Both the position numbers and the translations under genes were made by a program. The notes beneath the pieces were generated by a model. It worked only from the letters and a program-made list of their open reading frames with translations, was not told the origin of the DNA and ran no database searches. A stretch of DNA of 63,382 bases, the filler included, from Octopus bimaculoides (Eukaryota): NCBI RefSeq assembly GCF_001194135.2. It is 7 parts of 7 records of this genome, joined end to end, with 100 filler letters (N's around TTAATTAATTAA, not from the genome) between each part and the next. Parts side by side here need not be neighbours in the genome. Positions count along the whole stretch, not along the records: positions 18,911 to 26,980 come from NC_069004.1; 6 more parts are not named here. One strand, 5' to 3'. Below are positions 1 through 63,382 of the stretch, piece by piece. The first letter of the stretch is position 1; each line of letters begins with the position of its first letter.

Positions 1-312
1 TACTATGGTCTTGGACCAACCAAAGCCTTACGAGTGGATTTGGTAGATAGAAAATGAAAGAAGCCCTTCATGTATGTATGTATGTATGTATGTGTTTCAG
101 TCTATTTGTCTTCCGCCACTGCTTGGCAACCAGTGTTAGTTTGTTTACATCCCCATAACCTAGCAATTTGGCAAAAGAGACCAATAGAATAGGTATCAGA
201 TTTAAATTAAAAAAAAGTACGGATGTCAGCTTGTTTAACTAAAAACCCTTCAAGGTGGTGCTCCAGCCTGGCTGCAGTCTAATGACTGAAACAAGTAAAA
301 GATAAAAGTTAA
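1..312 (+). mobile_element. SINE family A (tRNA-headed octopus-type SINE), cut by the window edge
   Basis: Carries the family body (CCAAAGCCTTGTGAGTGGATTTGGTAG...GGTGCTCCAGCATGG...GACTGAAACAAGTAAAAG), which recurs many times in this window. Confidence 0.8.
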
Positions 313-889
313 AGAGACCCCATGAAATGGTCACTCAACCTACTAGAAATAGCAGCCAAATCTCTCCTAAATAATCACACCATACAGTTTTTCGAAAAGG
401 AAGTAGACATTTAGTGCTGTAACTTTATATTGCAATGCATCTGAATAAAAATATAAAAGATAGGTTGGGCTCTGTAGAGGAAGTATCATCTTGATCATGG
501 TTCTTGGTAATTGGGAATGACATGGAACACAGAAACACAGATGGCATGTCTTGGAGGAAGTAGATCCTACTTGAAAAAAAATTTAATAAAGCTAAAAATA
601 GAAGGCAGGGATTGCCCCAGCTTGTTATTAGTGTCATTGCTGATGTTGCCCTTTAGAAACAGAAAAGGGTTAGAGCAGGTACTGCAAAGCATCTAAGAAT
701 TTTCTTTGAAGCGATGTTTTATTGACAGAGAAAGGATAAAAGGAATAGTTAGTCATGGCGGGATTTCAACTCAGAGAACAATGAATCAGAACGAATATTA
801 CAAGGTATTTCGGCTGACATTCTGCTAATGGTATTTCCCAAGTTGCCAGGTGGCAATGATAAGCTAAGCGATGGGGCAAATAAAGGTAT

Positions 890-1335
890 AAATAATTCTT
901 TCCACTATAAGCACAATGCCTGAAATTAGGGACTAGACAATTACATTGACGCCAGTGATTAACTGGTACTTATTCTATTAACCCCAAAAGGGTGGGAGGC
1001 AAAGTAAAACCATGGTGGAATTTGAACTCGGAACATAAAAACAGATGGGACGCAGCTAAGCATTTTGTCCAGCATGCTAACAGTTCTGCCAGCTCATCGG
1101 CTTTAAATTAAATAAAACTATAAAAAAGAGTTTCGAATTTTGGCACAAGGCCAGCAATTTCAGGGAAGGGATAAGTCAATTGCATTAACCTCAGAGTTCA
1201 ACTGGTATTTATTTTATTGACCCCTCCCCACCCGCAAGGATGAAAGGCAAAGTCAACCTCAGTGGAATTTGAACTCAGAAGATAAAGACAGATGAAAAGC
1301 CACTAAGCATTCTGCATGGCATGCTAACAATTCTT
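890..1335 (-). mobile_element. Two SINE family B copies. Others at about 6600-6890, 6930-7085, 12850-13050, 13075-13260, 13617-13722 and 42770-42930
   Basis: Shared motif GGATGAAAGGCAAAGTCAACCTC...GGAATTTGAACTC on +, which is the reverse complement of the family B core. Confidence 0.7.
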
Positions 1336-1359
1336 TGTCTTTGATAAAGACTATACATA

Positions 1360-1645
1360 AAAGCACCTGCACCTGTGGCTCTTGTGTAGGTGGCACATAA
1401 AATACACCATTTCGAGCGTGACCGTTACCGGTACCGCCTGACTGGCCTTCGTGTCGGTGGTATGTAAAAGCACCCACTACACTCTCGGGGTGGTTGGCGT
1501 TAGGAAGGTCATCCAGCTGTAGAAACTCTGCCAGATCAGATTGGAGCCTGGTGTAGCCATCTGGTTTCACCAGTCCTCAGTCACATCGTCCAACCCATGC
1601 TAGCATGGAAAGCGGACGTTAAACGATGATGATGATGATGATGAT
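1360..1645 (+). mobile_element. SINE family C (RTE-like 3' tail ending in (GAT)n). Other copies at about 13290-13580, 22815-23066 and 51820-52250
   Basis: GGCACGTAAAAGCACCCACTACACTCTCGGAGTGGTTGGCGTTAGGAAGGGCATCCAGCTGTAGAAAC...CATGCTAGCATGGAAAGCGGACGTTAAACGATGATG recurs at each of these positions. Confidence 0.75.
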
Positions 1646-1696
1646 AAAAGCGTGTATATATTGGGCTAAAAACCTTTTGGATAAGAAAAGTCAAAA

Positions 1697-1762
1697 GCTG
1701 CCTGTGGGATTCGAACCCACGTCTCCAGTAAATATGATGTCCTACCACTGTACCAAAGCAGT
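1697..1762 (-). pseudogene. tRNA-like sequence (pseudo-tRNA or tRNA-derived repeat head)
   Basis: Minus strand has an A box TGGTACAGTGG, a T-arm GTGGG-TTCGAAT-CCCAC, an acceptor stem ACTGCTT/AGGCAGC (6 of 7 pairs) and a following TTTT. The anticodon and variable region is too short for a canonical tRNA. Confidence 0.5.
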
Positions 1763-2391
1763 CCGTTGAATTTCAATATTTACTTTAGAAACACTATTCT
1801 TACCAGCAAGAGTTTTCTGTTGGGGCTGACCTGGAGCTGAACAACAACCACAAAAACAACAACAATAATCAAGATAACGAATAAACATGAGAAGGGCAAC
1901 AAGTCACCCCGCCCACCCAGAAGGCCTACCCCCGTATCTGTTGCTATCACGTACCCCAAGAATTACTTGCAAGTTCTGCAAAGAAACTATCAAGCAACTT
2001 AAATAATTCAAGTCAGCTTCCAGTTAAAAGAGAACACAAACACNNNNNNNNNNNNNNNNNNNNNNNNNNNNNNNNNNNNNNNNNNNNNNNNNNNNNNNNN
2101 NNNNNNNNNNNNNNNNNNNNNNNNNNNNNNNNNNNNNNNNNNNNNNNNNNNNNNNNNNNNNNNNNNNNNNNNNNNNNNNNNNNNNNNNNNNNNNNNNNNN
2201 NNNNNNNNNNNNNNNNNNNNNNNNNNNNNNNNNNNNNNNNNNNNNNNNNNNNNNNNNNNNNNNGTAACCCTAACCCTCCCCGGCATGCTACATTAGATGT
2301 AACCACTGTTACAACACGTTATGAAGATATATACACAACCTTTACTGAACAACAATCTTCAATCCTCTCTTTCTCTCTATCTCTCAATTGC

Positions 2392-2428
<37 letters not shown>

Positions 2429-3169
2429 GAGTTAAGTAACCTAAAACATGTAGTAGCAGATCAGATCTGCTGATTACACACACACACACACATACAAAAA
2501 GAAAACAACATTCACAAAGACACACCCACATTTTCACAAACAACAAAAAAGCACATACCGCGTGTTCTCATATAGCCACATGCACACACATAAACGCACA
2601 CATTTTCACAGACACACCCACATTTGAACACATTTTCACATACACACATACACGCACGCACGCATCCGCAAAGAGAAAACTGCTCGCATACACATACACG
2701 TACATTTACACATGCGTATACACACACACATTCACACAAACAATAACATTCAGACAGACGCACACACACACACATTTATATATGTTCTGATATAACATAC
2801 ATTCACACACAAAGAAAACAAATAACACTCATATACACATACATTCATAAATGTGTTCACATAGTCACGTATGCATCCATCCATACATGTACACACACAA
2901 ACGCACAGAGGCATGGCATAACTACATTCACACAAACACACCCAATTTTACACACATGCACAAAGGACAATAATCAGACAGACTTACCTCACCAAAAGCA
3001 CATTCATATGGTCCCACACACATTATATACACACATACACACACTCATACGGAAAAAAAAACACACATATGGTAAACAGATACAGAAACATTGCGATATT
3101 TTAAATATCATACAGAAGAGCATAATCTACATCATTAACAAAGTAAACTTAAATACAGCTTTATAAAAA

Positions 3170-3278
3170 TAAACACCCAGCCAGTAGGGTGTTTAAATGA
3201 GCAGCGTATACATACATACATACATATATATGGCAATAAGAAAATTGAGGGGAATATGTGGTACTCATCAACTTGCAG

Positions 3279-3332
<54 letters not shown>

Positions 3333-3848
3333 TAGGTGTGTGTACATGCGTGCGTGTATGTGTGTGAGTGAAATAGATAGTGAGTGAAGCGACAGTGTGC
3401 ATGTATAAAAATAAACACCCATGCAGAGGTGTTTAAACGACAGTGTACAATAACGTGAAACAGATAGCTGTATGTATGTATAAACGAAAGCATGTATGTA
3501 TATTTGCTTCTATATAAGACACCCATAGAAGTGCGGTTTAATTGACGATGTGTGCCAGTGTGTTCGTGTGTGTGAAATAGTAGGGCAAATTAGATGACAG
3601 TATATACATGCAAGCATATAAACAGAATGCGTATAATATGTGAAATAGAGAGGAAGCAGTGAATTTAGACAATAGATACATGTGCAGAAGATAATGCTGT
3701 GAGTAGGGTATATGAAATAGATAATAGCATGTTTAAATTTAAATTAAAACCATTTGTTTATAATGCTGTGTGTAGAATATATGAAAATACACAGCAGTGT
3801 GTTTAAACAAGTGTATATGGACTTTGATAAAGTGTGTAGATTTTGTGA

Positions 3849-3900
<52 letters not shown>

Positions 3901-4850
3901 GGGAAGTGTTTAAATGACTGTGTATGTGTGTTGCTATATATATATATAGTAATCCATTTAGATGACAGTATATATACGTGGATGTTGGTAGAGTGTGTAT
4001 AATATATAAATATATAGACAGTAATACATAAACGTGTAAATAGTATAAATGGTAAAGTGCTTAAATTAGCGTATATATAATGTGTTGGTAAGTGTAGAAT
4101 GTAAGAAATACACAAAGAGCAGCGCGTTTAGATGACAGTGTGTATATTTGTTGATAGTGTGTTGAATGTATATACATAAATTTGTAAATACATAAATAAC
4201 AGGGTGGTATATATATGTAAATGTATAAATGACAGTGAATATATATATTGTTGATAAAGTGTGTAGAATGTGTGAAATTTGAGTGTGAAGCAGTAGTGTG
4301 AATAGTAGCAGCATATTGCAAGAATGGAATGTACAGGTGTGAGTGTGTGTGAGAGAGAGAGAAAGAGAGTGTGTCTGTGTGTGTGAGAGAGAAAGAGAGG
4401 GTGTGTGTGTGAGAGAGAGAGAAAGAGAGGGTGTGTGTGTGTGTGTGTGAGAGAGAGAAAGAGAGGGTGTGTGTGTGTCAGAGTGTGAGATGAGAGAGAA
4501 AGAAAGAGTGTGTGTATATGAGAGAAAACGTGAGTGAGAAAGATAGTGTGTATATGTGTGTACACGTGCACATACCAGAGTGTGTTTGTACAAGTCTGTG
4601 TGTGTGTGAGAGAGAGAGAGTGTGTGTGTGTGTGAGAGAGAGAAAGAGAGAGTGTGTGTGTGTGTGAGAGAGAGAGACAGTGTGAGATGAGAGAGAGACA
4701 GTGTGAGATGAGAGAGAGAGTGTGTGTGTGTATGAGAGAAAAGATAGTGTGTATGTGTGTACACGTGCACATACCAGAGTGTGTCTGTACATGTCTGTGT
4801 GTACGAGAGAAAGAGAGAGAGAGAGTGTGTGTGCGTGCGTGTGTGTGTGT
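3170..4850. repeat. Degenerate minisatellite (about 3170-4330) followed by a compound (GA)n/(GT)n array with higher-order duplication
   Basis: Recurrent GTGTTTAAA...GATGACAGT...TGTAGAAT motifs. The block TGTGTACACGTGCACATACCAGAGTGTG occurs at both about 4557 and about 4756. Confidence 0.7.
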
Positions 4851-5900
4851 GAATCCAGATTCTATAAAGGGATGCACTAAAAGGAATGTCACAGAGAAGG
4901 GGATATAATTCCATTATCTTGATTGACTGAACAGTGGTAGTGGTGGTGGTGGAAAAGGGGAGAAGAAAAAGTGGTGCCACCGAAGTAGGAGTAATGTTAC
5001 TCCCTGTGGCTGTTCTTGTTTAGCCCCGGCCACCGGTTGAGGAGACTATGATCAAAAGTGTTCCAACCTTGACCATCCCATCTATATCCACACACACACA
5101 CACAACCACACTACCCTTTGTTTTGGTGGGAGAGGTGGATTGACCTGTTATTTCTAACAGGTCAAGCAACTGAGTGGAGGATTCCTTGCTGGCTTGTAGN
5201 NNNNNNNNNNNNNNNNNNNNNNNNNNNNNNNNNNNNNNNNNNNNNNNNNNNNNNNNNNNNNNNNNNNNNNNNNNNNNNNNNNNNNNNNNNNNNNNNNNNN
5301 NNNNNNNNNNNNNNNNNNNNNNNNNNNNNNNNNNNNNNNNNNNNNNNNNNNNNNNNNNNNNNNNNNNNNNNNNNNNNNNNNNNNNNNNNNNNNNNNNNNN
5401 NNNNNNNNNNNNNNNNNNNNNNNNNNNNNNNNNNNNNNNNNNNNNNNNNNNNNNNNNNNNNNNNNNNNNNNNNNNNNNNNNNNNNNNNNNNNNNNNNNNN
5501 NNNNNNNNNNNNNNNNNNNNNNNNNNNNNNNNNNNNNNNNNNNNNNNNNNNNNNNNNNNNNNNNNNNNNNNNNNNNNNNNNNNNNNNNNNNNNNNNNNNN
5601 NNNNNNNNNNNNNNNNNNNNNNNNNNNNNNNNNNNNNNNNNNNNNNNNNNNNNNNNNNNNNNNNNNNNNNNNNNNNNNNNNNNNNNNNNNNNNNNNNNNN
5701 NNNNNNNNNNNNNNNNNNNNNNNNNNNNNNNNNNNNNNNNNNNNNNNNNNNNNNNNNNNNNNNNNNNNNNNNNNNNNNNNNNNNNNNNNNNNNNNNNNNN
5801 NNNNNNNNNNNNNNNNNNNNNNNNNNNNNNNNNNNNNNNNNNNNNNNNNNNNNNNNNNNNNNNNNNNNNNNNNNNNNCTGTTCGACTGTCTGTCTATCTA

Positions 5901-5936
<36 letters not shown>

Positions 5937-5965
5937 ATTTAAAAGCAGTAGAAATATAACAAAAG

Positions 5966-6003
5966 CTGTTACTCAGAGTTTCACGTTCCCGTTCATCGGA
6001 CAG
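5966..6003 (-). ncRNA. Mirror-image type I hammerhead ribozyme-like motif
   Basis: Minus strand reads CTGT-CCGATGA-ACG(GGAA)CGT-GAAA-CTC(T)GAG-T-A-ACAG. Within the core, the differences from the + copy fall in the loops of stems II and III. Confidence 0.6.
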
Positions 6004-6026
6004 TCTTGTTAGAAATTTCTAACAAA

Positions 6027-6066
6027 ACTGTCCGATGAACGGAAACGTGAAACTCCGAGTAACAGT
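6027..6066 (+). ncRNA. Type I hammerhead ribozyme-like motif (U4C core variant)
   Basis: ACTGT-CCGATGA-ACG(GAAA)CGT-GAAA-CTC(C)GAG-T-A-ACAGT. This gives a 5-bp stem I, a 3-bp stem II with a GNRA loop, a quasi-palindromic stem III and a GUA cleavage triplet ending at 6061. Confidence 0.6.
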
Positions 6067-8189
6067 CTTTTGTTATATTTCTGCTGCTTTTAAATAAAGC
6101 ATATTACTCTACCTCTGGTATTTGAGTACTCTTTTTTCCACCTTGTTGCACATTTTATGTACTTACTCCGGTATGTATATATATATATATATATTCCCTG
6201 AAAACTAAAGGGATTTACCATCCACCACCACCAACACCCCCCTGCAAACACATCTAACAAGGTTACAGCAGCAATGCAATAATCCAGTAAACAACAACTT
6301 AACTGCAACAAAACCCCTAGCTATGAGATTAAGCTGATGGATTAATTTGATCAGCAGAAGACGACCAACTGAATAAACAAACACAAGGGGCCCTCATTGT
6401 CTTAAAGATGAATAAACTAACAAACTGTGACCATCAATTGGAATCAAAGGGGACTTGATAACATAGACCCCCTCTTTTGCTAGTTATTTTAGGTGTCCAT
6501 GTAGTCATAAGTGGACAGAAAAACTGTCTTGGCCCTCCAGCCCTTGAACCTCTGGAACATCCTAAATGAGTCTCCCTTTTTCTCCCAGCTGGAGGGAGGA
6601 CATTGTACCAGCACTCAGCTGGTATTTTCTTTATTCGATCTTGAAAGAATGGAAGGCAGAGTCAATCTTGGTTTGATTTGAACTCAAACCTCAATGAGTT
6701 AAAATATTGGTTTCAAATTTTGGCACAAAGCCAGCAAGTTCTCAAGGGTGAGGATGGGTTAATGTAAATCAATTACATTTGACCCCAGTACTCAACTGCT
6801 ACTTATTTTGTCAACCCCCCAGAAAGATGAAAGGTAAAGTCGACCTTGGTGGAATCTGAACTCGGGACACAAAGATGGATGAAATGCCACCAACTATTTT
6901 GCCCACCAGTTTTCCACCTCAGTTGAACCAAATAGTCATTTCTACTATAGGCACAAGGCCAGAAATTTCGTGGGGAGGGAGTAAGTCAATTACATCAACC
7001 CCAGTCCGCAACTGGTACATATTTTATCAACCCCCGAAAGGATGAAGCCAAAGTCAACCTCAGCAGGATTTGAACTCAGGACATACGAACATGTGTAAAG
7101 ACAAAAGAAATGCTGCAATGCATTGTGTTTGAAACAAATATTGTAATGCATTTAATCCAATATTCTAATGACTCCATTAATTGACCAAGATTGAAGAATA
7201 TGGTTGGTTCTATTAGATAGCTATTTGGCAACAGATGAAATTATATAACATAGATGATAGATTTCAGGAGAATCTACAAAAATCATGAGCTGACAAGAGA
7301 CCCATGAAAGTAGTTCTCAGTCCCCTTTTACCTATAGATCCCTCTGATTTCAATTTTACTCTACGGGTCCCTCCTAGTCATTCATTATTTAAAAAGAAAA
7401 ATCTTATGCTTTTATAATTAAATATTATTGGGAATAACATAAAAAAATTGTTGCAATAATTTGTGTATTGTAAAAGTATAACCAATTTATTGCAGATAAA
7501 TTTTAGCATGGAACCCAGTTAAGAACCATTGTTCTAGATGGTTTCTCAATCTCTATGAAAAGGAAGGAACACATGTATATGTATGAATACATGTGTGTGT
7601 GTGTCCCCATCTCATGCCAGCATGGGAACTTGGACATTAAACAATGATGATGATGTGTATGTATATGCCATATATGTACACTCACATACATACACACAGA
7701 TTATATGTGAATATTTGAATGTGTTTGTGTATATATGTGTGTGTGAGAGACTTTAGATATATATATAAAAAAATAAACTGATGCAGATGGCTGCAAAATG
7801 CCTCAGTATGATGTCATTGTCTGGATTGTCTGGTGCAAACATACTTACAACAACAAGAACAAACGGCACAACCTTGTTGCTTATATTTTACAATGTGGAG
7901 TGGGTCCATTCCATCATACATCTAGCATTACAGAAGATGGCCATGGCCCAGGATTCTTATTCAGAGCTACTGCCCCCAATAGCCTAGGTACTCTAATGAA
8001 ACTTGTGGAGCTGAATCGGGTTTGTGTCCCATTTTGGGCAGGGTTTCTGGGACTGTATGACTTTCTAATCACTAACATATCAATCTCTCTCCCTCTCTCT
8101 CTCACACACACACACATATACACACCCAGATATACACGTATATATAAATACATAGACATGTACAAATATAAACACACATATGCATATAA

Positions 8190-8250
<61 letters not shown>

Positions 8251-8438
8251 CACATACATACGCACAAATGTATAAACACAAACGCATGTTCATATGTGTG
8301 TGCATGTGTGTGTGTGACAGAGAGAGTGGGTGTGTGTGTATACTCATACATATATTACATACACATTGATACACACACATATATATAAGCACATACATAT
8401 ATATACATATATTATAGACATACACAAAATACACAATT

Positions 8439-8474
<36 letters not shown>

Positions 8475-9102
8475 AGCTTCCATCATGAATAAAAGAGGAC
8501 TTGTTACATGTCAATGCTAATTGTTATCAGCATTCTCCACCATCATCATTACCATTATCATCATCAGCATCATTACCATTATCATCATCATCATCAGCAC
8601 CATCACAGACACCCATCATCACCACCATGACCACCACCACCACCTGCCATGCTCACACACTGATGATGGAACAAGATAACCAGCTGAACACCAGCCAACA
8701 GACACAAAACTAGCTGTAGAGGTGGAACGGGGTGAGAGGCTGGGCAGCGGGTTCTTTTTTGTTTCGTTTTTACGGGTGCAGGGTGGTGGGGGAGAGGAGT
8801 AGTTGGGATTTTCTGTTTTATTTATCATTCCCCTCCCCCCTCCCACTGCAGATGGAATGCAGGTTTCTCTTGTTTTATCATATATATTTTTTTTTGGGGG
8901 GGGGGGCGAGATTAGTATGTGCATGTGTGTGCATATGGGTCCTTAACCTTTTGTCTGTTCAAAGCATTTTCATAAGTTCATCCTAAATGTCCTCACTTGT
9001 GTTCAAACTTCCCTCATACATTCTGAGCAATATAAAGCTTTCCTTTCATAAGTCCGAAGTTACTCTGGTAGTTGAAAAAAAAAAACAAAAAAAAAAATGA
9101 GT

Positions 9103-9515
9103 ATACTCTTCTACTCTCTTTTACTTGTTTCAGTCATTTGACTGCGGCCATGCTGGAGCACCGCCTTTAGTCAAGCAAATCGACCCCAGGACTTATTCTT
9201 TGGAAGCCTAGTACCTATTCTATCGATCTCTTTTGCCGAACCGCTAAGTGACGGGGACGTAAGCCCGCCAGCATCGGTTGTCAAGCGATGTTGGGGGGGG
9301 GGGACAAACACAGACACACAAACATACACACACACATACATATACATATATACGACGGGCTTCTTTCAGTTTCTGTCTACCAAATCCACTCACAAGGCTT
9401 TGGTCGGCCCGAGGCTATAGTAGAAGATACTTGCCCAAGGTGCCACGCAGTGGGACTGAACTCAGAACCATGTGGTTGGTGAACAAGCTACTTACCACAC
9501 AGCCACTCCTGCGCC
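9103..9515 (-). mobile_element. SINE family A, near full length
   Basis: Minus strand begins GGCGCAGGAGTGGCTGTGTGGTAAG (Pol III A box) and includes GTTCAGTCCC (B box), an internal microsatellite and an AAAAGAG tail. Confidence 0.85.
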
Positions 9516-9670
9516 TGGGCATTTTGCTTAAAAACAAATTTTTTTAGATAAAAAAAAAGGAAAAGGGAAAAAAAACCTTGAATTTTGAAACCACCACCAC
9601 TGGTATCCCATCCTGGAACTCTAAAGTTTTGTTCCACATTGCCAAATTTATTTTGCAGGCTCTGCATGCA

Positions 9671-9703
<33 letters not shown>

Positions 9704-9764
9704 TTACACATGTACGTGTATATGCACACACACACACACAAACGCTCACACTTATCTTTTGCTT

Positions 9765-10133
9765 TTAAGCTTTCACTTGTTTCAGTCAATAGATTGTGGC
9801 CATGCTGGGGCACCACATTGAATTTTAGTCAGACAAATCAACTTCAGTATTTTTCTCTAAGCCTGCTGAGTATTCAATCAGTCTCTATCAAACATTAAGT
9901 TACGGGAAGGTAAATAAACCAACATCAGTTGTCAAGTAGTGATAGGAGACAAACATACACACACACACACACACGGGCTTCTTTCAGTTTCCGTCTACCA
10001 AATCCACTCACAAGGCTTTGGTTGGCCCTAGGCTATAATAGAAGACACTTGCCCAAGGTGCCACGCAATGGGACTGAACCGTGAACCACATGGTTGAGAA
10101 GTAAGCTTTTTACCACAGCGTCATGCCTGCGCC
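9765..10133 (-). mobile_element. SINE family A
   Basis: Colinear with 9103-9515 and more diverged. Confidence 0.8.
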
Positions 10134-10229
10134 TATATACATTAAAAATCAGACACACATACACACACACACACACATTTTGTGTGCTTCATGGGTTATC
10201 TGTAAAAACTGCATTGGTAGTCACCTGAC

Positions 10230-10770
10230 TGTGTAACAGCACCACCAATACCACCACCACCAATACCACCACCACCATAGATCCATCTACTGATCCCACC
10301 ACCACTACGGCTTCCAGGCCACCATCACAGTTCCATCTACCTGCTCCAACACTACCACCACCACCAACATCAAAGTTCTGTTAATCCCAGTACTATCATC
10401 ACAGTTCCAGCTACCAAATCCAACACCTCTACCACCACCACCACAGTTAAACCACCACCACTACCACCATTACTGTTCTATTACTCTATCTTGGCACCAC
10501 CCTCAGTGCCATCTGCCAATCATAGCACACCCACCACCACCACCACCATACCTTTGCCATCAACTAGTTCAGCCCCTACAAGACTATCACCACCAATACC
10601 AATATCTCTTTAGTACAACCAACACTGCTGCTACTGCCACAAGTAGCAATACTACTAATACTACTATCACCACTACTACTACTATTACTACAGTATTAAA
10701 TGTACTACAACACCAACACAATCGATACAGCTATGACACCACAGCCTTACCACCAGCACTGCTACCGATT
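10230..10770. repeat. Degenerate (ACC/ACT)n trinucleotide low-complexity tract
   Basis: Directly visible CACCAC/TACTAC periodicity. Confidence 0.75.
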
Positions 10771-11744
10771 CCACCACATGAAAAGGAAGGAAAGGAAGGA
10801 AGGAAAGAATGAAAGAAAGAATGAACAAACGAATGAAAGAATNNNNNNNNNNNNNNNNNNNNNNNNNNNNNNNNNNNNNNNNNNNNNNNNNNNNNNNNNN
10901 NNNNNNNNNNNNNNNNNNNNNNNNNNNNNNNNNNNNNNNNNNNNNNNNNNNNNNNNNNNNNNNNNNNNNNNNNNNNNNNNNNNNNNNNNNNNNNNNNNNN
11001 NNNNNNNNNNNNNNNNNNNNNNNNNNNNNNNNNNNNNNNNNNNNNNNNNNNNNNNNNNNNNNNNNNNNNNNNNNNNNNNNNNNNNNNNNNNNNNNNNNNN
11101 NNNNNNNNNNNNNNNNNNNNNNNNNNNNNNNNNNNNNNNNNNNNNNNNNNNNNNNNNNNNNNNNNNNNNNNNNNNNNNNNNNNNNNNNNNNNNNNNNNNN
11201 NNNNNNNNNNNNNNNNNNNNNNNNNNNNNNNNNNNNNNNNNNNNNNNNNNNNNNNNNNNNNNNNNNNNNNNNNNNNNNNNNNNNNNNNNNNNNNNNNNNN
11301 NNNNNNNNNNNNNNNNNNNNNNNNNNNNNNNNNNNNNNNNNNNNNNNNNNNNNNNNNNNNNNNNNNNNNNNNNNNNNNNNNNNNNNNNNNNNNNNNNNNN
11401 NNNNNNNNNNNNNNNNNNNNNNNNNNNNNNNNNNNNNNNNNNNNNNNNNNNNNNNNNNNNNNNNNNNNNNNNNNNNNNNNNNNNNNNNNNNNNNNNNNNN
11501 NNNNNNNNNNNNNNNNNNNNNNNNNNNNNNNNNNNNNNNNNNNNNNNNNNNNNNNNNNNNNNNNNNNNNNNNNNNNNNNNNNNNNNNNNNNNNNNNNNNN
11601 NNNNNATTATAAACGAAAATAAGAAAGAACCTACTTCAAGTAATCGCCCATCCACCCACTCACTCTCCAGTCTCTCCCTCGCCCAGGGACCAAATTCCCT
11701 CAAAATACAAAAAATAAATAAATAAATAAATAATTGAAATCTGA

Positions 11745-12236
11745 AACCACATAGCTGTGTACTTTAGAAGTTTGCTTCCCCCGACAGTATAGGTTCAGTC
11801 CCTCTATGTGGTGCCTTGAGGTTCAGTCCCTCTATGTGGTGCCTTGAGTAAGTGTCTTCAACTATAGAACCAAGCTGACCAAAGCCTTGTGAGAAGATTC
11901 AGTAGGATGGAAACTGAATGAAGCCTGTCACATATATATGTATATGTATACATTAGGCACTGACGAGGCTGTGTGGTAAGAAGCTTGTTCCCCAACTACA
12001 TTCTTCCAGGTTCAGCCCTCCTGATTGGCATCTTGAGTGTCTTCTACAATAGCCTCAGGCCAACCAAAGTCTTGTGGGTGAATTTGGTAGATAGAAACTG
12101 AATGAAGCCTGTCACATATATATCTATATACATAACAACAACAACGATTGCTCCTTCCAGGACAGCCACATTATGTTGGCAAATAGTCTTTACTTTAAAG
12201 AACTGATTATCTTTCTTTGAGAGATTTAAAAATAAT

Positions 12237-12267
<31 letters not shown>

Positions 12268-12670
12268 TAGGCATAGATGTGGCTGTGTGGTAAGAAGTTT
12301 GCTCTTCAACCACATGGTTTCAGGTTCAGTCCCCCTGTGTGGCAACTGAGGTAAGTATCTTCTACTATAGCGTCAAGCCAACCCAAATCTTGCAAGTGGA
12401 TTTAGTAAACATTAACTGAAAGAAGCCTGTTGTGTGTGTGTGTGTGTGTGTGTGTGCATGCTTGTGTTTATCTCATACTACCAATTCACAACCGGTGTTG
12501 GTGAGGTTATGTTCCTGTAACTTAGAGGTTCAGCAAAAGAGAATGATAAAATAAGTACTGGGCTTTAAAAAATAAGTACTGAGGTCGATTCAGTCACCTA
12601 AAGTTCTTCAAGGTAGTGCCCCAGCATGGCCACAGACCAATGACCAAAACAAGTGAAAGATGAAAGACAA
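11745..12670 (+). mobile_element. Cluster of three SINE family A copies (two partial, plus one near-complete at about 12268-12670)
   Basis: Repeated GGCTGTGTGGTAAGAAG...GGTTCAGTCCC heads. The first copy has a short internal tandem duplication at about 11790-11850. Confidence 0.75.
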
Positions 12671-13579
12671 AAGATATAAACACGCACTTGCATGCAGATG
12701 TTTGTCTGTTGTGATCATGTGGTACGAAAGGACCTGCATGACCCTAAAAGAAAAGGCAGTGAAGATTTAAGTGCTGGGATAGAGTGGTCAACATAATCAA
12801 CTGTTTGCACCCCCCAAAATCTCTGGCCTTGAGGCAGCAACATTGCAGAATTGTTACAGCTTTGGACAGAATGCCAAGTGACATTTCTCCCAGCTCTTTG
12901 AAGTTCTGAGTTCAAATTCTGTCACAGTCAACATTTGCCTCTCATCCTTACAGAGGCAATAAATAAAATCCTTGCAGACTGGGGTCAAGGTAATTGACTT
13001 ACCCCTTCCCTCAAAACTGCTGCCTGTTGGGCCAAAATTTGAAAGAATTAATATTATTATTGCTAAGCCAATGAATGGACAGAATGCTTGTGATATTCTT
13101 TCTTCTGGCTTCACATTCTTAGTTCAAAAGTCTGCAAGATTGACTTAATTTTTCATCATTTCAAGGTTGACAAAATAGGTACCCATTAAATACTGGAGTC
13201 ACTGTAATCAGCTTCTCCATCCCCTCAAAATTACTGGACTTGTGCCAAAATTAGAAACAATTGTTGTTGTTGTTATTATTATTATTATTTTCAAGCAAGG
13301 TCGATGCCAGTGCCACTGGACTGGCTCCCGTGCAGGTGGCATGTAAAAAACACCTTTTGAGCATGGCCGTTGCCAGTACCACCAGACTGGCCTTCGTGCT
13401 GGTGGCACATAAAAAGCACCCACTACACTCTCGGAGTGGTTGGCATTAGGAAGGGCATCCAGCTGTAGAAACTCCGCCAGATCAGATTGGAGTGTGGTGC
13501 AGCCTTCTGGCTTTCCAGCCCTCAGTCAAATCGTGCAACCCATGCTAGCATGGAAAGCGGACATTAAACGATGATGATG

Positions 13580-13617
<38 letters not shown>

Positions 13618-14949
13618 GGTGGTGAACTGGCAGAATCGTTAGCACGCAGGGCGAAATGCTTAGTGGGATATCTTCTGTCTTCACATTCTGAGTTCAAATG
13701 CTGCCAGGATCAAAATTACCTTNNNNNNNNNNNNNNNNNNNNNNNNNNNNNNNNNNNNNNNNNNNNNNNNNNNNNNNNNNNNNNNNNNNNNNNNNNNNNN
13801 NNNNNNNNNNNNNNNNNNNNNNNNNNNNNNNNNNNNNNNNNNNNNNNNNNNNNNNNNNNNNNNNNNNNNNNNNNNNNNNNNNNNNNNNNNNNNNNNNNNN
13901 NNNNNNNNNNNNNNNNNNNNNNNNNNNNNNNNNNNNNNNNNNNNNNNNNNNNNNNNNNNNNNNNNNNNNNNNNNNNNNNNNNNNNNNNNNNNNNNNNNNN
14001 NNNNNNNNNNNNNNNNNNNNNNNNNNNNNNNNNNNNNNNNNNNNNNNNNNNNNNNNNNNNNNNNNNNNNNNNNNNNNNNNNNNNNNNNNNNNNNNNNNNN
14101 NNNNNNNNNNNNNNNNNNNNNNNNNNNNNNNNNNNNNNNNNNNNNNNNNNNNNNNNNNNNNNNNNNNNNNNNNNNNNNNNNNNNNNNNNNNNNNNNNNNN
14201 NNNNNNNNNNNNNNNNNNNNNNNNNNNNNNNNNNNNNNNNNNNNNNNNNNNNNNNNNNNNNNNNNNNNNNNNNNNNNNNNNNNNNNNNNNNNNNNNNNNN
14301 NNNNNNNNNNNNNNNNNNNNNNNNNNNNNNNNNNNNNNNNNNNNNNNNNNNNNNNNNNNNNNNNNNNNNNNNNNNNNNNNNNNNNNNNNNNNNNNNNNNN
14401 NNNNNNNNNNNNNNNNNNNNNNNNNNNNNNNNNNNNNNNNNNNNNNNNNNNNNNNNNNNNNNNNNNNNNNNNNNNNNNNNNNNNNNNNNNNNNNNNNNNN
14501 NNNNNNNNNNNNNNNNNNNNNNNNNNNNNNNNNNNNNNNNNNNNNNNNNNNNNNNNNNNNNNNNNNNNNNNNNNNNNNNNNNNNNNNNNNNNNNNNNNNN
14601 NNNNNNNNNNNNNNNNNNNNNNNNNNNNNNNNNNNNNNNNNNNNNNNNNNNNNNNNNNNNNNTATATCACACAACAAATGCCATCTCTGGTTATAAGTTT
14701 GTTTCTAATAACACAGCAAACCAAAGATTGGTTCGCTGCATTCCCAATGGCGCGAGTGACGGAGGAAGTGGCAGAGCAGCAATGGAATAGCAACTCGGTC
14801 AGGGTAAACATCATGAGGAGGCATTTTGCTTCTATCTTCTTTTGCTTGACACACCAGTTAATCAGCATTTTCTCACCAATGGAAATACATCATAATAAAC
14901 ACACACACACACATTATATATTTATATGTATGTTTGTATTTATTATAAA

Positions 14950-14981
<32 letters not shown>

Positions 14982-14982
<1 letters not shown>

Positions 14983-15355
14983 GGCTGTGTAAAATACTTG
15001 CTTCCTAACCATATGGTTCCAGTTTCAGTCCTGGATGACAGCTTGGGCAAGTGTCTTCCACTATAGCCTTGGGCCAACCAAAGCCTTGTGAGTGGATTTG
15101 GTAGATGGAAACTGAATGAAGCCCATCGTGTGTGTGTGTGTGTGTGTCTGTTTGTCTCTGTGTTTGTCCCCCATCACCACTTGACAACTTGTGTTGGTGT
15201 GTTTACATCCCCGTAACTTAGCAGTCTGGCAAAAAAAAAAACTGAATGAATAAGTAGCAGGCTTAAGAAATAAGTCCTGGGGCCGATTTGTTTGCTTAAA
15301 ACCCTTCAAGGTGGTGCTCCAGCATGGCCATAGTCAAATGGATTGAAACATGTAA
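14982..15355 (+). mobile_element. SINE family A
   Basis: Same head, body and tail as the other copies. Confidence 0.8.
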
Positions 15356-17014
15356 TAGAACAAAACAAAGTGTGTGTATATATACATATATATATATATA
15401 TATCATCATCATCATCATCGTTTAACNNNNNNNNNNNNNNNNNNNNNNNNNNNNNNNNNNNNNNNNNNNNNNNNNNNNNNNNNNNNNNNNNNNNNNNNNN
15501 NNNNNNNNNNNNNNNNNNNNNNNNNNNNNNNNNNNNNNNNNNNNNNNNNNNNNNNNNNNNNNNNNNNNNNNNNNNNNNNNNNNNNNNNNNNNNNNNNNNN
15601 NNNNNNNNNNNNNNNNNNNNNNNNNNNNNNNNNNNNNNNNNNNNNNNNNNNNNNNNNNNNNNNNNNNNNNNNNNNNNNNNNNNNNNNNNNNNNNNNNNNN
15701 NNNNNNNNNNNNNNNNNNNNNNNNNNNNNNNNNNNNNNNNNNNNNNNNNNNNNNNNNNNNNNNNNNNNNNNNNNNNNNNNNNNNNNNNNNNNNNNNNNNN
15801 NNNNNNNNNNNNNNNNNNNNNNNNNNNNNNNNNNNNNNNNNNNNNNNNNNNNNNNNNNNNNNNNNNNNNNNNNNNNNNNNNNNNNNNNNNNNNNNNNNNN
15901 NNNNNNNNNNNNNNNNNNNNNNNNNNNNNNNNNNNNNNNNNNNNNNNNNNNNNNNNNNNNNNNNNNNNNNNNNNNNNNNNNNNNNNNNNNNNNNNNNNNN
16001 NNNNNNNNNNNNNNNNNNNNNNACACTCTGACGGGTATTCACATTGACATTACACATCCAACGGAGAATACATGTATACATATATATATATATATAAAGA
16101 GAATGTCACTAACATCCTAGTAATGGTATTGTTCGTAAATGCTGGTGTCGTAGTAGCATATTAGAGACCTAGTACTAGCAATGATTAGCATCCTAGTACC
16201 ACTGGTATACTATTGTGTTAATACGAGGGTCAGTTAGGGTACTAGTACCAGCGTCCTAGTGTCCTAGTACCAGTGCTATACTGGAGTTTAACAGGAAAGT
16301 AATGTTGGTAACCACTTCGCAAACATTTAAGTTGATATTTAAATGTCAACTGCAAAAACCAAATTTATAAACAGGAAAAAAAAAAAGAAGAAAAAATAGT
16401 TAAGAAATACAATTAAGAGGTTGGGGTGGGGTGTAATTTGATAAAAATTCACACTGAGATAATAACAAGTGAAGTAAATATAAATATAGAAAAATATCTA
16501 TTTTCTGTGTGCCTATGCAAGGAGATAATATGCACCATTAATCTTTCGATAGTTATGCCTAAGACCACCCCCAGATCTAGGTCTAAGCATATCTAAGACC
16601 ACCTCTGGCTCTAATCATGCAAAACCTAAGAACACCTCCACTTCTATGTCTACAAAAGCTGTCTAAGAACATCTCTTGCTCCAAGCATACTAAACCTGTC
16701 TGTTTTAGTGAAATTAAAACCTTCCCTCGTACATTTTTATGAAAAGACCTTTTGTTTTCAGGTTTATGTTCAAAACAGCAGCTTAATGGACAAGGCTAAG
16801 TTATTTCGCTAAATTTTTTTCCAAATTCTAGATTACTTTTCAAAAATTTATTTACACACAAGCGCAGCATGGCTGTGTGGTAAGAAGCTTGCTTCCCAAC
16901 CACATGATTCCAGGTTCAGTCTCATTGTGTGGCACCTTAGAGAACATTCTTCTTCATTAGCTACCCCCGTTTTAACACTGGCGTTTATCCCTATACATAC
17001 ATATATACATATAC

Positions 17015-17065
<51 letters not shown>

Positions 17066-17465
17066 CATACATACATACATATATACACACACATAGGCAT
17101 CTGTATATATGTGTACGCATATATTATTAATAACATGTCCAACAAAAGGTGTTTTGTTCCATTTGGAATAAGAATATTTCTAGCTGACCTCATTCCTTTA
17201 ATAGAAGATTACTGACACCCAATGAGAACACTTTGAGCCTTTTTTTTATTCTAGCCATGTCCCTATGAACCAGTCACCTCCTGGCTTATTCATTCACAAA
17301 CACACAAACAGCACACACACACACACACACAGACATACCTGTCACCTCACCTCTGTCCCCCACCCCAGCCACCTCCTGTCTACCTAGATTTCACTCTGAA
17401 TTTCTATACTTTTACTCAAAAAATACACAAATGTTTTCGTAAACAAAACAAGTACCTTTATATAC

Positions 17466-17503
<38 letters not shown>

Positions 17504-17874
17504 CTGTATGTGTATGCATGTGTGTGTGATTAATGAAATGCATGAATGCCTCCTTGTGTGTACGTGCTTGTTGTACACATATATAGCTCTTATACACTTC
17601 ACTTCACTTCACTTCATTTCTCTCTCTCTCTCTCTCGCTCATACACACCTTTTCTTCCACCCTTTCTGCCTTCACTCCTTATCGCACACACTTCAACTCT
17701 GTTTACATTGTAGATATCAAAAGAAACAGTTATGAGAACATTTTTATCAACACACAAAAATTTTCCATGAACACCTATCTATCTACCTACCTTCTTTACC
17801 TACCAACCAACCTACCCACCTACCACCCTCTCTACTATATATATATATATATATATACATACATACATATATAT

Positions 17875-17922
<48 letters not shown>

Positions 17923-18290
17923 TACCCTCTCTATGACACACACACACCAGTCTGTTTGTCATACCGGCCATGATGAAATACCACAAGGTATAGAAAATAC
18001 GTATTCGCCTTTATATATTTAATCCTTTATATTGAACACTCAATATTTCATCTATTCAATAAGACATATTCCATATATTCAATAAGACATTCAATACTTT
18101 ATTTCATTGTACCACCCATTTTTATATCATATATTGTATATTCCATATTCTATATCCCACATTAATTTTACAAGAATATAAATAAAACATAAAAAACAGA
18201 CAGAGTTGGAACTCTTTTAAACAAAATAATATATTCCTCTATACACAATCATACAAAACCCCTTTTTTTGTATTTATTTTTACTCACACA

Positions 18291-18322
<32 letters not shown>

Positions 18323-18327
18323 CATAC

Positions 18328-18384
<57 letters not shown>

Positions 18385-18963
18385 CATATACATATACATA
18401 TTTAAATACACACATATATATACACACATACATATACATATATACACATATATACACATATATACATACGCACATATAGTTTTTGTAGGACAATAGAGAG
18501 AATGAATGTCAACTGGGAAAGAGAAGATAATCACAACTATAATGTAATGACATGTTTATCATTTCTCACAGGACTATACTGGCGTGGAAGGAGAGACACA
18601 CAGACAGACAGACAGATAATTAAACACACACATGTATATGTGTGCGTGTGTGTGTGTGTGTGTGTAAATATATATACAGACAGAGAGGCAGAGAAAGAGA
18701 GAGGGAGTGTGTTAATGGGTAAATGCTAGGGGTATGACAAGGAGGGGCTTGAATAACTTCTGTAATTTTCTGCTGATTAAAAACTAAAAATAAATATATA
18801 TATATATATANNNNNNNNNNNNNNNNNNNNNNNNNNNNNNNNNNNNNNNNNNNNTTAATTAATTAANNNNNNNNNNNNNNNNNNNNNNNNNNNNNNNNNN
18901 NNNNNNNNNNAAAAAAAAGGTAGGAGAGTATTGTAGTTCACTTGAAGCATTGTGTATTGTTTG

Positions 18964-19219
18964 TAAAGAATAAAAAGTTTAGAATGGTACAACAATGCAC
19001 TATAGAACAAAAATGGACTATATACCTGTTGTAATTTGGTTATCTATAGTCTGATATTTCGGAATTACAATTCCTTCTCTGACTCCAGCAAAGAAGATCT
19101 GAAGAAGGAATTGTAATTCCGAAATATCATCAGACTATAGATAACCAACTTACAACAGGTATATAGTCCATTTTTGTTCTATAGTGCATTGTTATACCAT
19201 TCTAAACTTTTATTCTTTA
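18964..19219. repeat. Long inverted repeat (~115-bp arms, 24-nt spacer)
   Basis: 18964-19078 is the reverse complement of 19103-19219, with a few substitutions and small indels. Confidence 0.9.
19096..19131 (+). ncRNA. Minimal type I hammerhead ribozyme-like motif
   Basis: GAT-CTGAAGA-A-GGAAT(TGTA)ATTCC-GAAA-TA-T-C-ATC. The core is intact, stem II is a perfect 5 bp, stem III is the minimal palindrome ATAT, the triplet AUC ends at 19128 and stem I is only 3 bp. The opposite arm (19048-19084, -) holds a copy with a damaged core. Confidence 0.5.
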
Positions 19220-19694
19220 TAAAAAAAAAGAATATTCCCAGATTCATAATCTCTGTATTTTTATATGTGGAATAAAAAAAAGAACTAGAATAAAAGTTAA
19301 AAATTAAGGAATTGTGGGTGAGGGGATTAAAATTTTGAAAATGTGATTTTTGGGGCAAAATCGTATTTGATATTGAAAACATATTTTGGAATAAAAATAA
19401 AATTAAAAAATATCGGAAATNNNNNNNNNNNNNNNNNNNNNNNNNNNNNNNNNNNNNNNNNNNNNNNNNNNNNNNNNNNNNNNNNNNNNNNNNNNNNNNN
19501 NNNNNNNNNNNNNNNNNNNNNNNNNNNNNNNNNNNNNNNNNNNNNNNNNNNNNNNNNNNNNNNNNNNNNNNNNNNNNNNNNNNNNNNNNNNNNNNNNNNN
19601 NNNNNNNNNNNNNNNNNNNNNNNNNNNNNNNNNNNNNNNNNNNNNNNNNNNNNNNNNNNNNNNNNNNNNNNNNNNNNNNNNNNNNNNNNNNNNN

Positions 19695-20010
19695 GCTCGT
19701 GAAATTAACGTGCAAGTGGCTGACCACTCCACAGACACGTGTACCCTTAACGTAGTTCTCGGGGATATTCAACGTGACACAGTGTGACAAGGCTGGCTCT
19801 TTGAAATTCAGGCACAACAGAAACAGGAAGAAAGAGAGAGAAAGTTGTGGTGAAAGAGTACAGCAGGGTTCGCCACCATCCCCTGCCTGAGCCTCGTGGA
19901 GCTTTAGGTGTTTTCGCTCAATAAACACTCACAACGCCCGGTCTGGGAATCGAAACCGCGATCCTATGATCGCGAGTCCGCTGCCTTAACCACTGGGCCA
20001 TTGCGCCTCC
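19695..20010 (-). mobile_element. SINE family D (tRNA-derived head)
   Basis: Minus strand 5' end GGAGGCGCAATGGCCCAGTGGTTAAGGCAGCGG...GCGGTTTCGATTCCCAGACCG shows A and B boxes. The copy is truncated by a gap. Confidence 0.75.
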
Positions 20011-20727
20011 AGGCCTTAGGTACATACCCAAGTGAAAAGCAAATGCTGTCGGAAATGCTCAGTTTTGTCCACTTGATATTCTATTTTAATGATCTGAAAA
20101 TACACAAAAATCAATAAAATTAAGAAATCAAAACAATATCTTGTTGAGCAAAAAATTCTTTTTCAAATAACTTAAAATATTTTGTCAATGCATTTTTAAA
20201 TTTGAAAAAATTGTTCATGAATTATTCTTCAACTCTATATATATGTTTATGTATGCATGTATATATATATATATATGTTTTTATATTATTAATAAAATTA
20301 TTAACAATATTCACAAGAAATCAATATTCAAATTTCTGAAAGATATATGTTTAATATGACACAGTAATCATTTTGAATTATAATTAAATTAAAATTAAAG
20401 ATATACAAAATATAAATGTATATAAAAATATATGTGTACTTATAGATATACACACACACACATCATAGTTGCTGTACTGTGAGTCTGAATTAAAGCACTT
20501 GGTTGTGAAGGAGCTTTTTAACCATGCAACCATTTTCCTGTTTGAATTAAGTTGTTGAATTATGTATCCTCACCACTGAGCCAATCTTCTATTCATTCCC
20601 CACCCTTTTCACAATATTTATTAATTTTTGGTTATCTTTCAGATACCCAGAATATACAACCTTTTGAAAAATTCTATCATTTGCTGGTAGTGAGAATATA
20701 TCAGAGCAGACTAAAGAACAGAAAGAA

Positions 20728-21283
20728 ATGGGATCTAAGAAGAAGAAGAATCTCCTGCCATCGCAGAAAAACAAGGAAAATGATGTATGCAAAAGTAGAT
20801 CAAAGAAAAGTGCAATGAGCATGCCTGAGCAAGAGAACTTTTCAACAGGCATCCATAATATTTTGCCTAGTACATCAGGCACTGTACAGGCGTCTAAAAA
20901 ACGCACCAAGAAACTTCCCAATGTGAGCAATTCACAGCTGAAGCCATACGTTGATGACTCGACAGATGATGATGATGATGATGAAGAGATGATGACTCCA
21001 GAACACAAGACACGCCTGAATGACTCTTCTGCGGAGTTGGTGGAAAATATGATTCCTGACAATGTACTCATTTTTTTATTGGCAAAGAAAGTATTAACAA
21101 GCTATGAGGTGGACTTAGTTAAGAGTAAAGGAAGCCGTATGTCTATGAATGAAATGCTCATTTCTTTGGTGAGGTGCAAGTCAGATAAGGCATTTAGTGT
21201 ACTTGTAGAGACCCTGAAGAAAACTGAGCAAAAACATTTGGCCAAGTTACTGACATCTACTGAGAAACGAAAACGGAAACCAG
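20728..21283 (+). CDS. Coding exon 1 of a CARD + TRADD-N-like protein (Lys-rich N-terminus, poly-Asp tract, CARD at about 20995-21252)
   Basis: ATG at 20728, with an upstream in-frame stop at 20665-20667 and a polypyrimidine acceptor ending at 20642. The translation PEHKTRLNDSSAELVENMIPDNVLIFLLAKKVLTSYEVDLVKSKGSRMSMNEMLISLVRCKSDKAFSVLVETLKKTEQKHLAKLL matches the CARD death-fold pattern by eye. Donor CAG|GTAATT follows 21283 (phase 1). Confidence 0.85.
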
Positions 21284-21414
21284 GTAATTTCTTCACACAC
21301 AAATACAGACACGCTCTTTCTTTCATAAACACTCCACAACACTTTCTCTTACAAACATACACTCAGTCTTTCTTACACATGCACACGCACACACTGAGGC
21401 ATACATAGGTGTAC

Positions 21415-22135
21415 TGATAGGCATGGCTGTATGGTTAAGAATCTCACTTTCTACTTACATGGTTTCTGACTCAGTCCTGCTGTATGACACCTTGGTCAAG
21501 TGTCATTTACCATAGTTTGGGCTGACCAAATCCTTGTGAGTGAATTTGGTAGATGGAACCTGAAAGAGGCCACTTTATATGTATGTGTGTGTACTCATGC
21601 TATATATAAGGAAAAGAAAGGATGGAAAATGCATAGTTTCATAATTCCACAATTTTCAAAAATAGTTCATATTGGAAGGACCTGAGGCTATACTTGAGGT
21701 AAATGTGGCAGAGCTCCAGCTCCTTGCATTTCACACTACTATTGAAAATCAGGTAATTGTGAAACCGGTTAAGTAAATGCAAATAAATCTTGTTAAAGAC
21801 ACCAAGTTCATTTTCAATTTTTATCCTCTTTATACCTCCACTTGTAAAAAGAAAACCCTTATGTACACACATACACCCACATGAAAGACACACACACACA
21901 CACACACACACATATAAAGATGTATATCATCTTTTATATTTCCCTTGTTTCAGTCATTGTGGAATGCAGTTATTCTGGGGCACCACCTTAGTTAAAGAAA
22001 CTTAAACCAATACTTATTTTTTCTTCTGTTTAACCACTAAGTTAAGGGGATGTAAACAAACCAACACTAGATTGTCTAGTGGTAGCAAGGGGACAAATGC
22101 AAACACGCATTCATATGAATGGTTTGTTTCAGTGC
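21415..22135. mobile_element. Two partial SINE family A copies in intron 1 of the CARD gene (about 21415-21600 +, about 21935-22135 -)
   Basis: The family A head (GGCATGGCTGTATGGTTAAG) is on +, and the tail (CTTGTTTCAGTCATT...CACCACCTT) is on -. Confidence 0.65.
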
Positions 22136-22277
22136 TTATTGCTGGCGAGTGACCGTGTTGTGTGTGTGTGCTGTTTTTGTCCATTTTTCTGATATTTTGT
22201 GGTGGGAATACTATTAGCAAATATTTTAAAACTAAAAAAAAAAAAAACCAAAAGAGTCTGGTTTTTTTTTCTTGCAG

Positions 22278-22766
22278 GGGAGATAAGCGTGCGTGTTGAC
22301 ATTGAGAACACAACCAGTTCTGACTGTAAAGGAAAAGAAAAGCAAATGAACTTAGATGACGAGATGGATGAGATGTATGACGTAATTAGGTCATGGCTAT
22401 GCAAGATCAAACCGCAAGACAACTCTCGTGAAGCTTATAAGCAGTTTAAAAAACAATTTGACGGCACATACAAGCGTATTAAAAAGTGGCTTAAACTGTG
22501 TAAGTTAAGGAAAAAACTGTGCAGCAAAGGCCGGGTACTTACTGACATCACCAATGGAAGTATTCATCTCTGGTTCCATTGCTCTACAGTGAATGGTTTG
22601 TTAGATCTTTGGGAAATGTACACAAGTGGGAAGCTTCTCCACTTTCTCCAAGAGTCTCTTATCACACAAGACATAAAGCAGAAATTTCACCTGAAGATGG
22701 TGAAGCTAAAAGTGAGAATAATTAACGAAGAATTTCAACAATGTTATCAAGAATTATCTGGGCGAT
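22278..22766 (+). CDS. Coding exon 2: TRADD-N-like domain
   Basis: Acceptor TTTTTTTTTCTTGCAG ends at 22277. The phase-1 junction G|GG restores the frame (RKRKP-G-EISVRVD). The segment GSIHLWFHCSTVNGLLDLWEMYTSGKLLHFLQESLIT...LKVRIINEEFQQCYQEL fits the invertebrate TRADD-N-like motif GS(I/L)xLxxxCxSxxxLxxLWxxYxSGxL...EEFxxC as I recall it. Donor T|GTAAGT follows 22766 (phase 1). Confidence 0.8.
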
Positions 22767-23457
22767 GTAAGTTTGACCATGTTTTCTAATGCTCTGAAAC
22801 TTTTTTTACTTTATCGTGATGGCACCTGTGCCCAGCGTCACCTTTCTGGCACTTGTGCCAGCAGCATGTGTAAGGACCTTCGAGCGAGATCGTTGCCAGT
22901 GCCCCTGGACTGGCTCTTGTACGAGTGGCACATAAAATACACCATCTTGAGCGTGGCCGTTGCCAGTACCGCCTGACTGGCCTTCGTGCGAGTGACACGT
23001 AAAAGCACCCACTACACTCTCTGAGTGGTTGGCGTTAGGAAGGGCATCCAGCTGTAGAAACTCTGCNNNNNNNNNNNNNNNNNNNNNNNNNNNNNNNNNN
23101 NNNNNNNNNNNNNNNNNNNNNNNNNNNNNNNNNNNNNNNNNNNNNNNNNNNNNNNNNNNNNNNNNNNNNNNNNNNNNNNNNNNNNNNNNNNNNNNNNNNN
23201 NNNNNNNNNNNNNNNNNNNNNNNNNNNNNNNNNNNNNNNNNNNNNNNNNNNNNNNNNNNNNNNNNNNNNNNNNNNNNNNNNNNNNNNNNNNNNNNNNNNN
23301 NNNNNNNNNNNNNNNNNNNNNNNNNNNNNNNNNNNNNNNNNNNNNNNNNNNNNNNNNNNNNNNNNNNNNNNNNNNNNNNNNNNNNNNNNNNNNNNNNNNN
23401 NNNNNNNNNNNNNNNNNNNNNNNNNNNNNNNNNNNNNNNNNNNNNNNNNNNNNNNNN

Positions 23458-23497
<40 letters not shown>

Positions 23498-23689
23498 TAT
23501 GTGAGTATATGCATATATCCGTACATGTATGTACATACCTACATCTACCTGTATATATAGATGCAAAACGTAGACAAAATGATAAACAGAGTACAGAAAA
23601 CACACAGGCCACATAGAGAACATTTCCTTCATCAGCTGCCACCATTCTAACACTGGCGTTTCGAAGAGTTAGGGCAGATATATATATAT

Positions 23690-23935
23690 ATATATGGGGT
23701 TATCCTGTAAATAGTGCAGTCTTTTCAGTTGCATGAACTAAAAGTCAGAGGGGGACAGGATAATAAAAGCAGGTAGTAATTTTACCATGTACTTATTCTT
23801 AGTGCAAGTTTTGAAGAGTTCAGTTATTTTTTCAAAGCTATAATGGAAGTGACAAAGGAACATATTTGGCATATTTTGCTTTATGAATTCAATAAAGGCA
23901 ACGATGCAACAAAAAGTGAAAGAGTGAAGACCTTT
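23690..23935 (+). mobile_element. Mariner transposase N-terminal fragment
   Basis: EVTKEHIWHILLYEFNKGNDAT resembles the mariner HTH start. It is preceded by a TA-flanked candidate terminal sequence. Confidence 0.55.
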
Positions 23936-24728
23936 TTTAGCCAGTGTTTCTCCTTTATATATGCCCATATACGAATTCTAAACTTTCGTCAAAGAAATCT
24001 TTCATGAAATACGGTTCTTAGAATTCGGATATGAGCAGTTACAAAATCCCTGATTTTTGGGAAATTACTCGGTGATCGTTAGATGCCACTAAACTCCACG
24101 ACTCTCACAATAGTGATAGTTGGATGTTACTAAACTCCATGACGCTCACTCATTGAGATATTGGCTATTTTTTATGCCATGTCTATGATAAAAATCCAAC
24201 AAGACTTATTTAAATTGTTGTGAACTCTAGTAGTTAGTATGAAGGATTAGCTAGTGTGAATTTTAAGTCGTAATTCTCTACAAGAAAATTACTTTACTTT
24301 CCAATTCTACTATAAATGCTAAAGGTACATAAATAAAATAATCTAGTAATTATTTTCTCTTTCTTCACGTTCTTCAACTTGTTAATGAAATTTATTTCTG
24401 CAATTATAAAACTGTGTATTTTTTATAGCGGTTAAAAGAACACGAGTTTATTTATCTTCAACATACATGCACGCATAAAATATCCGTTAGCGTTTCAGAG
24501 TATATATTTCTCACTATAGCGTTTATGTAGCTGGAGTGAGGATTTATGTATAATGGTAACAATTATAAGTAAGTTATAAGTGACGTGCTTATCAATATGT
24601 ATTCCCACTTCAAAAGTAAAATATATTTCTTATCTCTTTCCAAATAGAAAACATATAAAAGTAGTCTTACACAAATAATAACCAAATGCAACTATAAAAA
24701 GTATAATGTGTTGTTTGTTTTGTTCCAG

Positions 24729-24775
24729 CATTTGAAGGAAACGAGGGTGTCACTGAGGAACAAAAGGCCATACAG
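24729..24775 (+). CDS. Probable coding exon 3 (47 nt; S-FEGNEGVTEEQKAIQ)
   Basis: Acceptor TTTGTTTTGTTCCAG, donor CAG|GTGAGC. It is phase-1 compatible with exon 2, open in that frame and ends in phase 0. It is a GC-richer island in AT-rich flanks. Confidence 0.55.
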
Positions 24776-24974
24776 GTGAGCGAGTGGATTTTGGTTTTTG
24801 AAACATTCCATATTTTATACTGAGATAGTAAACATTACATGTGTGTGTGTGCGTGCGTGCATGTATACTTACATACATAAAAGTGTGACTTTTGTAGATA
24901 CACGTATGCACACACACACACACTCACTCATATATGTATGTATATATGTACACACACACATATATTTATACATT

Positions 24975-26660
24975 TGGCATGGCTTCTACATCTGGATGCC
25001 CTTCCGAATACCAACTACTCTGAAAGTGTAATGGGTGCTTTTACGTGCCACCGGCACAGGTGCTATTTGTGTGACACCAGCATCTGCCACGACTGCAATT
25101 TTACTTGGCTTGATCAATCTTCTTCGAGCACAGCATAATGCCAAAGGTCTTGGTCACCGCTTCTGTGAGGTCCAACACTCGAAAGGAGCTTTTCACATGT
25201 CACCGGCATCAACCACTTTGTCTTCATGAGGCCCAATGTTTGAAAGATGCATTTTATTTGGTTCTGGCACAGGTGCCAGTTACGTGATACCAGCATCATC
25301 CACAACGATTTCACATGGCTTGACCGGTCTTCTCAAGCACAGCATATTGCCAAAGGTCTTGGTCACTAGTCATTGCCTTTGTGAGGCCCAAAGTTTGAAG
25401 ATCATGCTTCACCACCTCGTCATGTCTTCCTTGGTCTACCTCTAACACAGGTTCCGTTCACAGTTAGAGATTCGCACTTTACACAGCTGTCCTCATCCAT
25501 ACACATCACATGACCATACCAGCGCAGTCGTCTCTTCTGAACACCACATCTGATGCCTCATATGCCCAACTTCTCTCTCAAGATGTTTACACTCTGTCAA
25601 ACATGCACATTGTTCATCCAGTGAAGCCTACTGCCTTCATTTTTTTCAAGCCTACGCATGTCCTCGGCTGTCACAGCCCATGTTTCACTACCATGCAGCA
25701 TAGCTGTTCATACACAGGCATCATACAATCTACTTTTCACTCTGAGGGAGAGGCCCTTTGTTATCAGCAGAGGTAGGAACTCTCTGGACTTTGCCCAACC
25801 CATTCTTATTCTGACAGCTACGCTCTCGGAGCACCCACCTCTACTACTAACTTGGTCACCTAGATAACAGAAGCTATCAACTACCTCTAGCTTACCCTCC
25901 TGGCTATTGATGGAGTCTCTTTTCTGTACATTCTCAATGCATCTTCCACACAAAACACTATTCTCCCTGTTAACCTTCCTCTAATATAGCTGCACCTCTT
26001 ATTTCTTTCTTGCCCACAAGAGGCTAAACATAGAGGGGACAAACAAGGACAGACAAAGGGATTAAGTCGACTATATCGCCTCCAGTGTGTAACTGGTATT
26101 TATTTTATCGACCCCGAAAGGATGAAAGGCAAAGTAGTCCTCGGCGGAATTTGAACTCAAAACGTAGCGGCAGACGAAATACTGCTAAGCATTTTGCCCG
26201 GCGTGCTAACGTTTCTGCCAGCTCGCTGCCTCTTATGCACCTCTTATGCGGCCATAGCTTACACCGGATAAATCTTCTCTACAGATCAAGCAGGGCCATC
26301 TACCTGAAGGGAATTGTGATTTGTCTGCCTTCTTATTTACTAAGACCTTGGTTTTTGTTAGGTTAACTCTGTGGCCTTTCAATTCTAGACCTTGCTTCCA
26401 TACCTGAAACATCTTCTCCAGTTCTGATAGTGATTCAGCTACAAGAAAAAAGTCACCAGCATAGAGGAGCTCCTAGTGGCAGCCTGTCTGAAATTCTTCT
26501 GTTATTGCCTGGAGGACTATGATGAACAAGAAGGAGCTGATAACCGACCCTTAGTGGACCCCTAATTGTACCTTGAATTCATCACTATGTTCATTGCTGA
26601 TCTTCATCCTACTGACAGCATCCCTGTACATGGTTTGTACAGCTCTCACCAGCCTCTCAT
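24975..26660 (-). mobile_element. RTE-clade LINE 3' fragment (RT core to 3' tail), interrupted by a SINE
   Basis: Minus translations give ELLYAGDFFLVAESLSELEK (YADD-equivalent, about 26430-26470) and LEVVDSFCYLGDQVSSRGGCSESVAVRIRMGWAKSREFLPLL...KSRLYDACV. Confidence 0.85.
26002..26230 (-). mobile_element. SINE family B (tRNA-headed), inserted into an RTE LINE fragment
   Basis: Minus strand reads GGCAGCGAGCTGGCAGAAACGTTAGCACGCCGGGCAAAATGC...GAGTTCAAATTCCGCCGAGG...GCCTTTCATCCTTTCGGGGTCGATAAA. Confidence 0.8.
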
Positions 26661-27080
26661 CTAACCCTATGTTTATAAAAAAAAAAATAATTTTTTGAAA
26701 ATTCATGAATTTTTCAAACATCCCCTCCCCCCACTCAGTACCAATTTCAGTCTTTCTTTTTTTTTTTGCACTATGCACTTAAAATGATGGGAGATGCATT
26801 AGGGGCCAAAAAAGAAAAAAATCAGCAATCACCATTACAATCCCCACTTCCTTTATTTTCAAATTGAAAATGAAATGTAATTTAAAAACAATAGTGAAAT
26901 TTAACCAGACATTTTTTATTTAACATACCCCTGCCTCATAAATCCTAAAATTTCAGCTTCTTTTCAAAATTTGCTTTAATNNNNNNNNNNNNNNNNNNNN
27001 NNNNNNNNNNNNNNNNNNNNNNNNTTAATTAATTAANNNNNNNNNNNNNNNNNNNNNNNNNNNNNNNNNNNNNNNNNNNN

Positions 27081-27119
<39 letters not shown>

Positions 27120-27182
27120 ATATATTAGACAAAATGAAATAACAAGGCCGCGAAGAGTTTTCAGGACATTTATAAGGAAATA

Positions 27183-27230
27183 GTCTTACACCTGTTTCTG
27201 GGATATTATGAATATCCCTTCATCAGAGAC
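27183..27230 (-). ncRNA. Minimal type I hammerhead ribozyme-like motif in a Penelope-like repeat end
   Basis: Minus strand reads GTCT-CTGATGA-A-GGGATATT(CAT)AATATCCC-A-GAAAC(AGGT)GT-A-AGAC. Stem I is 4 bp, stem II is a perfect 8 bp, and the GUA triplet ends at 27187. Confidence 0.6.
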
Positions 27231-27985
27231 GGTGTGAGATGGTTAAATAGAGGAAATATTTTAGTTTGAATTATTATAGAAAAGGAGGAATATAGAGGGA
27301 AATAAGAGAATGGAAGTAGAAATAAGATATATATATAAAGATATTGTAGTTGCAGTTCCATTAATCGAGGAAAGTGGTGTATAGACGTGCTAAAGCAGTT
27401 TCCTGTGCTTGGTATGTAAGTTCCAATAGTTTTTCATATTTAGCCATTTCAAAGTATGGAGCCGTGGATTCTGTGTTGCTCATTCGAAAGGGTTTCGTGG
27501 TGTGAATGAAAATTTGAGAATGTACTGGTAGTATTTGTGGATAGATGGGGGGAGGAGAGATATGTGTGATTAGAATGAGGAAATAGGTCAAATTAAATAC
27601 ATGAAGAGAACATGAGAGGAAGAAAGAGAGAAAAAAGAAAGAAAGAAAAGAGAGAGAGAGAGTAAAAAACAAAAAGTGAAAAGAGTGAAAAAATGAAGAA
27701 AGGGTGAAAGAAATGAGAAAAAGAGTGTTAGTTGGTGGTCAAGATAATGTGATGGGAGATTGGGAGAGGAGTGGGGGGGAGGGATAGGAAGAGATGAGAA
27801 GGCAAGAAGTAAACATTTTTTACTCTCTCCATATTTTTCGTTCTCTCTTTTTTCCTCTCAGTCCTTTCTATCCAAGAGCGTAGGCTTTAAACGTCAAAGA
27901 CTTCCTTTCTTCCCGAGCGTTAAACTAGTACACCTGCTTGTTGTCCCCTCATCTGCCCTCGTATTTTGTTTTCTGTAGATTTGAA

Positions 27986-28026
<41 letters not shown>

Positions 28027-28580
28027 CATATAAGTATATATGTATGCATGTGTGTGTGTGTGTGTCTGTGTCTGTATGTTTTATAAATTGGTGAAATGAC
28101 AAATACCTAACGATACTAGCTTGTCTGCCTTCATAATTCAAATCCCAGGGCAGTAAATTTTACTCTTTCGGAGTAGAGGGGGAGATTGGTGAAACTAACA
28201 GAAAGTTGTGAAGGACGTCTGGTTAGGATCATTGCTTTCTGCCAGTGACGCCTGTTACGATATTAGGATCAAGCTGGTTTGGCCCAATTCAGAGACCTCT
28301 CCCTTAGGTAAAAAAAAAAAACCGATGTCTTGGCGAGGAGTAGTATTTATGCATGGACACCTACCAGTCTTTCTGAACGATATTATTCAGGCTTGCGCAT
28401 GCATGTGCAAAAGGCGTGGTGAACCTCGAGTGATAGAGGCTCCTCTATATGTATGTTGTCTATTTTTATGTTTATAGAAAGCTAAAGATTATTGAATCGT
28501 TGATATATTAAATGGCCTCACGATATCGTTATCGATACTTGAATTTCTAATCGTCCTCTCAGGCTTTTAGTAACTAAATA

Positions 28581-28874
28581 TTATGAGAAATTATTAGATT
28601 TCTTCCGGTACAACAAAAGTGTGCTTTTACTGTTTAGAAGGGAAGGTGTATCAGCAAAAATATAGAATGATAATGAGTTCTCACTTAGCGACAACGTTTG
28701 CAAACTTACACATTGGAAAACAAAATGATACCTAAGCATGTGTATATAATATACACCAAGAGTGTCGATGATATACGTAGGGGGAACATTGGGAATAGTC
28801 AGTATACTAAGGAAAGACTGAGACAACAAACCTGAACTAAAATTAAACATCCAAAACACGAAAAGTATAAACAT
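28581..28874 (-). pseudogene. Possible relic of a secreted/membrane LRR protein N-terminus (TLR-like)
   Basis: ATG at 28874 gives a hydrophobic MFILFVFWMFNFSSG, then TIPNVPP, then LQTLSLSENSL (28671-28703, fits LxxLxLxxNxL) and FADTPSL. The frame stops early and LRRNT cysteines are not evident. Confidence 0.3.
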
Positions 28875-29545
28875 AGCTCTTAACAATACAATAATTCCAT
28901 TTCTAGACAAACATTTTGATATAAAAATATCACCATGAACTAAACTCTGATAATATACTACACATAAACACTAAATTAAAAACTTTCTTATGTTACCAAT
29001 AGTTAATCACACGTCTGTAAGCTTGCCAGTGAACTACTAATGACTAATGTAATTTAGGAAGTTGATTGCGAATGTGAAGGTTGGAAACCGTCACAACTCT
29101 AACAATTATATTTGTTCACACAAGTGCAACATTTTTTCTCTGGTTCACTATAAATCTATAATAAAAAGAAATTTTGATGCACTACATGACTAAACACAAA
29201 ACATTTCAACACCATTTCATCCAATAGGTAAGATTATGAAAATATGAATATGTTGATTGATTTTGGGAAAATTAATTGATAAAAAACACCCACCCCACAA
29301 AAAAAAAAAGAGAAGAAAACATCCCTTGTACGAAATCGTTAAAATATGAAGAAACCTTGATAAAAATGCGCAATCTTGTTTTCAATATAAATCTTAGGCA
29401 GACATATTGGCGTAACTGTTTCCCCCATTAATATTGATATTTATTCTAATATTTTTTATTGCACATCCATGTATATACTAGGATATGCATGTCTGCATGT
29501 GTGTGTTTGTGTATGTGTATGTGTGCATGTGTATGTGTGCATGTA

Positions 29546-29586
<41 letters not shown>

Positions 29587-30539
29587 ATGTATGTGAGCTT
29601 GCGTGTATTCGTTGTTTTGCCTGTCAAACCTACTTTGACAATGTAATACGTATCGTATGTATAATTAACAGATTGAGTCGCTTAAGTTTATTGAAAACTT
29701 GACATCATTTATGTAACTCGGGGGGCCGCGAGATTTAAGACAAGGAGCCATCAAAAAGAAAAAAAACTTTCAACTATTTTATTGTACTTTTACTATTCAT
29801 AGCAATATATTAAATCGTGTTGCGATGAAGAATTTATACGTAGGTTACTTTCTTAAGGCCTTGCACTCATCACCAACTACTGCCCTTTCAATTGGTAGTC
29901 CGGCATGTTATCGTCTCAGCTATCTGTCGTTCTCATACTAATTATAAGGACCTATATGACACGTATATATCAAAGTTTAATGCATTAACTAAGCAATATC
30001 TATGATAATATGAACAGACAGATGAGCCATATATTTTTTAATTATGAAGTATATTTATTGACTAGTGAATATTTGTTAAGATTATTATTGGGAGTGAAAC
30101 TATAAACATGCAATATTTATGTTGAAAATAAACATCAAAAATATCATATTAAATTCATTAAGAAAATTGTAAAATATATTTCCAAGTAAATAACATATAA
30201 TATATTATTGATGTCTAGCTTCGGTACAAGGTCACGTGTTTCCATGGGATTTGGTACATTCAAATAGATCGATTTCAGTTCGTTACTTGCACTTCAATTT
30301 GAAATCAGAACCGAAAAGAACCATAGGCATCATTGACATCATAGACATCATTGCCGCCATACTGCTGACTATTACTTTTATAAACGAAGATATTGAACTA
30401 AGAACGAAAGAAAAATATGACTCAATAAGATAACAAGATAATTCTCTTGAAGATTCACTGTATTTCATAACAACCAGACTATCGGTTGTTGCTATACACC
30501 GCTAGTGACAATGAGCTTTCACTTCTTTCTTGATTGTGC

Positions 30540-30960
30540 CATTCTTTTCTATATTTGCCCAAATCGTTTCACTAAATCGTCTTCCCATCGTCTTGGAGGC
30601 ATTTAGAGTAGCTTTTTTCGATTTCTTGAATACCACTTGGCCATTGGACGGGTCCAACCGTTGTCTGTGAATTTTGCAACATGTCCAGCCCGGCTGGACT
30701 TGTGCTTTTAATATTCTGCGATCACATCGTTCACTCTACTCCGTTCGAATTACTTCGGAATGATGGAATAATAGAGTAAAAGGGCACAAGAAACAACCGG
30801 CAGAAATAACGCCAAGGGTTTGTACTCTTATGTTAAGGAGGTATATGGCCCAAAATCTTCTTCAATAGCTCGGGTGAGAACAGCGAATGGACGTTCTACC
30901 TGACACCGCTTCTATTCATAAGCGCTGGGTAGAACATTTTTCTGCACTTTTGAATAGATC
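30540..30960 (-). mobile_element. RTE-like LINE C-terminal fragment
   Basis: Minus translation ...RAGHVAKFTDNGWTRPMAKWYSRNRK...PPRRWEDD matches the typical RTE C-terminus. Confidence 0.7.
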
Positions 30961-30989
30961 ATCATTCGCTGACATGAACACCTTCCAGT

Positions 30990-31410
30990 TATAGAAGAGA
31001 TGGCATTTGAACCAACTCTAAATGACATTTACTTAGCTGTTGATAAGCTGAAAAACAATAAGTCTCCAGGGTCTGATGGAATCTCTGCAGAGGTTTTGAA
31101 ATATGGGGGGTGACAAAATGTTTGAACTCTTAGACATATTAATTTGTCACTGTTGGAGAACTGCGAAAGTGCCTCGAGACTTGATTGATGCCATTTTAGT
31201 CTCCTTGTATAAATCGAGGCCAAAGGATCTGTGTGGTAATTTTCGTAGGATTTCGCTCTTGTCTGTGTTTGGAAAAGTACCTGCTCGCATTCTGTTATAA
31301 TGTTTAAATACCTTCATAGTACGAAATATGGTGTCTAAGTCTCAGTGTGGCTTTCCCTCCTCCAGGGGCACAGTTGATTGTATCTTTACCATCAGAAAAT
31401 TTCAGGAAAA
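30990..31410 (+). mobile_element. LINE RT N-terminal fragment (RTE-like)
   Basis: Translation gives KLKNNKSPGSDGISAEVLK..., then ILVSLYK...CGNFRRISLLSVFGKV...SQCGF. Confidence 0.8.
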
Positions 31411-31414
31411 GTGC

Positions 31415-31800
31415 ATTGAACATAATTCAGTATCCATGCATTAGAAAGTTGTGGAATTGGGTGGAGCAGCTGTTGACGCGCGTAAGACGAATTCAGCTGT
31501 CTGCCGAATGTATAGCGAAGATCGACGCACCACCCTCCGTTAGCACGAAAGGAAGGCAGATCCTTCTCTTCATAGTGGCTGTAGCAAAAGAGGCTGTGCG
31601 GTGGACCTGTCTGAAAGGTTTGAAGACAGGCACATTCCTATCTGGTAAAGTCCTCATCAATTTCTTCAAATATCATTTGAAGAGGAAGGTGAAGCTAGAG
31701 AAGGAGGTGCTGCCTTCTAGTGTGTAAATCAAAAGGTGGTTGACGGTGGCAAGACTGGTGAGACTGAATGGAACGACTCTGAGCATGCTTTTCTAAGCAG
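31415..31800 (+). mobile_element. Tx1/L1-like LINE 3' end fragment
   Basis: Translation ...RIQLSAECIAKIDAPPS...VAKEAVRWT...LSGKVLINFFKY is homologous to the C-terminus of the ORF at 60320-61093. Confidence 0.7.
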
Positions 31801-31879
31801 GAGGAAAGAAAGCGCAAGAGGGCAGGATTAATCCAGAATTTTTGTGGGGTTTACACCGGATTATCCTAAGTGAACTGCC

Positions 31880-31893
31880 CCGCTATTGGGGAT

Positions 31894-31942
<49 letters not shown>

Positions 31943-31947
31943 TTATT

Positions 31948-32044
<97 letters not shown>

Positions 32045-32191
32045 TATTCTCTACTTTCTGTTATATCCATTAATGTGGTAGTATCTCCCCTTGTTTGATG
32101 TTAACCACACATGCTTTTGTAATCGTTTGTGTTGTAAATCGTCCTTCGATATTGTCATCCATGTCTTGGGCCCTTGTGGCCAGTAAAATAA

Positions 32192-32252
<61 letters not shown>

Positions 32253-32255
32253 GAT
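31880..32255. repeat. Compound microsatellite (TATC)n-(TATT)n-(TAT)n
   Basis: Directly visible. It is representative of the many (TA)n, (CA)n and (GA)n tracts across the window. Confidence 0.9.
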
Positions 32256-33774
32256 TTGTTTCTCTGTCAAAGCCCTTTCTTTGAGAAAGACAAAATGGAC
32301 TGATCAAAATAAGATGAAAAGATCGCTGAAGAGGTCACAGAATGTGTGACGAAAGAGAAAGAAACAAAAACAGAAATAATAACAAAGCTGAAGTAAAGGC
32401 CAGACATATCTAGTGTGTGTGTGTTTAATTGGCAAAGCATGACAATCCCCAAATATAACAATATGATATATCATAGTTTTCTATAAAATTATCGTCACCT
32501 GTTTACTTATCCCTTTCTATAATTTAAAAACTTTATCCGGCGATACAAAATAGTTGTGTCTGCGTCTCGCTTTTAACAGGTGAGATTAATTTCAAGAAAG
32601 AAACAAAGAATGAATGAGAGTGGTAAAAAGACAGGGAAATAGGTATACATAGAGAAAGATAAAGAGAGATACAGCATGTCTGATTTTCGGTTGTGTCAAT
32701 CTTTATCTCACCCACTCTATTTTCTCTTTCTATAGTCACCTATCGGCAGCTGCATATCTCCTTTCTCATTGTTCACTGTCAATATGTTGCATTGTCATTG
32801 TTTCTCTCCATCTCTCTCATTCTTTTTGTGACGTTCTATGCTACAGTCACTTACCTATCTTCCACACGCCTTTCTCTTTACTAATCTTTTTTTTTTGTTT
32901 CTGTGCGCCCGCTCACACATGAGCTCATGCCATATACACACATCCGATTTTATAATATATGATACCATAACGAATCCTAAATGTTAGCGGATAATGTAAT
33001 AACCATTAACTTACTTTTTTAATTGTGTGATAAATGTTTTTCCTCTGAAACTTTTTTTTTGTTTCTAAATTTAAAAGCTTAAATGCTTTAAAACTTAAAA
33101 GGACATACTCATAAAAGAAGTTGTCTCATCATTACACACGTTGGTTTCATCACGTTTTTATATGTGAATAACGCACCATATTTCACACTCTAACAGCCAG
33201 ATTATTTCTATAGATTTTATCGAGGGCTATCGAATGGCAATGAGAACTTTGAAAAAGGAAAAAAAATATGTAAAAAACAAAACAAAACAGAGAATATTTT
33301 CAAACGATTCGAAGCAACTTGTAAAAAATATTTGCTACTCACATGATTCTATCATTATTCCTTAAAAATAGATCGTATAAGGTCAAATAACTAAATATCC
33401 AAGGAAGTTTTATAATCTACCCCCTACCCACCAAAAACCAAAAAAAAAAAAACACAACAAAAGCATCTAAAACCAAACATACTCACACATATTCAGACAG
33501 AAGACACTGCAGTATTTATTATATAAACAATATTTAACATTGTGTTTGCGCAATTAAAGTACCATGCTTCTCCACAAACAATAAAATATATGTTGAGATT
33601 CTGTTTGCTTACAACAAATCACCATATTACTAACAGTGACCCAAATACTGCTTAAATGTTATCTAAAGCTATCATCTGGTACATAATAATTTCAATCGAA
33701 ATACAGTGAAATCTCTTCTAAGGTAAAGTCTATATACGTTTTAACATTATAAATCCGGATTTAGAAAATAATAA

Positions 33775-33871
<97 letters not shown>

Positions 33872-33995
33872 CATCTTTGAGACGGTTGGTCAAAATATAT
33901 TCTTCATATTTATAAATGTAACAACTAGTATATTCAGAAATATCTGAAGTAACGTAAATATATATACACAAACAAATATATACTTATATGTTTAT

Positions 33996-35059
33996 TATAT
34001 CAAAAATTGACAACCTCCTTTGAGTTTCGCTCCAGTTTAGGAGGTTTACAATTGACGAGAACAGCGCTGACCCGAAGAGAAACTCAGAGGAGACAGTCAA
34101 CTTTTGACATAATATATAATAAGCTCCAATACGAACATTTCAGAGTGTTTGGGTGTCAATCTGAGGACAGTGCAGAGGAATCGGAAAGAGTTCGATGAGT
34201 CTAATGGTGATTACGAATGTACGGCAGCTCGGAAAACTAACTGTGATCGTTCTGATAAGAAAAGAACTCCTGAATTTGTTGGTGAGATCCAGGCCATGAT
34301 TGACAACGATCCCTCCAAGTCAATCAGGTCCATTGCCAGGGACGATATGCTTTGGCTTTTCTCAGACGAGACCAATTTCTGGCAGAATCAGATGGGGAAC
34401 ACACAGAACAACTGTTAGCTTGCCGTGTTCCCAAAACATGTGTCGACAGTGATAAAAATCAAACATCCAGTCAACATCATAGTGTTTGGAATGATTACTT
34501 GTGATAGCGACGTTATGCTTCCATTCAACTTCCCACATGGCCTCAGATTCAACACAGAGGCCTATATCAAGTGCCTGGAGGAGTTAGTGCTGCCCTGAAT
34601 CAAGAGGGTGGCGGCTGGAAGTCCCTATGTCTGGCAACAGGACTCTGCACTATGCCAGACAAACAGGAGATCAAGTCATGGCTGTCAGACAATTTCTGTG
34701 CCACATCACCCCAGACATTTGGCCACCAAACTCCCCAGACTGATTATTATATGTGGGGCGCAGTTGAGTGGGAGATCAACAAAACTCCTTGTAACGCCAA
34801 AGATGAACCGAGGGCAAAGATTCTAGCAAGGATTCACCAACTTCGACAAGGAGACCGTCCAGAAGAGTTGCAAGACATTCCAAAGTCGTCTGGAGGCCGT
34901 GGTTGAAGTCAATGGCGATTTTATTGAATAAAACTACTCTCTAGTATTTCAAAATATTTTTTATATAATTTTGGTAAATTTATTTGTTAAAATGAGATGT
35001 CAGTGTTATTTTCATGTTCGTCTAATTTAAACGACAGTTTATTCACCACATCTTGTATA
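33996..35059 (+). mobile_element. Decayed Tc1/mariner transposon (maT/DD37D-like)
   Basis: Translations include GVNLRTVQR..., RSDKKRTPEFVGEIQAMIDNDPSKSIRSIAR, WLFSDE, YVWQQDSA and IWPPNSPD. The copy has internal deletions and frameshifts. Confidence 0.85.
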
Positions 35060-37100
35060 TATNNNNNNNNNNNNNNNNNNNNNNNNNNNNNNNNNNNNNN
35101 NNNNNNNNNNNNNNNNNNNNNNNNNNNNNNNNNNNNNNNNNNNNNNNNNNNNNNNNNNNNNNNNNNNNNTATATATATATATATATCTTTCACCTTTTAC
35201 CTGTTTTAGTCATTAGACTGCTGCTATGCTAGTATATTAGCTTGAAACATTTTTGTCGAACACATCACCCCAATATTTAATTTTTCAAAGTCGTGTATTT
35301 ATTCTAGTAGTCTTTTAGGCAGGGCCGTTGAGTTACAATGATGTAAATACACCAACATCCGTTGTCAAGTGGAGGTAGAAAACAAACTTAGACACAAAGG
35401 CACATACGTACACGAGCAAATACACACACACATACACACACACATACACACACATAATATGAAGCTCTTCTTTCAGTTCCCGTCTAACAAATCTACTCAT
35501 AAGGGTATATATTTATATATACATGTCTGTATATATACATATACATACATACATACATACATAAATACACACACACACACTCATATATATAGTATATATA
35601 AATCACAGTATGTTTGTGTATAATGACTGACGCATGCATTTCCACAATTCTCAACCGACTTTCACCACAGTTTACACACACATTACTTATGTCCCAAGGA
35701 TGGTCATGCACTAAACATTTGGCCCAGAGCTCGCGTAAATAGACCTAAATGGACATAGGTTTTTGTATGTAAAGTCCTCCGTACTTTTTTTAATCTTTTT
35801 ATAAAAGTGAAATGATTTTGCCTATTTATTTATTTCGACTATCCACCTGCCAGGGTGATCAAATTGACTAACTAGGAACACTGTACGCGCTGAATATCCA
35901 ATACCGAACAATCTTAATTTCCATATTTAAACTGCATTAAACTTTGGCAAGCTTACCTTTACCTATTCTGAGTTACTTGAAAGATAATGTTCCCTTCCCT
36001 CACTTCTATTTGTTGATACCTTTGTTTAGCTACCAATAAGCTGTTTCAATTTAAGGATGCTTATTTACCCATCCATTATGATATTTTGACTGTTGTCCAT
36101 TTTTCTACCCTTTTTTCTTTCTCTCCTTTTTTTCTCCCCTTGTTTTTTCGATGTTCCTTTTTGTGGAAGAGCGTAGGCTCGAAACGTTAAAGACTTTTTT
36201 AATTCCCGAGCATTATACTAATACCTCTGTTTGTTTTGTACACCACCTGTCTTCGTCTGTTGGTTTTTGTGAATTCTCCCTATATATATNNNNNNNNNNN
36301 NNNNNNNNNNNNNNNNNNNNNNNNNNNNNNNNNNNNNNNNNNNNNNNNNNNNNNNNNNNNNNNNNNNNNNNNNNNNNNNNNNNNNNNNNNNNNNNNNNNN
36401 NNNNNNNNNNNNNNNNNNNNNNNNNNNNNNNNNNNNNNNNNNNNNNNNNNNNNNNNNNNNNNNNNNNNNNNNNNNNNNNNNNNNNNNNNNNNNNNNNNNN
36501 NNNNNNNNNNNNNNNNNNNNNNNNNNNNNNNNNNNNNNNNNNNNNNNNNNNNNNNNNNNNNNNNNNNNNNNNNNNNNNNNNNNNNNNNNNNNNNNNNNNN
36601 NNNNNNNNNNNNNNNNNNNNNNNNNNNNNNNNNNNNNNNNNNNNNNNNNNNATATATATGTAGATTTATAGATTTACGTGTGCAGGTGTATGCATGCATG
36701 TGCACACAAACACACAAACACACACGCATACATACACACACATACACAATCACACACACGTACGCACATACGTACGTATTTATTGATTCAGAGATTCATT
36801 TCGCAGCAAGACGAAACGTAAATGTTTTAAATAAATGGATACACTTTAGTATACAGAATATCATATATATATATATATTTCCATCCGTAAATACGTATAT
36901 GCATACATTAACAGACGCGCGCACACACACACACACGCACATATATATACACACACACACACGCACACACACAGACAGACGCACTCTCACATATCACACT
37001 GCATTTAGGTTCAATTACAAATGATATCAATACATTAATTATATGCAATTTCTTGTGTAATCAAGCATATGCTTATTTATCTATGTCTGTCTCTCTGTCT

Positions 37101-37137
<37 letters not shown>

Positions 37138-37313
37138 CGCGCATGCACACACACACTCACACACACACACAGAAACACACAGACACAGACACACACATAT
37201 ATATATATATTATATCATACATGATATATATATATATAGATACATATATATATATATATAATATACAATATATAACGTATAATATACCCTATATAATATA
37301 ATATGATATTATC

Positions 37314-37386
<73 letters not shown>

Positions 37387-40300
37387 TTGTATAGTTCATA
37401 TATATGAATATGCATATATATGATAAATTCACACATATTTTTTAGATACTCTTACAGGTCTGTACGCTTATACAGACACATACCAAAACGCGCCATCTAT
37501 TTCCCTGTTTCTATGCATCCTACATTTACTCTCACATTCACGCATTCCTGCAGACATATGCATCTGATGTCGATATAACGTTTTTTGTTCTGTGTATGCG
37601 CGCTTCCATAAAGCTTTAAAATATAAGTAAAATATAAACGTTTAATTAAACCATACACATATAGTAAGCAATTCTCTCCTCCGATCCTTCAACATCCTTG
37701 ATAGACAGAGCTGATAAATTATCGATATATCCTGAAATCGATAAAAAATATTATTACCGATGACAACTTAAATATTCGCTTCAGCATCTAACTTTTTTTG
37801 GTGGGGAGTAACAAAGGGAAGTAAAACAACACGATGATTAGAAATGTATATAAAAAAAATCACTTTCTGATCAAAAGAAAGTTCCGATCGATAATATATG
37901 GTAGAAAGCAAAATCGATATCCATTAAATTTCTTATAGAAATGTTCTGGTTTTGAGAGAAGGGAAGTAGACAGCATTATATTGAGAATTGATTGGGTTAT
38001 TTTTTTTACGTATGCGCCATGGCAAAGATCAATAATAATTCATGGAAATATGGAGACATATGGCATCATTATTAACTTGCATCATTGTAAACAAAAACCG
38101 AGCGAGAATTGTTGGAGTGAAACGTAAACCAAAGGCTAACTGAATTTACAACCTGATTTTCATTAACAGTTAAAGGTAGTTTACTTTACTTAAGTTGTTC
38201 GAATATTGCGGTGGCACTCTTCTATAATATTAGCACAATGCATTACGTTGTAACATTACATTTCCCATATCATATCACTTTTCCGTTATATCCAATCGCC
38301 TCTACCCTTCACTGTTACATAGAATATTGTAACATCTTAAGTGTCGCATGTACCTTTTCCACTTATATCAGCATGCAACGCGACCCAAATATAACTGGGG
38401 TGGAGTATAAACGTAGTTAATTTAATCTACCCTAGTACATAACTGCTACAACGACTCTAGATCAGTGAAAAATAAATTTAATCCCAATAGAATGAAAGGC
38501 AAAATCGACTTCAGAAGACAGTCACTCCAACCCTACCGAGCCTCCTACTCGATTTCCCGGTCAAAATAAACCAGTATTCAACGAGGAAGCACGATAGGCT
38601 TAAACGATTCATATTTGAATGAAACTGGTGTGTATGTTAATGTGTAAGAATTACACATGTGAAAACAAAGGAAAAGTTTGAGTGGAATACAAGTTAGAGA
38701 TCTGATGGCATAGAACAAAACCAACACCAATATGCAAAAGGCTTCCAATAAGATAATTTATATTAAAACACCGCCTTTCTGCGAATGGCATTCGAGATAT
38801 CAATGTAATAGAAAAGGGTAGTTTATCCCGAGGTCTAGTTTGGTAAGAATACTTAATTACTAAAGCCGAGAAATCTGTTGATCTACTGACTAAAGGGGAA
38901 CGTCTACGATTTGAACTTGGAACTGAACATCTCTGTTCGCAGCGAATTCAATCTTAGAGTTAAGGTGTTATAATATAACATTATTAATGATTTACCTTTT
39001 CAATTAGAAGAAATACTTCGTATCTGTATATTTATACAATTTTTATTTTGCTATACAGCAAGTACACGATGTGATGGTGAAAGCATTTCACAGAAGCCGA
39101 TTCCGAAAAAGGGAATAAACGGGAGTGAAAAAAAATGACCCAGTAGTTGATTGATGCATTGATTCTGAAGAGATGAAAGGCAAAAATCGGTCGTGGAAGG
39201 ACTTGAACTGAGAGCCAAGCATTTTATTAAATACTCTGCCAACTCTACCAATTTCTCGCCTTGTGTTCAAACTGGCACAATCAATTCATTTCAAGTGTTC
39301 CAGGACACACAGCATGCTACAACATTCACCTCTTTGCTCACTTTCTAATTTTACTGTCTGCTATGAAGAGTCATAGTTTCATTCCATTTCCACGGCTGAA
39401 AAATGTTTTCTTACAATGGTATAAGACGCAAAGAGAGTCGGGTATGTAGCCAATATAATCTCCTATAGTACTCGTTTAGTACTTATCTTATTGACTCTAG
39501 ACGAAAGGCAAATTCATCGCAATAGGATGAAAGACAAGATGAGCCGCACAAGACAGTCCATCCAACACCGTACTGATTTTCTTATTCCACTTCCTCATAG
39601 AATAAAAATTAGGGAAATTAATTGAAATAGTGCATCTGGGTGCATATAGAATTATAATAATAGCAGGTAAATATTACGCTGAAAATCTTTATTGTATAAA
39701 AAAGTTGAAGGCTGGCGTGGAGAGAGGAGGCTGGTATGCATGGGCAACTGCTGGCCTTTCTCAAACAACATTTCCTGGACTTCTACCTCGGAGGGTAACT
39801 TTCTAGGTGCAATCTCATGGTCATTTATGACCGAAGGTGGGGGTCTAAGAACTTTGAAATACACTATTCCTAAAAAGAAAAAAGATTTAACAATTTCTAA
39901 AAAATTTATGAATTATTGAAATTATATTCGAATGCAGTATTTTATATATTTGTGCCATTGTATTGGATTATTTAGAAATAAACTGAGGAAAATGATGATA
40001 AAAATTTTATTCTGAAAGGAAAATATTTCAAAAATTAAAATATTTTCAGAAGAGCCGATCAATGTCTTCCATAATTTAATTTCGATCTTCAGTGTCCAGA
40101 ACATCTACCATTTTAATTTAGTTTCCATCACTCGGAGATTGATACACATATTTACCGTCGACAGAATACGTATGGTCCTCTTCTTCAACCGAAACAGTTA
40201 GCGTTGTGTTTAATTAAAAGAAATAATTTACAACAGGATGTAGCTTTAGATGTGTCTCAATGCCACTGTTTTGCGTTCTACTCCATTATTACATGGATAA

Positions 40301-43300
40301 TTTTTTAAAAGGGGCCATTCAGTTGGTTCAAACGGCTGCTGCTGAACTCGATTACTTACAACTTCTATAGGTAAATTACAGTTATGAGCTTGAGACTATC
40401 GTATGACGTGTGATAAATTTATTGAATTATTACTAGCAACTAATCTTTTCGGATCGAAGAATAGTGTAATATTCTGTGAGTACCAATACCATTGTGAAAG
40501 TGTTTACTATTATTATATAGACAATATTTAAAGAAAAAGACCAATAAACTAACCTACCATAATTTAGCAAAACAGGTAATTCAACCATGTAGTAGCTTTG
40601 CTACAATTTGATTCTTCAAGAGAGTGACTCACTTAATTTGTTAACGCAAATATATTTACATTTTACATAAAGTTACAAAGAACTCGAAATTTGTTGACAG
40701 TTACAGACAGGAACAAATAAATATCAGACCGTATTCTAAATTTACAGTAATTTCTCGGAGATGGCTTTCAAGGTAAGAAGAATTTAAGAAGAAAATTTTC
40801 CTTCTAAAGTGAAGTAGAATGAAAAGAAAATTAGAAGCGCGGTTCTATAGCAATTCTGCTAGCGTCTAGGATTAAAAGATGGCAAATATTATAGTGATGA
40901 TTGTAAAATTAAGCTAATGATCACAACTACTTGCAAGGCTTATCCTAACAACTGATGTCAATTTACTGAAAGAAAACAAACCATGTTTTAAATTGATCAG
41001 CATCTGAAAAAAAATCTTCATTAGGTTTCACGTTTCAAGAACAGGAGGATGTGAAGTAATTTGTGTATCAATTAGTCAACTTGTAATTCATGCCGCAAGT
41101 AATTGCTGTAAGACAATTTTTTAAAGTTTTCTCTGTTAATGAAAGAACAAGAAAATGCTAATAGCAAAGCGAACGCAAACTAAAACATCGTTGTTATTTT
41201 AATTTTCTGTTGACCAAAAATGAAAACTCTTTAAATCATCCCAAGTTAATCGATTTTTTTAATGTTTCTTCTCAAGCGCTGATGTGAATATGAAAAATTA
41301 GGCAAATATTTTCAAGATCTTTTTCATTTCATTTCATCTCGCTCTAGAAAATATTAAGTTACAGTTTGTTAATCCTAAACCAACAATTCCACTTTTGTTA
41401 ATCACAGTTATGATTTTAAACAGAGGTATAATGAAAGTGTATATGTTTGTATGAGTATGTGTGCATGTACATATTTGTGTAATTATATGTAAGTTCGTGT
41501 GTGTGTAAATCTGTGCCTAATTGCGAACGAAGAAGGGATAGTTATAACGAAGATAGTTTCGAATTACATGGGAATATTTGATAGAACGAATACTAAGGCT
41601 GTTTACTTCCCTCTTTAATAGTCAATTTGTGTTACTACAATCAACATCTTACTGCGATCAGACCTAGAGAACGGTGGGCTTCTCTAGGTCTAAAATGGCC
41701 GAACTTGCCTATGCCACAATAGACGAGAATCCAAAGCAAGGCAAAATTTTAAAATAAGCAGCTTCAGCAACATTTAACAACGAGATGAACTCTGCTATAT
41801 CCAAAGTATTAATATTGCTTATAAATACATAGAATGATAATTTGAACACTTTTACAGGTAATGTTTTCGTTAACTGAACTAGTTGAGTGATGAAATGTGT
41901 GGTTTTGGAAGACCGTAGCAAGTTACAAGAAATAAAAGATTTCGAAAATCCTACATATGGGAAGCGTTGGAGATTTTGTTTCAGGTGAAATCTGAGACAC
42001 GAGATAAAATCTCCGACTTAATATAGATCTCAGGTGGGCAGCAAATGCAGGCAGTAACAGAGGATAGAATGCCTTAATGCTACATTTATGGAAACACTAA
42101 TCATCTCAAATCACTTCGCTTTCTGCCCTCAACAACAATAGAAAATGACAGCTGATAGAAGGCCTCCACTACGGCCAGCATCACAATTTCATGTCCAACA
42201 ATAGCAGTGACCACATCACAAATGAGCACAGCAATTTCAACAACAACGACCAACTGCATCAATATTATTGCAATTCCAGCTACAAGATTGCAAGCAACAA
42301 GAATAGAAACAACAGTAACAAAACCAATAAAAGAGCTACCGATCTCAAGAGCCAGCATATCACCATCAACAGCAACAACTGAAAGCTAACTCCGCCCTAA
42401 AAACAACAATAAACCCAAAAGGCAACGGCTTCTCATTAATATATATCCCTCCCACTTGCGGCCACTCAGATAAGTAGTGAGGTGATGAGGCTAAATGGCA
42501 AAAAATTACCAAAGCAAAGAGAAGAAAAAGAATCAAAAACACAGCGACACAAAAAATGGGTAGATACAACAAATGGAGGTAAATGCTTTGGATGAAAGAT
42601 GCACCAGTAATACCCCCAGCGACAGCTTCACCATTATCCTCAGTACCATCACACACAGGAGCTACATCACATTATAATAGCATATACGCATTTCTTAATC
42701 TGGTGGAAGGTACGTTACGAACACAGGGAAATGAAAACAAAAGATTTGAAGTGTAATAATTTACCATAAGTAACGGTGAACTGGCATAATCGTCAGTATC
42801 CCAGACTAAAGGCTGAGTAGACTTCTTCCGGCTTTACGTTCCGAGTTCAAATTTCAGCCACCTTTGCCTTTCATTCTTTCGAGATTGATAAAATAAAAAC
42901 CAGGTGAATATTGGTTTGGATTTAATAGTCACAGTAATATCCTGGTGAGTCACAAGGAGTAAGACAAAGAAATAAGTTAGGAACCACTTCCCTGGCGTTT
43001 TCTTTTTAAATTTACGGTTTTGTGCTTATATTACTGAGAAAAATAATTCACTGTGGACATTTTTAAATGCATACAACGAAGAGAGAAACCGAGTCGTAGG
43101 TTTGCATATTCTATGCTTTTTACTATATATATTATAAATATAGGCGCAGTCGTGACTGTGGAAAGAAGCTTGCTTCTCAGCCACATGGTTCTGGGTGCTA
43201 CTGCATGGCACCTTGGGCAAGTGTCTCCTACTATAGTTTCGGGCTGACCAAGGCTTTGTGAGTGAATTTGGTAGACGGAAGCTGAAAGAATCCCGTCATA

Positions 43301-43414
43301 TATATATATATATANNNNNNNNNNNNNNNNNNNNNNNNNNNNNNNNNNNNNNNNNNNNTTAATTAATTAANNNNNNNNNNNNNNNNNNNNNNNNNNNNNN
43401 NNNNNNNNNNNNNN

Positions 43415-43590
43415 CACAGAACTCCAGCAGTCTGGTTCCCTCCTCGTTGCGGGAACCGAAGCCATAGCCTCCATGTATGCCATGGAAGCCCCCAGCACGA
43501 CGTCCGACATGACCGTTGAAGTCTCCAGCCACAAAGAGAAGGTCCCTGTCACTCGTCGACGAGGTAGTTTGCAAGAGGGTGTCATAGAAT
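43415..43590 (-). mobile_element. RTE LINE endonuclease fragment
   Basis: LLFVAGDFNGHVG...GYGFGSRNEEGTRLLEFC carries the APE GDFN motif. Confidence 0.85.
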
Positions 43591-43787
43591 TGGTCTTTCA
43601 GACCATCTGGTAGCCAGCGAGTAGATAGGGCTCTTAATTGTAGATTTTAAATATTTGAGAGACAACAATGCATAAATCGTAATTTTTAAAAGAGCAATGA
43701 ATTCTGGGTGATTAGAATATAACGTAGCATGTTTATTTGGCAAAAAAAAAAAAAAAGATTTCCATCCCAAATACTATATATATATAT

Positions 43788-44432
43788 ATATGAAATTAAC
43801 ATAAACAGCAGTTTACAATGTTTCACCAGAACGGAGAATTATAAATGTCACTAAATCTGACTAGAGTATTAGGAAACACCTATATTGCTAGAAATAGAGC
43901 TAAATGCTCTAATCCTATAGTTAACACACATGAATGAAAACATATATACTAACAAGGACAATAATCATCCAAAAAGTGCTGATCAAGAATTCTTAAAACT
44001 GATACGTTAGTTTTGACAATTTCTGTCACCTCATCAGTTAAGATCGCTCAACCGTTCAGCTCTTTCCAGACTTGCTTCACCATTAGTATTTATGTTTTCA
44101 TCATTCAAATAATTGGATGATTTACCGATTCACTAATGTGTATATATAAAATTAATATAAACAGTAGTTTGCAATGATTCACAAAAAACGAGAATTATGA
44201 ATGTCACTAAATGTGAGTAGAGCGTTAGGAAACACCTACATTGCGAGAAACAAAAGCTAAATGCTCTAATTCTGTAGTTAATGCACATGAATGAAAACAT
44301 ATACACTAACAGGGACCATAATTGTTTGAAAAGTGCCAATTGAGGATTCTTAATACTGGCACGTCAGTTTCGGCAATTTCCGTTAATCATCCAAAAAGTG
44401 CCAATCAAGAATTCTTAATACTGACATGTCAA
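43788..44432. repeat. Diverged tandem duplication with a ~356-bp period plus a ~65-bp partial third unit
   Basis: AGGAAACACC occurs at 43871 and 44227. TCTTAA anchors occur at 43991, 44348 and 44413. The units are colinear over more than 200 bp. Confidence 0.85.
43991..44043 (-). ncRNA. Decayed type I hammerhead ribozyme-like motif at a tandem-repeat junction
   Basis: Minus strand reads TCTTAA-CTGATGA-GGT-GACA(GAAAT)TGTC-AAAA-CTAAC(GT)ATCAG-T-T-TTAAGA. Stem I is a perfect 6 bp, but G12 is mutated to A. The partial sister copy at 44348-44381 keeps GAAA and a better stem III. Confidence 0.45.
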
Positions 44433-44844
44433 ATAGACAGAGATACATACATACATACATATACATATATATATGTGTGTATGTGGGGGGGGGGTATCTG
44501 CATGTATGTATGTATATGTGTGTGTGCATGTGTACATATATATATATACACACAAACACACATATTTGTATATTTCACTCAGGTATTTTGATACTAATAA
44601 CCTAGTGTAGAACTTGATATACATATGCTTCTGAATGAAGCGTTAGCTGATTATAGAGCACTAATAAGAAAAGAGATGACAAAGGAATAAACAATTTGCC
44701 TAAGAACTACATTAGCTTACAGCCATTTCTGCTATAAGTTGCAGTGGACTCAGGCACTCAAATATGAGTCCACAGCATCTTATTGAAAAAACAGCTGTAA
44801 ACTAACGAAAGATAATTGTTCCTTTGTCATCACTATTCTGCTAT

Positions 44845-44888
<44 letters not shown>

Positions 44889-45288
44889 TAGATGCTTGGA
44901 CTCATGGAGGAAACTACAAGGGACTGAGAGTTGTGGTGATTTGCTGTTCTTGAGAAGAAATGTCAAGACAAGTAAAATCTCTGCCATCCATATATACAGA
45001 CTTGTTCTTTACAGGTTGCAGAGACATGTAAAATGCATACATGCCAGTGTGGAGTGCTGGTCTAGTTGCCAACAACTGACCAAGAAATGGATTCTGTGTT
45101 ACCAATAGCACTCATGAGAGACCTCAAAAGTGTATGTGTGTGTGTATATATATATGTATGTATGTATTTATGTATGTATGTATGTATCCCCACCTAAAAG
45201 TGGATATTCTGTTAGAATGAACAATGCTGTGGTAGTTATCAAGAGAGAAATTCTCTTGTTGACTTTCAGTTTAAAATGCATTCTTGTT

Positions 45289-45644
45289 TATATTGCCAGC
45301 AGGGAGATAAATCTCCAGCATTGCTAGTGCCAAGACCATCAGATCACATAAATTTAGCCTTCTTTGGTCTTGTCAATGGTGGATGCCCAAACTCTAGATA
45401 TAGCAGCATATATCTCTGCCAGCAATATATAGAGTCACAGTGCCAGCACAGGTACTGGTTTTGCAAATAGCCAGTGAACTTGTTAAAAAACAATGTGATT
45501 CTATATATCCCTGGTTAAGATACATCACTGCTATCTCTTGTGTCCAGGCATCGATCACTGACAAGACCAGGGAAGGCTGAAATCACACAATCTGCTGGTC
45601 TCAGTGCTAGTGGTGGTGGAGATTTATCTCCCCGCTGGTTATAT
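45289..45644. mobile_element. MITE/foldback element with long imperfect inverted arms
   Basis: CCAGCAGGGAGATAAATCTCCA (from 45296) and TGGAGATTTATCTCCCCGCTGG (to 45638) match at 21 of 22 positions as reverse complements. Imperfect complementarity continues about 100 bp inward, and TA dinucleotides flank both ends. Confidence 0.75.
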
Positions 45645-45802
45645 AGATAAGGGTGTGTTTTGCACCAAAAGCCAATATGTGAATTTCTCTTGTGATAACT
45701 ACTGCAGTATTGTTTGTTCTAACAGAACATCCACTTTAAGTGGGGATTACTTATTGTTTAGTATTAATACTACTTCTGTCACTAATAAATACATATAATA
45801 CA

Positions 45803-46010
45803 TACTCTTTTACTTGTTTCAGTCATTTGACTGTGGCCATGCTGGAGCACCACCTTTAGTTGAGCAAATCAACCTCAGGTCTTATTCTTTGGAAGCCTAG
45901 TACTTATTCTATTGTGCTCGTTTGCCGAACCGCTAAGTTACGGGGACGTAAACACACCAGCATCGGTTGTCAAGCTATGTTGGGGAGACAAACGCGGACA
46001 CACAAACATA
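45803..46010 (-). mobile_element. SINE family A 3' half. Further partial copies at about 16860-16945, 35190-35510, 43143-43300, 48555-48725, 53805-54008 and 56895-57040
   Basis: CTTTTACTTGTTTCAGTCATTTGACTGTGGCCATGCTGGAGCACC...CCGCTAAGTTACGGGGACGTAAACACACCAGCATCGG matches 9120-9290. Confidence 0.8.
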
Positions 46011-46019
46011 TACACATAC

Positions 46020-46062
<43 letters not shown>

Positions 46063-46362
46063 NNNNNNNNNNNNNNNNNNNNNNNNNNNNNNNNNNNNNN
46101 NNNNNNNNNNNNNNNNNNNNNNNNNNNNNNNNNNNNNNNNNNNNNNNNNNNNNNNNNNNNNNNNNNNNNNNNNNNNNNNNNNNNNNNNNNNNNNNNNNNN
46201 NNNNNNNNNNNNNNNNNNNNNNNNNNNNNNNNNNNNNNNNNNNNNNNNNNNNNNNNNNNNNNNNNNNNNNNNNNNNNNNNNNNNNNNNNNNNNNNNNNNN
46301 NNNNNNNNNNNNNNNNNNNNNNNNNNNNNNNNNNNNNNNNNNNNNNNNNNNNNNNNNNNNNN

Positions 46363-46411
<49 letters not shown>

Positions 46412-48719
46412 ATATATATGTATACATACTTACATACATATATATGTGGTGGGGGTGTATATACTGACTATACTACATCTACCTTGACACTCTCATCTCT
46501 CTACTATCATCTAATTTCAACCACTGTTTCTACCAGCACACTCTTGTTTCATTTTCTCACTCCTCCTGGTCCTCTTCTATTCAGTATCTTAGCTTCAGTT
46601 AATGAACACATAAAATGGAGAGGACTCTCTAATCTTAATGAGTGCAAAATAACCTTCCAATATTGGTGCCACCGAGGACACTCAAAAGTAGTTGTTACAT
46701 GAGCAGAGACATGGGGATGAATGATTTTTTTAATATAATGAAGAATATCACCTCACACATGCTGGTGTAATGATGAAATGCACTGAGTACAATCTAAAGT
46801 ACTGATGTCACATAAAAAGCATTGGTGATGGCGCCATGTTAAAAGCACTGGTGCTGGTACCATATAAAATGCAGTCAGTATACTCTGTAAAGTGGTTAGG
46901 AACATCCAGTTGTAGAAACCATACCAAAACAGCCAATGGAACCTGGTGTGGCCCCCTCACCTTACTAGCTCCTTTGAAGCCATCCCATCCATGCCAGCAT
47001 GAAAAACAGACATAAAATGATGATTATGATGATGATCCAGACATGGAAACCATGCCAAAAACGAAATATACAACTAGGATGTGATGCTCTGATGCATTAA
47101 TAGGAGCAATAGCTCCAAATACAAACTGATTTGGACCATGAAGGTCCAGCCAACACATGCAGACATAGAAAGCAGAAGTAATGAGAAAAATAATGATGAC
47201 GACAATGACAACTACAATAATGACTACGATGACAATGACAACAACATCAACAATGATGATAATGATGGTGATGATTCCTCTCTAGCACTGGCCAAGTACC
47301 AAAAGAAAAAAGAACAGTAAAGAAAGAGTAGACGTTAAATAATTTTTAAATCATTTAAAAAAGATGCTTCCATCAAAGATAAGACACCAAAATCACCGAT
47401 CAATAAGAATATGTATAATGAGGTTGATCTTGACATAAATTCTCACCTGAAGCTAATATTTATCCTGAAATATATGACAAACCAAGTGGGACACACATAA
47501 TTATTTGACTGGGGGATTTTAATAAGAATCAACTATGAATATCATTTAATATCATCTTTAATATCATTTTATTGAGTTTCACGTGACATAGTTACTAATG
47601 AAGCAGATGGTAATTAATAATATAATTATGTCCTAATGTTATAGTCAATTATAATTGGTGTTGCTTGGCACTAATGAAACAGTCAGATTCTGGGAATATT
47701 ACAAATGGTCTGACACCTATAAATAATGAAGTCAATTAGTGATGCTGTTGTCTGCTATGAATACAATTGAAAAACAGTTCATTACTAATGACTATTATTA
47801 ATGAGGTAGTCCATTTTTAATACTAGTCTTAGTGGTAACTAGATATCTGAGTTAAGAACTAATACTGTGAAGTAGATGATACCTTTATGATTTATAGCCG
47901 TAGTAATGCAAACTAATGTTCACCTAACTTGGTTTAGTGCAGACATTAAATTGTACAGAGAAGAACTGTAAACCAGTGTATCTAACTTGCTAGCTAGAAC
48001 TACTACATCAAAAACTAAAGTGCAACTGGCTGGGTATGTGAAACGTTGACAGCAAGAATTGCAGTACTGAGAAGCATTACGTTATATGTTATATGTTGCA
48101 TCTTTGTATGTTGTCATGTTAGTGAAAGTAAGAACTCTGTTTTTTAGTGTGCAGACTATACATATCTTAATGCGATATTTATAGAGTGTTGAAATGTTTA
48201 GGGTAAATAAAGTATATTACAAATGAAAATAACGAAAATTTTAAAATTTCTTTGAAAGGAGATTATGAAAAATAATGTAAGATATTTAAGACATGATTAG
48301 AGTCAGCTAAATGCAGAAATGAATACTGAAGAAATTTTCTATGGAAATGATAAATACATGAAATATGTATGACTGACTATATGTGTATGTGAGAATGTAT
48401 GAGTATAAGTGTGCATTTGTATGTATGCATATAAATATATATGTATGTGTGTGTGTGTTTGTGTATATATATCATATATATACACATACATAAATATTGG
48501 ATATATGGATCTATATATGTACATATGTATAAATATAAGTGAAAGAAGACTAAGTGCAGGCATGCTGGTGTGCTTAAGAAGCTTGCTATCCAAATATGTG
48601 ATTTCAGGTTCAGTCCAACTGCATGGCAACATGTGCAAGTACAAGTGTCTTCTATTATAGCTCTGAGCCAACTGAAACTATGTGAGTGGATTTGGCCAAC
48701 AGAAATAGACAGATACCCA

Positions 48720-48758
<39 letters not shown>

Positions 48759-49229
48759 CACACCCACACCCACACATATTTGAAATCATCATTTTAACAT
48801 CCATTTTCCATGCTTCCATGGGTGAAACAGAATTCTTTGAGACAGATTTTTATGGCTGAATGCCCATCTTGTTGCCAACTTTCACCTGTTTCTATGCAAA
48901 GTAATTTTTTCCTTATGGACAGGAACATTTTCACAGAAAACTGGAAATGAATAACCTCTCTTATATGATGGTAATACTCATTTGCAGCCACCTTTTGTTG
49001 TCAAGACAGGAGTATACACAAACACATATACATGCACATTTATAAATACATACACACACACATACACACACACATGCATACACATATATATATATGCAGT
49101 GGAATCAGATAAGGTTGCTTTCGTATGAGGCAAATACACAGGAACAGTAAGTACTAAGAGCACGAGGGACTTAAACTCTCTCAAATGCTCTCTTAGACAG
49201 TTTCTGCCATTTAGATGACCAAATTAGTA

Positions 49230-49800
49230 ACAATGGTGGATGCTCTGAAAGTATTGTTTCTAGAATAAGAATAGGGTGGAGAAAGTTCAGAAAACTACTG
49301 TCTCTGTTGGTAGCAAAAAGGACTCTCTCTCAGAGTGAAAGGTAGGTTGTATGATGCTTGTGTGAGAACAGTTGTATTACATGGTAGGCTGGAGAGGAAC
49401 GAAGGTAGTATGCTTCATTGGATTTGCAACATAAGTGTGCATGACATACTGTATTGAGAGAAAAGTTAGGCATAAGAAGGATTAAATATGGTATGCAGGA
49501 GAGGAGACTGCATTGGTTTGGACATGTGATGCATATGAGTTAAGGCAGCTGTATACAGAAGTGCCTGTTGCTGAAAGTGGATGGTACCTGTGAAAGAGGG
49601 AGACCCAGGAAGACACGGGATGAAGTGGTGAGGACTGATCTTAGGATGCTGGGGCTCACAGAGGAAATGACAGACCGAGACGTTTGGCAATATGAGGTCC
49701 TAGGGAAGACCTGTCCATGAAACTGAGTGCTAGAAAGGTTGTGTCCCACCCACATGTAACAACACACTTTCCACCCACTCTACCCTAAGAAATCAAGCTA
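49230..49800 (+). mobile_element. RTE LINE 3' fragment
   Basis: Same family as 25440-25990, in the opposite orientation (CTCTCTCTCAGAGTGAAAGGTAGGTTGTATGATGCTTGTGTG). Confidence 0.75.
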
Positions 49801-50171
49801 CAACTCATCTTCTAATTGCATCTTTCTCTTCTTCGCATTTTTTCCTCATACATTATGATTGTTTTCCAATCCCTTTTCTTGCCCATACTGCCACACTTAC
49901 TGTATCACTGCTCCCCACACACCCTTGCACCCACACCAACTCACTATTTTTCTAACCAGTTTCTACACTCATATTCTTGTTGCTAGTGAGTATACCGCCA
50001 CACCATTTCTCTTCTGCTCTGTCTTACACTTTTGCTGTTTTCTACTCTCTCTCTCTCTCTGTCCCTTTGGTCACTCTCTCTCTCCTCTTCTCTTGTTCTT
50101 CCTCTGACTAGGTAACCAAGTATCACCTTTACATCAGCACATTCGTTTCTGGCCTCTTTCTGTACCTCTCT

Positions 50172-50220
<49 letters not shown>

Positions 50221-51783
50221 GGTAACCATGTATCTCCTCTATAGCAAGACACCTATTTCTGTTTCCCTACTTCTCTGTTACATTCTAACAGTGCTTGTGT
50301 CACATTAAAAGCATCCAGTCCACACTGTAACATGGTTGGCATCTGGAAGGGCAACCAGTTGTAAAAAATCTTACCAAACTAACTTCGCCCATGCTAGTAT
50401 CATGTAAAATGCACTGAGTCCACTCTGCAGAGTGGTTGGTGTTAGGAAGGGCATCCAGCCCTAAAAACACTGCCAAAACAGACACAGTAGCCTTGGGTAG
50501 ATTTTCTACCTAGCCAGCTCCTGGCAACCATCCTACCCATGCATGCATAGAAGATGGACATTATAAACTAAGTTGATGATGATGATGATGATGATGACAC
50601 ATACATACATGAACACATATTTAAAACAAAAAATGACTGGATTATTTGAAATCTTTGTCTGAAGATTTATAGGTAGGAGATGTCCTATATGTTTATACAT
50701 GTGCATACATTTCTATTATGAATTTGTTATATTTATATTGTTATAAATATTAATATTTATATGCATAATATTTATTTCCCATCTTGGAATGAAACACAAG
50801 TAACACAACATTAGAATGGTACTATGTATTTCAGTCTTTGTTTTCATTACATACTTACTCGGCAAATATTATAATTCACCAGGAATCTTGACTTATATGT
50901 ATGATCTTCTCATTTTACATAAAATATCCGCATGCATTTCCATTACAGAAATACATCAATATGCTTCATGAAGACACGTCTTGAATTATAAGCCACCTTG
51001 TACACTATGCATGTGTGTGTGTGTGAGAGTGTGTGTGTGGCTGTAATTAAGTTATATGTAAAATAACAACAGAGAGCAATTTGCTGAAATGTTATTTATT
51101 GTATGTCAAACATTTACAAATGTGAGAAAGAGTGATTCACCCTTAAAGCCCAAGCTTTTTAATCCACCTCATCAGAAGTGACTTTTTTTCTACTGACTAG
51201 TTCAATAACTAGTGTGCAGTAAAAGTCCTTGCAAACAGTTCATCTTTCATGAGTTCACTGACAATGCCCTACATGTGTGTATGGTGTGTGTGTGCACATG
51301 CATGTGCAAACAGGTTCGTAAGATTAGTTGTGTCTTCTTGTCTTGACACTATGCAATAGTCAAAAATAGGTGTTCCTCTCATACAAGCAGTATCATTCAT
51401 TCTCAGTCTTCTTTGGAAACATGCAAGTATGGAAAAGTAGATGTTAAAGTGAAGATGACGACAGTTATGATGATAATTATTATATATCTATATCTATACC
51501 TATAGTATAGCTCAATTTGTGAGTGTGTGTGTGTGTTGCATCTATAGAATTCCACACCTGACAAGATAGCAATCTGGGAGTCGCACCAATGGATTCCTCA
51601 TGGTCGAAAATGACAGGAATAGGCTATTTGTTTTAATTTTTTCGTTGCTTCCTAACACGTGAATTTTTGCATTAAAAATAATTTTAAACCATAAATTCTA
51701 ACAAGTTTCAAGTCGCCATTATTTTCAAACATGAGTTCAATGTATACATATATGTATGTGTGTGTGTGTGTGTGTGTGTGTAA

Positions 51784-51815
<32 letters not shown>

Positions 51816-52249
51816 TCGTGGCTAATGCCAGTGTCACATAACTGGCTCGTTTAAAAGTACCGTTCAGTCGTCGGGTAATATGCTGTGCTTGAGAAGGCCT
51901 GTTGAGTCAAGTGAAATTGTAGTCATGGCCGATGCCTATGCCACCTGACTGGCACCCATGCCAGTGGCATGTAAAAAGTACCATTTGAGTGTGGTCAGTG
52001 CCAGTGCTGGTGGCACATAAAAAGCACCATTTAAGCATGGTCAATGCTAGTGCTGCCTGACCGGTTCCTGTGCCGGTGGCATGTAAAAAGCACCCACCTT
52101 GCTCTCAGAGTGGTTGGCATTAGGAAGGGCATCCAGCTGTAGAAACCTTACCAGATCAGATTGGAGCCTGGTGCAGCCTCTTGGCTTGCCAGTCCTCAGT
52201 CAAACAGTCTAACCCATGCCAGCATGGAAAACGGACATTAAATGATAAT

Positions 52250-53285
52250 GGGTGCAATGGGTAAATTGTTGCCATTTTATATTTTTAATTTCATGCATGT
52301 CCATTGTTTGTTTTTGATTTTGTCAACTACACAGTATAGTAGGGTCAATTGGGTACCCTCTGTGAGAAAAATGGCACCATGATGCAATTCACTCTGCCAG
52401 AAATTTGGAAACAACATGCTGTGCTGCTTGGCATTCATGCCGGAAGTGCCAATACAAACATTTCTAAATGTTTAGGTGTCAATCTGAGGACAGTGCAGAA
52501 GATTTGGAAAGAGTTGCATGAGTCTAATGGTGATTATGAAGGTATGGCAGCTTTGAAAACTCACTCTGGTCATTCTGATGAGAAAAGAAATCCTGAATTT
52601 GTCGGTGAGATCCAGGCCATGATTGGCAACAATCGCAGCAAGTCAATCAGGTCCATCACCAGGAACATGGGAATGTCTGAGTTTCTTATCAGGCAGGTAG
52701 TGCCTGAAGACATTTGGTATTCCTCATACAAGACGAGAAAGGGCCAATTTTTATCCCAAGCTGTCAAGAACAAGAGGAAAGACTGCGCTACAAAGCTTTT
52801 GAGCAAACTCAAGCATCCCCTCCAACCAAACATGCTTTGATTTTTCTCAGACATGAAAAATTTCTGCCAGGATCAGATGGTGAATAAGCAGGACAACCGT
52901 TGGCCTGCTGTGTCCCCAAAACATGTACCGAGAGTGATAAAAATCAAACATCCAGGCAACATCATAGTGTTTGGAGTAATCACTAGTGATGGCAATGTTA
53001 TGCCTCCATTCATCTTCCCCCACGGTCTCAGACTTAACACAGAGGCCAATACCAAGTGCCTGGAGGAGGTAGTGCTACCCTGGATCAAGAGGGTGACTGC
53101 TGGAAGCCCCTATGTCTGGACTCTACACCATGTCACACAAGCAGGAGAACCTAGTCATGGCTCTCAGACAATTTCTGTGACTACATCACCCCTAACATCT
53201 AGCCACCTAACTCCCCAGGCTAAAACCCTCTTGATTATTATTTGTGAGGCACAGACCAACAAAATTCCTTATAACACCAATGATG
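52250..53285 (+). mobile_element. Decayed Tc1/mariner transposon, same family as 33996-35059
   Basis: ORFs 52349-52840 (HTH region) and 52853-53308 (VFGVITSDGNVMPPFIFPHGLRLNTE) are colinear with the first copy. Confidence 0.85.
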
Positions 53286-53287
53286 CG

Positions 53288-53653
53288 ACGCAGATAAGAA
53301 AAGATTGACAGGTTTATTTAGCCAGAGGGGAAGCAGATAAGAAAAGATTGACAGGTTTATTTAGCCAGAGAGGAAGCAGATAACAAAAGATTTGCCAATG
53401 TTCTGCGCCGTGAGGACCAAAGACTCGAGGTATTTCGTGTTGCAAGACAGTGTAGGAGAGAGAATAGTGATGTTGTAGGAGAGAAATGTGTTCGCATGGA
53501 TGATGGTACGCTTGCACTAAATGAGGCTGCAAAGAAAGAGGTCTAGAGATGCCACTACGATAGATTGCTTAATAAAGAGAATGAATGGGAAAGAGAGCCT
53601 GCCGTATGTCAACCCAACAGAGGGACCAGCTATCCGAGTTGACAATACCAGGG
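53288..53653 (+). mobile_element. RTE LINE ORF fragment with a 43-bp internal tandem duplication
   Basis: Translation gives FANVLRREDQ...DVVGEKCVRMDDG...HYDRLLNKENEW...PTEGPAIRVD. The unit GCAGATAAGAAAAGATTGACAGGTTTATTTAGCCAGAGGGGAA is repeated at 53290-53375. Confidence 0.7.
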
Positions 53654-53771
53654 NNNNNNNNNNNNNNNNNNNNNNNNNNNNNNNNNNNNNNNNNNNNTTA
53701 ATTAATTAANNNNNNNNNNNNNNNNNNNNNNNNNNNNNNNNNNNNNNNNNNNNATATGTGTGTGTGTGTGT

Positions 53772-53807
<36 letters not shown>

Positions 53808-54019
53808 CTGTGTTTGTCCCCCCAACATCGCTTGACAACTGATGTTGGTATGTTCACGTCCCCGTAACTTAGCGGTTCAGCAAAAGAGTCCGATAGAATA
53901 AGTACTAGGCTTACAAAGAATAAGTCCTGGTGTCGATTTGCTTGACTAAAGGCGGTGCTCCAGCATGGCCGCAGTCAAATGACTTAAACAACTAAAAGAG
54001 TAAAAAAATGTGACAGCGT

Positions 54020-54560
54020 GGTTTTTATGACGCACCTACACCTATACGGTGTAGCTCCCAAGGACATTCATACTGATATGGCTGTTATGTTAAGGAATAA
54101 TGCTCCAATTTTATCAACAGTGCAAATGTAGTCTGCTGAATTTAGGAGATGAAGAGAGAGTCTTCAAGATGACCCAAGTTATGGAGGCCATCACATTCCT
54201 GTGGATGAAACGACCTTGGCCTTATTTTGAGCAAGTGAGAGGGATGTTCCCGCTGTATTGATTGCTTCTTTGTCTCTGGCTGAAAGGAATGAACCCAATA
54301 TTCATCTTGGGCTAGGAAACGTTCAAGCAAATCCGATGGATCTGCTACAAACTATGTCAGATTTTCGCAAAATGTGATCAACGTGGTGCGCTTTTGATCA
54401 GGTGTCAGAAGACGAGGCACCCACCGAGTAGAAACCTTCGTAATCCAATATCATTGTGCAGAATATTCTCAACTCTCTCACTGTATATATTATAGCATTC
54501 GCTATTTCATTTATAATCAATCAGCTGTCATCCATCAGCACGTAGTGAATACGATCAATG
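54020..54560 (-). mobile_element. Mariner (Mos1/Hsmar-like) fragment
   Basis: Minus ORF ...QDEYWVHSFQPETKKQSIQ matches the mariner TxDExWxxxxxPETKxQS motif. Confidence 0.7.
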
Positions 54561-55763
54561 TTTTCTACCTTGGTGGCTGTTGCAGTATATATATATATAT
54601 ATATATATATATATNNNNNNNNNNNNNNNNNNNNNNNNNNNNNNNNNNNNNNNNNNNNNNNNNNNNNNNNNNNNNNNNNNNNNNNNNNNNNNNNNNNNNN
54701 NNNNNNNNNNNNNNNNNNNNNNNNNNNNNNNNNNNNNNNNNNNNNNNNNNNNNNNNNNNNNNNNNNNNNNNNNNNNNNNNNNNNNNNNNNNNNNNNNNNN
54801 NNNNNNNNNNNNNNNNNNNNNNNNNNNNNNNNNNNNNNNNNNNNNNNNNNNNNNNNNNNNNNNNNNNNNNNNNNNNNNNNNNNNNNNNNNNNNNNNNNNN
54901 NNNNNNNNNNNNNNNNNNNNNNNNNNNNNNNNNNNNNNNNNNNNNNNNNNNNNNNNNNNNNNNNNNNNNNNNNNNNNNNNNNNNNNNNNNNNNNNNNNNN
55001 NNNNNNNNNNNNNNNNNNNNNNNNNNNNNNNNNNNNNNNNNNNNNNNNNNNNNNNNNNNNNNNNNNNNNNNNNNNNNNNNNNNNNNNNNNNNNNNNNNNN
55101 NNNNNNNNNNNNNNNNNNNNNNNNNNNNNNNNNNNNNNNNNNNNNNNNNNNNNNNNNNNNNNNNNNNNNNNNNNNNNNNNNNNNNNNNNNNNNNNNNNNN
55201 NNNNNNNNNNNNNNNNNNNNNNNNNNNNNNNNNNNNNNNNNNNNNNNNNNNNNNNNNNNNNNNNNNNNNNNNNNNNNNNNNNNNNNNNNNNNNNGTCTAA
55301 CAGTGCAGCAGTGCATATATCAGTCGATGAGTTATCAATGTATGTTTCTATATGTAATTATGTACACATGTTAATGACTGTACGTGGAGTTTGGAATGGG
55401 TCAAAGAGTAAATTAGAGAAAGTGAGAAACGAGGTGTTACATAAGAATATTAGTGTAATTGCGTTGCGACACGCCTATAAAGGAGTAGCGTCAGCTGTAA
55501 TTACTGTCTTCAGATAAAATGTCTTGGAGGCCAAAATTAGGAAATTTACAAAACACTGAGTGGTCGTCTCTCCATTTACTGTGGCTCCTTCGAAAGTATT
55601 TATGTAACAGCATGTTGGCAATTGTCTACGCATTATATTTGTGTATGCGCGTTGTGTGTATGTGAAAGTGAGAGAGAGAGACAGAGACAGAGAGACAGAC
55701 AGACAGAGTATGTCTGTATGTACGTATGCATGTATGCTTATATGTATGTATACATGCACTATG

Positions 55764-55837
<74 letters not shown>

Positions 55838-57534
55838 CATAGATATACAAATATTAGATAGATACAGATAGTTATATAAATATGTGTTTGTGTGTATTCT
55901 TATGTCATGTTACATGTAAAAATAATTTTGCATTAAACTGGAGGATTACTCAACATTTATTTGCAGTATACATACCTATGACCTTTTACAAAGAAATATC
56001 GAATAGTAGCTTCGAACTTCACCTCACCTTCATAGCATGATGAGGATGAACAGTCCAAAACTTCAATTTATGCAACTTATGTCTTGTCTTATTTCTGTCA
56101 TATAGCCCAAAGTCGTTTGTTGCATGTTTATTTTTCGTCTTTGTCTTTGCTTTGTCATTTTATATATTTTTCTATTCTCCTCATAACTCGCTATTTTTGC
56201 TGTTTATCAAGAGAACCCATTTTTGTACCTGTCTCGTTCTGTCCTTCATGTTCACTCATTTATGCTTCATTAGCTTGTATTATCTATTATTGGGATTATT
56301 CAATAAATACCTATTACCTATTATTGGGATTATCCAATAAATTTTGCTAGCTTATCTGTCTGTGTGCCTTTTCTCCTGGTACGGTATGAGTACATGATGT
56401 GGTTTTAGAATCAAGTTTTGACTGCTATCTCTAGCATGGTGGTATCTTTTAGATACCCATAATTATAATTCTAATAATAACTATTACCTATAAAGTTTCT
56501 GTTCCTATGCTGGCCACTTGATATAATCGGTATCTTAAATAAAGATCAAATCCTTACTTATATAAATGTGTGTGTATATATATATATACATGTGAGTGTT
56601 TGTATAATGTACTGTTTCGTGATAGAAAATTCAACAAAATGTACTCCATCTGGTGAGAAATAAATATTATTTATTTCAAGGACACAATACATATCTTTAA
56701 GTGGTCCTAGTTTCATACGTTGAGAATTATCTCAAACATATTCATCAGGCACAAACAGTTTTCTATATGCTACCTTCTCAGTGTTAAACGGAGTGCTACC
56801 GTAAATCGTTTGTAGTCGTTTGACGTCTATATCTAGCGTACAGGCGCCTTTAATTATAATTATACTTTAAATATATATATATATTATATATAATAGGCGC
56901 AGGGGTAGCTGTGTGGTAAGTAGCTTGCTTACCAACCACATGGTTCCGGGTTCAGTCCCATCGCGTGGCACATTGGGCAAGTGTCTTCAACTATAGCCTT
57001 GGGCCGACGAATGCATACGAAAATTGAAAGAAGCCCGTCGTATATATATANNNNNNNNNNNNNNNNNNNNNNNNNNNNNNNNNNNNNNNNNNNNNNNNNN
57101 NNNNNNNNNNNNNNNNNNNNNNNNNNNNNNNNNNNNNNNNNNNNNNNNNNNNNNNNNNNNNNNNNNNNNNNNNNNNNNNNNNNNNNNNNNNNNNNNNNNN
57201 NNNNNNNNNNNNNNNNNNNNNNNNNNNNNNNNNNNNNNNNNNNNNNNNNNNNNNNNNNNNNNNNNNNNNNNNNNNNNNNNNNNNNNNNNNNNNNNNNNNN
57301 NNNNNNNNNNNNNNNNNNNNNNNNNNNNNNNNNNNNNNNNNNNNNNNNNNNNNNNNNNNNNNNNNNNNNNNNNNNNNNNNNNNNNNNNNNNNNNNNNNNN
57401 NNNNNNNNNNNNNNNNNNNNNNNNNNNNNNNNNNNNNNNNNNNNNNNNNNNNNNNNNNNNNNNNNNNNNNNNNNNNNNNNNNNNNNNNNNNNNNNNNNNN
57501 NNNNNNNNNNNATATATATATATATATATATATA

Positions 57535-58190
57535 CATTATGTTCGGGCTAAATTTGACGCATTTTTAAATCTCCATTTTCAACGGTTTTAGAGAGCATCA
57601 CAATTAAATTCCTAGCTGAGAAGAAATTAGATGCTGATGAACAACCGCTAGCCATTGAATAGTGGAAAAGAACTACCCGCACCATGATGAATCACAGCGG
57701 GTATAGAAATGACAACATCATAGCTACTGCTCAATTTTCTGTGAATATTGAAAACGCTATAAGACGTGACATGGACAGCTGCAACGGAGACTACGAAGGT
57801 ACATAGGTGTTCCGAATAAGTCCGCACACCACCATTTATCCCTACATCTTTGAACAGGGACTTAGGTTTTGTGAAGCTGCTGAAGACCATGGTCAATCCC
57901 TGGCTGGAGTGAGTCTTTGTCATACCTTCGGAAAGAGACAGAAATGGTGGTCGGAGAATGTCTACGACTTCACCAGCCCCAATTTCTAGTCTCCTAATTC
58001 TCCCGACTGCTAACCCAGAGATTACTACACATGGTGTACGGTGGAGAAACACACCAACCAACCTGCCAGCAAATCCAAAGCTAAGCTGGTGGTCAAGATC
58101 AAGAAGATGTTCGAAAATCTTCTCAATGACACTCTGGGGGTCTGGAGCCGTACTGAGAGCTGGGGGCGGCTAATTTCGATAACCGTTTTC
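57535..58190 (+). mobile_element. Decayed Tc1/mariner transposon, related subfamily
   Basis: Translations include IRRDMDSCNGDYEG and WWSENVYDFTSPNF*SPNSPDC*PRDYYTW. Confidence 0.65.
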
Positions 58191-60169
58191 TCCTAGCTTT
58201 AACCTAATTAGTATTTTTTGCTTTTCCTCTATATTTTTAGTTTTGGATGGGATGCGTATTTTCATTTCCTCTCATGGAAACTGTTAAATTTAGTCCGAAC
58301 GCCCAGCAAGTACAACTATCTATCTCTCTGTCTATCTATCTATCTATCTATCTATCTCCCTATCTATCTATCTATCTATGTATATGTATATATAATACAA
58401 AGAATATATATGCATGTATACACACATATATGTACATACTTACATCTATATGTGTATATTGATGCATATCAGGGTACAGGACGTTAGAACAATGAACTAC
58501 AGACAACGGAACGAACACATAGGAAAACGGAAAGGCACTTGGAATATTCCTTCATCAGCTGTCTCTATTCTAACCCGACGTTTCGAAGATAAGGCAGAAC
58601 GTACTCTAGAATAGTCTCTTCCTGAGTAGTGGATCAACCCACTAAACAGGGGATTCCAAGGTGGCAAACACAAACCAAGACAGGAAAAATTGAACAATGA
58701 AAACAACATTAAAAAACCGTACGGCCAAACNNNNNNNNNNNNNNNNNNNNNNNNNNNNNNNNNNNNNNNNNNNNTTAATTAATTAANNNNNNNNNNNNNN
58801 NNNNNNNNNNNNNNNNNNNNNNNNNNNNNNAACGTTAGATGCTGCTTCTGCACGCCTGAGAATGAGAGAACGGCTTGAGGTGGCTTATGCTGCATTTGCG
58901 GTCGAGGGTCGAAAAGTGACCACCACAAAAAGAGTGGTTGCTTTGACAAGTTGGAATGGCATAACTCTGCAAGTGTGTCCTCCACTCCAATGTTGTTTTC
59001 TCTTAACTCTGAAAAATGGATATTTTTTAATGAAATTTTCTATGAAACACGTTTCAGATGGTGTCGATTCGGATTATATAGTAATTTACCGTGGAAATTA
59101 TTTTCGGATGTGGACGAGAAGAGTTTGGGATAATTCATATGCCTGAATTTTGTTTCCCCGTAACTTTCACAAAGATGAATATTTCTAATGAAAATTTTTG
59201 TAAATACCTTTCAGCCGGTGTATTCTGTAAATACTATAACGACCGTGCGGTGCAGGGTGACGAGAATGAGTCTTTAGTACGTCACACGGTCGATACAGTA
59301 AATATAAAAAGAATAATACATATAATGTGCTAGTGGGAAAAAGGGAGACACAACCGAGTAGAATGTTTAAGAGAAGTTTTATTGATAGGTTAACATATGT
59401 ATCTGTGCGTGCGTCATGTATACAGGCCGTCATGAGAACAAAGTGTATGTGTGTATAGACATGGATGTATACGTGTGTGTTAAGTACACATAAGAATAGC
59501 AATGAAGAAGGAAATAGTGAAAGAAACTACAATGAGAAGTTAGATGAATGTTCATAGACACAAGAATGAGAAATACCAGTCCGTAGTCAATTGTACACGG
59601 TAATTAAAATACTGTATCAAGAAGTTGCGGCCATGATGCTGAGCCGGTTGCGGTACATGTCGTACGAAGTTGTGGCTGTAATGCTACTGCCTGGGTCATT
59701 TGGTACAGGAGTTCTCGCAGGTTGTATATTCGCTGTTGATCCATAGTGAAGTAATTCACGAACAGTGCTGTGCTGAAACCTGGGCGAGTCGCTTGTTGAA
59801 CTGTGATGATGTTGACGACGTTAAGAAGATGGTGGTGGCGACGAAGACGGAGGTTGTCGTAATGTTGTTGGACTGGTATTGTCGTCTGGCGTTGTCGCTG
59901 GGACTGGCTGTGTCTTGTGTGGTCAGTGGCTAGACCTTAAAAGGTCTGGAACCAAAGGTTTTCTTTATTAACCAGATAGGTTATACATAGATGGGACAAA
60001 ACAAAGGACTTTGGACAGACATACACAAATCTTGCAAAACTTTGGACGATGCGAGTGGGTTTAAAAATTAATTATAAATTTTAAAGTTAAAAATTAGAAG
60101 GAAAATTATTAAAATGAATTAGATAAAAATGTTCAGGGTTCAATTTATTGAACCGCCGGTTATTTTACT

Positions 60170-62215
60170 TTTTTTTCCACTTTTTTTCCTTTTTTTTTTT
60201 TTAAATCTTTTTTTCCTGTCTCTTTTGACCGGCTATGCAAGCGCAGCTCCCTTTATAATCATCTTTCTTACCACAGACATCCACCTTTTATTGAATACAC
60301 TCTGCGACAGGCTCCGCTTTTATAGACGAATCTTTTGGGACAAGAGGTAACTAAAAAAGTTTATCAGCCCTTGTCCGGAGATGAAGCGGCCTGTCTCATT
60401 TCCTTGCACACGCGTCTTCCATACCGTTTCTTTCAGCAAGGTCACTATACACAGAAAAGATGACCTTCTTTCGTTGTTAAACTGCGAAGGTGGTACAATC
60501 TTTATCATGGACTCAGTCGAGAGCCGCACTCCTTCCACGTCCGACAACAGCCGTTCGGCATAGGCTATCAATACTTTTAACTCCTCGCAGTGTACGAAGG
60601 CGTGCGTGACCGTTTCACTGTCACGCTCGCACCTCGGGCACGTGGGGGAGATGTCACAACCGTGTCTTGGCAGCCTCTCCCGAACAGGTAAGGCCGATCG
60701 ATAACACAACCAGGCCAAGGATTTCTGGTGATTATCCAGATACCTCGGCCCGAAGGTTCTTCTAAACAGGCTAGTCAGTTGCTCCTCATCGAAGCCCAGA
60801 GTTTCCCCCAGGACATCATCAGACTTGCGCTCTACCAACCCTCTATAAAAATCCGCAGTGGTAGCCCTGCTGCCGGCATTGCTCACCCGGGAGAAGAGAG
60901 TGAGTGCTTGCCTGCACTCCCTCTCCCAATCTCCCTTCCTTGGTCTACACTTGATCCATGTGCCTAATTCCACAAGGGAATCCAAATTCGGGAACAAGTG
61001 TCTGACGTGCAGTGACCACACCTGCTCACCATCCAGGTAACACCAGAGATGCCTTAGTCTCAGCGCGTGCCTGCGCATCAACAACCAAGGCATTCCTAGT
61101 CCACCCTTTAACGGTTTCTAGCAGCAAACAGAGCGCCTCACAAGTGGCGTTTTCCCTTTCCACAAAAAGCGGAACAGGATCCGTTCCGTCTTGTTTAGTC
61201 ACGAACCAGGACAAGAGACGACGGTTAGGCAGTAGGTTATTACAGAGGCTATAAACACCTGTGTCACCTCCGCCCTTCCCANNNNNNNNNNGCCCGAAGG
61301 TTCTTCTAAACAGGCTGGTCAGTTGCTCCTCATCGAAGCCCAGAGTTACCCCCAGGACATCATCAGACTTGCGCTCTACCAACCCTCTATAAAAATCTGC
61401 AGTGGTAGCCCTGCTGCCGGCATTGCTCACTCGGGAGAAGAGAGTGAGTGCTTGCCTGCACTCCCTCTCCCAATCTCCTTTCCTTGGTCTACGCTTGATC
61501 CATGTGCCTAATTCCACAAGGGAATCCAAATACGGGAACAAGTGTCTGAAATGCGGTGAACACACCTGCTCACCATCCAGGTAACACCAGAGATGCCTCA
61601 GTCTCAGCGCGTGTCTGCGCATCAACAACCAAGGCATTCCTAGTCCACCCTTTAACGGTTTCTGGCAGCAAACAGAGCGCCTCACAAGTGGCGTTTTCCC
61701 TTTCCACAAAATGCGGAACAGGATCCGTTCCATCTTGTTTAGCCACGAACCAGGACAAAGCACGACGGTTAGGCGGTAGGTTATTACAGAGGCTATAAAC
61801 ACCTGTGTCACCTCCGCTCTTCCCAACAAGGATAACGTCCTCCCGGACCACTACCGGGCTATGTCCGTCACCTTGCTCGCCACTTCGTTCCAGTTCTTCT
61901 CTACTTGGAGATTCGGTCCAAACCAGATCCCGAGCATTTTAACCGGGCCCTCCGTCCAGCATCCGACGACGCTGTTGGGAGGCATCGACTTGCCCCTCCA
62001 GGTGCCGAGTTGCAAGCCGACAGACTTTTCCTGGTTAATTTTAGCTCCCGCCACCGTCTCGTATCCTTTGATGGTGTTTTCTACACAAGGTAGCTGCCCT
62101 TCGTCAGACACGATGATGGTGACATCATCCGCATATGCCGTAACACTCCTTCTGTAACATAGATCACGCGGGTCTTACCCCAAGTTTCCCAGTCTCCGCA
62201 GCAGTGGCTCAATCG
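60170..62215 (-). mobile_element. Tx1/L1-clade non-LTR retrotransposon, ORF2 3' half (RT to C-terminal zinc knuckle), with frameshifts
   Basis: Minus translations include TAYADDVTIIVSDE (about 62100-62140), GAKINQEKSVGL and CPRCERDSETVTHAFVHC (CCHC-like). 60748-61281 is duplicated at 61292-61825 across a 10-N gap. Confidence 0.85.
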
Positions 62216-62295
62216 NNNNNNNNNNNNNNNNNNNNNNNNNNNNNNNNNNNNNNNNNNNNTTAATTAATTAANNNNNNNNNNNNNNNNNNNNNNNN

Positions 62296-62910
62296 NNNNN
62301 NNNNNNNNNNNNNNNTCTTCACTTAGTTTTACATGTTTACGCTTTTATCGCCTTCAGAGCATTCACCATTCGAAGCTATACATCAGCCCAGACGTGTTTT
62401 CCACTGTTCGAAGCAGTGCCGGAACTCTTGCAAAGTGATGCCTTTTAACGCCACTGTCGTTTTCTTCTTTACCTCTTCCACATCTGCAAATTCCGTAGCA
62501 CCAACTTTCGTCGTCAGTGATGACCTTCGAAAAAATGGTCCGGATCTCAATTTCCAATTTTTCTTTCAGTTCCTGGTGTGCCCCCAGTCGTGACAACATT
62601 TAATCTTCTGTGTGCAAGTGAGGCACAAATTTTGCTTTCACACTTTTCATTCGCAATTCATCTCTAAAACGTCATCATTAGGATCTCCAGGACACACAAG
62701 TCATATTAACAAGTTCGTCAAATTGTCAGTGAATTTTCATGATGCTTTCGTTCATTGGTCTTCAAGCGATAAGTGACTCTTCTTAAATCGTGAAAAACCA
62801 CTCTGGAACTTTTCTTTTGCTCATAGCAGCGTCCTTGGTAGGAGTTAGAGCAAGACAAGTGTTTCAATGGCAGCAGTTAGAAGCATGACAATTGTTTCGA
62901 CGGCCGTTTT
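62296..62910 (-). mobile_element. Mariner transposase fragment
   Basis: Minus translations give GKTAVETIVML...MSKRKVPEWFSRFKK and FSKVITDDESWCYG. Confidence 0.8.
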
Positions 62911-63382
62911 CCCCAGCCTTTATATATTTATATTTATATATTTGATCCTTTATATTGAACACTCAATATTTCATCTACATTCAATACGTTCTTNNNNNNN
63001 NNNGGACGTCACCAACAGTGCAAATAACATACACACGAGAGATAGATACAAGACGTGGACAGTAAGTACAGGGTAAAGATGAGTGAGATACGTAAATAAA
63101 CGAGGGAAAAACGAGTGAAATACACAAAGGACGAGAAAAAATGGGAAAAAAAGACAGGCTAACAGAGAAAAATTACCCTTCATCAGTTGTCGGCTGTCTA
63201 TCTACTACACGCGCGCGCGCACACACACACACACATACACACACACACACACATATATAAGACCAAAAAGGAGAGAATAAATTTGAGAAGTCAGTATTCT
63301 GAATCATCTAGTATATTTCACGGTATCGGAATACTTCAGGGCGTACATAAGTGCACTCATATATATGTATATATATATATAT

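What the first reader, a model, noticed from the sequence alone, without database searches (positions are those of the whole stretch)
20728..24775. Gene encoding an unusual CARD + TRADD-N-like adaptor architecture
Seen: two phase-matched exons join a CARD to a second conserved globular domain, and a probable third exon follows. Knowledge: vertebrate TRADD pairs TRADD-N with a C-terminal death domain and recruits TRAFs, and TRADD-N-like domains are expanded in several invertebrate lineages next to death-fold domains. Inference: this is a cephalopod innate-immunity or apoptosis adaptor with an N-terminal CARD in place of the death domain. I do not recognise it as a named gene. The six-frame track shows the halves as two separate ORFs.
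Basis: partly seen in the sequence, partly recalled or inferred. Interest (0 to 1): 0.75.

Follow-up and report, generated by a model that had tools for sequence, protein, structure and literature searches.

The report
Octopus CARD plus DEDD2-type TRADD-N gene
This is a real Octopus bimaculoides gene (LOC106877111) joining a caspase-recruitment domain to a TRADD-N-type domain, but the architecture is shared across molluscs and brachiopods and this gene was already listed in a 2021 domain survey, so it is a correct but ordinary find whose function is still untested.

Summary
Exons 20728-21283, 22278-22766 and 24729-24775 have canonical splice sites and are in phase. Their product is 100% identical to the first 364 residues of the 391-aa protein annotated for Octopus bimaculoides LOC106877111. 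Pfam finds CARD (55.5 bits) and TRADD-like_N (30.7 bits), both above their cut-offs. The assembly gap at 23067-23457 lies inside intron 2, so no coding frame crosses it. Octopus orthologues join exon 2 to exon 3 with no extra residues.

The interpretation needs correcting. The second domain belongs to the DEDD2 clade of TRADD-N domains, not the classical TRADD clade. The domain order (death-fold first, TRADD-N second, with a conserved KRKRK basic patch between) is that of DEDD/DEDD2, with CARD in place of DED.

The architecture is not unusual. Kaur et al. 2021 (eLife) list it for oysters, scallop, limpet, snails, Aplysia and Lingula. They also list this very gene, as KOF75889.1 and XP_014781391.1.

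No functional work exists. The most likely role is a CARD-recruited, probably nuclear, cell-death or immunity adaptor. The gene's 3' end lies outside the piece and is uncertain, and the gene may continue into further CARD units.

The parts
20728..21283 (+). Coding exon 1 (556 nt, from the ATG, ends in phase 1). It encodes a basic, Ser-rich and acidic leader, then the CARD, then the KRKRK patch.
   Evidence: ORF and donor CAG|gtaatt. 100% identical to P0001 residues 1-185.
21013..21258 (+). CARD (protein residues 96-177).
   Evidence: Pfam PF00619, 55.5 bits against a cut-off of 23.9. A profile of this CARD and its relatives hits CED-3 (1.3e-10) and the Apaf-1, caspase-9, BCL10 and CARD8 CARDs (about 1e-7) in the PDB.
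21265..21279 (+). KRKRK basic patch (residues 180-184), just before the exon 1/2 junction. Predicted to be a nuclear localisation signal.
   Evidence: A run of K/R followed by G-E-[IL]-x-[IV]-x-[VL]-D is kept in the 13 CARD + TRADD-N relatives compared. The NLS function is inferred from the pattern only.
21284..22277 (+). Intron 1 (994 nt).
   Evidence: gtaatt...cttgcag. tblastn matches of the mollusc relatives break at this junction.
22278..22766 (+). Coding exon 2 (489 nt = 163 codons, phase 1 at both ends). It encodes the whole TRADD-N domain of the DEDD2 clade.
   Evidence: Splice sites. 159 relatives at E<=1e-3, many aligning over the whole exon product. The domain profile has 137 positions and matches protein residues 212-348.
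22499..22666 (+). Core matched by Pfam TRADD-like_N (residues 260-315: strand 2, turn, strand 3, helix 2).
   Evidence: PF20694, 30.7 bits against a cut-off of 23.7. 100 of the 150 relatives match the same family.
22556..22561 (+). Gly279-Ser280, the 'uS' motif of the TRADD-N superfamily, in the turn between strands 2 and 3.
   Evidence: Nearly invariant (G93, S94 of the exon product) in the 71-sequence alignment A3. It sits between strands 85-91 and 95-101 of the model. Motif definition from Kaur et al..
22767..24728 (+). Intron 2 (1962 nt as assembled), containing the assembly gap and transposon debris.
   Evidence: gtaagt...ttccag.
23067..23457 (.). Assembly gap (391 N) inside intron 2. It is not coding.
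   Evidence: Exons 2 and 3 are joined directly in the Octopus proteins.
23855..23920 (+). Fragment of a mariner (Mos1-type) transposase HTH domain inside intron 2.
   Evidence: Pfam HTH_48, 26.4 bits against a cut-off of 24.1.
24729..24775 (+). Coding exon 3 (47 nt, phase 1 to 0), encoding (S)FEGNEGVTEEQKAIQ.
   Evidence: Splice sites. Present in P0001 and in the O. sinensis and O. vulgaris proteins. A 44-nt homologue follows the next CARD exon (L001 28047-28090).
24776..26980 (+). Start of intron 3, running to the edge of the piece. The last annotated coding exon lies outside the piece, at L001 18845-18928.
   Evidence: The minus-strand ORFs here (25708-26778) have no Pfam match.

Best explanation
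**What is shown.** The finding is the 5' three-quarters of LOC106877111 of Octopus bimaculoides. It is a real, spliced, protein-coding gene. Its product has these parts, in order:
- a disordered basic and acidic leader;
- a CARD;
- a conserved KRKRK basic patch;
- a roughly 137-residue TRADD-N domain of the DEDD2 clade, encoded entirely by exon 2.

It is the octopus member of a CARD + TRADD-N family found across molluscs and in the brachiopod Lingula.

**What is inferred.**
- The protein works as an adaptor of the DEDD/DEDD2 type.
- The CARD docks it by homotypic CARD-CARD contact onto a CARD-bearing partner. The CARD profile is closest to the CED-3, Apaf-1, caspase-9 and BCL10 CARDs.
- The basic patch probably sends the complex to the nucleus, as the localisation signals of DEDD do (the DEDD comparison is from general knowledge).
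- Exon 2 has the same phase at both ends and is skipped in an O. sinensis isoform model. Cells may therefore choose between a CARD-only form and a CARD + TRADD-N form.

**Confidence.** The identity and architecture are near certain (about 0.95). The score of 0.55 below is for the adaptor mechanism.
For: **Gene structure and identity:**

**Domains:** Pfam CARD and TRADD-like_N both score above their curated cut-offs. The CARD profile matches solved CARDs at 1e-10 to 1e-7.

**Family.**
- There are 159 relatives of the exon 2 product at E<=1e-3. 100 of the 150 listed match PF20694 and 14 carry a CARD.
- The named members are molluscan: Octopus vulgaris, Patella, Littorina, Bulinus, Solemya, Sinanodonta and Potamilus.
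- The KRKRK-G-E-[IL]-x-[IV]-x-[VL]-D linker is kept in the 13 CARD + TRADD-N relatives compared.

**Fold.**
- The AlphaFold2 model built with the 71-sequence alignment has mean pLDDT 86.6 and pTM 0.74.
- Its element order is strand-helix-strand-strand-helix-strand, plus a C-terminal helix. That is the order expected for the RRM-like fold Kaur et al. describe for TRADD-N.
- The nearly invariant Gly-Ser sits in the turn between strands 2 and 3.

**Clade.** The family profile scores DEDD/DEDD2 orthologue cores at 30-38 bits and TRADD at 3-7 bits. Kaur et al. list KOF75889.1 (391 aa, CARD+TRADDN-DEDD2) and XP_014781391.1 (LOC106877111, CARD+TRADDN-DEDD2+CARD).

**Exon skipping.**
- O. sinensis isoform X9 and the LOC115224053 model read ...RKRKP|AFEGNKD, which is exon 1 joined directly to exon 3.
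- The O. bimaculoides sequence predicts the same outcome at the split codon: G+CA gives Ala when exon 2 is skipped, and T+CA gives Ser when it is included.
Against: - No experiment exists on any member of the family. No RNA-seq could be consulted, so the splice junctions rest on annotated models and on conservation.
- Foldseek against the PDB did not retrieve TRADD-N. All hits had E>0.4, and many of them were ferredoxin/RRM-like folds.
- A sequence profile of the domain also found nothing in the PDB. The link to TRADD-N therefore rests on the Pfam model, the motif, the predicted order of elements and the published transitive searches.
- The octopus protein lacks the N-terminal coiled coil seen in other mollusc members, and no such exon was found in the locus.
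- Its TRADD-N domain is only about 30-42% identical to the non-octopus members, so its function may have drifted.
- The NLS and the partner classes are pattern-based guesses.
Confidence: 0.55

Rival explanations
1. The protein is a TRADD-like, receptor-proximal cytoplasmic adaptor. Its TRADD-N domain would recruit a TRAF through the TRAF's MATH domain, and its CARD would replace the death domain as the link to upstream receptors or downstream caspases.
For: The domain belongs to the TRADD-N superfamily. It keeps the Gly-Ser turn, whose serine in TRADD contacts TRAF2 (citing Park et al. 2000).
Against: - The family profile gives classical TRADD only 3-7 bits, against 30-38 bits for DEDD/DEDD2 cores.
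- PF09034 is not among the Pfam families reported.
- The domain order is the reverse of TRADD's.
- A conserved basic, NLS-like patch sits between the two domains.
- There is no death domain.
Confidence: 0.15
2. The 391-aa product is a truncated model. The true main product would continue past exon 4 into one or more further CARD units (CARD - TRADD-N - CARD - CARD). It would then act as a multivalent CARD scaffold or filament nucleator rather than a simple two-domain adaptor. This concerns the extent of the gene and is compatible with the adaptor reading.
For: - The stop codon of the 391-aa model lies inside a consensus donor, GAAGT|GTAAGT.
- The next CARD exon (L001 26415-26960) is open at its 5' end into an N gap. 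It is followed by a 44-nt homologue of exon 3.
- O. sinensis isoform models, the O. vulgaris 650-aa protein and the older RefSeq model XP_014781391.1 (587 aa, CARD+TRADDN-DEDD2+CARD) all join these units.
Against: - The current NCBI model and the original GenBank model both stop at 391 aa.
- About 7.5 kb, 5.3 kb of it N, separates exon 4 from the next CARD exon. That stretch also holds a Pif1/Helitron-like fragment.
- Read-through models of tandem paralogues are a common annotation artefact.
Confidence: 0.45
3. The two halves are unrelated ORFs joined by chance or by annotation, or the locus is a decaying pseudogene in a transposon-rich region.
For: The surroundings are full of repeats, transposon fragments and assembly gaps. 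Kaur et al. note that DEDD2-clade TRADD-N genes are often associated with retrotransposons.
Against: - Both exons are open with canonical, phase-matched splice sites.
- The same junction sequence, KRKRKPG|E[IL]x[IV]xVD, is kept in three Octopus species and in other mollusc relatives.
- Both domains score above the Pfam cut-offs.
Confidence: 0.03

Closest known systems
CARD + TRADD-N (DEDD2 clade) proteins of molluscs and brachiopods, as tabulated by Kaur, Iyer, Burroughs and Aravind 2021 (eLife 10:e70394, Figure 4-source data 1)
   Same: Same architecture, and this gene is in the table (KOF75889.1, 391 aa; XP_014781391.1, LOC106877111). Shared features are the CARD, the KRKRK-G-E-[IL]-x-[IV]-x-[VL]-D linker, the roughly 137-residue domain with the Gly-Ser turn, and the C-terminal R-x-x-[FL]-x-E-[IVM] motif.
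   Different: The octopus protein lacks the N-terminal coiled coil of the Aplysia, Patella and Solemya-type members. Its TRADD-N domain is divergent, about 30-42% identical to the non-octopus members. It also sits at the head of a tandem array of CARD units.
DEDD / DEDD2 (FLAME-3), vertebrate nucleolar death-effector-domain proteins
   Same: Same order of parts: death-fold domain, then basic NLS-like patch, then a C-terminal TRADD-N of the same clade. The family profile scores DEDD/DEDD2 orthologue cores at 30-38 bits. The clade assignment is by Kaur et al..
   Different: The N-terminal domain is a CARD, not a DED, and no DED match was found. No DED-bearing protein appears in the Pfam tally of the 150 closest relatives, of which the first 25 of 37 families are shown. 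It is therefore not a DEDD2 orthologue. Partners are expected to be CARD proteins rather than caspase-8/10 or cFLIP.
TRADD (vertebrate TNFR1-associated death domain protein)
   Same: Same domain superfamily (TRADD-N, RRM-like fold) paired with a death-fold domain. The small-residue-plus-Ser turn is conserved.
   Different: The domain order is reversed and a CARD replaces the death domain. PF09034 is not among the Pfam hits, and the family profile gives TRADD only 3-7 bits. According to Kaur et al., classical TRADD is confined to vertebrates.
CRADD/RAIDD and other two-domain death-fold adaptors
   Same: A small adaptor with an N-terminal CARD and a second protein-binding domain. The RAIDD CARD is matched by the CARD profile at 1.4e-4.
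   Different: The second domain here is a TRADD-N, not a death domain.

Membership tests
CARD (Pfam PF00619, death-fold superfamily) | Sequence match to the CARD profile above the curated cut-off | tested here: met
   55.5 bits against 23.9, residues 96-177. The profile of this CARD and its relatives hits the CED-3, Apaf-1, caspase-9, BCL10 and CARD8 CARDs at 1e-10 to 1e-7.
CARD (Pfam PF00619, death-fold superfamily) | Six-helix bundle fold and homotypic CARD-CARD binding | not tested
   No structure was predicted for exon 1's product. Binding needs an experiment.
TRADD-N superfamily (as defined by Kaur et al. 2021) | Match to the TRADD-like_N profile (PF20694) above the curated cut-off | tested here: met
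   30.7 bits against 23.7. 100 of the 150 relatives also match, best E=2.9e-13.
TRADD-N superfamily (as defined by Kaur et al. 2021) | Conserved 'uS' motif (tiny residue plus Ser) in the turn between strands 2 and 3 | tested here: met
   Gly279-Ser280 is nearly invariant in alignment A3. It lies between strands 85-91 and 95-101 of the model. Definition.
TRADD-N superfamily (as defined by Kaur et al. 2021) | RRM-like two-layer alpha+beta sandwich with a four-stranded antiparallel sheet | tested here: inconclusive
   The model (pLDDT 86.6) has the element order strand-helix-strand-strand-helix-strand. Foldseek against the PDB gave only weak hits (E>0.4), many to ferredoxin/RRM-like folds, and did not retrieve TRADD. 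The first, shallower model was poor.
DEDD2 clade of TRADD-N domains | Closer in sequence to DEDD/DEDD2 cores than to classical TRADD | tested here: met
   The family profile scores 30-38 bits on DEDD/DEDD2 orthologue cores and 3-7 bits on TRADD. The published table labels this protein TRADDN-DEDD2. The NCOA6 clade was not scored here.
DEDD/DEDD2 orthologue | N-terminal death effector domain (DED) | tested here: not met
   Pfam finds CARD and no DED.
Classical TRADD | N-terminal TRADD_N (PF09034) plus a C-terminal death domain | tested here: not met
   Neither PF09034 nor a Death domain appears in the Pfam results at E<=10. The domain order is reversed.
Classical TRADD | Binding of the TRAF2 MATH domain by the TRADD-N sheet | not testable with these tools
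   Needs a binding assay with octopus TRAFs.

The most novel reading that the evidence does not exclude
The CARD - basic patch - TRADD-N(DEDD2 clade) - R-x-x-F-x-E-I family of molluscs and brachiopods is the CARD-based counterpart of DEDD. It would be a nuclear adaptor that carries CARD caspases or CARD scaffolds to nuclear targets. In octopus, its activity would be switched by including or skipping the single TRADD-N exon, within a gene that strings several CARD units together. The conserved C-terminal motif, which looks D-box-like by eye, would tie its stability to the cell cycle. None of this has been described experimentally.
Probability: 0.2. Interest if true: 0.5.

Novelty: already known. 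Interest (0 to 1): 0.22.

Why it matters
The finding shows that the first-stage reader can recover exact exon boundaries and a correct two-domain architecture from raw sequence. Biologically it adds little. The gene is annotated, and its architecture has been tabulated for this exact locus since 2021.

What remains open is the function of a CARD + TRADD-N family that is conserved across molluscs. Open points:
- which CARD partner it binds;
- whether it is nuclear, like DEDD;
- what the Gly-Ser face and the conserved C-terminal motif bind;
- whether exon skipping makes CARD-only decoys.

Cephalopods have few TRADD-N genes according to the published survey. That could make this single gene a cleaner entry point than the large oyster or coral expansions.

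Tried and rejected
1. **Word-indexed search with the exon 2 protein alone** found nothing, not even the protein itself.
2. **The same search with the 71-sequence profile** returned only 58 unnamed short proteins, with no named DEDD. They resemble the coral (Stylophora) TRADD-N copies in Kaur's alignment. They were useful only as alignment rows.
3. **First AlphaFold2 run** on that shallow, one-sided alignment gave pLDDT 61 and meaningless Foldseek hits. It was superseded by the run with the mollusc relatives.
4. **Foldseek of the good model against the PDB** did not retrieve TRADD. A sequence profile against the PDB did not either. The structural link to TRADD stays indirect.
5. **Look-up of the O. 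sinensis locus** failed because the protein is not on record, so intron 2 could not be compared across species to fill the gap.
6. **Search for an upstream coiled-coil exon** like that of other mollusc members found none in the 28.9-kb locus.
The clade test is therefore DEDD2 against TRADD only, plus the published label.
8. **Minus-strand ORFs at 25708-26778** looked like a LINE reverse-transcriptase tail by eye, but have no Pfam match. They are left unclassified.
9. **Pseudogene or chance-ORF reading** was rejected on conservation.


Full report
**1. The observation**

The piece (window 18911-26980) is Octopus bimaculoides chromosome record CM046624.1 of assembly GCA_001194135.2. Locus L001 maps onto it with L001 coordinate = window coordinate - 10727.

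- Exon 1, 20728-21283: from the ATG to CAG|gtaatt.
- Exon 2, 22278-22766: from cttgcag| to GAT|gtaagt.
- Exon 3, 24729-24775: from ttccag| to CAG|gtgagc.

Their lengths are 556, 489 and 47 nt, so the reading phase is kept. The joined frame is open for 364 codons.

Pfam reports CARD (55.5 bits, cut-off 23.9, residues 96-177). It also reports TRADD-like_N PF20694 (30.7 bits, cut-off 23.7, residues 260-315).

The spliced product is 100% identical to P0001, the 391-aa protein annotated for LOC106877111. That model has a fourth coding exon (PPVSAKVEKRIPRQNMPPKGRKALKEV). It lies outside the piece at L001 18845-18928, beyond a 2339-N gap.

**2. The assembly gap**

The gap at 23067-23457 lies inside intron 2 (22767-24728). 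No coding frame crosses it, and the 'ORFs' that do so are runs of X.

The exons on either side are joined directly, in the same order and with no extra residues, in the Octopus proteins:
- QELSGR|SFEGNEG in O. bimaculoides;
- QELSGQ|SFEGNKD in O. sinensis isoform X8;
- QELSGQ|SFEENKD in O. vulgaris.

The left flank of the gap is a dispersed repeat, 85% identical to an inverted copy at 24984-25057. The right flank is an (AT)n run. The gap therefore does not affect the finding. A small alternative exon hidden inside it cannot be excluded.

**3. What the second domain is**

An exhaustive phmmer search with the exon 2 product found 159 relatives at E<=1e-3. Many align over the whole exon product, not just the 56 residues that Pfam matches. 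A profile built from them has 137 positions and matches protein residues 212-348. Of the 150 listed, 100 match PF20694 and 14 also carry a CARD.

In the 71-sequence alignment A3, Gly93, Ser94, Trp111, Gly117 and Leu119 of the exon product are nearly invariant.

AlphaFold2 with that alignment gives a confident model (mean pLDDT 86.6, pTM 0.74). The order of its elements is:
- strand 2-8;
- helices 25-42 and 50-80;
- strand 85-91;
- strand 95-101;
- helices 104-135, broken in two places;
- strand 143-147;
- helix 149-161.

That is the strand-helix-strand-strand-helix-strand order expected for the RRM-like fold that Kaur et al. describe for TRADD-N. The Gly-Ser sits in the turn between strands 2 and 3, where they place the conserved 'uS' motif.

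Foldseek against the PDB returned only weak hits (E>0.4). Many of them were ferredoxin/RRM-like folds, such as adenylyl cyclase catalytic domains, IS608 TnpA and a dimeric ferredoxin-like protein. TRADD itself was not retrieved. A sequence profile against the PDB also found nothing. Membership of the superfamily therefore rests on the Pfam match, the motif and the predicted order of elements. A direct structural match is lacking.

**4. Which clade**

Core sequences were taken from the published TRADD-N alignment. The family profile scores DEDD/DEDD2 orthologue cores from oyster, Capitella, a pufferfish, coelacanth and Limulus at 30-38 bits. It scores classical TRADD from human, Xenopus and a ray at 3-7 bits. 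Pfam TRADD_N (PF09034) is not among the families reported.

The domain order here matches DEDD/DEDD2 and is the reverse of TRADD. A death-fold domain comes first, a basic patch follows, and the TRADD-N is C-terminal. The right comparison is 'DEDD2 with a CARD in place of the DED', not 'TRADD with a CARD in place of the death domain'. It is not a DEDD2 orthologue, because there is no DED.

**5. It is already catalogued**

Kaur, Iyer, Burroughs and Aravind 2021 (eLife 10:e70394, PMC8195603) give an architecture table in Figure 4-source data 1. It lists both models of this gene under clade TRADDN-DEDD2:
- KOF75889.1, CARD+TRADDN-DEDD2, 391 aa, OCBIM_22034109mg, Octopus bimaculoides;
- XP_014781391.1, CARD+TRADDN-DEDD2+CARD, 587 aa, LOC106877111.

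The string 'CARD+TRADDN-DEDD2' occurs 49 times in the held part of that table, which was cut when stored. The rows read include:
- Crassostrea gigas and C. virginica;
- Lottia;
- Mizuhopecten;
- Pomacea;
- Biomphalaria;
- Aplysia, with a coiled coil;
- Lingula.

My own search adds Octopus vulgaris, Patella, Littorina, Bulinus and Solemya as CARD-bearing members. Several of these are mislabelled 'kinesin-related protein 4'. It also adds Sinanodonta and Potamilus as TRADD-N proteins without a detected CARD.

The paper's main text says that cephalopods have 'very few (e.g., DEDD2) or no TRADD-N domains'. This gene is one of the four counted for the species. I found no functional study of any member.

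**6. Features that bear on mechanism**

*The CARD.* The CARD profile is closest to the CARDs of CED-3 (1.3e-10), MDA5, Apaf-1, CARD8, caspase-9 and BCL10 (about 1e-8 to 1e-7).

*The linker.* Between the CARD and the TRADD-N, every CARD-bearing relative compared keeps a run of K/R followed by G-E-[IL]-x-[IV]-x-[VL]-D. In octopus the exon 1/2 junction falls inside it (KRKRKPG|EISVRVD). The basic run has the form of a classical monopartite nuclear localisation signal. From general knowledge, DEDD carries such signals and is nucleolar.

*Exon 2 as a cassette.*
- It is 489 nt with phase 1 at both ends.
- O. sinensis isoform X9 and the LOC115224053 model join exon 1 directly to exon 3 (RKRKP|AFEGNKD).
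- The O. bimaculoides sequence predicts the same Ala (skipped) or Ser (included) at the split codon.
- Inclusion of the TRADD-N domain may therefore be regulated. This rests on predicted isoform models only.

*A C-terminal motif.* A short motif, P-[RK]-[RKQ]-[AV]-F-x-E-[IM], recurs downstream of the domain. It is present in 12 of 48 relatives that have a tail of at least 40 residues, against 0.03 expected after shuffling. The octopus exon 4 sequence GRKALKEV fits it.

**7. Extent of the gene**

The stop codon of the 391-aa model lies inside a consensus donor, GAAGT|GTAAGT. About 7.5 kb downstream, 5.3 kb of it N, there is a second CARD exon at L001 26415-26960. Its frame is open into an N gap at its 5' end. 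It ends AAACAAG|gtaatt in the same phase as exon 1, and a 44-nt homologue of exon 3 follows it.

O. sinensis models, the O. vulgaris 650-aa protein and the older RefSeq model all join these units. The locus is thus a tandem array of [leader + CARD exon, short exon] units, and only the first unit carries the TRADD-N exon. Whether the array is one gene or several cannot be decided without transcripts.

**8. Verdict**

The proper reference is DEDD2, not TRADD. The architecture is common in molluscs and already published for this locus. The likely function is a CARD-recruited, probably nuclear, adaptor in cell death or immunity, and this remains inference. Novelty: already known. Interest: low.

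Noticed in passing
L001 18905-18925 (octopus exon 4, outside the piece) and relatives P0008, P0009, P0012, P0018, P0020, P0024, P0025, P0026, P0029, P0038, P0051: A conserved short motif, P-[RK]-[RKQ]-[AV]-F-x-E-[IM], recurs downstream of the TRADD-N domain. It is in 12 of 48 relatives with tails of 40 residues or more, against 0.03 expected after shuffling. It occurs both in CARD + TRADD-N proteins and in TRADD-N proteins of about 900-1150 aa (the one looked up, P0012, is from the bivalve Potamilus). Octopus GRKALKEV fits. By eye it resembles an APC/C D-box (RxxLxx[IV]); this is untested.
   Followed up: partly
L001 18923-18930 (outside the piece): The stop codon of the annotated 391-aa protein sits inside a consensus splice donor (GAAGT|GTAAGT), so the model may be cut short.
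   Followed up: partly
L001 26415-26960 and 28047-28090 (outside the piece): A second CARD exon, 42% identical in protein to exon 1, is open into an N gap at its 5' end and ends in the same phase. A 44-nt homologue of exon 3 follows it. It is annotated as a separate 191-aa gene but is joined to this gene in the O. sinensis and O. vulgaris models and in the older RefSeq model.
   Followed up: partly
window 23855-23920 (+), inside intron 2: Fragment of a mariner/Mos1-type transposase HTH domain (Pfam HTH_48, 26.4 bits against a cut-off of 24.1).
   Followed up: yes
window 25708-26778 (-), intron 3: Several minus-strand ORFs of 51-81 aa look by eye like the tail of a LINE reverse transcriptase, but none has a Pfam match at E<=10.
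   Followed up: partly
window 22986-23059 and 24984-25057: Inverted copies (85% identical) of a short dispersed repeat. One copy abuts the assembly gap.
   Followed up: partly
L001 24604-24990 and 28440-28790 (outside the piece): A Pif1 2B-domain fragment (62 bits, Helitron-like) lies between exon 4 and the next CARD exon. A C2H2 zinc-finger ORF lies further downstream.
   Followed up: partly
P0005 (Octopus vulgaris), P0018/P0207/P0208 (Patella vulgata): Public records name these CARD + TRADD-N proteins 'kinesin-related protein 4(-like)'. No kinesin motor family appears among the Pfam families tallied for the 150 relatives (first 25 of 37 shown), so the name looks like a propagated misannotation, perhaps from the coiled coil.
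   Followed up: partly
window 19421-19694: A second assembly gap (274 N) lies about 1 kb upstream of the start codon, so a 5' non-coding exon or the promoter may be incomplete.
   Followed up: no
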